Under the pieces are notes generated by a model. That model was not told where the DNA came from. It was given only the letters and a program-made list of their open reading frames with translations, and searched no databases. Position numbers and translations under genes: made by a program. From a virus (taxonomy: Duplodnaviria; Caudoviricetes), in IMG/VR virus record IMGVR_UViG_3300047545_000675, positions 1 through 36,587 of that record: DNA of 36,587 nt. One strand, written 5' to 3'. Shown one piece after another: positions 1-36,587 of this stretch (position 1 is its first letter; every line of letters starts with the position of its first letter).

Positions 1-127
1 CAGTTACACATAGAAGCATATCAGTAGCGAGCGAGGCATCTTTTGGCTCAATCGACACAAGCACAGGCTTGCCATCTGCTAGCGGTTTAAGCTTTATCTC
101 TTTACCTTGCGAGCGTGATCCTATCGT
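1..127. repeat. Terminal overlap identical to 36461-36587 (circular assembly overlap)
   Basis: cagttacaca...gatcctatcgt occurs at both ends. 127 nt is a common assembler k-mer length, and an ORF reads through the junction. Confidence 0.95.
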
Positions 128-1289
128 CATTTATGGCGATGTAGTAGTCAATGAACGCAACGAAGGACGCGACGGGCCTCATGGTTTACCACCAGAGCCA
201 GACACCGTATGGAGTGGATCAAGCCGAGTACAAAGACGCACAGGGCAAGTACAAATCACTATCGATTTTACCACCGTTGGCGCTGATGCAAATACATACG
301 CCGGCACTGGTCTAGGCAAGCTCTTAAATGCTGGATTCTTGACAAGCTTACCCTTATTCACATCAGCAGATACAGTCACCGGCGACGATGTAAATTTTTT
401 CACTCCTACCACCACAAACACAAATTATAAGATCGGTGGTATCGTATCATCTCTTATCGGTGGGCGTTGTGAATATGCTGGCGTGACAAGCAATAATCGT
501 GGGAGTGCTGGTAAGATCGGTGTTAGCCCCGCATTTAGTGATGAGCCTACTACTATTTACCCTCTGCAAACTTGGTATGTACCTACATCAACATCAAGCG
601 GGCAAGTCGTTGAATCTCTTTGCTTTAGAGTCGATGGCGTCGGATTTAGAACATACGCGTATGGTTGCAAGCTAGCATCTCTAAATATCTCTGTCACTAA
701 TGGGCGCTTGATGGGTCAATTTACTTTTCAAGCTGCATTGATTCAAGATGATCACGGTAATGCAAGCGGGCCAGTGGAGCCCGTTGTTTTAGGTGGTGCT
801 ACTCAACATTTTAGAAATTCCTATGTCGTTGTATCTAGCCCCGTCACCTACTCAAGATCAAATATCTCTGGCACTACCGGAGAAGAGCTAGATCGTATCG
901 CTTTAGATGCTGAAGGTTTTACTTTCAATATCAGCAATACCCTAGCGCCTAAGGGCTTTAGTAATAACATTTTAGCCATGTCCGACATGGAAGTCGCCAC
1001 CGTCGATCTTGAATGTACAATCACTTTATCATCAGTAAAATCAGATATCGCAGATGATTTTAAAGATCGCGTGATTCGTAGCGTGTTAATAGGTACTGGA
1101 CCAGTAGGCAACGGAAAAGGGATGGCACTATTTATCCCAGCCGGCTATCTCACTGTCGATCCTAATAAGTACGATGTCAGTGGTGATATCGTCAAGCAAG
1201 TACTCACTTATAAACATTCTCGTTTTGGTGGTGATGTTGGCACTACACAGCCAGCTAATACCCCGATTCGTTTAGCACTAGGAATCTAA
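1..1289 (+). CDS. Putative major tail (tube) protein, 3' part; true start at 36457 across the circular junction (~430 aa)
   Basis: ATG at 36457 (MTVTHRSISVASEASFG...) is in frame with ORF 69..1289. The protein is G/S/T-rich and lies between the tail terminator and the chaperone/TMP genes. Confidence 0.7.
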   Translation, partial: VTHRSISVASEASFGSIDTSTGLPSASGLSFISLPCERDPIVIYGDVVVNERNEGRDGPHGLPPEPDTVWSGSSRVQRRTGQVQITIDFTTVGADANTYAGTGLGKLLNAGFLTSLPLFTSADTVTGDDVNFFTPTTTNTNYKIGGIVSSLIGGRCEYAGVTSNNRGSAGKIGVSPAFSDEPTTIYPLQTWYVPTSTSSGQVVESLCFRVDGVGFRTYAYGCKLASLNISVTNGRLMGQFTFQAALIQDDHGNASGPVEPVVLGGATQHFRNSYVVVSSPVTYSRSNISGTTGEELDRIALDAEGFTFNISNTLAPKGFSNNILAMSDMEVATVDLECTITLSSVKSDIADDFKDRVIRSVLIGTGPVGNGKGMALFIPAGYLTVDPNKYDVSGDIVKQVLTYKHSRFGGDVGTTQPANTPIRLALGI

Positions 1290-1293
1290 AAAA

Positions 1294-1806
1294 ATGCTCT
1301 CTTTTTCAACATCTTCACAGACTCAAATGGAAGTGGCGATCACCTGTGATCAAGCGCTTGATATGACTGATAACGATAAACTCATGTACCTTAGAGGACA
1401 CAAGGATTTTTTGAAAATCAAAGATGGGCAAAAGCCTAGCTTGTTCATTATCAAGGCGCTATCGCCATCTGAGAGAGAAGATGCTGAAATCAAGGCGGGT
1501 GCTTATACTAGATCAGAGCTGGGGCGTATGCTTTTCATTGAGCAGCCCTCTGACACAAAAGAGCGCGCGTACTGGCATGATGCCCTAGGTGATCAAGAGA
1601 GAAAAGCGCTATCGGAATATAATGCGTATTTAAATAGGGTATATCAAGAGATGATCAAATGCTCAGTTATTGAGATCGTCGGTATATCTGGCAAGCCATG
1701 GGATTTGATACAATCAATCAAGCCCGATCATGTGCGAGTACAGACTATAAGCGAGTTAGTAGCGCATATATCAAATTTATCTCTTTTAGGTGATGAGGGA
1801 AAATAG
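1294..1806 (+). CDS. Tail assembly chaperone (lambda gpG-like)
   Basis: Lies between tail tube and TMP, and ends in the slippery heptamer G GGA AAA just before TAG. Confidence 0.7.
   Translation: MLSFSTSSQTQMEVAITCDQALDMTDNDKLMYLRGHKDFLKIKDGQKPSLFIIKALSPSEREDAEIKAGAYTRSELGRMLFIEQPSDTKERAYWHDALGDQERKALSEYNAYLNRVYQEMIKCSVIEIVGISGKPWDLIQSIKPDHVRVQTISELVAHISNLSLLGDEGK
1797..1803 (+). promoter_or_regulatory. Programmed -1 ribosomal frameshift site GGGAAAA
   Basis: X XXY YYZ pattern in the correct phase (GAG GGA AAA TAG). The -1 frame is open through to 2234. Confidence 0.8.
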
Positions 1807-2234
1807 CAATCGCATCTTCTATCTGGCTATCTCAAAATCAAGGGAGATCATGGGGATGCGAGCAATGTAAATCTAAGCCAGCGCTTAGGGCAATGCGCGG
1901 GAATTGTGGAGGCGCTTTTAAAAAGGGCTTGCCATATTTAGATGAAGACGAGCATGGCTATTTCGTGCCAGCCTATAGGGTGGCGCCTAATTGCAGTGCC
2001 GAGTACGCTGATCTAAAAATAAGGTCTTGCCCTGTGGCTGGTGCTAATAAAGTGGCGCCTATAACGCAAGCCTATTTTAGGCATATCAACGGTCTTTTTG
2101 ATTTAAAAAATGTATATCCTATGCCCTCTTGTGCTATCTTAGAGGCTATTGATATTTTACATCATCACTATCAAGAGCTCAAAAACAAAATCACTCAAGA
2201 GCAAATCGAGGAGGCGCAGAATGGCAGAAAATAA
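1797..2234 (+). CDS. Tail assembly chaperone, frameshifted C-terminal (gpT-like) part
   Basis: The -1 frame reads IAIASSIWLSQNQGRSWGCEQCKSKPALRA and continues into ORF 1893..2234 without a stop. Confidence 0.7.
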   Translation, partial: GKIAIASSIWLSQNQGRSWGCEQCKSKPALRAMRGNCGGAFKKGLPYLDEDEHGYFVPAYRVAPNCSAEYADLKIRSCPVAGANKVAPITQAYFRHINGLFDLKNVYPMPSCAILEAIDILHHHYQELKNKITQEQIEEAQNGRK

Positions 2235-4503
2235 AGTCACGATTGATGTTGAGGTAAATGGCGCCCAGCAAGCTCAAGGGCAACTCAACAATGTGGCGCA
2301 GGCTACAAATGCAATAGATCAAAATGCTAAAAAGGCTAATAAGCAAACTACTCAACTAGGCGAAACTTTTTCATCAGTAGGCACAGAGGCACAGAGGGCA
2401 ACAGGGGCGGCGTCGAGGGGCGTTTTGGCTGTTCAAGGTGGTCTAGGTGCTGCTAATGACTCGGCGGTGACTCTGGGTCGCGCGATGGTTACTTTAGCAG
2501 ACAACGGCGGTCGCGGTATGATTGCGATCTTAGGTCCCATAGGTGCGGTAATAGCCACAATATACACACTATACGAGGGATATCAGCAACTATCAGGCGC
2601 TGCCATTGAATATGAAAAAATAGCCGCCGTTGCATCAGCTGTTGCATCTGATCTTACTTCTAAACTAGACGAGCTTGCTGACAAGGGGATACGATTAACA
2701 GATGCTGAATTGAGAAATATGATCAGCTCTATCGTGGGGGCAAGACAAGGTATTGAGTACATGAATGAGCAGCTCGCAGAAAGTAAAAAAGTTTTTGCAG
2801 ATAGAATCATGGCAGAGCGGGAATTAAATATATTACTAGGGAATGAAAAAGAGATTTTAGATCGTAATATGTGGACAATCGAGAAGTATGGCAAAAAGGC
2901 TATGGCGGTCGTAGAAATGCTTTTTGATTGGCGTACTCATCAAGAGAAAGTTATTGACGCATCAAGGGATTTTGCCGAGGCTATAAAGGAGGAGCAAAAA
3001 TACATCGATGATCTTACTCAGTCATATAAGACAAAATATGAGATCAGTATCCAAGAGCAGCAAAGACAAATTAAATATACTACTACACATCAAGAAGCTA
3101 TAGACCTGCTTAAAGCCGAGATTGATCGTGTAAAAGAGCTTAATATTCTTGCGCTTGAGGGATCAGATTTGGGGGATACAGAGAAAGCGATTGCTATTAA
3201 AAAAATTGAAATAGAGACATACGAAGAGTTATCGACATGGACAAGTAAAACTAAAGATCAGATTTATGATGAAGCACAGGCAAGAAAAAAGAACAATGAT
3301 GAGACAGTCAATGGAATAAAATTAACCTTAGAGCAGATCAAAGCTAAGAAAGAGCTGGGCGAGCTTACAGAAGCCGAGGCTAAAAGATTGGAAGAACAGG
3401 CTCAAAAACAAGCCAAGGCGACAGATGACGAAAAGAAGAGATTGGATGCTGAAGCAAAAGCAAGGGCTAGCGCATTTAAAGCTAGACAGAGTCAATTAAT
3501 AAACGAACAGTCTCAAATCAATGCTTTGAGAATCCAGCTTGAAAAGCAAGGCATTGACGAGCAACTTGCTTTAGCGGTCAATGCTTACACGACACAACTG
3601 GCGCTAAACAAGAATAATAAAAATCAGATCGTTATCGCGACTTTGCAATATCAAGAACAGATAAGCAATATCTCACAACAAGAAACAGCGCGACAACAAG
3701 CTGAACAGGTGTCTCTATTGCAAGCGCAAAATGAGAAGATTCGTATCCTGCAAGACGAGGCATATAAAGAGATAGCAATAGAGCAAGAAAAAGCTAAAGC
3801 TAAAAAAGATTTGCAAGATAAAATTGATCTGCTTGATATTCAACTTACGATGTCTGGTAATGCGCAACAACTGGCAATGCTTCAAAAGCAAATGGAAATG
3901 GAATTATCTATCGTTGAAAAGGGCAGTTTAGAGGCGATTGAGATTAAAAAGAGATATGCTTTGGAGGGTAAAAAACTTCAAGATGAATCCATTGCTCAAC
4001 TCAAAGATTTTGCTGATGCCCAAGCGCAATCATTTAGCGCATCTGTGGCATCTGCGATCATGAATGGCGAGTCAATTCAAGCTACACTCAAAGCAAGTTT
4101 AAAGGGGCTAGCGACTGAGGCACTAGCACGATCTTTATATGAGGGCGCCGCAGGTTTAGCTAGTCTTGCCTTAGGGCCAGTCGGTGGCGTGCCAGCATCT
4201 CAACACTTCGCCGCATCTGCTGCTTTTGCGGGCGTTGCTACGGTAGCCGGTTTAGCTGGTGCTTCAATCCCATCAGCGACAACAGGGGGCGCTCAAGGTG
4301 GTGCGTCTCCTACTGGCATGGCACAATCGCCACAGATTCAAAGACCGGAAGCAAGCAAGCAGGAGCCTTTAGTATTCAATATGAATTTTAGTGGATCAAC
4401 AATTTATGATACAAAAGAGAGCGCCAAGAGGGCAATGAGTGATGAAATTGTTAAGTACATAAACGAGCCTCGTAGGGGCGCGCCTAGATTGAGAGTAAAT
4501 TAA
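2221..4503 (+). CDS. Tape measure protein (~760 aa)
   Basis: Start MAENKVTIDVEV follows GGAGG. It has a long Ala/Gln/Glu/Lys-rich helical body, hydrophobic segments near both ends, and follows the chaperones. Confidence 0.85.
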   Translation: MAENKVTIDVEVNGAQQAQGQLNNVAQATNAIDQNAKKANKQTTQLGETFSSVGTEAQRATGAASRGVLAVQGGLGAANDSAVTLGRAMVTLADNGGRGMIAILGPIGAVIATIYTLYEGYQQLSGAAIEYEKIAAVASAVASDLTSKLDELADKGIRLTDAELRNMISSIVGARQGIEYMNEQLAESKKVFADRIMAERELNILLGNEKEILDRNMWTIEKYGKKAMAVVEMLFDWRTHQEKVIDASRDFAEAIKEEQKYIDDLTQSYKTKYEISIQEQQRQIKYTTTHQEAIDLLKAEIDRVKELNILALEGSDLGDTEKAIAIKKIEIETYEELSTWTSKTKDQIYDEAQARKKNNDETVNGIKLTLEQIKAKKELGELTEAEAKRLEEQAQKQAKATDDEKKRLDAEAKARASAFKARQSQLINEQSQINALRIQLEKQGIDEQLALAVNAYTTQLALNKNNKNQIVIATLQYQEQISNISQQETARQQAEQVSLLQAQNEKIRILQDEAYKEIAIEQEKAKAKKDLQDKIDLLDIQLTMSGNAQQLAMLQKQMEMELSIVEKGSLEAIEIKKRYALEGKKLQDESIAQLKDFADAQAQSFSASVASAIMNGESIQATLKASLKGLATEALARSLYEGAAGLASLALGPVGGVPASQHFAASAAFAGVATVAGLAGASIPSATTGGAQGGASPTGMAQSPQIQRPEASKQEPLVFNMNFSGSTIYDTKESAKRAMSDEIVKYINEPRRGAPRLRVN

Positions 4504-4504
4504 G

Positions 4505-5692
4505 ATGCCTAGTTTTGATACATCCCCGAATTTTATGCTAATGTCCGATTTCGATGCTAGAAATTTTACTAGCACTCTATATACAAGAGCTGGCTCAAAT
4601 GTGGCTTTAAATGCTAGTGGGCGAGTCGTTTTTGATGATCCTGTCTATTTTTTAAATGGGCGTGGGCAAGCTTCAAATAGGTCTCTAAAATATTATCTTG
4701 AAGCCGATAAGGGTGGCACATGGACAATATCGGTCAACTCAAATGACCGCATTGTATGGGCAAAAGATACAAGTCAAACTATGACTATTGATGCGTATCA
4801 GGGCGGTGATATGTGGGGGCTACAAAATGACACTATCGATATGTCTGGCACTAGCGTCGTGTTCCCTAATGATTTTGATAGAGGCAATTTAATCTTTTGG
4901 GCATCTGGCAATAGTCTATATGGCAAGCTCACATATAGCGGGGCGTCAACGGTATCGCCATCTATATATCCCACCTACCCAGTAGCCCAAGACATGATAA
5001 GTCTTTTATCTGTACGGTCTGGCAATAACATCTATTGCCTACAATCGGCTGAGGAGGCACTTTTTGGCGATTATGTTCAATGGGTATTGCGTGATGATGG
5101 GCGTGTGATGCAGATTGTTAATTACGCAAGCAATGCAAATCTCATTAATTTTGCATGGTCTGATATTGCATTTAGAGGCCGTTTAGGTTTTAGCGGTCTT
5201 GAGTCATGGCAAGACCTGTACGGCAGAAAAGTGATGATCGCTGATAATGTCATGTCCGGGATTTTAGCGCCGTCTAGACCTATTGAAGATCATCATCTTG
5301 CTTTTGATCGTGTGAGCGATATAAGGCGCAAAGGCGATGGCACTTATGGCGCGAATTTCAAGGGTAATTTTGTGAAATCATCGCTTAGGTTTTATCTTGA
5401 TGGTATAGCAGATGTGCAAGACGATTATAAAAGATTTGCTTTTGATCTAGGCGACTATTTCTATATAGGCGCTAAAGTCAGTCTTGTGCAAGAGGTGGGC
5501 GAGTCAAGGCTTGCTTTGAGGACAACGCAAATCAATGCAAGCGCCCCAGCGTATAGCCTTACTCATACAAGCGAATCGAATGGAATGCATGGGATAATCA
5601 CCGGCACGATCACGCAGATGTCTAGCGATCTGCCCTTTGAAAATCGAATCATGAGACGCATACCGATCACAATGGAGATCAGCCATGACTAA
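4505..5692 (+). CDS. Putative tail/baseplate structural protein (distal-tail position)
   Basis: First gene after TMP, with a beta-rich composition; assigned by position only. Confidence 0.45.
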   Translation: MPSFDTSPNFMLMSDFDARNFTSTLYTRAGSNVALNASGRVVFDDPVYFLNGRGQASNRSLKYYLEADKGGTWTISVNSNDRIVWAKDTSQTMTIDAYQGGDMWGLQNDTIDMSGTSVVFPNDFDRGNLIFWASGNSLYGKLTYSGASTVSPSIYPTYPVAQDMISLLSVRSGNNIYCLQSAEEALFGDYVQWVLRDDGRVMQIVNYASNANLINFAWSDIAFRGRLGFSGLESWQDLYGRKVMIADNVMSGILAPSRPIEDHHLAFDRVSDIRRKGDGTYGANFKGNFVKSSLRFYLDGIADVQDDYKRFAFDLGDYFYIGAKVSLVQEVGESRLALRTTQINASAPAYSLTHTSESNGMHGIITGTITQMSSDLPFENRIMRRIPITMEISHD

Positions 5693-6722
5693 TAGTTTTT
5701 CATTGCCTTTGGCTGGTAATAATGCAAGGGTCGAGCCAGATGCCTTTATCACATCTAGGGATATATCAAATACCGATGATCAACTGGGTAAAATCGGACG
5801 GCTACAAAACTATGCTTTTGCCTATCATGCAACAGGCCCGATCATAACACAACATTTTGAAGATGGCGTGTTCTATTATAGCGGTACTTCTAGAGTAGCT
5901 TGTAGGTGGAGAATCCCAGCTATATCAGCAAATCATAAGACAATAAAAATTACCTTGCATGGACAGGGGACAAGTGGTAATGCGCTATTTACCCTCTCAA
6001 ACGCCTCAAGCTCAAATACAAAAAACTTCGCCTTTAACTCGCAAAAATTTGATCAAGGATCAATCACTTTAGCGTCAGTCACTAGCGAATATTCACTCTT
6101 AACATTGACCGTATCCGGCGCGATACAGGTTGATTATGTATGTATCGAGTATGTGCCTTTATCATCGCCACTAGCAGAGAGCGCCGTTAGTGCGGTTTAT
6201 ACAAACGGTTTTTTTTATCCCATTGGCGATGATAGTTTTTTGGCAGATGAGCCACTAAGCGCGGGCATGGGGCAGATGCTAACAAATAATATTCGCGTTT
6301 TACAGCGCCGTCCTCGTATGCTCTTTTCTATGAGTGGCATCGACTTGCCAGAGACCACAAGCAATCCGATTTTAGGCAAGACGGTAAGACCACAAAAAGG
6401 GCTAACAATAAATGATATCTTCGCTTTAAATACTGCTTTTATCGTATGGGGTAACTACAATCGCTTGAATTTTGTCTATAAAGTGATGATGTATGTTGAG
6501 AATTTTACGGCATACGATTTTAGTTTTAAGATTTACTCGCAAGACATTACGATCACATCTGGCACTATCCCACAATGGATCGAGTACGACCTAAGAACGA
6601 TCTTTAATCAAGACGGCATCGATCAATTTTTGAGTATGCCGCTTATCACTTTTAGTCCCCGCATGACTTACTTTTTAACAACTGCATCACCTATTCTATC
6701 TATCTCTTTTTGGGGGGCATAA
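5685..6722 (+). CDS. Putative tail structural protein
   Basis: Overlaps neighbouring genes in the tail operon; no motif recognised. Confidence 0.4.
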   Translation: MTNSFSLPLAGNNARVEPDAFITSRDISNTDDQLGKIGRLQNYAFAYHATGPIITQHFEDGVFYYSGTSRVACRWRIPAISANHKTIKITLHGQGTSGNALFTLSNASSSNTKNFAFNSQKFDQGSITLASVTSEYSLLTLTVSGAIQVDYVCIEYVPLSSPLAESAVSAVYTNGFFYPIGDDSFLADEPLSAGMGQMLTNNIRVLQRRPRMLFSMSGIDLPETTSNPILGKTVRPQKGLTINDIFALNTAFIVWGNYNRLNFVYKVMMYVENFTAYDFSFKIYSQDITITSGTIPQWIEYDLRTIFNQDGIDQFLSMPLITFSPRMTYFLTTASPILSISFWGA

Positions 6723-7375
6723 TGGCTTTAATACCTAGCACAACTTTTTACGCGCCTAGCCCAGAGCAAACAAATATCGGCACTCCTGTCTATGGTGCTA
6801 CCGTCTCAAAGATCGCAGATCAAACGAATCACATTGCTTTTGCAAAAGCAAAGAGGCATCAAATAGGCGTGGTCAATGTGTCAAGTACGCATACATGGAG
6901 CGCAAATAAGCAAAATTTTGATGTCACGCCCTACTCTTTGAATATGGTGCCAGTCGATAACGGCAATCGATCATATACCCAGATCATACAGACCACAGCA
7001 AACGCCCGATATTTAGGATTGATCTTTGCATATAGGACACATGAGAATAGTGATCGATCTATCACCGTAACGGCGTTTAGAAATCCAAGGACAACACAAG
7101 ACATTATCGATAATGGCTTTGTTTTGAGCGTGGCAAATGGCGGCATCATCAGCACATACGATCCAGATGCATCAGATAATTTTTGGAATCAAGCAAGCGT
7201 ATCTAGTGGCATCGATATGAGCTCAACATCAACGCTACAAACAATCTATCCCCGCCCCATCTTTATCCCTCTTGACTATCGAGGGCAAGAGATCGGATTA
7301 AAATTTGATTGCGTTAAAGTAAGACTCGATAATATTTGTGTTTATGAGATGTTTGATGAGGTGATCAATGATTAA
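6722..7375 (+). CDS. Putative tail structural protein
   Basis: ATG at 6722 overlaps the previous stop (TAATG); assigned by position only. Confidence 0.4.
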   Translation: MALIPSTTFYAPSPEQTNIGTPVYGATVSKIADQTNHIAFAKAKRHQIGVVNVSSTHTWSANKQNFDVTPYSLNMVPVDNGNRSYTQIIQTTANARYLGLIFAYRTHENSDRSITVTAFRNPRTTQDIIDNGFVLSVANGGIISTYDPDASDNFWNQASVSSGIDMSSTSTLQTIYPRPIFIPLDYRGQEIGLKFDCVKVRLDNICVYEMFDEVIND

Positions 7376-10010
7376 AGACGATAGAACAGCCCGAATATTC
7401 GGGCTTGAAATATCTGGCTTGCCAGTAAGATTTTATTTTAGAGAGTCGCCTTTCATCAGCGAAGAGATCGGCGGTATTGCATATACTAACCTCGATTGTC
7501 TAGAGTCAATCGGCGATTACACTGCTGATCTTGATCCTAGTGGTGGCATCGCTACTTATTCGCCTATGTCTGTATCTCTAGTCATGGATAGAATGAGAGC
7601 TACTTCTTACGATCCGCATATTGTTTTTGGGCGCTGCACTAGATCGTCTAGCGTATGGAATAGCATTTTAATGCAAGATATAGCAAGAGATGATGACACG
7701 CCCACGATAGTCGTTGAGTCTGATCCTCAAGTCACATACCCGCATATCTTTCATATAGGTGCGGAGTCTTTTGTGATCACATCTCAAACGCAAGTAGGCG
7801 ATTTGTTCGAGCTTGTTTGTAGCCAGCGCATCGGATTTAGGCAAAGTCATGCAATACGCCTTGACGGCACTGACACGCCTTTAGTCACTAGCGAAATTGT
7901 CTCATGGCGTGGGCGTCAAGCATCTATATATAGCGCTAGCGTTGATCAAGCCGGCATCATATCGGATAGTCAAGTTATTTTTCAAGGCATGATCGAGAGA
8001 AGCCCAGAGATCGCTGATCTCACTGCAGTGTCTTTGTCTATCGTGCCCATTTGTGCGATGGTTGATAATCGAATAAGCGGTGAAAAATTTACAACAAAAC
8101 TTGTATACGGCTATCACTACTTTGATTCATCAGCGAGAAATACACTCAATAATTTACAGATAAATAAATTGACTGATAGATGGACATCGTTAAATGGTAG
8201 CGATGCTCAAGTGATTTTCGCAGATGGGCTATTGTCAACCGATCAAATACTAAGTCACTTGAATACTACTATTTCGCTAGACACTAGATTGCTGCTTCAC
8301 TGGCAATTAAAATTTAATAATGGCAGATATATCTTAAATTTAATGCCGGGCAATTTACTATATGTTTATCAAGTTTTCACTGATGATTTTGAGCTACTTC
8401 GAGAAGATCATTATAGTAGGGTGGGCAGAGATATTGATCCTAGGTATATTGTGCCAGATAATGCCTGTTTAAATTATGGCATAAACTTCTCATCAAGCGA
8501 AGCGCCAGTGAGATCAAAAGCCGTTGATCCGAATAGATATCAATTTGACATACAAGAGACAGACGATATTTATTTTTATGAGTATAATCCAGAGATTACC
8601 ATTGAATACGAAGTGAGGGGCATAGCGCAAGGCTGGTATGAACGAGGTGAAAAATATTTGCTCGTTAAAGATAGTCTAGGGCTACCCAGCACATACGACG
8701 GCTCTTTATATGCCATACAAATAAATGCCTATGGCAAGTCATTTAAGGCCATGGCAAAAAGCGAGACAGCCGTATCAGTAGGCTATATCATCGAGCTAGA
8801 CCAAGACAACGATTACAATCGCAAATTGCCCAGCTTTGGGGATTTTCTAGACTCAAGCGAGACTATTGAGATCAGTAGGGGTATACTCATAGAAAACAAG
8901 CCTATAGGCGAGGGCATGCTTGAAATACTTGAGAGCGGTGGGGGATCACAGATAAACGGCGATTATGATGTGCATCTTGTAGGATGTAATTTAAGCTCAT
9001 CTTTTATCGATGAGACAAGTTTTTTAGCATATCAAGGCGCAACAAATGTTCAAAATTGGGAGTTTAATCTATCTATCGACGACCTAACGGCTAGAGATAT
9101 AATTGAGCCCATGCTCAAGGTAATGGGTTGTGCGATAGTCATGGATAGATCATCATTTTATCCACGGCTAAAGCTGATCTCAATAGGGCATGAATCCCAA
9201 GAAAATCAGACCTTGATTACAGATGATGATATGCTTGTTGATCCTAGCCCATACTGGACGATGTACGAAGATATCATCACACAATTCAAGTTTATTTATG
9301 ATCTGCAAAATGAACAACCTACTGAACGGATTATCAATAATTATAGTGCTATCAATCTGCTTGCTGGTGAGACAAGATCAGAAGAATATAAATTGTACGG
9401 TCTCACATCCTCAATCGTTGGATCGCCTAGAGCTGGTGATTTTTTGGCTTATTTTCGTCCTACCTATGCAAGACTTTTTGAGCTATATGGGCAAGCGATA
9501 AGACAATGGATTTTTTCGGTCACTACTGGCAAAGCATTCGATTTAGATGTGGGATCAACCTTGAGAGTATCAAGCAAATATCTCAAGGGCTACGGCGATC
9601 TATATGGCATCACCGATCAAGTAGGGCTTATCGTATCCATGCAACTATCTCTATTCTCAGAGGGATGCGCTTTAAAGGTCAATCACTACGGGCTATCTAG
9701 CCCCACATGGAACGCAAGCGCAAGAATTGATACAGTCATAAATACGACTACTATCGAGATTGTCAGTGATCTATACTCTGATAGCGACATCTCTTTTTTT
9801 AAGGCTGGCGATGTGGTGTCTATTTACACCATGGGCGCTAGCGATACTAGAAGGGTGCGAACAATCAGCGCCATATCTGGCAATCAAATTGTATTTACAT
9901 CATTGCATGGATCAAGTGCCGGCGATGTAATACAGCCGTCAACATACACAACAGCAAGCCCAGAACATAAGCTTAGGGCATACATAGATAGAGAGTATAA
10001 ATATGAGTGA
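7368..10010 (+). CDS. Putative baseplate hub / central tail tip protein (880 aa)
   Basis: Largest gene after TMP. The C-terminal 'DLDVGSTLRV..GLIVSMQ' segment resembles hub-protein ends. Confidence 0.5.
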   Translation: MIKDDRTARIFGLEISGLPVRFYFRESPFISEEIGGIAYTNLDCLESIGDYTADLDPSGGIATYSPMSVSLVMDRMRATSYDPHIVFGRCTRSSSVWNSILMQDIARDDDTPTIVVESDPQVTYPHIFHIGAESFVITSQTQVGDLFELVCSQRIGFRQSHAIRLDGTDTPLVTSEIVSWRGRQASIYSASVDQAGIISDSQVIFQGMIERSPEIADLTAVSLSIVPICAMVDNRISGEKFTTKLVYGYHYFDSSARNTLNNLQINKLTDRWTSLNGSDAQVIFADGLLSTDQILSHLNTTISLDTRLLLHWQLKFNNGRYILNLMPGNLLYVYQVFTDDFELLREDHYSRVGRDIDPRYIVPDNACLNYGINFSSSEAPVRSKAVDPNRYQFDIQETDDIYFYEYNPEITIEYEVRGIAQGWYERGEKYLLVKDSLGLPSTYDGSLYAIQINAYGKSFKAMAKSETAVSVGYIIELDQDNDYNRKLPSFGDFLDSSETIEISRGILIENKPIGEGMLEILESGGGSQINGDYDVHLVGCNLSSSFIDETSFLAYQGATNVQNWEFNLSIDDLTARDIIEPMLKVMGCAIVMDRSSFYPRLKLISIGHESQENQTLITDDDMLVDPSPYWTMYEDIITQFKFIYDLQNEQPTERIINNYSAINLLAGETRSEEYKLYGLTSSIVGSPRAGDFLAYFRPTYARLFELYGQAIRQWIFSVTTGKAFDLDVGSTLRVSSKYLKGYGDLYGITDQVGLIVSMQLSLFSEGCALKVNHYGLSSPTWNASARIDTVINTTTIEIVSDLYSDSDISFFKAGDVVSIYTMGASDTRRVRTISAISGNQIVFTSLHGSSAGDVIQPSTYTTASPEHKLRAYIDREYKYE

Positions 10011-10188
10011 AGAGAAAAAATTAACAATGAAGTTTTTGAGCGATGAAATTGAAGCACTAAAAGAAGAGATTGAGGCGCTTAAAACTCATTTTTTCATTGA
10101 GAATCATAAACTTGATATTTTATCTAAAAAAGTGGTTATAATCCAAGATCAAGACACTAAAATAAAGGCGGTAAAAAAAGATGAATAG
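10003..10188 (+). CDS. Small coiled-coil hypothetical protein
   Basis: Coupled to both neighbours; contains an EIEALK repeat. Confidence 0.55.
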   Translation: MSEEKKLTMKFLSDEIEALKEEIEALKTHFFIENHKLDILSKKVVIIQDQDTKIKAVKKDE

Positions 10189-10561
10189 ACTTCAATATCA
10201 GATTCAAACAGGTGAACATATCGCTTGTAAGAGCACATCTGGCAACGCGTCCACCGACTGGACCGATTTAAACTCAAGCGATTTTATCGATTCAACAAGT
10301 GGCACTGCTCTAAGCGCTGATTTAGCCTTTGTTGATATCGCAGTATACAATCCAGGATCAAGCACTGCATATCTAAAGCTTCGTGCAAGAGATGGCGCTG
10401 GCGATAGCACTGCAAATGAGATTTTTGTCTTAGCTGGTGGCGCTATCGATCTTCAATGCGCTGGCCTCAAGTCTGGTGCTATCGTCAATATCGCCTATAA
10501 AAAGGGCGCTACCGGTGACAATGTGCAATTTATTTGTGCCTTTGATAGAAAGACTGTGTAA
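10181..10561 (+). CDS. Small beta-rich putative virion protein
   Basis: Coupled ORF directly before the fibre gene. Confidence 0.5.
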   Translation: MNRLQYQIQTGEHIACKSTSGNASTDWTDLNSSDFIDSTSGTALSADLAFVDIAVYNPGSSTAYLKLRARDGAGDSTANEIFVLAGGAIDLQCAGLKSGAIVNIAYKKGATGDNVQFICAFDRKTV

Positions 10562-10563
10562 CT

Positions 10564-12954
10564 ATGGCTATTATTATTAAACCTCCTGTAAGCGGTGGCG
10601 GTGGCGGTGGTGGTGCTGTTGACTCTGTGAATGGGCAAACGGGCATTGTTGTTTTAAGCACTGATAATATTGATGCTGGATCAAATGCGGATCGTCAATA
10701 TTTTACATCTGCTTTACAGACCGATCTAGATGCTAAAGCCTTGCAATCTGATCTAGATACACTAGACGGCAGAGTCGATACAGCAGAGAGCGATATCGAT
10801 TCACTTCAAGCAAATCGTCTTTATAGCAACTCATACTATGTAAATGACGGCGTAAACGACATTCAAAGCATTCATGATGATGCTGCATTCGGTGAAGGTG
10901 ATGTGATTTTTGTATCAAGCGGGTCTTATGGTGGATCAACTTTATCACTCACAAAATCAAATTTTGCTATTTTGCCACCTCCTACCGGCATCAATACTAT
11001 ATGCGAATTAAGTGGGGGAAGAGGGCTAACTATATCTGGGGCGTCTTGTACAAGAGTCAGAGTAAGAAGCTTACAAATTGAGGGCAATACCTTGATTAAT
11101 GGCACTCAAGGGCGTCACTTATTTAAGAGCGTGACTTTTCTAGGCACTACCACAATCACAAATGGCACAAGCAATTTTATCACTTTTGAGGATTGTGAAT
11201 TTGCTGGGGCTATCACAATCGCATCCAGCGTGACGGCTACAATTTATTTTGTGCGCTGTTCTTTTGGTGGCGTGGCTATATCATCAAGTCTTGCAAATCC
11301 TACACAGTGCCTTTTATCTGATTGCAGTGGTATCAATGCAAGTCAAGCGAATCTAGTGGGCCTTGCTTTTGTCGGTCGCACTGGTTTTGCAGATAATACG
11401 GTCTCTCAATACACAAGCAATGCTAAGTATGTATACAATTTGCTAACGGGGGCGACTACCACATTTACGGGATCATACTCCGAATTAAGGGATAAGCCCA
11501 CAATCCCCAGCGCATACACAGATGAACAAGCGCAAGACGCAAGCGCAAGCCTCTTCACATCTGGCACTCATACGGGCATATCATACAGCTATGTCGATGG
11601 CTCAAATAAAATCGATTCAACCGTATCTCTAGCATCTTTTGATACTGATGATCTCACAGAGGGTGCTACAAATAAATATTTTAGCGATACTCTAGCCCGT
11701 GGCGCTTTTAGTGCTGGTACTGGCATATCTCTATCTAGTGGAGTGATCGCAAGCACAATCACACAATACACTGATGCAGACGCAGACGCTAGAATCAGCG
11801 CTCAAAAAGGGCAAAATAACGGTCTATGCGAGCTTGATGCTAATGGCTTAGTGCCTACAAATCACTTACCACCTTTGGCGATAACAGATGTTCATGTTGT
11901 TGCAGATGCCACTGAGCGCCTTGCTTTATCAGCACAGGAGGGCGATGTAGCGATTCAAACAGATGATAGTACATCTTGGATTTATGATGGTAGCGCATGG
12001 GTACAATTTGCAATCGGCGGCTCTGGCGTATCATCTGTAAATGGTCAGACCGGCGTTGTTAGCTTGCTTACTACCGATATCGCAGAGGGAACAAATTTAT
12101 ATTATACTACTACTCGATTCGATGATCGACTTGCTACAAAGACCACTGACAATCTCACAGAGGGCGCTACAAACAAATACTTTAGCGATACTCTAGCAAG
12201 GGGCGCTTTTAGTGCTGGTACTGGCATCACAATCACCACCGGCACAATCGCAAGCACTATCACACAATATACAGATGCACTCGCAAAAAGCGCTAGCGTT
12301 GTCGATTCAATGGCTGGCACTCAAACAGATCAAGCGCCTAGCGTGTCTAGCGTGAAATCATACTACACAGCCGGCACGGGTATCTCTTTATCTAGTGGCA
12401 CAATCGCAAGCACAATTACTCAGTACACAGATGAGCAAGCACAAGATCAAGCAGCATCTTTATTGACATCTGGTACACATACAGGCATCTCATACAGCTA
12501 CATCGATGCATCAAATAAGATCGATAGTACCGTATCTCTAGCCGGTTTTTCTATCGATGCTCTTAGTGATGTTGATACCACCACAAGCGCCCCATCTAGT
12601 GGGCAAGCTCTCGCGTGGGATGGCTCAAAGTGGGTGCCATCCACAATAAGCGGAGGATCAAGAGCGCCATATACAACCGTCTCAAGCTTCCCATATACAA
12701 TCGTAGCCCCAGCATCAACAGTCGTAAAATCAAAATTTTACGTCTCTCAAGGCGCCTCAGCTGTGACCGTGAATTTGCCGGCCGTGGCATCATGTGATGG
12801 GCTTGAAGTCGTGATTAAAAGTCTGGGCACTGGCACAATTACTATTGATGCAAATAGCACTGAGACTATTGACGGAGCTTTGACTTTTGCGCTTACAAAT
12901 CAAAATGGATCTGTATCTATGACTGCCACTAGCGCAGGCTGGAGAATTGAATAA
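10564..12954 (+). CDS. Tail fibre / receptor-binding protein with beta-helix-like region and internal repeats
   Basis: Poly-Gly hinge; SVNGQTG.V.L motif twice; TD.L.EG..N.YF repeats; LDANGLVP..HLP motif; DVD..AP..GQ.L.WDG.KW motif. Confidence 0.8.
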   Translation: MAIIIKPPVSGGGGGGGAVDSVNGQTGIVVLSTDNIDAGSNADRQYFTSALQTDLDAKALQSDLDTLDGRVDTAESDIDSLQANRLYSNSYYVNDGVNDIQSIHDDAAFGEGDVIFVSSGSYGGSTLSLTKSNFAILPPPTGINTICELSGGRGLTISGASCTRVRVRSLQIEGNTLINGTQGRHLFKSVTFLGTTTITNGTSNFITFEDCEFAGAITIASSVTATIYFVRCSFGGVAISSSLANPTQCLLSDCSGINASQANLVGLAFVGRTGFADNTVSQYTSNAKYVYNLLTGATTTFTGSYSELRDKPTIPSAYTDEQAQDASASLFTSGTHTGISYSYVDGSNKIDSTVSLASFDTDDLTEGATNKYFSDTLARGAFSAGTGISLSSGVIASTITQYTDADADARISAQKGQNNGLCELDANGLVPTNHLPPLAITDVHVVADATERLALSAQEGDVAIQTDDSTSWIYDGSAWVQFAIGGSGVSSVNGQTGVVSLLTTDIAEGTNLYYTTTRFDDRLATKTTDNLTEGATNKYFSDTLARGAFSAGTGITITTGTIASTITQYTDALAKSASVVDSMAGTQTDQAPSVSSVKSYYTAGTGISLSSGTIASTITQYTDEQAQDQAASLLTSGTHTGISYSYIDASNKIDSTVSLAGFSIDALSDVDTTTSAPSSGQALAWDGSKWVPSTISGGSRAPYTTVSSFPYTIVAPASTVVKSKFYVSQGASAVTVNLPAVASCDGLEVVIKSLGTGTITIDANSTETIDGALTFALTNQNGSVSMTATSAGWRIE
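11515..12550 (+). repeat. Dispersed DNA duplications within the fibre gene (~11515-11640 vs ~12424-12550; ~11644-11779 vs ~12145-12279)
   Basis: Near-identical blocks encode YTDEQAQD..TSGTHTGISYSY.D.SNKIDSTVSLA and TD.LTEGATNKYFSDTLARGAFSAGTGI. Confidence 0.9.
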
Positions 12955-13334
12955 TGAGCTATAATATCTCTCGATATGTCAGCCCAGCGCTGGCAATATG
13001 CTCTTTTTCATCTGCTGGCGCTGGAGTGGTCACTTTCTCTTTTATCAATGGGAATTTTAGCCCGATGATCAGTGGCGCTCAAATTGCCCTTGATGCTGGG
13101 TATGAATATTTTTTGACGGTCTCGCCTAGTACAAGTGTCGCATCAGCCACATACGCAACTATCATCGATGGCGTGACCGGCACATCTTATCCCATATCTA
13201 CCACATCAACATCGACATCACTAGATCAAAAAATGGAGTCGATTCTAAGTGATGCCGCATCCACTTTTGAGATCACTGGATCGGCTGCTTTGTCCAGCAA
13301 TTCACGCCTTGAGATATGGAGGATACCATTATGA
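12954..13334 (+). CDS. Fibre-associated small protein 1
   Basis: Starts MSY and ends WRIPL; Ser/Thr-rich; contains IALDAGYEYFL. Confidence 0.55.
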   Translation: MSYNISRYVSPALAICSFSSAGAGVVTFSFINGNFSPMISGAQIALDAGYEYFLTVSPSTSVASATYATIIDGVTGTSYPISTTSTSTSLDQKMESILSDAASTFEITGSAALSSNSRLEIWRIPL

Positions 13335-13711
13335 GCTATGATCCCTCACAGGTTTTAGGCACTAGAGCTATACAAATAGACTTAGATGCCTCAAGCGTTT
13401 TAAGTGACGATATTACCACGCATACAGCAACAGCAATACTTGCTACACAAATCTATTTTATCGATGCTAGGCAATATTACCAAGTAAATTCATCATCAGC
13501 TGGGCGACTATCCTATCTAAGTTTCAATGGATTTGCTTTTCTTGGTGGTACGTTTAGGATGAACACGATCACATCAGTGACTACCATGACAGACGAATCG
13601 TATTGCGGGGCAAATACCAGAGGCATATCTTTAGGCGTGACAAGTGATGGCAGTGGCACAAATCCCATTACACTGAGTAAATCTTGGCGAGCTTTTTGGA
13701 GGATACAATGA
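13331..13711 (+). CDS. Fibre-associated small protein 2
   Basis: ATG at 13331 follows GGAGG with an ATGA overlap. Starts MSY and ends WRIQ. Confidence 0.55.
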   Translation: MSYDPSQVLGTRAIQIDLDASSVLSDDITTHTATAILATQIYFIDARQYYQVNSSSAGRLSYLSFNGFAFLGGTFRMNTITSVTTMTDESYCGANTRGISLGVTSDGSGTNPITLSKSWRAFWRIQ

Positions 13712-14217
13712 GCTACTTTGGCACAGAAAAAAAATTACTCATATCAATATCTGCAATATCTGCAGGCGCCACTACTCAAAGTGTGGGTACAGCAACGGCA
13801 GATTTAAATATTTTTAATTCTAAAGTTTTAACGCAAATCGTCTCTTCAATTGGATATCCAACAGTATCAGTCACTAGCAATATAATCACATTAGAAGCTG
13901 GCTGGAAATATTGTATTAGTGCTAGACTTAAAGTGTATGATGCTACACCATCAGCGGGGGAATCAGTAAATTTCTTTATCTTTGATAACATTGCAAATGC
14001 TCAAATTTCATCTACTGGCACAGTAAACATCACAACCGACTCAAGCGCATCTCTCGCTCAAGAAAATTGTATTGCATATATAGATGCCACCGCGTCAGTA
14101 TCACAACTGAAAATCAGGGCATCAAAAAACAGTGGGTCAAATGTTACGATAAATGCTAGTGGTGATGTAGGAAATGCAAATTTTACAAGTCATATTTTGA
14201 TAAAGGCATGGAAATAA
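13708..14217 (+). CDS. Fibre-associated small protein 3
   Basis: ATG at 13708 follows GGAGG. Starts MSY and contains ITLEAGWKYCISA. Confidence 0.55.
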   Translation: MSYFGTEKKLLISISAISAGATTQSVGTATADLNIFNSKVLTQIVSSIGYPTVSVTSNIITLEAGWKYCISARLKVYDATPSAGESVNFFIFDNIANAQISSTGTVNITTDSSASLAQENCIAYIDATASVSQLKIRASKNSGSNVTINASGDVGNANFTSHILIKAWK

Positions 14218-14218
14218 A

Positions 14219-14596
14219 ATGCAAGTAACAAAAAACTTTAAACTAAGTGAATTAGAATTTAGCGATAAAGTACCTCCAGAATTGATCGCTCATGCCGTCG
14301 AGCTACTTCAAAACTTACAGATCATCCGCGATCATTTTCAAAAGCCCGTGACGATCATATCTGGCTATCGATCCCCTGCTAGAAATGAAGCCGTGGGCGG
14401 TGCTAAAAAAAGCCAGCACATGGAAGCAAAGGCAGCAGATATCAAGATCGCTGGCGTGCCTACCGAAGAGGTATACAATCGCATTGACAAGCTCATGAAC
14501 ACGGGCAAAATCAAAATCGGCGGGCTAGGATTTTACCCGTCTCAAGGTTTTGTTCATTACGATATCAGGGGCGTAAAAGCGAGGTGGCAATCATGA
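14219..14596 (+). CDS. Endolysin, peptidase M15A family
   Basis: Motifs SGYRS..N..VGG...SQH....AADI and GFVHYDIRG. Confidence 0.9.
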   Translation: MQVTKNFKLSELEFSDKVPPELIAHAVELLQNLQIIRDHFQKPVTIISGYRSPARNEAVGGAKKSQHMEAKAADIKIAGVPTEEVYNRIDKLMNTGKIKIGGLGFYPSQGFVHYDIRGVKARWQS

Positions 14597-14847
14597 ATAG
14601 TGACATGATTTCAATCTCAGCTCTCACGGCTGTGATCACTGCTCTTTATCCAGCGGTCAAATTTTTATCGGCGTATGATAGGCGTATCGCCATACTAGAA
14701 GAGCAGCAGATGACGCTATCTAAAAAACACGATAAGACCGAACACGAGTTGCATACTATACAAAGAGATATCAATAAGATTTGCGTGACACTAGAGCGCA
14801 TCGAGACAAATATCGAGCATCTAAAAGATAAAAAATTTGAATCGTAA
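14593..14847 (+). CDS. Putative holin-like / lysis accessory membrane protein
   Basis: N-terminal hydrophobic helix plus a coiled coil; ATGA overlap with the endolysin. Confidence 0.45.
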   Translation: MNSDMISISALTAVITALYPAVKFLSAYDRRIAILEEQQMTLSKKHDKTEHELHTIQRDINKICVTLERIETNIEHLKDKKFES

Positions 14848-14894
14848 ATATTAAATTTGTTTAATAGTCATCCCCTTATTTTCTAGGATGACAC

Positions 14895-16889
14895 ATGGCA
14901 CAAAATAAAATTTTAGGTAAAGTAGCTTTTGCCACACAGTACGCAAAGCTCAAAGCAGATGGCACAAGAGAAAGCTATATCGATGCGATGGATCGAGTCA
15001 AGGCGATGCATGTCGAGAAATTCCCAGCGCTTGAGCAAAGAATTGAACAGGTATTCAAGGATTTTGTATATCCTCAAATTGTATTCCCATCTCAAAGATC
15101 AACGCAATTCGGAGGCGATGCTATCAAGAGAAACAATATGCGTTTATACAATTGTACTGCTTCATATTGCGATAGAGTGCGCTTTTTCGCTGAGGGTTTT
15201 TGGCTTTTGATGTCTGGCTGTGGAGTGGGTTTTTCTATTCAAAGACATCATGTTTTGAGATTACCCAAGTTGATCACAAAGGCGCAAAGAGATGAACGAA
15301 TGTTTAAGATTCATGTCGTGCAAGACTCTATCGAGGGTTGGGCTGATGCCGTCTTTGATCTCATTAAAAGCTACTTGCCATCAGACGACACAGAGGGGCG
15401 CTATGAGATCAATTTTCATTACGACCAAGTGCGACCAGAGGGATCGCCTATTTCTATCGGTGGGGTAGCTCCGGGACCTCAAGTGCTAAAGACGGCTATT
15501 GAAAAAGTTAAATCCATTTTAGATCAAGCGGTCAATGATGGCATCACTCAATTAAGACCCATTCACTGCTTTGATATGTTTATGCATATATCCCATGCTG
15601 CGCTTTTATCCTCAAGGCGCGCCGCCACTATTGCCCTTTTCTCTCCAGATGATGACGAGATGATGAGTGCCAAGACTGGCGATTGGTGGCGTGACAATCC
15701 CCAGCGCGCCTATGCAAATATCAGCGCTCAAATCATCACCAGCGACCTCACAGAAAAAAAAGATGTCTTTGATAAAATTGTTGACACTGCTCGACAATAT
15801 GGGGAACCTGGATTTTTCTTTGCTGGATCGACAGAATACGCTACAAATCCATGCGGTGAAATTGGATTATATCCACAAATACAAGAAGATGACGGCTCTT
15901 GGTCTAGTGGCTGGGCCGTATGCAATCTAAATGAAATTGTTGTGTCAAATTTGAGCAGTGCCACTAGCAAGGCGATGCATGATAGAGCTATTGATGATGA
16001 TGAAGATGCTGATCTAAAGCAAAAACGATTCAATTTTCTAGGTGCGTGTCAAGCTGCTGCTTTTCTAGGTACGCTACAGGCTAGCTATACCCAGACCGGA
16101 TATTTAGGCGATGTCTCAAAGCGCATCATCGAGAGGGATGCACTCATAGGCGTGAGCATGACGGGGATAATGCATGATCCTAAAGTGGTCGAGCATAAAA
16201 ATTTCTTACAGTTGGCTGCATCTTTGATCAGACAAGAGAATGAATTGACCGCTCAAAAGATAGGCATCAATAAAGCTTTGAGATGCACTACTATAAAGCC
16301 TAGTGGTAACTCTAGCACGGTCGCCGGCTGTTGTGCTGGCATACATCCATATCATGCAAGGCACTATATACGCCGTATGAGGATCAATAAAATAAATCCC
16401 ATCTGGCATGAGATTTTAAATAAGTTGCCTCAAGTCTGTGATGATAGCGATAGTCAAGTAGGTATCGTGGCTTTTGCTTGTGAAGCGCCAGATGGTGCGA
16501 TTTTGAGATCAGATATTGACGCGGTGAGCTTTTTAAATAAGGTCAAGTTTTTTCAAGATTACTGGGTAATGGGTGGTAACAATCCGATTGACTCACAAAA
16601 GGGCTTGACTCACAATGTGTCAAATACGTGCACGGTAAAAGATACCGAGTGGGATGCCGTAAAAGATACAATCTGGGAATTGAGAAAATCCGTTAGGGGG
16701 ATCAGTCTTTTATCTGACTATGGTGATACGGTATATAAAAATGCCCCATACGAGGCAGTCGATCCAGATAATGAATTTTATAAAACTTTGCTTGATGCAA
16801 ATTGGGATCGAGTCGATTTTTCACTCGGCGGCTATGTTGAGAATCCACAAGCCGAGCCAGCTTGCGCAGGCGGGGTATGCCTTATCTAG
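14895..16889 (+). CDS. nrdJ: Class II (adenosylcobalamin-dependent, monomeric type) ribonucleotide reductase
   Basis: YNC, TNPCGEI, CNL.E and TTIKPSG motifs, C-terminal CAGGVC; no NrdB/NrdG partner gene. Confidence 0.9.
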   Translation: MAQNKILGKVAFATQYAKLKADGTRESYIDAMDRVKAMHVEKFPALEQRIEQVFKDFVYPQIVFPSQRSTQFGGDAIKRNNMRLYNCTASYCDRVRFFAEGFWLLMSGCGVGFSIQRHHVLRLPKLITKAQRDERMFKIHVVQDSIEGWADAVFDLIKSYLPSDDTEGRYEINFHYDQVRPEGSPISIGGVAPGPQVLKTAIEKVKSILDQAVNDGITQLRPIHCFDMFMHISHAALLSSRRAATIALFSPDDDEMMSAKTGDWWRDNPQRAYANISAQIITSDLTEKKDVFDKIVDTARQYGEPGFFFAGSTEYATNPCGEIGLYPQIQEDDGSWSSGWAVCNLNEIVVSNLSSATSKAMHDRAIDDDEDADLKQKRFNFLGACQAAAFLGTLQASYTQTGYLGDVSKRIIERDALIGVSMTGIMHDPKVVEHKNFLQLAASLIRQENELTAQKIGINKALRCTTIKPSGNSSTVAGCCAGIHPYHARHYIRRMRINKINPIWHEILNKLPQVCDDSDSQVGIVAFACEAPDGAILRSDIDAVSFLNKVKFFQDYWVMGGNNPIDSQKGLTHNVSNTCTVKDTEWDAVKDTIWELRKSVRGISLLSDYGDTVYKNAPYEAVDPDNEFYKTLLDANWDRVDFSLGGYVENPQAEPACAGGVCLI

Positions 16890-17866
16890 ACCAGTTGCAC
16901 ACGACACATCACGCCACCGCTTGAATCAATCTTGCAATTCGTGGCATAAGACTTGATGATGCCTCTTTGTGCCTCTGTCGTAAATTCGATATTTCTATCA
17001 AGTGGCATATCTCGACTATCGCCCATGAAAAATTGATGCACTTCACCAGCCTTGAGCTTGTTGATATGATCGAATTCATCTAGTAGCGCTGCGCTCAATG
17101 CCTTATCCTCTGCATGAGTGAGATCGTCAATGATCTCAACATTTGCCCATGGCTGCATCTCAATAGGCTTTGGCGCTGGTGCTTGTTGTACTTGTGCTTG
17201 TGCTTGTACTGGCTTGATCTCGATAGGTTGAGCTTGAATCACTTGAGGCGCTGGGGTGGCTTTTGCCTTGATAGTGGCTTTTGGTCTATCACTTGACACG
17301 CTAGACTCAAGCTGGCTATCGATGATCTCATTGCGCTCATGCTCTGACAAATCCATGGAATCGGCTAGCTCAACGGCATCATAGCCAGAGATGATATCAG
17401 CAAAGACCTCACGAACAGCCATAGAGCGACAGCGTGCAAAGAGCATCTGTTGGGGCATCTTTTGCCAGACCTGGTTATTTGCTAGCCCCATTTTTTGAGC
17501 CATCTCAATGGTAAATCTGATTGTATGCTTTACATCAGCTTTTTGATCTGCACGCTGGCACTCAATAACGCATTCTTTATCTGTGCTTGATAGAGTCTTA
17601 AAGCTTCTCACTTTGCCAGATGATAGCACTAGACCGAAAAGAGCGTGCGTTTGAAATGCAACTTTGCCTTTAAGGATATGTAAATTTTCGGGTAGCTCTG
17701 CCATAGACCAGCCGAATTTTACGCCATAAGCGAGGTATGCCTTGACAAGTTGTTGAGCTGACCAGCCATCGCTTTTGAGATACTCTGCGAGCTTGATGAT
17801 TTGTTCCATGTTTGCGCTGAGGAGATTGATTTCATCCATTGCAGCTTGTAATTTTTGTAAACTCAT
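16886..17866 (-). CDS. RecT-like single-strand annealing recombinase
   Basis: RFTIEMAQKMGL and WQKMPQQMLFARC...REVFADIISG motifs; Pro/Gln/Ala linker plus a C-terminal domain. Confidence 0.7.
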   Translation of the reverse strand: MSLQKLQAAMDEINLLSANMEQIIKLAEYLKSDGWSAQQLVKAYLAYGVKFGWSMAELPENLHILKGKVAFQTHALFGLVLSSGKVRSFKTLSSTDKECVIECQRADQKADVKHTIRFTIEMAQKMGLANNQVWQKMPQQMLFARCRSMAVREVFADIISGYDAVELADSMDLSEHERNEIIDSQLESSVSSDRPKATIKAKATPAPQVIQAQPIEIKPVQAQAQVQQAPAPKPIEMQPWANVEIIDDLTHAEDKALSAALLDEFDHINKLKAGEVHQFFMGDSRDMPLDRNIEFTTEAQRGIIKSYATNCKIDSSGGVMCRVQLV

Positions 17867-17906
17867 TTTTTATGTCCTTGCGTTTTTGAGTTGTGATTTA
17901 TGTTGT

Positions 17907-18236
17907 TTAAAGACCTAGCACATCAGCTTCAAAGCCATCAATGATCTCTCGATCAAATCCGACCATGTTAACGATATCATATAGATCAAAGGGGTATGAG
18001 TTGCCCATGTCATAAGACAAGCCGTCTTTTGTGGTAATGCCGTATCGATATGATTCATCATTCTTAGTAAAGAAATTGATTGATCTGGTATATTCAACGC
18101 CATTGACTTTTGCAAAGAGCTCGACTGATGAGCAAGTTACTTGAAAAGTGATATAGCTTGAGAAGTCTCTGCGGCTATTTGCGATGATGTTGTCTACTGA
18201 CTCGGCGATCTGTTCTTGTTGTCTGGAAGTGAACAT
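17907..18236 (-). CDS. Hypothetical early protein
   Basis: Preceded by an AAGGAT RBS and a sigma70-like promoter. Confidence 0.65.
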   Translation of the reverse strand: MFTSRQQEQIAESVDNIIANSRRDFSSYITFQVTCSSVELFAKVNGVEYTRSINFFTKNDESYRYGITTKDGLSYDMGNSYPFDLYDIVNMVGFDREIIDGFEADVLGL

Positions 18237-18285
18237 TTTTTATCCTTGCGTTTTCGGATTTGGTTTTGGTTGATAAGGTAAAATC

Positions 18286-18314
18286 AATTTAGCGCTTTTA
18301 ATTCAATGTGTCAA
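18286..18314 (-). promoter_or_regulatory. Sigma70-type promoter TTGACA-17-TAAATT
   Basis: tgtcaa at 18309-18314 and aattta at 18286-18291, with an AT-rich upstream tract. Confidence 0.65.
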
Positions 18315-18349
18315 ATTTTATTTTATATTTATAAAAATATTTTTTATCA

Positions 18350-20014
18350 TCATCTAAAATAAGTGTCTTTTAGTCTTTGTTTTTGCTTGTCAAAGATAAC
18401 TTTTGCCACGCCTATCTCGCCATGTCTATTTTTAGTCACGCCTATCTCCATAATGTCTTTTTCGCTGGTATCTGGATTATATACCTCATCCCTATAAATC
18501 ATCAATACGGCATCAGCATCTTGCTCGATTGATCCAGACTCTCTAAGATCGCTTAGAGTGGGGCGCTTATTTGGTCTACCCTCAACGCCACGATTTATCT
18601 GGGCCAGTGCTATCACGGGACAATCCATCATCTTCGCAAGTTGTTTTAGCCCTCTTGATATGGTGGCTATCTCTTGCTCTCTAAAGTCTTTATTTGCGGT
18701 CATCAGCTGGAGATAGTCAACAATGATCAAGCCTATCTTTTCTCGATTTGCACGATTGATCTCTCTCTCAAGAGATGTGAAGTGTAGGATATCCCACTTG
18801 ATCGCATTCTCAGCTTTCACTTCATCGCTTTGCTCTTTGATATAGCCATGCTCTTTGAGATGTGCCAGATCGCCCCTGCTCTCATCAATACTCTTCATGA
18901 TAAATCGATTCTCGCCATCTCGGATATTTTCATGGGTATAGCCATGCTCATCGATCAGATGCTGCACTTTAGGTTTTAGCGCTTCATACTGTGGGATGAG
19001 ATAGCTGATGTCGGTTGACTCCCTCATCTGTGAGCATCTGTTTAAAAGCTGATCTATGCTCAAGCTACCATCATCAAAGATTTGTAAATTCAATTTACCT
19101 ACTTTATCGACGGCGCTACCCAGCTTATCAAAGTCTTGCTCGGTAGCACCTTGAAGCCCATTTGTAAGCAGATGATGATCTATACCACCGATTGAAGAGA
19201 TCAATCTTTTTGTTAGCTGCTCTTTGGGCATCTCAAGAGAAATAAATAAAGTCTTTTTGCCGTGATCAAGTTGGGCAAGATGTAAGGCGACTGCGGTCTT
19301 GCCCATAGCTGGACGCCCAGCGATGATATAGAGGCATCCACGATTTAGCCTAGTGATGCGATCTAGATCAGCTAATCCAGTGGATATCCCAGCATCAAAA
19401 TTTCTTATCGATAAAAGAGTATCTTGCACTGTATCCGCCATAGTAGGCGCTCTCTTTGGCTTGATAGCGCTAATCTCTTTAAGCGCTTCACGCTCAATCC
19501 TCTCGGCTTCTTCAAGGCCTACGGTTTTAATCAAGGCGCTTTTTTGATCGGCGATGGCAGACATACCAACATGAATAATGTAATCGAGGTATGCCGTGAT
19601 CTCGATCTCAGCGATAGCCATAGACTGCCATAGAGCATAATCGCCAGTACGCAAAAAAAACTCTAGGATTGTGTCTGGCGTGTCCATGTCTGGGAGCTGC
19701 TTAAGATTCTTTTCAAAGCGTAACTTGTACTCTTCATATATAGACACGAAGTCGATCACAGCCATCTTGTTCGCTTGTCTATGTTTTTCTCTGAGTCTTA
19801 GCGCCATGCGATAGACCATACGATAAGATTGATTGATAAGCAGCGCTTCATCAGTGATTGAATTGAAAATCATCTCTTGCATCGATCTTTGATTTGTATG
19901 CACTAGATTGATGATTATTCTCATGCCTCTGATGATATTGCTCTTGTGCTGTAGCGCCTCTGCGTCCTCGATGAGTTGATGCAGGTTGATAGGTTTAGCA
20001 ACTTGCCAGCTCAT
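18350..20014 (-). CDS. dnaB: Replicative DNA helicase with ~90-aa insertion
   Basis: AGRPAMGKT, FISLEM, IIVDYLQLM, LAQINR, SDLRESGSIEQDAD and KNRHG motifs. Start 20014 is coupled to the upstream stop (ATGA). Confidence 0.93.
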   Translation of the reverse strand: MSWQVAKPINLHQLIEDAEALQHKSNIIRGMRIIINLVHTNQRSMQEMIFNSITDEALLINQSYRMVYRMALRLREKHRQANKMAVIDFVSIYEEYKLRFEKNLKQLPDMDTPDTILEFFLRTGDYALWQSMAIAEIEITAYLDYIIHVGMSAIADQKSALIKTVGLEEAERIEREALKEISAIKPKRAPTMADTVQDTLLSIRNFDAGISTGLADLDRITRLNRGCLYIIAGRPAMGKTAVALHLAQLDHGKKTLFISLEMPKEQLTKRLISSIGGIDHHLLTNGLQGATEQDFDKLGSAVDKVGKLNLQIFDDGSLSIDQLLNRCSQMRESTDISYLIPQYEALKPKVQHLIDEHGYTHENIRDGENRFIMKSIDESRGDLAHLKEHGYIKEQSDEVKAENAIKWDILHFTSLEREINRANREKIGLIIVDYLQLMTANKDFREQEIATISRGLKQLAKMMDCPVIALAQINRGVEGRPNKRPTLSDLRESGSIEQDADAVLMIYRDEVYNPDTSEKDIMEIGVTKNRHGEIGVAKVIFDKQKQRLKDTYFR

Positions 20015-20256
20015 CTCATAGCCCCTAGCCATACTAAACAAGCATACGCCATGGCAAAGAGAAAGCTTACTACAAACAAAGCAAATGCTTTCTCAGCGAT
20101 ATCTTTTGATGTTGCGATAGCAATCTCTTTAAGTGTAGGCGCTTTTTGAATCTTGATGATGGGAAAAATTCCACACTCTGGGGCGCTTGTGCCGTCATAG
20201 TCTTCATTGAAAATGGGCGCGTCGAAGTCGTCTTGATTGTGATTGTATTGTGTCAT
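20011..20256 (-). CDS. Hypothetical protein with C-terminal transmembrane helix
   Basis: Acidic N-terminus and hydrophobic AFALFVVSFLFAMAYACLVWLG segment. Confidence 0.6.
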   Translation of the reverse strand: MTQYNHNQDDFDAPIFNEDYDGTSAPECGIFPIIKIQKAPTLKEIAIATSKDIAEKAFALFVVSFLFAMAYACLVWLGAMR

Positions 20257-20257
20257 T

Positions 20258-20482
20258 TTATCTTACCTTATGAGCAAATTGCATACAGAGAGGAGCTTGA
20301 TAGAGAAAAAACTGATGATTGATGCCAGTGGTAGCCTCAAGCTTGAGAGCAAATCTTAAAGTGGGTACAGCATCATCGCGTAGGTTATTATAAAGGGTAG
20401 CTCTGGTGATGCCAGCGTCAGCGGAAATCGCCTTTAGAGTAGTGCCTGTGAGCTCTAGAAGCTTTAGTGTCTTGATGTTCAT
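20258..20482 (-). CDS. Cro/C1-type HTH regulator
   Basis: TLKAISADAGITRATLYN HTH followed by PTLRFALKL; AAGGAT RBS before ATG 20482. Confidence 0.75.
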   Translation of the reverse strand: MNIKTLKLLELTGTTLKAISADAGITRATLYNNLRDDAVPTLRFALKLEATTGINHQFFLYQAPLCMQFAHKVR

Positions 20483-20511
20483 ATTGAATCCTTTCAAGTG
20501 AAGTTTTGATA

Positions 20512-20555
20512 AATGTAAATTATTGTTTTGTATTTGTCAAAGAAAAGTATATAAT
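20512..20555. promoter_or_regulatory. Overlapping divergent promoters (leftward TTGACA-17-TACATT; rightward TTGTAT-16-TATAAT)
   Basis: Minus strand: tgtcaa 20535-20540 and aatgta 20512-20517. Plus strand: TTGTAT 20528-20533 and TATAAT 20550-20555. Confidence 0.6.
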
Positions 20556-20588
20556 ACTAAAAATAAACTTTACTCAATAGGATAAATC

Positions 20589-21692
20589 ATGCAATTCAAT
20601 TTCATCACAATAGCGATCAACGCCGCTAAACATCCAGCTATAAACTCACTCTCTCACGGGCTAAGATTGATCATTCGTCTCATGGAAATACACGGGCCAC
20701 AAAGAGAATCATCAGTTTTATCGGGGCAAGAGGCGACAAATCAATGGCTAGGCAATGGCGGGCTATCAAAGTATCAAGTATCAAGCGGGCTAGATCATCT
20801 TGAAAAAATTCTCATTGATGGCAAGCCTTTGATAAAGATGAGTATGCGTTTTATCCCCGGCACTGGTAAAACAAGGGAAATCGATATATCTGGGCTAGCA
20901 TCGCTTGATATGGAGTATAAGAAATTTTTCTCTTTGCATTGCCAAGATGAGACAGAGACCGCACAACAAAAAAGGGCAAAGGGCAATAAGAAAAGTGCCG
21001 ATTCTTTAGTCAAGCCCACCTTAGTAAAGCCCACCTTAGTAAAGCCCGCCTTAGTAAAGCCGGCTCGACATATAAGTATAAACTCAACTACTAAAGTAGT
21101 TGAGTCTACTGCTCTAGAAAATGGGGATTTTCAAGAGCCTTTAAAGGTGGAAAATGAGCATATTGATTCACCTACTCAAAGAGATGTGACTCATCCTATT
21201 TTTGATCGATCAAAATGGCTAGGGGATACAATGGCGGTAAGCCAGACCATAGACGGGGGCTGTCATAAGATAGATAAAAATAGACCATCGGCAATGACAT
21301 CAGCTCGATCACTACCATTTAGGATTTTCAAAGAAGCTAGCCCTATCGCCACGATCACAAATGAACGCCATGAGATAGTCAGAGATATGCTTGATGAGAT
21401 AGGTAGATATAAAGAAGATATTCACCGCTTCTATAGCCCAGAACGAAAAGTGTTTTATAGAGCCATCAGGGCGCTTGTTTTTGAGCGAGAAAGAGATTTA
21501 TCATTCCACTACATAGACAAAGCATTTATGATGAAAAAAAAGCACCTTTTAGAGCGCCTAGAAGTGGATATGTATTTCATAGATAAAGAGGGTATGAGTG
21601 ATGATGATCTGGCATATCTATCTATCGTCTATGAAAAAGATAAAATGGTCTTATGCCTAGAGGCTAATGAGGTCAACGCCAGCGCCCTTTAA
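20589..21692 (+). CDS. Putative replication initiator protein
   Basis: N-terminal wHTH-like segment, central iteron-like repeats, and location next to the dnaB operon. Confidence 0.5.
   Translation: MQFNFITIAINAAKHPAINSLSHGLRLIIRLMEIHGPQRESSVLSGQEATNQWLGNGGLSKYQVSSGLDHLEKILIDGKPLIKMSMRFIPGTGKTREIDISGLASLDMEYKKFFSLHCQDETETAQQKRAKGNKKSADSLVKPTLVKPTLVKPALVKPARHISINSTTKVVESTALENGDFQEPLKVENEHIDSPTQRDVTHPIFDRSKWLGDTMAVSQTIDGGCHKIDKNRPSAMTSARSLPFRIFKEASPIATITNERHEIVRDMLDEIGRYKEDIHRFYSPERKVFYRAIRALVFERERDLSFHYIDKAFMMKKKHLLERLEVDMYFIDKEGMSDDDLAYLSIVYEKDKMVLCLEANEVNASAL
21006..21065 (+). repeat. Four tandem 15-bp repeats TTAGT(A/C)AAGCC.... (iteron-like)
   Basis: ttagtcaagcccacc ttagtaaagcccacc ttagtaaagcccgcc ttagtaaagccggct. 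Confidence 0.9.
21082..21105. repeat. Perfect 11-bp inverted repeat
   Basis: actcaactact-aa-agtagttgagt. Confidence 0.9.
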
Positions 21693-22097
21693 AAATTCTT
21701 CTCCAGTGGATACCCATCTATCACCGCCCCTATAGTAAACTCTCTTTATACCGCTTTGAACGATCAATTTAGCACATATCAAGCATGGGGGCGCAGTTAC
21801 CACAATAGAAGCACCAGCTAAGGCGATGCCCTCAAAGACTGCATTACTTATCGCATTCATCTCAGCATGGATACATCCTACCTCAATGCGATCACCGCTT
21901 TGAATTTGTAGCCTATCCCTATCGCAGCATAGACCACCACAAAGAATTTTATCACTTTTACGCGCTTGACCATTGTAGCCAGTGCTTAACATTGTTTTTC
22001 TATCTTCTCTAAAAACAATAGCGCCCACACGCGCCCTAGTGCATGGGCTTTGCTCTGATATGGTCATGGCGATATCAAGGTAAATCCTAGCACTCAT
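21657..22097 (-). CDS. dCMP deaminase
   Basis: SPC.R..VGA, TGYNG, HAE.NA and PCxxC motifs. Confidence 0.9.
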   Translation of the reverse strand: MSARIYLDIAMTISEQSPCTRARVGAIVFREDRKTMLSTGYNGQARKSDKILCGGLCCDRDRLQIQSGDRIEVGCIHAEMNAISNAVFEGIALAGASIVVTAPPCLICAKLIVQSGIKRVYYRGGDRWVSTGEEFLKGAGVDLISL

Positions 22098-22521
22098 AGC
22101 AAAAATCTTTCTTTTTGGGGCCAGCGCATTTGAGATCACGAGACAGAGCAAGAATCATTTTTGATCTTTTGCCACATTTGCCAGCCGTACCCACTGCATA
22201 CCTACCAAGCGCATCACATACACTACTAGACCGATCTAGCCAGTATCTCAAAGCTAAAAGACCTGCTTGAATGTCAGTGCATTCTTTGCAGTCAATAAAT
22301 ATCCTCTTGACTTGCATAGCGCCCACAGCCCCAGCAGATGAAATCACCGACTTATCTAGCCTAGATTCATGATAGGCGATAGCGATAGCAAGATGGGGAT
22401 CAATATCCATCTTAATCGATTCACGCGCTATCTCAAGGCAAGTATCGACTCTATGAGGTTGGGGGTAAACGGTAGCAAGAGACGCTAAATAAAAACACTG
22501 TGCTATAAAATCACTCATCAT
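22087..22521 (-). CDS. Lytic transglycosylase (SLT domain), Cys-rich
   Basis: AIAYHES and S.AGAVGAMQV motifs, then G...L..W and ALGRY. Confidence 0.8.
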   Translation of the reverse strand: MMSDFIAQCFYLASLATVYPQPHRVDTCLEIARESIKMDIDPHLAIAIAYHESRLDKSVISSAGAVGAMQVKRIFIDCKECTDIQAGLLALRYWLDRSSSVCDALGRYAVGTAGKCGKRSKMILALSRDLKCAGPKKKDFCYEC

Positions 22522-22681
22522 CGATACTCTCTTCTTCATCTGGATCAATGGTATCATCAAGAAAATCATCGTCATATACTTCTCGATATACCGACGCTAT
22601 ACACTGATCGCAAAATTGATGCTCAAAACCCTGTAAATAATCAAGACCAGCCAAGCGCTGACCGCATTTAATGCACTTCAT
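22511..22681 (-). CDS. Small zinc-finger protein with acidic tail
   Basis: CIKC...CDQC; AAGGAG RBS before ATG 22681. Confidence 0.7.
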   Translation of the reverse strand: MKCIKCGQRLAGLDYLQGFEHQFCDQCIASVYREVYDDDFLDDTIDPDEEESIDDE

Positions 22682-22684
22682 CTT

Positions 22685-22702
22685 ATCTCCTTTGTAGGAG
22701 AT
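22685..22702 (-). promoter_or_regulatory. RBS-sequestering hairpin
   Basis: On the minus strand ATCTCCT-ACAA-AGGAGAT lies 3 nt before the ATG at 22681. Confidence 0.55.
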
Positions 22703-22709
22703 CACTATA

Positions 22710-23000
22710 TCAATATGGTATTTTGTCGTCTAGATAGGATGATAGACGCGCGACAAGAGTAGCAAAATTCTCATGCGCGCCATTTTGTTTGCATACCTCG
22801 ACAACCTGATCAGCTGCATTGACTCCGAAAAAAAGCCAGATTGTTTGAAATTCTGGAGTATGCCCAAAACCTAAATCGGTAATCTTTTTATTCAAGGCGT
22901 ACTCAAGATCACCAGCGCTATCGTACTCTTGCCATGATCTGATGATAGGCACGATCTCGCGCTCTAGTGTGTCGATCATGTCGATGATGTGCATCTTCAT
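22710..23000 (-). CDS. Hypothetical protein
   Basis: Coupled to thyX with a GAGGAG RBS. Confidence 0.65.
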   Translation of the reverse strand: MKMHIIDMIDTLEREIVPIIRSWQEYDSAGDLEYALNKKITDLGFGHTPEFQTIWLFFGVNAADQVVEVCKQNGAHENFATLVARLSSYLDDKIPY

Positions 23001-23677
23001 ATAAACTCCTCTTTGTTTAGCAATTTTATGCTCTGGGGGAAGTGCTGTTGCGCCAGTGTTTTGATAGCCACTGCGTAATCTCTGATTTCTTTTTGTGCTG
23101 ATTCATCAAGGCGCAAATCGATGAAATGCATGATCGCTTGTAGTGATGCCGTCCATACTGCTTTAGAATAGATGCCTACTGGCAAGACGATTCTAGCTTG
23201 TTCTCTGCATACTCCCATATCGATCAGAGCTTGATATGCCTTATATGCCGCTTCATAGCCATCATGTAAAATCTCAGTGGCTTTATCTTGATCTGCTAAA
23301 GGCAAAATGCCAGTGCCAGCCTGTTTATTTTTTGCATCTTGTGATCTAAAAAGCCCGGGATAAAAGACCTCTGGTTCTTCGAATTGAGTATAGCGATAGC
23401 TGATCTCATTCCATGAACAGCCGATTTGATGTTTCATCCACTGACGCAATACAAAAATAGGCGCTTTAATCTCAAAGCGAATCGATGCATGACGAAAAGG
23501 GCTCGTATGCTCATGATCCCATAGATATTTAAGCAGGCGTTCATCTTTGTCACCCCATGTCTCACTCTGCTTATTGTAGCTCACACGAGCGGTATTGACC
23601 ACAGTCAAATCATCGCCGAAAACTCCACCGTCTGGGATCGATACATACCCAGTTAAACCGACATGAATTTTATGCAT
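22997..23677 (-). CDS. thyX: FAD-dependent thymidylate synthase
   Basis: ARVSY, H.SPF, APIFV.RQW, NEIS.RY, EQAR.VLP and LR....AQ.EIR motifs. Confidence 0.93.
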   Translation of the reverse strand: MHKIHVGLTGYVSIPDGGVFGDDLTVVNTARVSYNKQSETWGDKDERLLKYLWDHEHTSPFRHASIRFEIKAPIFVLRQWMKHQIGCSWNEISYRYTQFEEPEVFYPGLFRSQDAKNKQAGTGILPLADQDKATEILHDGYEAAYKAYQALIDMGVCREQARIVLPVGIYSKAVWTASLQAIMHFIDLRLDESAQKEIRDYAVAIKTLAQQHFPQSIKLLNKEEFI

Positions 23678-23774
23678 TTTTACCTTTACTTTTCAAATAG
23701 AGTGTTCTAAAATGTATTTGTTGTTTATAGCATAGAACAACGATGAAATCAATTTTTTTCAATAGGATGAAAAA

Positions 23775-23858
23775 ATGACTCAAGACCTAAATGTTAAAGA
23801 TTTAATCATGCTCGTTGCAATGGCAATTCTAACAATAGTCGCGCTCAAGGATAAATAA
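23775..23858 (+). CDS. 27-aa single-pass membrane peptide (not in ORF track)
   Basis: AGGAT RBS; MTQDLNVKDLIMLVAMAILTIVALKDK; its stop is 1 nt before the next ATG. Confidence 0.6.
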   Translation: MTQDLNVKDLIMLVAMAILTIVALKDK

Positions 23859-23859
23859 A

Positions 23860-24066
23860 ATGACCATGAGTGATAAAACAAAATTCGTTAAACAGAAGAC
23901 CGGCATGACCTTAAAAGAGTTAGCCTCTCAAATTGGTTATAGCGATAGGCATATTATTGAAGGACTTAGAGGCAAAACTCAAATAAGTTATAGCTTGGCT
24001 AAAACATTGGCAGAAAAGACGGGCGCTAGCCCCATTTACTTTATGGAGAATCAAGATGATAAATAG
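23860..24066 (+). CDS. Cro/C1-type HTH regulator
   Basis: GMTLKELASQIGYSDRHI...G...IS...A..LA. Confidence 0.8.
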   Translation: MTMSDKTKFVKQKTGMTLKELASQIGYSDRHIIEGLRGKTQISYSLAKTLAEKTGASPIYFMENQDDK

Positions 24067-24373
24067 CATGACTCTAGCCGGTAGAGCTGGCAAAGACTTC
24101 GTATTCAAAACAATCGGCACCACCCTAAACAAAGCAGTAGGAAGTATCGCCTATCAAGCTAAGAAAAGTGATCCAGTGACTTGGTTTACAGTCGAGATTA
24201 TATCTTTTGGCACTGATCCCACAGCGCAAAAGGCGGCGGCATCTATCAAGAAAGGCGATCTAGTGCTTGTTCAAGGCAAGATGATTTGCAATGCTTTTGA
24301 AGACAAAACCTATTGGAAGCTTGAGGCGAACAAATTTGATATCGTAGGGAGAGACGATGAGCAAAAAAATTAA
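24056..24373 (+). CDS. ssb: Single-stranded DNA-binding protein
   Basis: MIN...LAGR.GKD, T.WF.V and KKGDLVLVQGK; short C-terminal tail. Confidence 0.85.
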   Translation: MINSMTLAGRAGKDFVFKTIGTTLNKAVGSIAYQAKKSDPVTWFTVEIISFGTDPTAQKAAASIKKGDLVLVQGKMICNAFEDKTYWKLEANKFDIVGRDDEQKN

Positions 24374-24587
24374 GCGCGCCAGCCATACAGTCTACTTGCC
24401 TACCGCCATGATGCTAAAAGTAGGCGAGATCGCCAGCGCCCTAAATGTCACCTCTAGCGTCGTGATTGAAAAAAGCTTAGTAGCTGTTATCGATAATCCG
24501 GCGTCCGAGGCTATCGAGTATCTAAAGGAGATCGAGCCAGATAGTGCTATCGAGCGCATCAGTCGGAGGATTTATCATAAAGCATGA
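24357..24587 (+). CDS. Putative ribbon-helix-helix DNA-binding protein
   Basis: HTVYLP strand, a helix, then NVTSSVVIEKSL. Confidence 0.5.
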   Translation: MSKKIKRASHTVYLPTAMMLKVGEIASALNVTSSVVIEKSLVAVIDNPASEAIEYLKEIEPDSAIERISRRIYHKA

Positions 24588-25090
24588 GCAAGATCGACAA
24601 GCTAAAGAAACTCAAGAAGCAGGGCGAAATTTTAGAGGTAGTACAAGCTAAAACAGAGCAAGCTATCTCTCAAGGCCTTAGCGGTGTTGAGCTTAGAAAA
24701 GAGCAAGTGCTTAGTCTTATTGCTGAGGGCAATCGAGAGGGGCAAGCTGCTACGATTGTCGGTCTCAATATTGATACAATCTCACGCTGGAAGAGAGAAG
24801 ATTCAAAATTCGCCATCGAGGTAGAACAAGCAAAGCTGGCATGGCGCTCTCGCTTAGTGCGTACTGTGATCATAGCAGCCGAGACCGATTGGAAAGCCGC
24901 TAAATTCTTGCTTGAGACTCAGTTTAGAGACGAATTCGGGCAACAACAAAAACTAGAAATTGAACAAATTGAAAAACCTAAGTCAATCGTCATTGACATG
25001 ATTGACCAGATACGAGGAACGGAAATTGAAACTCAAAAAGAAACTGCAAGCCCAACCACCCATGAGCCCTTGGATCATCAAGATGACTGA
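24584..25090 (+). CDS. terS: Terminase small subunit
   Basis: AA..VG....TI.RW...D..F HTH and DWKAAKFLLE....DEFG; upstream of TerL. Confidence 0.7.
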   Translation: MSKIDKLKKLKKQGEILEVVQAKTEQAISQGLSGVELRKEQVLSLIAEGNREGQAATIVGLNIDTISRWKREDSKFAIEVEQAKLAWRSRLVRTVIIAAETDWKAAKFLLETQFRDEFGQQQKLEIEQIEKPKSIVIDMIDQIRGTEIETQKETASPTTHEPLDHQDD

Positions 25091-25670
25091 TGGCGATCAT
25101 ATCGATATGGCAGATGATGCCTTTATGGCACTACTCAAAAATATGCTCAAGAAGACTTTTGAGGCTGCGTATGCTGATGATTATTTTACGGCTTTTTATG
25201 AGCTAGTCTATAGATACATGATCGCTAAAGAGACGCAATTTGAGAACAAAGACAGATTTTTTTCATACTTAAAGCGCCTCACACAGATTCATTTTTATCA
25301 TCAGGTTTACAATGGGCATCGACGGGATAAGCGCATGCTTACCGAAAGCCACATGTTTAACAGTACCATCAATAAGCATATACAATCTGGGGCAACAGGT
25401 AGATTTGATAATAGAAATTTGGAGTTTTATAGCCAGCCCATTTTCTCAGATGGGGGCAATGCTGAGAAAAACTTTGCCATTGCCAGCGATCTAGCCATGA
25501 TGCTATCTCGACTATCAGATGACGATAAGCAGTTAATTGATCTAGTATCGCAAGACCTAAAACATAGGGATATTGCCAAGCTCATGGGCTGGAAAGATAA
25601 CACGACTTTTACGCGGATCATGCGCCTAAAGCACAAGCTAAAAGAGATATGGATCGAGGCGTATGCTTAA
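25083..25670 (+). CDS. ECF sigma-70-like transcription factor
   Basis: Region-4-like L..LSDDDKQLI.L.....HRDIAKLMG....T...RI.R.K.KL; region-2-like F..YL segment. Confidence 0.6.
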   Translation: MTDGDHIDMADDAFMALLKNMLKKTFEAAYADDYFTAFYELVYRYMIAKETQFENKDRFFSYLKRLTQIHFYHQVYNGHRRDKRMLTESHMFNSTINKHIQSGATGRFDNRNLEFYSQPIFSDGGNAEKNFAIASDLAMMLSRLSDDDKQLIDLVSQDLKHRDIAKLMGWKDNTTFTRIMRLKHKLKEIWIEAYA

Positions 25671-27036
25671 ACTCAATGACCTACAAAAAGAGCTAGTATC
25701 GAGATTGTTGCTATCAAATGAAAACTTTATAGCCGTTCGTGCTGGCTGGGGTAGTGGCAAGACAAGCGCCTTAGTTTTTGCCCTTGCTCTATGGGCTGAT
25801 GCGCATCCGAATAAATCGAGCTTGCTTATCACCGACACAGCTGGTCGTTATAGGCAAGTGCTAGCGCCAGAGATTCAAAAATGGCTAGGCGCTGAGGGAT
25901 GGACATATCACGCGCTTGAGGGCAAATGGACAGCGCCTAATGGGCATACAGTATGGACAAGATCATATTTTCGCCCTGGTACTCAAGACGCATCGCAAAA
26001 CTCTTTAGAAGGGCTTAACATCACATCGGGGCTTGCCGTCATTGATGAATGCCAGATGTTGACCGAAGAGGTGGCATTCAAGGCGCTAGGTCGTTTGAGA
26101 AGTGGGCCAACGCCCAAGCTTATCATGGTAGGCCTGCCGGTATGGGGCGCGTGGTGGGTAGAGATGGCAGAAAAAGCAAATTGCAGACCTATCTTTTTTT
26201 CTAGTCATGTCAATGCAAACAATCTAAGCGCTGACTGGTTCGAGGCTACTAAAAATTTACCAGAGGACGAGCGCCTTGCCATGATCGAAAATCAACCTAA
26301 GCCACGAGCTGGCATGATATACAATGAATGGACACAAGCGCACATAATCGACGGCTGGCAATACAAGCCAGAGTATAGCGGGCGCATTGTGGTAGACTTC
26401 GGATTTAGAAAGCCGAGTGTCCTCTTTATCGTGCATGATCCACATCTCAAAGCTGATGTGATATGCGGTGAGATCAATCCCCAAGAAATAAAACTAAGTG
26501 AGCTAGCTAGGCTTATACTCCTCAAGGCTTGCCCTCGTAGTCTAGCTAGCTCATACCCTAATAGAATTTTGCTTGATGGCGCTAGTGGTGATAAAGCCGG
26601 TAGCAATCGCAATGATCATACCGCTCAATCGTCGTTCAAGGCACTATCTTTACCACCAGAGCAAGAGGGCATAGGCATGACTTTTAGATGGGCTACCGAT
26701 CCTATTCGTACCGATATCATGAATGGCATCAACAGAGTTAAACGCCTCATGCACTCAAAGCAAATCTTATGCACTCGTGAGGTCTGGGATGCTGGCGATA
26801 GGGCAACAGGCAACTCTTTTAAAAAAGCAATCTTGTCTTACTCATGGGATCAAAAAGAACAGCCGAAAAAAGACGGGCATGAAGACCCTCTTGATGCGCT
26901 TAGATACGATGTCATTAATTGGCGCTGGTCTGACTCAACTGTCAATGTGAAATTGCCGATTGAGGATAGATCGCATATCGTTGAAGAGAAACTAAAACAA
27001 AGAAGTCTGATCAACGCAAGCATGAGGAGATTTTAA
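25663..27036 (+). CDS. terL: Terminase large subunit
   Basis: Walker A AGWGSGKT, Walker B AVIDE, nuclease VDFG and D..DALRY. Confidence 0.92.
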   Translation: MLKLNDLQKELVSRLLLSNENFIAVRAGWGSGKTSALVFALALWADAHPNKSSLLITDTAGRYRQVLAPEIQKWLGAEGWTYHALEGKWTAPNGHTVWTRSYFRPGTQDASQNSLEGLNITSGLAVIDECQMLTEEVAFKALGRLRSGPTPKLIMVGLPVWGAWWVEMAEKANCRPIFFSSHVNANNLSADWFEATKNLPEDERLAMIENQPKPRAGMIYNEWTQAHIIDGWQYKPEYSGRIVVDFGFRKPSVLFIVHDPHLKADVICGEINPQEIKLSELARLILLKACPRSLASSYPNRILLDGASGDKAGSNRNDHTAQSSFKALSLPPEQEGIGMTFRWATDPIRTDIMNGINRVKRLMHSKQILCTREVWDAGDRATGNSFKKAILSYSWDQKEQPKKDGHEDPLDALRYDVINWRWSDSTVNVKLPIEDRSHIVEEKLKQRSLINASMRRF

Positions 27037-27534
27037 ATGGATAGACTACTTTACCTTGAGAGCCTTATTGAAAAAGGGCAAACGCTAGATGACGCGACTC
27101 TTATGGAGTACGGGCTAAAGAAAAAACCTAAAGAGCCTAAAGAACCTAAAGCGCCTAAAGAGCCTAGAGAACGCAAAAAGGCGGGGGGCAAAAAGCCCAT
27201 ACGATTCGATTATAGACTTGTCGATCATACTATGCCAGTACATCAAATCGCTAAGATCATGGGCTGTAATCCAGAGACAGCAAGGCAATTGCGATACAAA
27301 AAGCTGATCGATCTAGGGCTGGTCATGGATATCAGCAAAAAAGGGCGTTACCGAGTAGCGCCAAGAGTGAAAACATCACAAGAAACAATTGATAAAATCA
27401 TCGAGATGTACGAAGCGGGCTGTATTTTGAGGGTCATAGGCGAAGCCGTCTCTCTCAATCCCGCGTCAGTGCACTGGCACATTTCTAGATACAGAGTAAA
27501 GAAGAGGAGAGAAAATGACATTACACAGCGTTAA
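27037..27534 (+). CDS. Basic protein with two HTH-like segments
   Basis: HQIAKIMGCNPETAR and LRVIGEAVSLNPASVHW; PKE repeats. Confidence 0.6.
   Translation: MDRLLYLESLIEKGQTLDDATLMEYGLKKKPKEPKEPKAPKEPRERKKAGGKKPIRFDYRLVDHTMPVHQIAKIMGCNPETARQLRYKKLIDLGLVMDISKKGRYRVAPRVKTSQETIDKIIEMYEAGCILRVIGEAVSLNPASVHWHISRYRVKKRRENDITQR
27127..27171 (+). repeat. Five 9-bp tandem repeats (encoding PKE/PKA/PRE)
   Basis: cctaaagag cctaaagaa cctaaagcg cctaaagag cctagagaa. Confidence 0.85.
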
Positions 27535-27643
27535 GCTTTTAAGGGATATTATTATGGCATTGCTTAAAGAAGATGATCCCATCAAAAAAAAGCTATTGGC
27601 TGTCATTGATGAGATTGAAATTGATTTATTGACAGAGGATTGA
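27515..27643 (+). CDS. 42-aa helical hypothetical protein (not in ORF track)
   Basis: GAGGAG RBS; MTLHSVKLLRDIIMALLKEDDPIKKKLLAVIDEIEIDLLTED; fills the gap exactly to the next ATG. Confidence 0.6.
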   Translation: MTLHSVKLLRDIIMALLKEDDPIKKKLLAVIDEIEIDLLTED

Positions 27644-27644
27644 G

Positions 27645-28454
27645 ATGTTTCAAGATAGACCATTGATCGCCTCAGTGTCTGGGGGTAAAGATTCAACCGC
27701 TGTTATGCTTTATCTTAGAGAAAAGGGCATGAATTTTACGCCCGTTTTTTGTGATACAGGTTGGGAACATCCTATAACATACGACTATCTAAGCTATTTA
27801 GAGAAAGCGCTTGATGTCGATATTGTACGAGTGCGAAACGAGAAATATTTTGATACAGATGGGGGGGGCTATGTCTCTCTAGTGAAAAAAGATCGGTTCT
27901 TCCCATCGCAGCAAACGCGCACTTGTACGCTAAGACTCAAAGTTAAACCTATTCAAGATTATCTAGACGACCTTAGAGAGCGCACTAAACTAAAGCCAGT
28001 TAATGCCGTGGGTATACGAAAAGAGGAAAGCAAGGCAAGATCATCGCTAGAAGAGATCGAAGATAAAGACGAAGCCACAATCTGGCGCCCTTTAATTAAC
28101 TGGTCGTTTGATCAAGTAGTCGATATTCACAAGAGACATAACATCAAACCTAATCCACTATATACTCAAGGTTTCTCTAGAGTCGGCTGCTTCCCTTGTA
28201 TTTTTGCTAGAAAAGGCGAGATCAAGATGGCTTTTGAGAGATACCCACAGCGCTTTGATGTGATAAGAGGTCTTGAAAAACATATGCAAGAGTTAACGGG
28301 CGTTGATGATAAATATACTTTTTTTAATAGGGGAAAAATTGATGATGTCATTGACTGGGCTAAGAGCGATCAGCTTGATCTTTTTAGCGAGGAGTACTTG
28401 AGCGGTTGCTTGACTTGGGGGCTCTGTGATAGTGGGGGCAATAACAATAAATAG
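27645..28454 (+). CDS. PAPS-reductase-family (PP-loop) protein
   Basis: SVSGGKDS, DTGWE, CT..LK..P, GIR.EES..R, P.I.W and R.GC.PC motifs. Confidence 0.88.
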   Translation: MFQDRPLIASVSGGKDSTAVMLYLREKGMNFTPVFCDTGWEHPITYDYLSYLEKALDVDIVRVRNEKYFDTDGGGYVSLVKKDRFFPSQQTRTCTLRLKVKPIQDYLDDLRERTKLKPVNAVGIRKEESKARSSLEEIEDKDEATIWRPLINWSFDQVVDIHKRHNIKPNPLYTQGFSRVGCFPCIFARKGEIKMAFERYPQRFDVIRGLEKHMQELTGVDDKYTFFNRGKIDDVIDWAKSDQLDLFSEEYLSGCLTWGLCDSGGNNNK

Positions 28455-29048
28455 CTATTGTAAATTTTTGACATGGCGTTCAAGGCGATCAATGCGATCT
28501 TTGATATCACCATCGCCGACCATGATTTTAACTTGATCTCTCTCGAATTGTTTAAATTCACTTTCAATCGCATCTAGTCTTTTAAGCAAGTCTTTTCTCT
28601 CGATATCGCAAGCGATAGCATGATCTTGAGATTCTTGGTCTCTCTTTTTTTTATCTTTGTAAAAGACCAGTGCAATCAAGATCGCTATCGCCAAAGGTAA
28701 ATTATTACCAGTTATCTTAAGCAATTCTTGAAGCTGATTGATCTCTGGTGGTAACGCTGGCGCTTCGATAGCCGTGTGAGTCACTGGCGCTTGAGATACG
28801 ATAGACGGATATGTGATGAGCATATCTAAATTTAAGGGTAAAGACATATCTAAATCTTTCTCTTGTGGTATATGGACGGGCTCTATTTTAGCTTGTTTTT
28901 TAAATGGCTTTTCAATTTTTTCATCTATTGTATTGAGTACCAGATACGATCCTTCTAAAAATTCACAGTCTTGGGGATCGTATGATTTACCTTCGTACCA
29001 GACACGCCCATCACTCAAGATATAAAATTGCTTTTTGATTATGCACAT
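28455..29048 (-). CDS. Hypothetical membrane protein with C-terminal coiled coil
   Basis: LPLAIAILIALVFY followed by KDKKKR; a lone reverse-strand gene. Confidence 0.6.
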   Translation of the reverse strand: MCIIKKQFYILSDGRVWYEGKSYDPQDCEFLEGSYLVLNTIDEKIEKPFKKQAKIEPVHIPQEKDLDMSLPLNLDMLITYPSIVSQAPVTHTAIEAPALPPEINQLQELLKITGNNLPLAIAILIALVFYKDKKKRDQESQDHAIACDIERKDLLKRLDAIESEFKQFERDQVKIMVGDGDIKDRIDRLERHVKNLQ

Positions 29049-29068
29049 GAAATAAACGCCCTTTGCTT

Positions 29069-29184
29069 TGTGTTAGATTGATGCGTTCTTGTCGTATCCT
29101 TGATTGAGATGATTTCTAGCGATCTTAACGCACACATTGAGTACAAGCCGGCTCTCTTTATCCTTGCAGTTTCTAGGGCTGGCT
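29069..29184 (+). ncRNA. Candidate structured RNA: two stem-loops displaying UAUCCU(UG)
   Basis: Stems 29069-80/29120-32, 29087-94/29101-09 and 29146-55/29175-84 pair on the + strand using G-U wobbles. Expression is not shown. Confidence 0.45.
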
Positions 29185-29284
29185 TCTCTAAATCTTCATT
29201 TATTTGCTTTTTATTTGATTTTCTCTAAATATGCTATCTACAATAATGTTTAATTGCGTATCAAAATGTTTCAAAAGGTAAAAT

Positions 29285-30688
29285 ATGTATCCAGCTATGA
29301 CGCTAAAGACTAAAGGGGAAGAGACTCAATATGTTGATGCTCAACCCATTTACAAAACTTACGGCATACCCGGGACAAATCTTTTATCTGGGTATGTGAG
29401 CGGTAAAGAACAGAATCCACAACTGACGGGGCGTAACTGGGTAATCACTGCTGAGGATATGCTCGCTACTGATCCCATTGTCAAAAGGTCGTGGGCAGTA
29501 GTAAAGCAGACTCTATTATCTGCTAAATGGATTTTCAAGGCTGGTGATGATAGCGATGTAGCCGAGGAATTGGCACGATTCGCAAATGAGGCATACGGCT
29601 TTGATGGGTATAGTGGCATGATGGATATTTCATGGGAAGAACAACTAGGATATCTATTGGAATTTATACCTCAGGGCTGGCGATATGCTGAGGAAATTTA
29701 TTGCGTTGAAAAAGACTCTATCGGGCAAGAAAAAGTATTTTTAAAAAGGTACGCAGATCGTGAGCCATCATCGCATCAAAGATGGCTATCTGCTGACGGT
29801 CGTAATCTTGATGGTGTTATTCAAAACATGGTGGGGGGCGTACAGCCTCAACCTATACCAGCATCAAAACTTTTACTATTGACTTTAAATAAAACCGGAT
29901 CAAATTTTGAAGGCATCGGCTTATTGCGTCCTTGCTGGTGGTGGTGGTCTCAAAAGCAAAGAACGGCAAATTTATTATCTGTTGGCGTTGAGCGCTGGGC
30001 TATCCCTACGCCTGTTGTGGCTGTTGATAGAGAGGTCGCTGAACGATCTGGCTTCACTGATGGGCAACTTAGCGAGATGATCAATGAAGCAGTGCGACAA
30101 GCACAATCTTATATAGCGCAAGAACAATCTTATTTAGTGGAAAATACAGCCGTTAAATTCTCGGCTTTTGGTAGTCAAGCTGGCTTCAATCCAGATGGCG
30201 CGCTTAAGGTTATTCAAGAGTGTGATAATCAAATCTCTCAAGCTTTCATGGCTCAATTTTTGAATCTAGGCATCTCGGACACTGGCGCTAGGTCGGTCGG
30301 TGAAGTGCATTTGTCTGTATTTAGAAGAGCATGTATTAACTTCTTAGATTTAGTAGCATCTGCTATATCAGGACAAGACCGCGCTGGTGGTGGTACAATC
30401 GGGCGTTTAATCAACTTCAATTATGGCAAGATCGAGTCTTCAAAGCTTCCCCGTCTAGTGCATACAGGCCTAGACAATGATGAGCTTACAGATGCCTTAA
30501 ATAGCTTGCCAGCCCTAGTATCAAGTCAACTGCTTACCCCAGACGACAATCTAGAGCGCGCGATAAGACAAAGAATCGGCGCCGGTGAATTACCTATTGA
30601 GGCGGTGCGTACTAGCCAAGACAGACAAGTGGCTCAAAATCCATCTCTTGCTATGGCAGAGAGATTGAGGAGTCTTAGAGATGAGTAA
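29285..30688 (+). CDS. Portal protein (Mu gp29 / DUF935-like)
   Basis: G.GLLRP.WW, ERWAIP, I..CD.QIS.A...Q.L and G..SVGEVH motifs; first gene of the head operon. Confidence 0.85.
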   Translation: MYPAMTLKTKGEETQYVDAQPIYKTYGIPGTNLLSGYVSGKEQNPQLTGRNWVITAEDMLATDPIVKRSWAVVKQTLLSAKWIFKAGDDSDVAEELARFANEAYGFDGYSGMMDISWEEQLGYLLEFIPQGWRYAEEIYCVEKDSIGQEKVFLKRYADREPSSHQRWLSADGRNLDGVIQNMVGGVQPQPIPASKLLLLTLNKTGSNFEGIGLLRPCWWWWSQKQRTANLLSVGVERWAIPTPVVAVDREVAERSGFTDGQLSEMINEAVRQAQSYIAQEQSYLVENTAVKFSAFGSQAGFNPDGALKVIQECDNQISQAFMAQFLNLGISDTGARSVGEVHLSVFRRACINFLDLVASAISGQDRAGGGTIGRLINFNYGKIESSKLPRLVHTGLDNDELTDALNSLPALVSSQLLTPDDNLERAIRQRIGAGELPIEAVRTSQDRQVAQNPSLAMAERLRSLRDE

Positions 30689-32180
30689 ATTTGAAAAGCA
30701 AGTGATCAATCAACAGCTCAAAAATTCAACCGAGTTAATGAATCTAGCTATCCCAGATAAATATAGTCACATTGATTTTACCCCGCCTAAAGGTGCTCAA
30801 GAGGCTGCTAAACGCGCTTTAGATAATCGAGCAAAAAAGCCGTCATCTCAAAGGGGTATGACTCCTATAGGCATCGCAAGGGCAAGGGATTTAATCAATG
30901 CAAAACAGCTATCGCCGGATACTGTGCGTCGTATGCTTGCCTATTTTACCCGTCATGAAGTCGATAAACAAGGCTCAACATGGGCGGTATATGGCAAAGG
31001 GCGACAGGCATGGGATGGCTGGGGCGGTGATGCTGGCTATACATGGGCTAAAAAAGTGGTAGGACAAATGGATAAAGCAGACCAAGAATATAAGGCACTG
31101 AGCGAATTGAGACCAGTAGCCAGCCTTATCAAAGGCAAACCTTTTTTAACGCTAGCTTTAGGCGATGTAAACTCTCGCATGAATGGCAATAAAATAAGCA
31201 CTATCACACTAAAAGACCTAGAGGAAATCGTAAGAGTATTTTATGAGCGAAAGACTGCAGATAATGTTATTATTGATTGGAATCATGCTTCTTCGCCTTA
31301 TGCCTCTAGCCTTTCTAGCCCTGATGTGTCTATGGCTCTGGGGCAAATAGCTGACCTTGAAATCAAGGATAATGGGCTTTATGCCTATCCCCTTTATACA
31401 GCCAAGGGCGCTCAAATCGTTGAGGAGTCTGAGGGTAATCTATGGTCTAGCCCTGAATTTATCATAGGCCCCGTCTATGCTAGAGATGGTGGGAATAAAA
31501 TAGGTGATGCCCAACTTTTAGCCGTCACCTTAACGCCTAGACCAGCACAATCACAGTCAAAAATAGATCGTATTCTTTTAACGGAGAAACTTATGGATCA
31601 AACAGAATTACAAGGTAAGAGCGTTGATGAGCTCATTGCCATGCTTTTAGAAAAAGACGCGCTCGTCAAGCAACTAGAAGCCAAGTTATCAGCACTAGAG
31701 TCTGAGATGGAATCAAGCGTGAGCGAAGATGCTGTGCTCGTTGCTGATGGTGAAAAGAAAGATGGCTATGCTGCTATGAGCGAAGCTAGCGTGAAACTCA
31801 TGAATGAGATGTCAAGCAAAATCACCGCCCTCAATGAACAAGTTAATAAGCTTCAAGCTGAGAAACATGGCGCTGAACGCAAGAACGCTATCGATGCCCT
31901 CTTAAACACTGGCAAGATCGCGCCAAGCGAGAAAGCAGTAGCTGAGGAAGCTTACGACCTCAAAGACAAAAGCCCATCTTTTTGGCGTATGTTCTCTGAG
32001 AGACAAGCAAATCAAGCAGTCAATTTGTCTGAAGTCGGGCACGCTGAAGCAAGCAAGCCTATCTCTTTGAGTGAACAAGTTAGATCAATTCAAAAAGAAA
32101 AAGGCATCACCTTTGCACAAGCGCTAGACCTCTTTAAAAATGAAAATCCACAAGCTTATAAGCAATATTTTGGAGTGTAA
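30681..32180 (+). CDS. Prohead protease/scaffold (Mu gpI-like) with extra N-terminal domain
   Basis: IDWNH, A.G.I..L, SPEF and LT.RPA motifs; C-terminal coiled-coil scaffold containing GKIAP. Confidence 0.82.
   Translation: MSKFEKQVINQQLKNSTELMNLAIPDKYSHIDFTPPKGAQEAAKRALDNRAKKPSSQRGMTPIGIARARDLINAKQLSPDTVRRMLAYFTRHEVDKQGSTWAVYGKGRQAWDGWGGDAGYTWAKKVVGQMDKADQEYKALSELRPVASLIKGKPFLTLALGDVNSRMNGNKISTITLKDLEEIVRVFYERKTADNVIIDWNHASSPYASSLSSPDVSMALGQIADLEIKDNGLYAYPLYTAKGAQIVEESEGNLWSSPEFIIGPVYARDGGNKIGDAQLLAVTLTPRPAQSQSKIDRILLTEKLMDQTELQGKSVDELIAMLLEKDALVKQLEAKLSALESEMESSVSEDAVLVADGEKKDGYAAMSEASVKLMNEMSSKITALNEQVNKLQAEKHGAERKNAIDALLNTGKIAPSEKAVAEEAYDLKDKSPSFWRMFSERQANQAVNLSEVGHAEASKPISLSEQVRSIQKEKGITFAQALDLFKNENPQAYKQYFGV
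31593..32180 (+). CDS. Internally initiated scaffold protein (Mu gpZ-like)
   Basis: GGAG-aaactt-ATG in frame directly after the protease domain. Confidence 0.55.
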   Translation: MDQTELQGKSVDELIAMLLEKDALVKQLEAKLSALESEMESSVSEDAVLVADGEKKDGYAAMSEASVKLMNEMSSKITALNEQVNKLQAEKHGAERKNAIDALLNTGKIAPSEKAVAEEAYDLKDKSPSFWRMFSERQANQAVNLSEVGHAEASKPISLSEQVRSIQKEKGITFAQALDLFKNENPQAYKQYFGV

Positions 32181-32182
32181 TC

Positions 32183-32575
32183 ATGGCTTTTAATGAACAA
32201 AGCATTTATAAATCATTCGTGGCATCTGCTAGCATCACTGCTTTTCAACTTGTTAAGCAAGACTCTGACGGCAAAGTGACTCCATGCACAGCCTCAACCG
32301 ATGTACCTGTAGGCGTATCTCAACAAGCCGTCTCAAGTGGCGATGTCGTCAATGTTTGCATTTTAGGCTTAACAAGATGTATCGCTGGGGGCGCTATCAC
32401 CGCCGGCACTCATTTCTTTGTTATGCCCGGTCTCGCTGGTAAAGTCTATGCTTATGACGGCTCTGGCGCAAGCACTCAAATCATTGCGGGGCGCTTCTTG
32501 GCTAATGATGTCAATGTCGCTGGCTCAAACAATGAACAAATCGAAGTTTTATTTAGCCCATCTTTAGGAGTATAA
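32183..32575 (+). CDS. Capsid cement/decoration protein (DUF2190-like)
   Basis: PVGVS...V..GD.V.V...G....AGGAITAG pattern; lies between scaffold and capsid. Confidence 0.7.
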   Translation: MAFNEQSIYKSFVASASITAFQLVKQDSDGKVTPCTASTDVPVGVSQQAVSSGDVVNVCILGLTRCIAGGAITAGTHFFVMPGLAGKVYAYDGSGASTQIIAGRFLANDVNVAGSNNEQIEVLFSPSLGV

Positions 32576-32576
32576 C

Positions 32577-33608
32577 ATGGCAAATCCTAGCTATAGCAAT
32601 ATTCATCCAGTCAACGAAATTCTAAAAAATCTTGCCATTGAAGCGATCCCATCAGATGGGCAACTCATTGCAGATCAAGTTATTGAAAAGGTTGATGTTT
32701 CATCCGTTGGCCCTACCGGTACTCTTCTCATTGAAGAAACTCGTAACTTCATGGGCGCTCCAGATGTATCAGCAGAAAGAGCTCCCGGCGCCGGTCGTCA
32801 AACAATCGGCAATTTTGATCGCACTAGCACTACATACAGCGCTAAGATTTATTCTTTATCTGATAGCATCGCTTTAGAAGATATCGCTTATTCTCAATAT
32901 CCCGGCAATGAAGAAACAAGAAGCTTTAAAAAAGTGCAAAGAGCAATGCTTTTAGCCCGTGAGTCACGCCTTGCAAATCTTTTGTTTAGTGCTGGTAATT
33001 GGGGATCATATACCGCCGATCTCGATGCGTTAGGCAATGGGGCAAAAGGCACTCAATGGAATTCCGCTGGTGCAGAGCCTTTAACCGATCTTCACGCCCT
33101 TATCGATGTCATTCGTGCAAATGCCCATGGTATTTTGCCTGATACTCTCGTTCTCGGTTATGGCGCTTTGCGTGCTTTGTCTAGAGCTCCAGATGTCAGA
33201 GGATTTTTCACAGCTGGCTCAACCGCATCAGGTACAGCAGCAGGCAATAGAATTATGCAAGACAACATGGTGATCAGCGTTCTCAAAGAAGTTTTAGGCG
33301 TGCAAAATGTGTTTGTTGGCTCTGCTCGCAAAGAAACAGCAAACGCCGGATTGACTTCAAGCGAAGCTCAAATTTGGACAGATGACTCTGTATTCATGGG
33401 CATCATGAAGGGTAGCGATGCAGTAAGCAATAAAAATGGCACTAAAGTCATGCCCGTAGCTGCTCTTAATTTTCAATATGCTGGCTTCTCAAGTGGTGCT
33501 TATGATGATCTCGCTATGACAAAGCGTACTGTATGGCTAGAACATACCCATCAAGACAAGATTATCGCTCAAAATTACGGCTTCTTGCTCACTGACTGCC
33601 TTGCTTAG
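32577..33608 (+). CDS. Major capsid protein
   Basis: 343 aa; L.RE.R.A, W.....PL.D, PDTLVLG and terminal GFLL..C motifs; position. Confidence 0.85.
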   Translation: MANPSYSNIHPVNEILKNLAIEAIPSDGQLIADQVIEKVDVSSVGPTGTLLIEETRNFMGAPDVSAERAPGAGRQTIGNFDRTSTTYSAKIYSLSDSIALEDIAYSQYPGNEETRSFKKVQRAMLLARESRLANLLFSAGNWGSYTADLDALGNGAKGTQWNSAGAEPLTDLHALIDVIRANAHGILPDTLVLGYGALRALSRAPDVRGFFTAGSTASGTAAGNRIMQDNMVISVLKEVLGVQNVFVGSARKETANAGLTSSEAQIWTDDSVFMGIMKGSDAVSNKNGTKVMPVAALNFQYAGFSSGAYDDLAMTKRTVWLEHTHQDKIIAQNYGFLLTDCLA

Positions 33609-33623
33609 TGCTTTAGGATTCTT

Positions 33624-34535
33624 ATGTTTTGTTTTCATTGTGGGCATCATTCTCATCATCATGTCTCCCTAGCTGAGAAAGATGCTGATCAAGAGGCTAT
33701 CGATGATCTCAAAAAACAACTCGAATCCGAATCAAATCCAGATATGAAAGCCTTGATAAAATCAAGGTTAGATATCCTAAAAAAAGAGGTGAGTGTAGCT
33801 CAAGAATTTGAACGACAACTCACAAAATCGACAAAGAAATTACAAGACGCCATCGCCAGAATAATCAAAGAAGGACGCGGGCAAGTCTTATTAAATATGA
33901 CGCCCGCCGAATTGAAAAACTTCTTGATCTCTGAGGGGCTCGGCGACTCGATAGCGTACTTTGAGGCATCTCAACTTGACATCGTTGAGATGACAAATAA
34001 GGCGATGAAAGCCATCGATCCGAATTTTATCAGTGGCGATATAAATTTAATTTCTAGCACTATACAAAGAGCCAGCGCATCGGTCTTTGATGATAGCGTC
34101 ATACCATCTCTAAGCAAATCGATTAAAGATGCGGTTAATACGGTGGCTGTCATCGGATCGACTAAAGCGCCACTAGATGCCTTAGCACAATCTTTTCAAA
34201 GGGCAACAAGCGCAAATACAACGCAAGCGCGATTGAAAATATCGGAATTCGGACGATCTGTACAAGCGATAAACGCCGATCAAGCTGGAATAGATTTATT
34301 TATGTATGTAGGGCCTAAAGACGGGATTACGCGCCCTTTTTGTCGTAAACTCGTAGGCAAGGTATTAAGCAAGTCTCAAATCAATAAGCTTAATAATGGT
34401 CAAGGTGCTGGACCAGTGTTGACAAGTGGGGGCGGGTATAATTGCCGTCATTCATGGTCACCAGTAAGCAAAGGGTTTATCAAAGTCATGGATTTAACGG
34501 TGGCAACAGATAGCGAAATAAAGGATTTAACATGA
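33624..34535 (+). CDS. Head morphogenesis / minor capsid protein (MuF-like)
   Basis: Y.GP.D..TRPFC and GGYNCRHSW motifs. Confidence 0.75.
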   Translation: MFCFHCGHHSHHHVSLAEKDADQEAIDDLKKQLESESNPDMKALIKSRLDILKKEVSVAQEFERQLTKSTKKLQDAIARIIKEGRGQVLLNMTPAELKNFLISEGLGDSIAYFEASQLDIVEMTNKAMKAIDPNFISGDINLISSTIQRASASVFDDSVIPSLSKSIKDAVNTVAVIGSTKAPLDALAQSFQRATSANTTQARLKISEFGRSVQAINADQAGIDLFMYVGPKDGITRPFCRKLVGKVLSKSQINKLNNGQGAGPVLTSGGGYNCRHSWSPVSKGFIKVMDLTVATDSEIKDLT

Positions 34536-35482
34536 TCAAAGCACAACAAAACAAAGACTATAATTTCATCTGGCAAGCCCCATCGGTTATCACTGGCACG
34601 CCATCGATCACCTTTCACCTTGAAAGCGGTGATATCACTAGCGCCATGACTCAAGGGCGGGCATCACTAACAGCCACTGCTATCGCAAATGACAGACGGT
34701 CATTGACTTTATCAGCGTCCACGACTAGCCTCAAGCCCTATCAAAGTCAGGCGTTTTTGTTGACAGATAGCGATGACTACTTCGCGATAAGACCAGTGAG
34801 GATCGTAGGGGCTAGCTTGATCATAGGCGATCCACTGCCTAGAGATATTTCTTTTTCTAGTAGTGCATCAGTGCAATTTGCGTGCTGGTCATATCTTGCC
34901 AGCTCTAGCACTATCACAGCAGAAAAAGCAGATATCGCTTTTACTATTGAATACATCGAGAGCCTTGGCGGTCAATCAATTAACAAAATCGATAAAGGCA
35001 TTCTCAAGGTCGTACCAAGGCCATTTAATACGGGGCTAGATCATAATAAATTGTGCGCTCTGTTCCCTCATATCGCCGATTTAGCGCCTAGACGGGCAAA
35101 TGGATTTGAAGATCAGATTGATGCTGCATTGAGTGAATTGTCTATGTATGTCAGAGATTTGATCGTTCCTGATGATGTGGATGAAGACGACATACACAAC
35201 ACGCAAGATTTGCTACAGGCTCATTCCTATCTTACTTTAGCAAGAATCCACGAATTAAACGGCAACATTGATTTAAGCGAAAAGATGCGCGCAAGGGGTA
35301 TGCAACTTGCTGATCTCACAATGAGAACAATCAGTCTTGATATCAATAAGGACGGTATTGCTCAAGACGATGAATTAAATAAAAGAGTCAAGGGCTACGG
35401 CGTTGTAGGTGGCAATTTTGCAGATCGTATCGCTACCACATACGAGCAGACCTTTAGCCCTAGTCGTGGCATGAGGCACTAG
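34532..35482 (+). CDS. Putative head-tail adaptor with N-terminal beta domain
   Basis: Helical C-terminal half; position after the head genes. Confidence 0.45.
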   Translation: MIKAQQNKDYNFIWQAPSVITGTPSITFHLESGDITSAMTQGRASLTATAIANDRRSLTLSASTTSLKPYQSQAFLLTDSDDYFAIRPVRIVGASLIIGDPLPRDISFSSSASVQFACWSYLASSSTITAEKADIAFTIEYIESLGGQSINKIDKGILKVVPRPFNTGLDHNKLCALFPHIADLAPRRANGFEDQIDAALSELSMYVRDLIVPDDVDEDDIHNTQDLLQAHSYLTLARIHELNGNIDLSEKMRARGMQLADLTMRTISLDINKDGIAQDDELNKRVKGYGVVGGNFADRIATTYEQTFSPSRGMRH

Positions 35483-35995
35483 ATGAAAGCAACGATTAAG
35501 CTAAATCTTCCGTCCATCCAGATGAGTCAACAGATGATGGCTCAAACTGGCTTAGATATGGTATCGCTCATCAAGGTACGCATCTATAAAGGTCTTGACG
35601 CAAATGGGAAGCCATTTAAGCCATACTCGATCAAGCCTTTGTATGTCTCAAAAGGCTCTCCACTTGCCAGACGCCTAGCGCCTAAAGGTGGGATCAAGAC
35701 TAAAAAAGGAATGTTCTTTGCTGGTGGCTATCGTGAATACAAAGATAAATCTCGTAAAAGAAGTAATTCTATCGAGGGGCAAACAGCCGAAGTCGATCTC
35801 ACTTTGTCGGGCGTGATGATGCAAAATTTCACGGTGCTAAAATCATCTGATAAAGGTTTTACGATAGGTCTTTTGCCACCAGTGGAATCGTATGGCTATG
35901 CAGTCAATGCGCAAAGGCAATTCATCGGATTGACTAATGATGAAGTGCAAAAGCTTATTGAGATGGTTACTATCAATCTTATGGGGGAATCATGA
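35483..35995 (+). CDS. Neck / tail completion protein (Mu gpG-like)
   Basis: G.D.NG.PF.PYS, DLTLSG.M and RQFIGLT motifs. Confidence 0.65.
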   Translation: MKATIKLNLPSIQMSQQMMAQTGLDMVSLIKVRIYKGLDANGKPFKPYSIKPLYVSKGSPLARRLAPKGGIKTKKGMFFAGGYREYKDKSRKRSNSIEGQTAEVDLTLSGVMMQNFTVLKSSDKGFTIGLLPPVESYGYAVNAQRQFIGLTNDEVQKLIEMVTINLMGES

Positions 35996-36453
35996 GCAAG
36001 GGCATATCTCTATCTATCGATCACCTTATTGATCGCATCGAGGCGCTTACGCCTAAAACAGATTCATATCATGGCTATCTTTGCATAAGTGATGCAAGCG
36101 GGCGTAATCTCTCTCTAGAGTCTAGATCAAATCAAAATCGTATCTTTGATATTCGCTTTCAAAGCCTTGCTCAAGACGATGGGCAAGCGGGCATATCTGG
36201 ACGCAAAAGAATAGATTTACTGCTTCGAGTTAGGTATGATATAGGCGGTGACTTAGCTCTCTTAGATCGCATGATCGCAGAGGATTCTAGCCAGCTGATC
36301 AATAGCCTTAAACAGCCCGATTATGACGCTGATAATACCGGCATCGTGTCTTTGATACCAGCGCAAGCGTCCTTATCCGAGATACAAAATGATCCCTCTC
36401 AAGTGGGCTATTTACTATCCCTACCCTTTACCCTTTTATATATAGAGGAATAA
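35992..36453 (+). CDS. Putative tail terminator
   Basis: 153 aa, directly before the tail tube gene; ends with a F.L.Y.E strand. Confidence 0.5.
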   Translation: MSKGISLSIDHLIDRIEALTPKTDSYHGYLCISDASGRNLSLESRSNQNRIFDIRFQSLAQDDGQAGISGRKRIDLLLRVRYDIGGDLALLDRMIAEDSSQLINSLKQPDYDADNTGIVSLIPAQASLSEIQNDPSQVGYLLSLPFTLLYIEE

Positions 36454-36456
36454 AAA

Positions 36457-36587
36457 ATGACAGTTACACATAGAAGCATATCAGTAGCGAGCGAGGCATC
36501 TTTTGGCTCAATCGACACAAGCACAGGCTTGCCATCTGCTAGCGGTTTAAGCTTTATCTCTTTACCTTGCGAGCGTGATCCTATCGT
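36457..36587 (+). CDS. Major tail protein, 5' part (continues at window start)
   Basis: GAGGA RBS and ATG at 36457; frame open to the end of the window. Confidence 0.7.
   Translation, partial: MTVTHRSISVASEASFGSIDTSTGLPSASGLSFISLPCERDPI
36461..36587. repeat. Terminal overlap identical to 1-127
   Basis: Direct sequence identity. Confidence 0.95.

What the first reader, a model, noticed from the sequence alone, without database searches (positions are those of the whole stretch)
29069..29184. Two-hairpin non-coding element whose loops are antisense to the phage's own ribosome-binding sites
Seen: the largest intergenic gap folds by hand into two modules with the same layout, stem - TATCCTTG - TTTCTAG - stem. 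Module 1 has a 12-bp outer stem (29069-80/29120-32, one bulge) and an inner stem closing the loop UAUCCU (29095-29100). Module 2 has a 10-bp stem (29146-55/29175-84) around UUUAUCCUUGC. Apart from two single-base bulges, every non-Watson-Crick position is G-U on the + strand (7 in total), which points to RNA-level structure on that strand. Loop 2 is complementary over 11 nt to the RBS of the 18236 early gene (18239-18249), 10 nt to the RBS of the HTH gene at 23860 (23846-23855), and 8 nt to the initiator RBS (20579-20586). Loop 1 (GUAUCCU) complements the AGGAUAC RBS of genes 13331 and 13708. Inference: a multi-target anti-SD sRNA, or a late-transcript element, that shuts down early or host translation, conceptually like the C-rich loops of S. 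aureus RNAIII/RsaE. Alternative: read on the minus strand, the CAAGGAU motifs resemble CsrA/RsmA sites, but the stems pair worse there.
Basis: partly seen in the sequence, partly recalled or inferred. Interest (0 to 1): 0.78.

Follow-up and report, generated by a model that had tools for sequence, protein, structure and literature searches.

The report
Phage RNA mirroring recombinase-operon start sites
Just before its portal gene this uncultured phage has a promoter-like motif and two predicted RNA hairpins whose main loop is complementary to the ribosome-binding sites of its own recT recombinase operon, a match that changes in step with those sites in related phages, so it likely makes a small RNA that turns these early genes down, though no such RNA has been detected.

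Summary
The stems, the 7 G-U pairs and the listed complementarities are in the sequence, but the region folds no better than shuffles (z -0.96). Relatives show what is real. Hairpins persist with changed stem sequences, folding better on + in 21 of 22 loci. The predicted RNA's best targets among 41 curated gene starts are gene 18236 and recT, not ribosome-binding sites in general. Across 7 near lineages each RNA fits its own recT-operon starts better than others' (permutation P=0.0004; control genes P=0.21). A distant clade shows the same with a differently placed hairpin (P=0.0002; controls 0.81). The 13331/13708 matches are chance-level; CsrA is rejected; host shut-off is untested. Against: no transcript evidence, a neutral wobble test, one lineage without a target, the hairpin deleted in two loci. 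Verdict: likely trans-acting antisense RNA against the early recombination operon, working like P1 c4 but not a member. This scan has reported similar hairpins on other phage DNA.

The parts
29048..29075 (+). Promoter-like bipartite motif (GAAA.AA at 29049-55, GTGTTA at 29070-75); inferred promoter of the RNA; overlaps the start codon of the divergent gene 28455-29048
   Evidence: Fixed 23-nt spacing with variable filler in 18 of 18 two-module loci examined; invariant columns in alignment A3; same motif before module arrays elsewhere in G002, G004, G009. Promoter activity not shown.
29082..29192 (+). Predicted small RNA of about 110 nt (both ends inferred)
   Evidence: 5' end inferred from stems and target-pairing segments that begin 6-7 nt after the motif in relatives; 3' end taken just past the last stem; no reads show the ends.
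29082..29132 (+). Module 1: closing stem 29082-87/29127-32 plus 29091-94/29120-23, around a weakly structured U/G-rich loop
   Evidence: Probability 1.0 if the RNA starts at 29082; this arm pairs at -9 to -14 kcal/mol in every lineage; consensus folds.
29069..29132 (+).
   Evidence: -12 to -14 kcal/mol in window-like strains, including variants L004/L007, but -2 to -6 in L010/L012, L016-L022 and L024/L027.
29139..29188 (+). Module 2: 11-pair stem 29145-55/29175-85 with a 3-pair extension, closing a 19-nt open loop 29156-74
   Evidence: one double-sided and one single-sided change among 7 close loci; 3 double-sided changes among 4 loci of the next lineage.
29157..29174 (+). Loop-2 seed region: 29157-67 plus 29170-73 match the gene-18236 start; 29161-72 match the recT start; 29163-74 match the sigma-like gene
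18239..18255 (-). Predicted target 1: ribosome-binding site of gene 18236, first gene of the recT operon (15 of 17 positions pair)
   Evidence: Rank 1 of 41 curated starts, -14.6 kcal/mol after opening costs; second of 2419 genome-wide windows.
17875..17885 (-). Predicted target 2: ribosome-binding site of the RecT-like annealing protein gene (16886-17866)
   Evidence: Rank 2 of 41, -12.2; -15.5 in strain L009/L310, where the site carries the full 11-nt match; PHROG RecT-like.
25039..25050 (+). Possible target 3: perfect 12-nt match, in codons 5-9 of the sigma-like gene if it starts at TTG 25026 (start inferred)
   Evidence: Best of 2419 genome-wide windows, -17.0; 12 of 12 in the 8 distinct homologous stretches found, but in a stretch constrained by two overlapping frames; the G001 RNA also matches its sigma gene's ribosome-binding site.
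18286..18314 (-). Sigma-70 consensus promoter ahead of gene 18236-recT (early class, inferred)
   Evidence: Perfect -35 hexamer, 17-nt spacer, AT-rich upstream.
23846..23855 (+). Ribosome-binding site of HTH gene 23860: secondary candidate target
   Evidence: 10-nt exact match, but rank 10 of 41 after opening costs; the positional equivalent is a top-4 target in G001 and G021.
20579..20586 (+). Ribosome-binding site of gene 20589 (presumed initiator): weak candidate target
   Evidence: Rank 8 of 41.
29215..29244 (+). Sigma-70-like site for the portal operon, downstream of the RNA
   Evidence: 9 of 12 consensus match, no more sites than in shuffles; similar sites seen at this place in relatives.

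Best explanation
The gap before the portal gene likely encodes a separate + strand RNA of about 110 nt whose open loop 2 is complementary to the ribosome-binding sites of the phage's own recT operon and would pair with them in trans to damp their translation. Shown: the stems, the open loop, the fixed-spacing upstream motif, the complementarity, and its lineage-by-lineage co-variation with recT-operon starts. Inferred: that the motif is a promoter and the RNA starts near 29082; that pairing occurs in the cell and blocks ribosome loading; and the timing. I commit to a delayed switch-off: the recT operon has a sigma-70 consensus promoter (early), the RNA has a different motif, so it would accumulate later and shut down recombination functions as packaging starts. 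The closing stems would protect the ends and keep the seed exposed. The sigma-like gene and the first rightward gene are possible further targets.
For: Rank 1 and 2 of 41 starts for gene 18236 and recT. A recT-operon gene ranks first or second among the genome's own starts in 7 of 8 genomes tested. 7-lineage matrix: own -12.4 against cross -7.6 kcal/mol, P=0.0004; shuffles outside the stems reach the observed energy in 0 of 40 for window, L407 and G004 and 1 of 40 for G002 and G006; control genes P=0.21. Distant clade: 17 of 20 distinct junction regions match their own recT start by 8-14 nt on one strand, an 18th by 13 nt on the other; collapsed to 7 types, 10.9 against 7.2 nt, P=0.0002, controls P=0.81; a one-base change in the loop mirrored in the DnaC-like loader's start between L360 and L363. 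+ strand folds better in 21 of 22 loci; 46 G-U against 15 A-C mismatches on the U-rich strand of 63 intergenic stems, 62 against 61 in 128 others. Double-sided stem changes.
Against: No strand, start, end or level of RNA seen: all RNA runs are contigs. Whole-region folding is not better than shuffles. The wobble-direction test is neutral, 14 G-U-compatible against 15 incompatible flanking transitions, so pairing is not told apart from a same-strand copied tag by that test. G010 has no recT-operon target, and G001 and G010 are not beyond shuffles (7 and 5 of 40). In L026/L312 the loops equal the window's but the gene-18236 match is lost (-4.9). L010/L012 lack the anti-SD core of loop 2 and their targets could not be checked. 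L062/L080 have deleted the hairpin. Only 6 of 40 loops tested alone beat shuffles on own gene starts. The target set was chosen after seeing the window's hits, gene starts in relatives come from my own simple caller, and lineages share mosaic segments (G002, G006, G010 have the same recT leader), so the P values are optimistic. The distant-clade hairpin lies at another locus and is an analogue, not a shown homologue.
Confidence: 0.62

Rival explanations
1. The shared words are same-strand tags read by a phage or host protein: the minus-strand leader of gene 28455-29048 (or the DNA) carries copies of the early-gene tag as a decoy or co-regulated site, with no RNA-RNA pairing.
For: Neutral wobble test; the matched words lie on the same (minus) strand as gene 18236 and recT; in L395 the tag-matching strand is reversed.
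Against: Stems fold on the other strand; the tag differs wholly between lineages and some have no GGA, which a protein would have to track but base pairing accommodates; tags sit at internal genes of operons.
Confidence: 0.14
2. The hairpins are terminators or insulators that stop read-through from the terminase operon before the portal promoter; U-rich loops match A/C-rich early leaders only through composition.
For: Position right before the portal promoter; U-tracts follow the stem in several relatives; distant-clade hairpins end an operon; hairpin lost in L062/L080.
Against: No terminator call in the window and no U-tract directly after module 2; composition-keeping shuffles and control genes do not reproduce the own-genome match; loops of 13-40 nt and an upstream fixed-spacing motif are not needed by a terminator. 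A terminator role can coexist with the antisense role.
Confidence: 0.12
3. A general anti-Shine-Dalgarno RNA that mainly shuts down host translation, like RNAIII/RsaE C-rich loops; phage matches follow from the host's SD preference.
For: Both window loops hold an anti-SD core; the same core is in module 1 of G001/G021.
Against: Most of the phage's own SD-bearing genes rank low; G002, G004, G006 pair outside any SD core; the core is not conserved. Host targets could not be scored: no prophage or host found.
Confidence: 0.08
4. Minus-strand CsrA/RsmA sites in the leader of gene 28455-29048.
For: Two CAAGGA words on the minus strand of the window (sequence).
Against: Minus strand folds worse than shuffles; the words are absent from loop 2 of L010/L012 and from most single-hairpin lineages.
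Confidence: 0.02

Closest known systems
c4 antisense RNA of phages P1/P7 (Rfam RF01695)
   Same: Phage-encoded, about 77 nt, acts in trans by pairing of loop sequences around a ribosome-binding site of the phage's own mRNA (passages of PMC12197685).
   Different: No Rfam match; here two simple stems, not the c4 fold; target is the recT operon rather than an antirepressor mRNA; no ant gene recognised in the window; RNase P processing of c4 seen only as a reference title and not tested here.
P4 CI RNA; P22 sar; lambda OOP
   Same: Small phage RNAs that repress phage genes by base pairing (sar and OOP: passages of PMC12197685; CI: recalled, search returned nothing relevant).
   Different: These serve lysogeny or immunity and pair with overlapping or same-operon targets; here RNA and targets are 11 kb apart, several genes are hit, and the window has no recognised integrase.
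S. aureus RNAIII / RsaE C-rich loop sRNAs (recalled)
   Same: Unpaired pyrimidine-rich loop complementary to ribosome-binding sites of several mRNAs.
   Different: No conserved C-rich motif here; the seed follows each phage's private start sequence; no Rfam match.
Start-associated sequences of Cluster K mycobacteriophages
   Same: [quoted passage not shown]
   Different: Different sequence and hosts; in the passages seen no antisense RNA is proposed; here the tag marks only a few genes.

Membership tests
c4 antisense RNA (RF01695 and relatives) | Match to the covariance model | tested here: not met
   No hit at gathering score in the window, at E<=10 in 28900-29400, or at E<=5 in 12 module regions of relatives.
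c4 antisense RNA (RF01695 and relatives) | Targets an antirepressor (ant) mRNA | tested here: not met
   No antirepressor family among 44 proteins; top targets are recT-operon genes.
c4 antisense RNA (RF01695 and relatives) | Pairing sequences displayed in loops and complementary to own-phage ribosome-binding regions | tested here: met
   (computational only).
c4 antisense RNA (RF01695 and relatives) | Processed from a precursor by RNase P | not testable with these tools
   No RNA ends available.
Trans-encoded base-pairing small RNA (functional class) | Discrete transcript with its own start and end | tested here: inconclusive
   Fixed-spacing motif; RNA libraries hold contigs over the region but give no strand or ends.
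Trans-encoded base-pairing small RNA (functional class) | Accessible seed that co-varies with distant targets | tested here: met
   not met in G010, weak in G001.
Trans-encoded base-pairing small RNA (functional class) | Repression of target translation | not testable with these tools
   Needs reporters.
RNAIII/RsaE-type C-rich loop sRNA | Conserved C-rich anti-SD loop motif | tested here: not met
   Loop core not conserved across lineages; feature recalled from my own knowledge.
CsrA/RsmA-binding RNA | Several conserved GGA motifs in hairpin loops on the folding strand | tested here: not met
   GGA words are on the worse-folding strand and are not conserved.
Intrinsic terminator | Short-loop GC stem followed at once by a U-tract | tested here: not met
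   None called in 28300-29500; 19-nt loop; U-tracts do follow the stem in some relatives.
tRNA/tmRNA-like | ARAGORN call | tested here: not met
   0 genes in 33 loci of relatives; the window itself was covered by Rfam only.

The most novel reading that the evidence does not exclude
This phage family runs a private, self-addressed RNA switch: each lineage marks the starts of its recT operon (and helicase loader or sigma factor) with its own sequence tag and keeps a separately encoded hairpin RNA whose seed tracks that tag, and has rebuilt the RNA at different loci and from different segments (loop, 5' tail, 5' arm). It would be an RNA-timed early-to-late switch for recombination, also able to tell kin from co-infecting relatives.
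Probability: 0.35. Interest if true: 0.82.

Novelty: new variant of a known kind. Interest (0 to 1): 0.62.

Why it matters
Known phage antisense RNAs mostly control lysogeny through one overlapping or neighbouring target. A trans-acting RNA that co-evolves with the starts of a recombination operon across a large uncultured phage family would add a post-transcriptional layer to the timing of phage development. It also supplies natural orthogonal RNA-target pairs, so the idea is directly testable with reporters in a laboratory strain without the unknown host.

Tried and rejected
Rfam and ARAGORN: nothing. Host or prophage search in species genomes with portal and capsid: none; cultured phages only 21-26% identical; host unknown. 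An alignment query was too divergent to scan. RNA runs: contigs only, covering the gap at depth 3-40 in some runs, no strand, no common ends; taken as no evidence either way. A first genome-wide count of stems after GTGTTW sites showed no enrichment at the strict threshold (at most 6% of 68 intergenic against at most 5% of 208 coding sites); only the -35 TTG at 15 and 17 nt stood out, so the promoter claim rests on the orthologous loci. Loop-only exact-match test on 40 modules: no general effect; long-loop modules have no own-genome targets. Wobble-direction test: neutral. Integron attC (core sites in the wrong order), bridge RNA, retron and TIGR arrays (no partner protein among 44 genes; families recalled) and MITEs (stems differ wholly between modules) were considered and dropped. 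The idea that the phage's sigma-like protein reads the promoter is weakened: the motif also occurs in L407, G002, G004 and G009, where no homologue was found. No look-alike earlier finding by place or sequence.

Full report
Setting. The window is a complete 36.6-kb virus record with direct terminal repeats, a tailed phage by its genes: portal 29285, terminase, RecT-like protein 16886-17866, DnaB, ThyX, ribonucleotide reductase, a sigma-like protein (Pfam region-4 hit below cut-off; sigma-like by language-model features), no recognised integrase. The 236-nt gap lies between a divergent gene of no known family (28455-29048) and the portal. No host was found. Contigs 90-99% alike occur in freshwater and aquatic RNA libraries. 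My notes call the distant clade 'marine'; that was a working label and no call established it.

Observation. Alone they are weak. The region folds at z -0.96; the gap has 45 antisense matches of 10 nt or more elsewhere in the window; loop 1 is at chance level against 43 starts and loop 2 is marginal. No Rfam family matches.

Structure in relatives. A portal query gave 80 loci at 72-100% identity; 13 had too little upstream DNA and the other 67 gave 48 distinct regions. Lineages with about 78% portal identity or more have two (some three) stem-loop modules; those at 72-74% have one hairpin. Stem sequences differ wholly between lineages. Of 22 representatives folded, 21 fold better on the + strand; single-hairpin lineages reach z -2.0 to -4.8, two-module ones -0.4 to -2.4, and L062 has lost the hairpin. 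Within lineages, module 2 shows 1 double-sided change among 7 loci and 3 among 4; the two-sequence alignment misplaces module 2 and supports only module 1. Over all loci then held, 63 distinct intergenic stems with U-rich loops have 46 G-U against 15 A-C mismatches on the U-rich strand, against 62 and 61 for 128 other stems (sequences are not independent).

Promoter and 5' end. In 18 of 18 two-module loci examined (about five lineages), GAAA.AA is followed by GTT exactly 23 nt later while the filler varies; in the window these are 29049-55 and 29072-74. The same motif precedes other module arrays in G002, G004 and G009. I infer a promoter and a start near 29082 (29086 if read as an extended -10). 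Which sigma factor reads it is open. A genome-wide count did not show stems enriched after GTGTTW in general.

Targets. With opening costs included, the predicted RNA pairs best with gene 18236 (-14.6 kcal/mol) and recT (-12.2) among 41 curated starts; 20589 ranks 8, 23860 ranks 10, 13708 ranks 12, 13331 ranks 39. Among 2419 genome-wide windows the gene-18236 site is second and recT is within the first ten distinct sites; first is a perfect 12-nt match at 25039-50, early in the sigma-like gene if it starts at TTG 25026. Gene 18236 and recT follow a sigma-70 consensus promoter. In relatives with both regions on one contig, a recT-operon gene ranks first or second among own starts in 7 of 8 genomes (only 16 starts for L407): through loop 1 in L407, the 5' arm in G001/G021 (10 + 8 pairs), the 5' tail in G002 and G004, the loop in G006; G010 shows none. 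The 7-lineage matrix gives own -12.4 against cross -7.6, P=0.0004; the own genome is best in 5 of 7 rows; shuffles outside the stems match the observed value in 0, 0, 7, 1, 1, 0 and 5 of 40 for window, L407, G001, G002, G006, G004, G010. Control genes give -7.6 against -7.0, P=0.21. Among window-like strains recT keeps or improves the match (-15.5, -11.6) while gene 18236 loses it in L026/L312, so recT is the steadier target.

Distant clade. A portal at 63% identity led to 80 more loci and, through RecT, 42 loci. There a 12-18-pair hairpin lies at the convergent junction between the ThyX/dCMP-deaminase (or holin-like) operon and the initiator-DnaC operon. 21 of 42 loci have such a gap of 30 nt or more, 20 distinct; 17 match their own recT start by 8-14 nt on the RecT strand, L395 by 13 nt on the other strand, L372 and L375 not at all. 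Collapsed to 7 types: 10.9 against 7.2 nt, P=0.0002; control genes 7.1 against 7.5, P=0.81. L360 and L363 differ by one loop base, mirrored in their DnaC-like starts. This is the same logic at another locus, not a shown homologue. The long-loop modules before the portal in that clade have no own-genome target.

Against. No transcript, strand or end was seen. Flanking transitions are 14 G-U-compatible against 15 not, so this test cannot exclude a same-strand tag. The target set was chosen after the first hits, starts in relatives come from a simple caller of mine, RNA boundaries were set by the motif rule, and lineages share mosaic segments, so the P values are optimistic. One lineage has no target and two loci lack the hairpin.

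Mechanism. Most likely (0.62) a stand-alone, stem-closed RNA whose open seed pairs over the ribosome-binding sites of the recT operon and lowers their translation after the early phase. Complementarity and co-variation are shown; transcription, pairing, repression and timing are inferred. Rivals: protein-read tag 0.14, terminator with compositional matches 0.12, general anti-SD host shut-off 0.08, CsrA 0.02.

Known kinds. It works like P1/P7 c4 RNA but fails membership (no model match, no antirepressor target). Papers seen: PMC12197685, first 10,000 characters and passages; PMC10690425, PMC2864571, PMC3203893, PMC11143913, passages only; other papers only as search listings. Eight full-text searches showed no phage RNA co-varying with recombinase-operon starts; the library is partial and the supplement of PMC10690425 was not opened. 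RNAIII, RsaE, P4 CI and CsrA features are recalled. The scan's own notes list several anti-ribosome-site hairpins in other phage genomes; they are unchecked here and are not counted as support, but they mean the theme is not unique to this family.

Verdict. A real, conserved element; new variant of a known kind; interest 0.62.

Noticed in passing
L208:4052-4283, L204:9258-9924, L211:11890-12090, L218:4670-4850, L214:1-125: Tandem arrays of stem-closed modules with 31-54-nt loops, some with repeated identical stems and 42-43-nt loops, beside a GIY-YIG (SegE-like) nuclease gene and behind the same promoter-like motif. No Rfam match and no own-genome gene-start target. Could be a homing nuclease next to an RNA cluster or a nuclease with RNA partners; absent from the window.
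   Followed up: partly
L201:15843-15924, L205:117-190, L220:783-856, L339:924-1005, L347:14270-14346: One long-loop module with a shared GTAG-containing motif sits before the portal in one lineage and after an HTH gene in another; 9 viral contigs carry its core.
   Followed up: partly
L320:3793-3887, L321:15374-15474, L323:12129-12221, L325:13442-13545, L327:6778-6878, L330:15763-15853: Distant-clade pre-portal RNAs of about 90-110 nt on the minus strand: 12-17-pair closing stem, long U-rich loop with a conserved GAGAGTAG word and a second short word, sigma-70-like promoter ending at the stem and a U-tract behind it. A separate candidate RNA family with unknown, possibly host, target.
   Followed up: partly
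window 14848-14894 (+): The ribonucleotide reductase leader has a GTTT motif followed by a hairpin that hides the ribosome-binding site; the layout recurs in G001, G003, G004, G021, G022. It scored no accessible pairing with the RNA.
   Followed up: partly
window 1810-1861 (+): Conserved 10-12-pair stem just after the stop of gene 1294-1806, with G-U on the coding strand in relatives; position fits a tail-assembly-chaperone frameshift signal (recalled).
   Followed up: no
L062 and L080, upstream of the portal: The hairpin is deleted between two short direct repeats; real loss or assembly collapse.
   Followed up: no
window 25002-25670 (+): Sigma-like gene probably starts at TTG 25026 inside the small terminase gene; two paralogues in G001/G021, a 53% identical allele in L009, none found in L407 or the 72% lineages.
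   Followed up: partly
window 27645-28454 (+): The PAPS-reductase-family gene is a variable insert: contigs in runs X1 and X12 skip it exactly, and relatives carry methyltransferase or resolvase genes in this slot.
   Followed up: no
L208:11004-11040, L217:10020-10056: A leader hairpin before an HTH gene shares its arm sequence with the pre-portal hairpin of the same genomes (10-12 nt), a possible second, activating or competing interaction.
   Followed up: no
window 28455-29048 (-): Divergent 197-aa gene conserved in all near lineages, with a hydrophobic stretch and a likely coiled-coil end; no Pfam or PHROG family here, some homologues carry PF28533. Its start codon overlaps the RNA's promoter-like motif, so the two may interfere.
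   Followed up: partly
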